From the UHGV virus genome UHGV-1973422: 8,586 bases of DNA, one strand, 5' to 3'. Origin of the DNA: a virus. The notes under the pieces are model-generated. The model was not told where the DNA came from. It did not search any database and worked only from the letters and a program-made list of their open reading frames with translations. Every line of letters starts with the position of its first letter. Positions within the stretch are counted from its first letter, which is position 1. The position numbers and the translations under genes were made by a program. Shown piece by piece: positions 1 to 8,586 of the stretch.

Positions 1-5776: not shown

Positions 5777-6151
5777 TTACTCCTGACAGGTAACAGTCTG
5801 TAAATAACGGCCTTTTCTAATAACAACACGACAGGCATCTTTAATATCAACGGAATAACCATCTTTAATCAAATCAAAATACTGATATTTCATACCTTTT
5901 GCATCAACAAACGTAACGGAAACGTCAAAGCCAAGTTGTGAAAAAGAATTAATAGAAAGTCGGGGTAAGTCACTGGACGAATCAGGCGTTACCGCCCTCG
6001 CCTGTTCAGCATAAGCAGATTTAATAGCTGAGATTTCATCAACATTCTTTCCAGACTGGAGCCAGAAACCAAACGCAAGCCCCAGCGCCAAAAAAGAAAG
6101 CATTAATATAAGACGGTTCAATTTGCGAAAATAAATTTTAGTGAGGCGCAT
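5777..6151 (-). CDS. gXI: pXI-like protein from an in-frame internal start in gI (MRLTKIYFRKLNRLILMLSFLALGLAFGFWL...)
   Basis: Internal ATG at 6151-6149 is codon 241 of pI, the same codon position at which Ff pXI starts (MKLTKIYLKKFSRV... in M13). It is followed by a TM segment. Confidence 0.7.
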   Translation of the reverse strand: MRLTKIYFRKLNRLILMLSFLALGLAFGFWLQSGKNVDEISAIKSAYAEQARAVTPDSSSDLPRLSINSFSQLGFDVSVTFVDAKGMKYQYFDLIKDGYSVDIKDACRVVIRKGRYLQTVTCQE

Positions 6152-6871
6152 ATAATAATTAAATCCTCTGTGAACAGAAAATTGACCGTGCGTGATAAAT
6201 GGTGGCAAAAGCGAAAATGCGCCATGAGGATAATTATCTGTGAACGCTTGTTTGGTATTGTAAGCAGAATAAAGAGATTTTCCTGTATATATCCATTTAT
6301 CAACAGTGATTGAATTAACATTATCACCATATTTGACAATGCCAAAGTGTACCTTTGGTAAAGAAAATCTCGCCCCTGAAACCAAATTCATAATGGAGCC
6401 AACAAAAGGAATGTTTAATTTATCTGAACGGCGACAATAAACAACATGCTCAGCAAGCGCCAGACGAGCTTGCTTATCCATTATCGAAATATCCTGAATC
6501 AAAAATATAATATCCCAGCCTAATTTTCTGGCATGTAAAAACCAGTCAATAACAGGTTGTCTGTCTTTATCACCCCATGAGCGGGAATTAAACCAAGTAC
6601 CACATTCATCAAGTACAAGGAGGCCATTACGGGATTCATCGTAAGATGTATTCCCAATACCAATAGCAAGTAAATCATTTAATGAAGGCTTGTCAGGAAT
6701 GCGAATAACGCGCGTTTTTTTCGCATAACGCCCAACCATAGGCATATTATGCAATTTAAGATCAAGATTAGTGGCAACAGGACAACCCTTAGCAAGTCTT
6801 TCCTGTATTCTGGAAACACTAACAAGTGTCTTGCCTGAGCCTAATTTGCCTGTTACTACATAAACCGCCAT
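5777..6871 (-). CDS. gI: Assembly ATPase pI (Zot-like), 364 aa
   Basis: MAVYVVTGKLGSGKTLVSVSRIQ...LDECGTWFNSRSW.DK.RQPVIDWFLHARKLGWDIIFL.QD.SI.DKQAR.ALAEHVVYCRR is near-collinear with M13 pI (MAVYFVTGKLGSGKTLVSVGKIQ...). Walker A motif GKLGSGKT. The ATG directly follows the gVI stop (TAAATG). Confidence 0.95.
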   Translation of the reverse strand: MAVYVVTGKLGSGKTLVSVSRIQERLAKGCPVATNLDLKLHNMPMVGRYAKKTRVIRIPDKPSLNDLLAIGIGNTSYDESRNGLLVLDECGTWFNSRSWGDKDRQPVIDWFLHARKLGWDIIFLIQDISIMDKQARLALAEHVVYCRRSDKLNIPFVGSIMNLVSGARFSLPKVHFGIVKYGDNVNSITVDKWIYTGKSLYSAYNTKQAFTDNYPHGAFSLLPPFITHGQFSVHRGFNYYMRLTKIYFRKLNRLILMLSFLALGLAFGFWLQSGKNVDEISAIKSAYAEQARAVTPDSSSDLPRLSINSFSQLGFDVSVTFVDAKGMKYQYFDLIKDGYSVDIKDACRVVIRKGRYLQTVTCQE

Positions 6872-7213
6872 TTAAATCACCCTGTTTGCATAATCAAGAA
6901 ACTTTTGTTTTAAATCGAAAACAAAAACACTGATACGAGTAACCATAATAACGTTAACACACGCCTGAAAATGGTCAGGCAATACAGACGCCATTAAATG
7001 GGAGAAATCAGCAGGTAAACCGTTATACATGACCTCAGCAAGGTACTGCATTAAAAGCGTAACAGTTGTTGTAATTAATGCGACCAATGCAAAGGCGATT
7101 AATCCTGTTCTGGTAGCAAGTCGAGCTAAAAAACTCGCCACATAGCCAATAAACAAAGGAACAAGACCAATAAGAAAACGCAACAATGCAGGAATACCTA
7201 ATAATAAAGGCAT
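6872..7213 (-). CDS. gVI: Minor coat protein pVI, about 113 aa
   Basis: [14 protein letters not shown]...VFVFDLKQKFLDY matches M13 pVI MPVLLGIPLLLRFL...IFIFDVKQKIVSY. ATG 7213-7211 overlaps the gIII stop as TGATG. The track ORF starts one codon earlier at a GTG. Confidence 0.85.
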   Translation of the reverse strand: MPLLLGIPALLRFLIGLVPLFIGYVASFLARLATRTGLIAFALVALITTTVTLLMQYLAEVMYNGLPADFSHLMASVLPDHFQACVNVIMVTRISVFVFDLKQKFLDYANRVI

Positions 7214-8475
7214 CACTCACCCCCTTTGCGAAGCAATGAAGTTAAAGAAGTAAAGACATACCAGAACGTAAGGCAATAAAAAACCCATGAAAGAACATCT
7301 TTAATAGTCAGTAATTTATCGCAACCAATATCAATCTGATAAACCTCTCCGGGAAAAATAATAAAATCAGAGCAGCCGTTACCATTGGGTAAATTAGGCA
7401 GCATAGCACCTTTATTTAAAAACGCTTCCCATAAAGCACCGTGAGAATCCTTTTCAATTCCCAATTCAGAATCAGCCAAAGTAGAAGCGCCATCTAATTC
7501 AGAGTCGCCCTTTCCATAACGAGAATCACCACCTGAAGGGTCAGCAAAACGGCCAGCCCCCCGCGTAAGATTGTTAATGGAATCGTCAAGACGATTTATA
7601 TTATTCCTGGTTTGTTCATCGGCATTTTTTTTATCATCTGATGAAGTGTCTTTCTCCGTTAATTTATCATGAATATCGCTGGCTATTTTGGGTGAAGCAC
7701 CTTCGATCGCAGACTGAATATCACCTTTAGAAAGACTGGAACCACTAGAGCCACCGCCAGAACTACCGCCAGAACTACCGCCACCGGACTCACCACCGCC
7801 AGACTCACCACCGCCAGACTCACCACCGCCAGACTCACCACCGCCAGACTCACCACCACCATTTTGGGGGGTTGAGGGTTTATCAGAGGGGTCAGCTACA
7901 GCACCTGTAGGCTTCCATGTTGCAGCGCAAACAGTACCATCACCCTGACAAACAATGACACCAGTAGCCTCATATTCACAGCCGTTATAGTAGATATAGC
8001 GACCACCATCATATGAATCAACATTATTAAATACACCTTCTTCTGGCGGCTTCGCTTCACAAATTTCTTCTGGTGTCGGGTCAGTAGGTTTTTCATCAGG
8101 AACAGAACGCTGAATATTACCAACAATATAAGCCGTTAAAGACCAATATTTATCCTTCTGCCCTGGTGAATCGCTGTAAGTACAATCACCAGTAAAAACA
8201 AGACGGAATTCAGAATCAGGCCAGATACCCTCATAAGTTGGTTTAACCCGAGTAAATACACTCTGAGCACTGGATTTAGCACCCTGACAAGCAGAGGCCT
8301 GCATAGCAGCATCAATATAGTAAACCGTTGTCTTAGAGCCATCCTGATTGGTTATTTGCTTACTTTCAGCGTAGGCAGAACTTTGATAAGTGGATTTAGT
8401 AATGCTTTCCCATGACTCAGCATGTGAAAAAGGAGAAATGAGGACAGCGGAAAGAATTAATATTTTCCTTTTCAT
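7213..8475 (-). CDS. gIII: Adsorption / minor coat protein pIII, about 420 aa: signal peptide, N-terminal domain of unknown specificity, TolA-binding-like motif, Gly-rich linker, conserved C-terminal anchor
   Basis: Start at internal ATG 8475 ([19 protein letters not shown]|ESWES signal peptide). [24 protein letters not shown] resembles M13 N1 CLWNATGVVVCTGDETQCYGTWVP. (GGGES)n linker. C-terminus [36 protein letters not shown] matches M13 CDKINLFRGVFAFLLYVATFMYVFSTFANILRNKES. Confidence 0.9.
7750..7860 (-). repeat. Tandem 15-bp repeats (AGACTCACCACCGCC on the plus strand) encoding the (GGGES)n / (GGSS)n linker of pIII
   Basis: Four consecutive 15-mers at 7801-7860 (last copy ...CCACC) preceded by diverged copies at about 7759-7800. 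In frame within gIII. Confidence 0.9.
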
Positions 8476-8486
8476 AGTAACCCGCT

Positions 8487-8512
8487 TTAATAAAGGGGCA
8501 ACGAGTGCCCCT
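8487..8512 (-). terminator. Rho-independent terminator candidate between gVIII and gIII
   Basis: Minus-strand read AGGGGCA-CTCGT-TGCCCCT followed by TTATTAAAG: 7-bp GC-rich stem with a 5-nt loop. Ff phages have a strong terminator at exactly this position. Confidence 0.6.
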
Positions 8513-8521
8513 GAGTGAAAT

Positions 8522-8586
8522 TCAAACCGCTTTTGAAGAGAATTTTTTGAAAATACGAATGGCAAGCCCAGCGCCAACCACAGCCA
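8522..8586 (-). CDS. gVIII: Major coat protein pVIII, 3' portion (...[20 protein letters not shown]), continuing from 1..187
   Basis: Minus-strand translation ends in a basic C-terminus matching Ff pVIII ...IGIKLFKKFTSKAS; stop TGA at 8524-8522. The reading frame is continuous with the minus-strand ORF that leaves the window at position 1. Confidence 0.85.

Follow-up and report, generated by a model that had tools for sequence, protein, structure and literature searches.

The gene III locus of UHGV virus genome UHGV-1973422 raises the question of what the N-terminal part of a filamentous phage attachment protein is when it does not resemble that of the best-known phages, and of how a glycine linker encoded by short tandem repeats changes over time. 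We analysed the whole 8,586-nucleotide stretch (hereafter the window), which holds a single, complete circular unit of an IKe/I2-2-like inovirus, encoded on the minus strand and cut inside gVIII. This follows from the core genes, all of which lie on the minus strand and each of which fits its expected Pfam family:

8522..8586 plus 1..187, minus strand: gVIII, split over the window ends (ORF and Pfam)
391..708, minus strand: gV (ORF and Pfam)
720..1814, minus strand: gII (ORF and Pfam)
4495..5862, minus strand: gIV, secretin (ORF and Pfam)
5777..6871, minus strand: gI (ORF and Pfam)
6872..7213, minus strand: gVI, DUF5455 family (Pfam PF17537; RefSeq annotates an equal arrangement in L001)
7213..8475, minus strand: gIII, ATG at 8475, stop TGA at 7215..7213, 420 amino acids (ORF list and translation)

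The core genes also include a small ORF for G7P, which carries an annotation in the matching prophage, and the ATG of gVI overlaps the stop codon of gIII (TGATG). A tandem prophage of E. coli HUM3355, adjoining hipBA, is 99.7% identical to the window, and 47 of 5,426 complete E. coli genomes cover at least 80% of it. A closed 7.9-kb Salmonella "plasmid" record, which represents a replicative form, covers 83% of the window at 99.2% identity. Among deposited phage genomes there was no close match to the window, only short stretches in common with IKe, the PEar phages and If1, the last amounting to a single 48-bp intergenic stretch. The 420-residue protein itself occurs, as an exact sequence, on 65 public contigs, where it is labelled "attachment protein" with both of the Pfam domains described below; RefSeq gives the same label to gene III in E. 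coli prophages.

Shapiro and Putonti (2020, PMC7307601) described the UPφ viruses as relatives of IKe and I2-2 that integrate in tandem at dif, have additional ORFs where IKe, I2-2 and M13 have an intergenic region, and occur in hosts that include E. coli, Salmonella, Citrobacter koseri, Klebsiella and Yersinia. The phage in the window matches this group, to which we assign it through the hallmarks of that published description: IKe/I2-2-like core genes combined with tandem integration at the host dif site, a g3p with a variable count of GGGES repeats, and related proteins and prophages in the same five kinds of host. Unannotated ORFs lie at the positions expected for the UPφ group-specific genes h1 and h2, a correspondence of position only, and six accessory ORFs had no family above threshold in Pfam and PADLOC scans. 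A search of the window for the E. coli dif sequence returned no exact or near-exact site at up to three mismatches; the attachment region consists of a hairpin flanked by two inverted dif-like sites that have diverged (3633-3727).

The earlier note on this DNA had called the ORF at 7213-8475 a pIII gene, and we agree. An in-frame TTG upstream, at 8577, was considered as its start and rejected: because this codon lies inside gVIII, upstream of the intergenic hairpin, and the homologues all begin with MKRK or MRRK, we take the ATG at 8475 to be the real start. Read from there, gene III and the sequence just ahead of it divide as follows:

8494..8512, minus strand: GC-rich hairpin, AGGGGCA-CTCGT-TGCCCCT followed by TTATT (read from the sequence)
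8419..8475, minus strand: signal peptide, residues 1-19, which aligns with the annotated IKe signal peptide MKRKIIAISLFLYIPLSNA
8092..8418, minus strand: N-terminal pilus-binding domain (IKe N-PBD family), residues 20-128 (Pfam, phmmer, AF2, Foldseek)
7891..8088, minus strand: TolA-binding domain (Ff N1/IKe TolA-BD family), residues 130-195 (PDB, Pfam, Foldseek)
7735..7860, minus strand: Gly/Ser/Glu linker, the sole Gly-rich linker, residues 206-247 (TRF, codon listing, pLDDT)
7216..7734, minus strand: C-terminal domain, residues 248-420 (fd G3P match, IKe/I2-2 identity)
7231..7296, minus strand: hydrophobic anchor within the C-terminal domain, residues 394-415

The hairpin occupies part of the 46-nt spacer between gVIII and gIII. 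A scan for consensus terminators did not flag it. Its position corresponds to that of the central terminator of Ff phages, and for this reason it is likely to act as a transcription attenuator or terminator ahead of gIII. Cleavage of the signal peptide would be expected after residue 19, since the solved IKe domain 4eo0 begins at the residue aligned to E20.

Both N-terminal domains belong to known families. For the first, the Pfam model PF21443, "G3P pilus binding domain", covers residues 22-125 (E 8.9e-25, 87.3 bits against a gathering score of 27), and in a phmmer search residues 20-128 match the crystal chain of the IKe pilus-binding domain, PDB 4eo0 (E 1.2e-25). An AF2 model built on 40 homologues has pLDDT values of 88-96 over residues 20-125 and about 75-89 over residues 130-200, and Foldseek comparison of this model with the PDB ranked 4eo0 first (target-normalised TM 0.96, rmsd 1.0 Å, 45% identity). 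Within this domain C63 is invariant among 40 relatives and C98 is also present, and the two probably form a disulfide. Residues 130-195 match Pfam PF05357 and, by phmmer, the IKe TolA-binding domain 4eo1 (E 3.7e-25) as well as the fd/M13 N1 chains 1fgp (E 1.2e-10) and 1tol (E 6e-14). In the Foldseek ranking 4eo1 came second (TM 0.86, rmsd 1.2 Å, 73% identity), followed by the N1 domains of If1 (2x9a, TM 0.86) and fd, and four cysteines of the domain (139, 166, 176 and 183) are invariant among the 40 relatives. The two domains are joined by a short Pro-rich hinge that aligns with PDEEPSEQTPEE of IKe, with no Gly linker between them. The linker that follows the TolA-binding domain has pLDDT below 50 (residues 206-249) and is therefore predicted to be disordered. 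Beyond it, residues 341-420 are 62-65% identical to IKe and I2-2, residues 196-417 match fd G3P in the virion-tip structure 8b3o (E 1.1e-8), as would be expected from the conserved C-terminal anchor that had been proposed, and C368 and C385 are invariant. The same domain plan was found in all 40 aligned relatives.

All the sequence and structure tests thus place the gene III protein with the IKe-type G3Ps, and it fails those for an Ff-type one. Like the G3P of IKe and I2-2 (Lineavirus; 4EO0, 4EO1), it runs from signal peptide through pilus domain, hinge, TolA domain and linker to anchor, with overall identities of 51-55% (51% to IKe over the full length), both N-terminal domains alike in sequence and predicted fold, and a conserved cysteine pattern. 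It differs from IKe in its pilus-binding domain, which is only 45-47% identical, and in its linker, which is built of homogenised GGGES units where that of IKe is a longer and more degenerate mix of GGDT, GGST and GGSS; the phage, unlike IKe and I2-2, integrates at dif and carries extra cargo genes. The G3P of Ff phages (M13/fd/f1), with the layout N1-G1-N2-G2-CT, has a homologous TolA-binding domain (1fgp, 44-48% identity in structural alignments), a homologous C-terminal domain (8b3o) and linkers that are likewise Gly-rich and repeat-encoded, but its domain order is reversed and it has two linkers where the window protein has one. Ff chains match the window protein only through N1 and the C-terminal domain. 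No Ff N2 domain, the module that binds the F pilus, was detectable by Foldseek, the best fd N2 match being 9g8e at E 0.49. If1 G3P (2X9A/2X9B) has the TolA-binding fold in common (TM 0.75-0.86, 29% identity) and no similarity outside that domain. With the UPφ901 and UPφ g3p, compared by published description, the likeness extends to hosts, tandem dif prophage, IKe/I2-2 kinship and GGGES copy-number variation. In the UPφ paper (PMC7307601) the pair of N-terminal domains is not set out explicitly; the database proteins carry both as precomputed Pfam annotations.

Several proposals of the earlier note can be judged from this layout. Its IKe-like order, with a receptor domain first and a TolA domain second, is what the matches to 4eo0 and 4eo1 give, and the single Gly linker it described is the only one in the protein. 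Its view that the primary receptor is something other than the F pilus is supported by the lack of a detectable N2 domain. It rightly saw a TolA-binding element ahead of the linker, but the domain occupies residues 130-195 and not 210-235, numbers that make sense only if residues are counted from the rejected TTG at 8577. The claim that did not survive is that some 190 N-terminal residues have no recognisable similarity to known domains: they comprise the 109-residue IKe pilus-binding domain plus most of the TolA domain. The note had set that claim against an alignment with a known Ff, IKe or If1 receptor-binding domain, and the N-terminal match to PF21443 and 4eo0 is such an alignment. The structure comparison that it had proposed likewise places the region as a member of the family and not as a novel fold.

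The linker is encoded by near-perfect 15-bp tandem repeats, as had been noted. Tandem Repeats Finder (TRF) reports a period of 15 with 6.5 copies and 89% matches at 7765-7861 (score 150). The allele in the window has five GGGES units at 7786..7860, of which three share the 15-mer GGCGGTGGTGAGTCT exactly and two are each one synonymous base away; these are followed in reading direction by degenerate 15- and 12-bp units encoding GGGSS and GGSS (7735..7785, 17 residues). The nucleotide identity of the GGGES units is far above what the peptide needs, and the units have therefore been duplicated recently. Other clades have a homogenised linker unit of their own, for example GGGDT. Eighteen full-length proteins from two 90% clusters around the query range from 401 to 450 residues, are 98-100% identical to the window protein outside gaps and differ only in the linker. 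In 12 IMG/VR and genome contigs of the GGGES type the linkers are 24-58 residues long and always start at residue 205 or 206. In the 47 complete E. coli genomes, gene length ranges from 1203 to 1386 nt, with about 21 distinct values, which differ from 1263 by multiples of three with one exception, a frameshift-ridden assembly, and the extremes (23 linker residues in KE48, 79 in HB37) have at most five substitutions elsewhere.

The clearest comparisons are those in which the flanking DNA is the same. Across 1,134 non-linker bases that are 100% identical, L004, L010 and L024 have linkers of 45, 36 and 28 residues; with equally identical non-linker DNA, L005 and L011 have 57 and 28, and L006, L007 and L009 have 44, 44 and 49. 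The Salmonella replicative-form copy is identical to the window in the protein sequence of its N- and C-terminal parts and has a linker six residues shorter. Different linkers on identical flanking DNA mean that the linker changes much faster than point substitutions accumulate, which is what slipped-strand mispairing or unequal recombination would be expected to produce in a short tandem array. Gains and losses come in units of 15 bp (GGGES), 12 bp (GGSS, GGES) and 30 bp. The idea that the repeat is a substrate for slippage and for variation in linker length is therefore borne out: repeat number differs among isolates, and the invariance that would have spoken against it was not seen. Copy-number variation of GGGES has been reported as the main source of gene III diversity in UPφ (PMC7307601).

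We asked which readings of the N-terminal region and the linker other than an IKe-type receptor-binding region and a near-neutral linker polymorphism might account for these results. A new receptor-binding domain, unrelated to those of Ff, IKe and If1 and filling the N-terminal 190 residues or so, might be suggested by the lack of similarity to Ff N2, and the domain is indeed the most divergent folded part of the protein (46% identity to IKe, against 71% in the TolA domain and 62% over the final 80 residues). With a family match as strong as that to PF21443, a superposition on 4eo0 within 1.0 Å and the remainder of the region taken up by the TolA-binding domain, this explanation is refuted as stated and we consider it extremely improbable. 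A subtler alternative is that the fold is IKe-like but its specificity has changed, so that it binds another conjugative pilus (e.g., IncI1) or a chromosomally encoded surface filament, and that variants of the domain define host-range classes. Several patterns point in this direction, beginning with the mere 45-46% identity to the IKe domain. Within the UPφ clade the domain diverges fastest, with P0003 being 80% identical to the window protein there and 97% identical in the TolA domain, while in P0023 the corresponding values are 31% and 88%; relatives of the latter type look like domain swaps in sequence comparison. By the same comparisons the pilus-binding domain is the fastest-evolving folded part of the protein, which is the usual behaviour of a receptor-binding module. 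The phage is also widespread across several genera. All UPφ901 lysogens of the UPφ authors carried IncI plasmids, yet the attempts at infection failed: released virions were detected, and new infections were not obtained in a limited strain set (PMC7307601). On the other side, receptor class is often conserved between homologous receptor-binding domains that are about 45% identical. No later paper naming the UPφ receptor was found in the literature collection searched. The divergence leaves room for a changed pilus specificity, and we regard such a change as possible, if on the unlikely side.

For the linker, it is possible to imagine that length variation is adaptive, a contingency locus that tunes infectivity, host range or virion release. 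Compared with the rest of the genome, the linker varies to an extreme degree, 95 protein variants have been counted in 229 UPφ genomes, mostly in the glycine-rich repeats (PMC7307601), and the variants seen are all in frame, each allele retaining one GGGES unit or more and a minimum of about 23 linker residues. But repeat units of 12, 15 and 30 bp make in-frame variation automatic, and frameshifted alleles would be lost. Moreover, the two tandem prophage copies in HUM3355 carry one common linker allele, and Bruno and Bradbury (1997), as cited in PMC7307601, reportedly saw no selective advantage in a longer IKe linker. We therefore think an adaptive role improbable, and the length polymorphism is most probably near-neutral. 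That the polymorphism is instead an assembly artefact of a low-complexity repeat might be suspected from the many database entries for this protein that end at contig ends and from EC5502, a long-read assembly with many frameshifts, whose 15-copy prophage array was for this reason left out of the allele comparison; some linker-length calls in public assemblies could indeed be errors. The repeat array is only about 70-240 bp, shorter than typical reads, and the alleles are clean in-frame gains and losses of units. Complete hybrid genomes, IMG/VR contigs and the closed 7.9-kb replicative-form record all show the variation. The UPφ authors' own isolates differ by one repeat unit (PMC7307601). As an explanation of the polymorphism as a whole, artefact is very improbable.

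We are thus highly confident that the attachment protein encoded by gene III of this filamentous phage, which is UPφ-type, Lineavirus-like and dif-integrating, is of the IKe type and works broadly as follows. After removal of the signal peptide, residues 20-128 would bind the primary receptor, which by homology would be a retractile conjugative pilus of the kind used by IKe, whose hosts carry pili of the N, P or I2 type, and not the F pilus. Residues 130-195 would bind the C-terminal domain of TolA as co-receptor, as their 73% identity to the IKe domain suggests. The disordered linker, residues 206-247, would tether both N-terminal domains to the C-terminal domain (residues 248-420), by which the protein would be anchored in the virion tip and in the inner membrane. 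Within the linker, near-identical in-frame units of 15 and 12 bp would expand and contract through slipped-strand mispairing or unequal recombination.

Much of this has precedent. A 2020 paper (PMC7307601) had already reported the phage group, its kinship with IKe and I2-2 and the copy-number variation of GGGES, and solved structures and Pfam models exist for both N-terminal domains. The discovery value is accordingly small: the feature was known already, and the earlier note located it correctly but misread part of it. The practical value lies in precise domain boundaries and linker coordinates and in a clean demonstration of a linker outpacing point mutation. A more far-reaching proposal is that the pilus-binding domain now recognises a receptor foreign to IKe, such as another conjugative pilus or a chromosomal filament, and that its allelic variants together with linker length set host range. 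We offer this only tentatively and think it rather unlikely. If it were true, the host range so set would be that of a prophage often found in urinary and extraintestinal E. coli, and the isolated 109-residue domain could serve to identify its receptor. About 1% of complete E. coli genomes carry UPφ phages, and the identity of the receptor would reveal whether the spread of these phages is gated by conjugative plasmids.

In a domain-wise comparison of relatives of the attachment protein G3P, the pilus-binding domain seems, from the aligned sequences, to have been exchanged independently of the remaining protein. The relatives behind this apparent exchange are P0023, P0035, P0039, P0055, and P0058. 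In P0023, identity to the window protein is 31% in the pilus-binding domain versus 88% in the TolA domain; in P0055, which has an IKe-like linker, the corresponding values are 17% and 71%. Many database entries for this G3P are "partial" fragments of about 190 to 215 or 280 to 306 aa that stop at contig ends; the linker repeat or a tandem prophage is a common break point of short-read assemblies. A contig assigned to a "Candidatus Nanosynbacter" metagenome-assembled genome (L024, JARKOR010000214.1) carries this gene at 96% identity, and the presence of an enterobacterial phage gene in that bin is almost certainly a binning error.

By sequence comparison, the replication module is mosaic. The replication protein gII (720-1814) shares 56% identity with the I2-2 protein, while no match to it was detectable in IKe; gIII and gIV, unlike gII, resemble both IKe and I2-2. 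The UPφ paper (Shapiro and Putonti 2020, PMC7307601) puts gII and gV at >85% identity to their Ypfφ counterparts.

Two features at or near the window ends bear on the extent of the genome and on the gVIII-gIII boundary:

8522-8586 plus 1-187, gVIII, coding for the major coat protein as a precursor of 83 aa, divided between the window ends
8494-8512, GC-rich hairpin followed by TTATT, within the 46-nt gVIII-gIII spacer

Since gene VIII is divided in this way, the window begins and ends within gVIII and represents either a complete circular genome or a single unit from a tandem array. The hairpin at 8494-8512 was not picked up by a consensus terminator scan; in position it corresponds to the Ff central terminator.

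The interval between gII and gIV (1815-4494) is a variable cargo slot. In the window it holds six small ORFs, all unannotated. A Salmonella replicative-form record (L030, 4732-6603) carries a Doc (death-on-curing) family toxin in place of this cargo, and feature annotations of other E. coli prophages place there either a PD-(D/E)XK nuclease or a member of the STM4504/CBY_0614 family. Several cargo variants are also reported in the long tandem prophage array of E. coli EC5502 (L002, NZ_CP092647.1), for which 15 copies of gene III are reported; because that assembly is full of frameshifts, its gene III copy number and alleles are unreliable.

Within the cargo slot, an inverted pair of dif-like sites encloses a GC-rich hairpin (3633-3727), preceded by two ORFs:

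2747-3214, plus strand, ORF of 155 aa without a Pfam family
3260-3631, plus strand, ORF of 123 aa without a Pfam family
3633-3660, dif-like site 1, inverted relative to site 2
3700-3727, dif-like site 2, inverted relative to site 1

As single-stranded DNA, 3633-3727 folds at -33.2 kcal/mol (z of -8), a value equaled by none of 200 shuffles, and the folded region resembles the folded single-stranded attP of CTXφ. In E. coli HUM3355, the junction between prophage and chromosome falls at about 3727, adjoining hipA. A search of the window for the 28-bp canonical dif of E. coli, allowing up to 3 mismatches, found no match.

A Pfam scan assigned neither ORF to a family, and PADLOC returned only a weak match. 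Many large enterobacterial plasmids carry the ORF pair (region 2731-3704) at about 81.5% nucleotide identity, and the plasmid copies adjoin the same dif-like site as in the window. Furthermore, an unannotated site ~94% identical to the 72 bp at 3633-3704 occurs in >300 plasmids, conjugative for the most part, from hosts that include E. coli and Klebsiella. Plasmids and the phage may thereby have in common a plasmid site for Xer multimer resolution.
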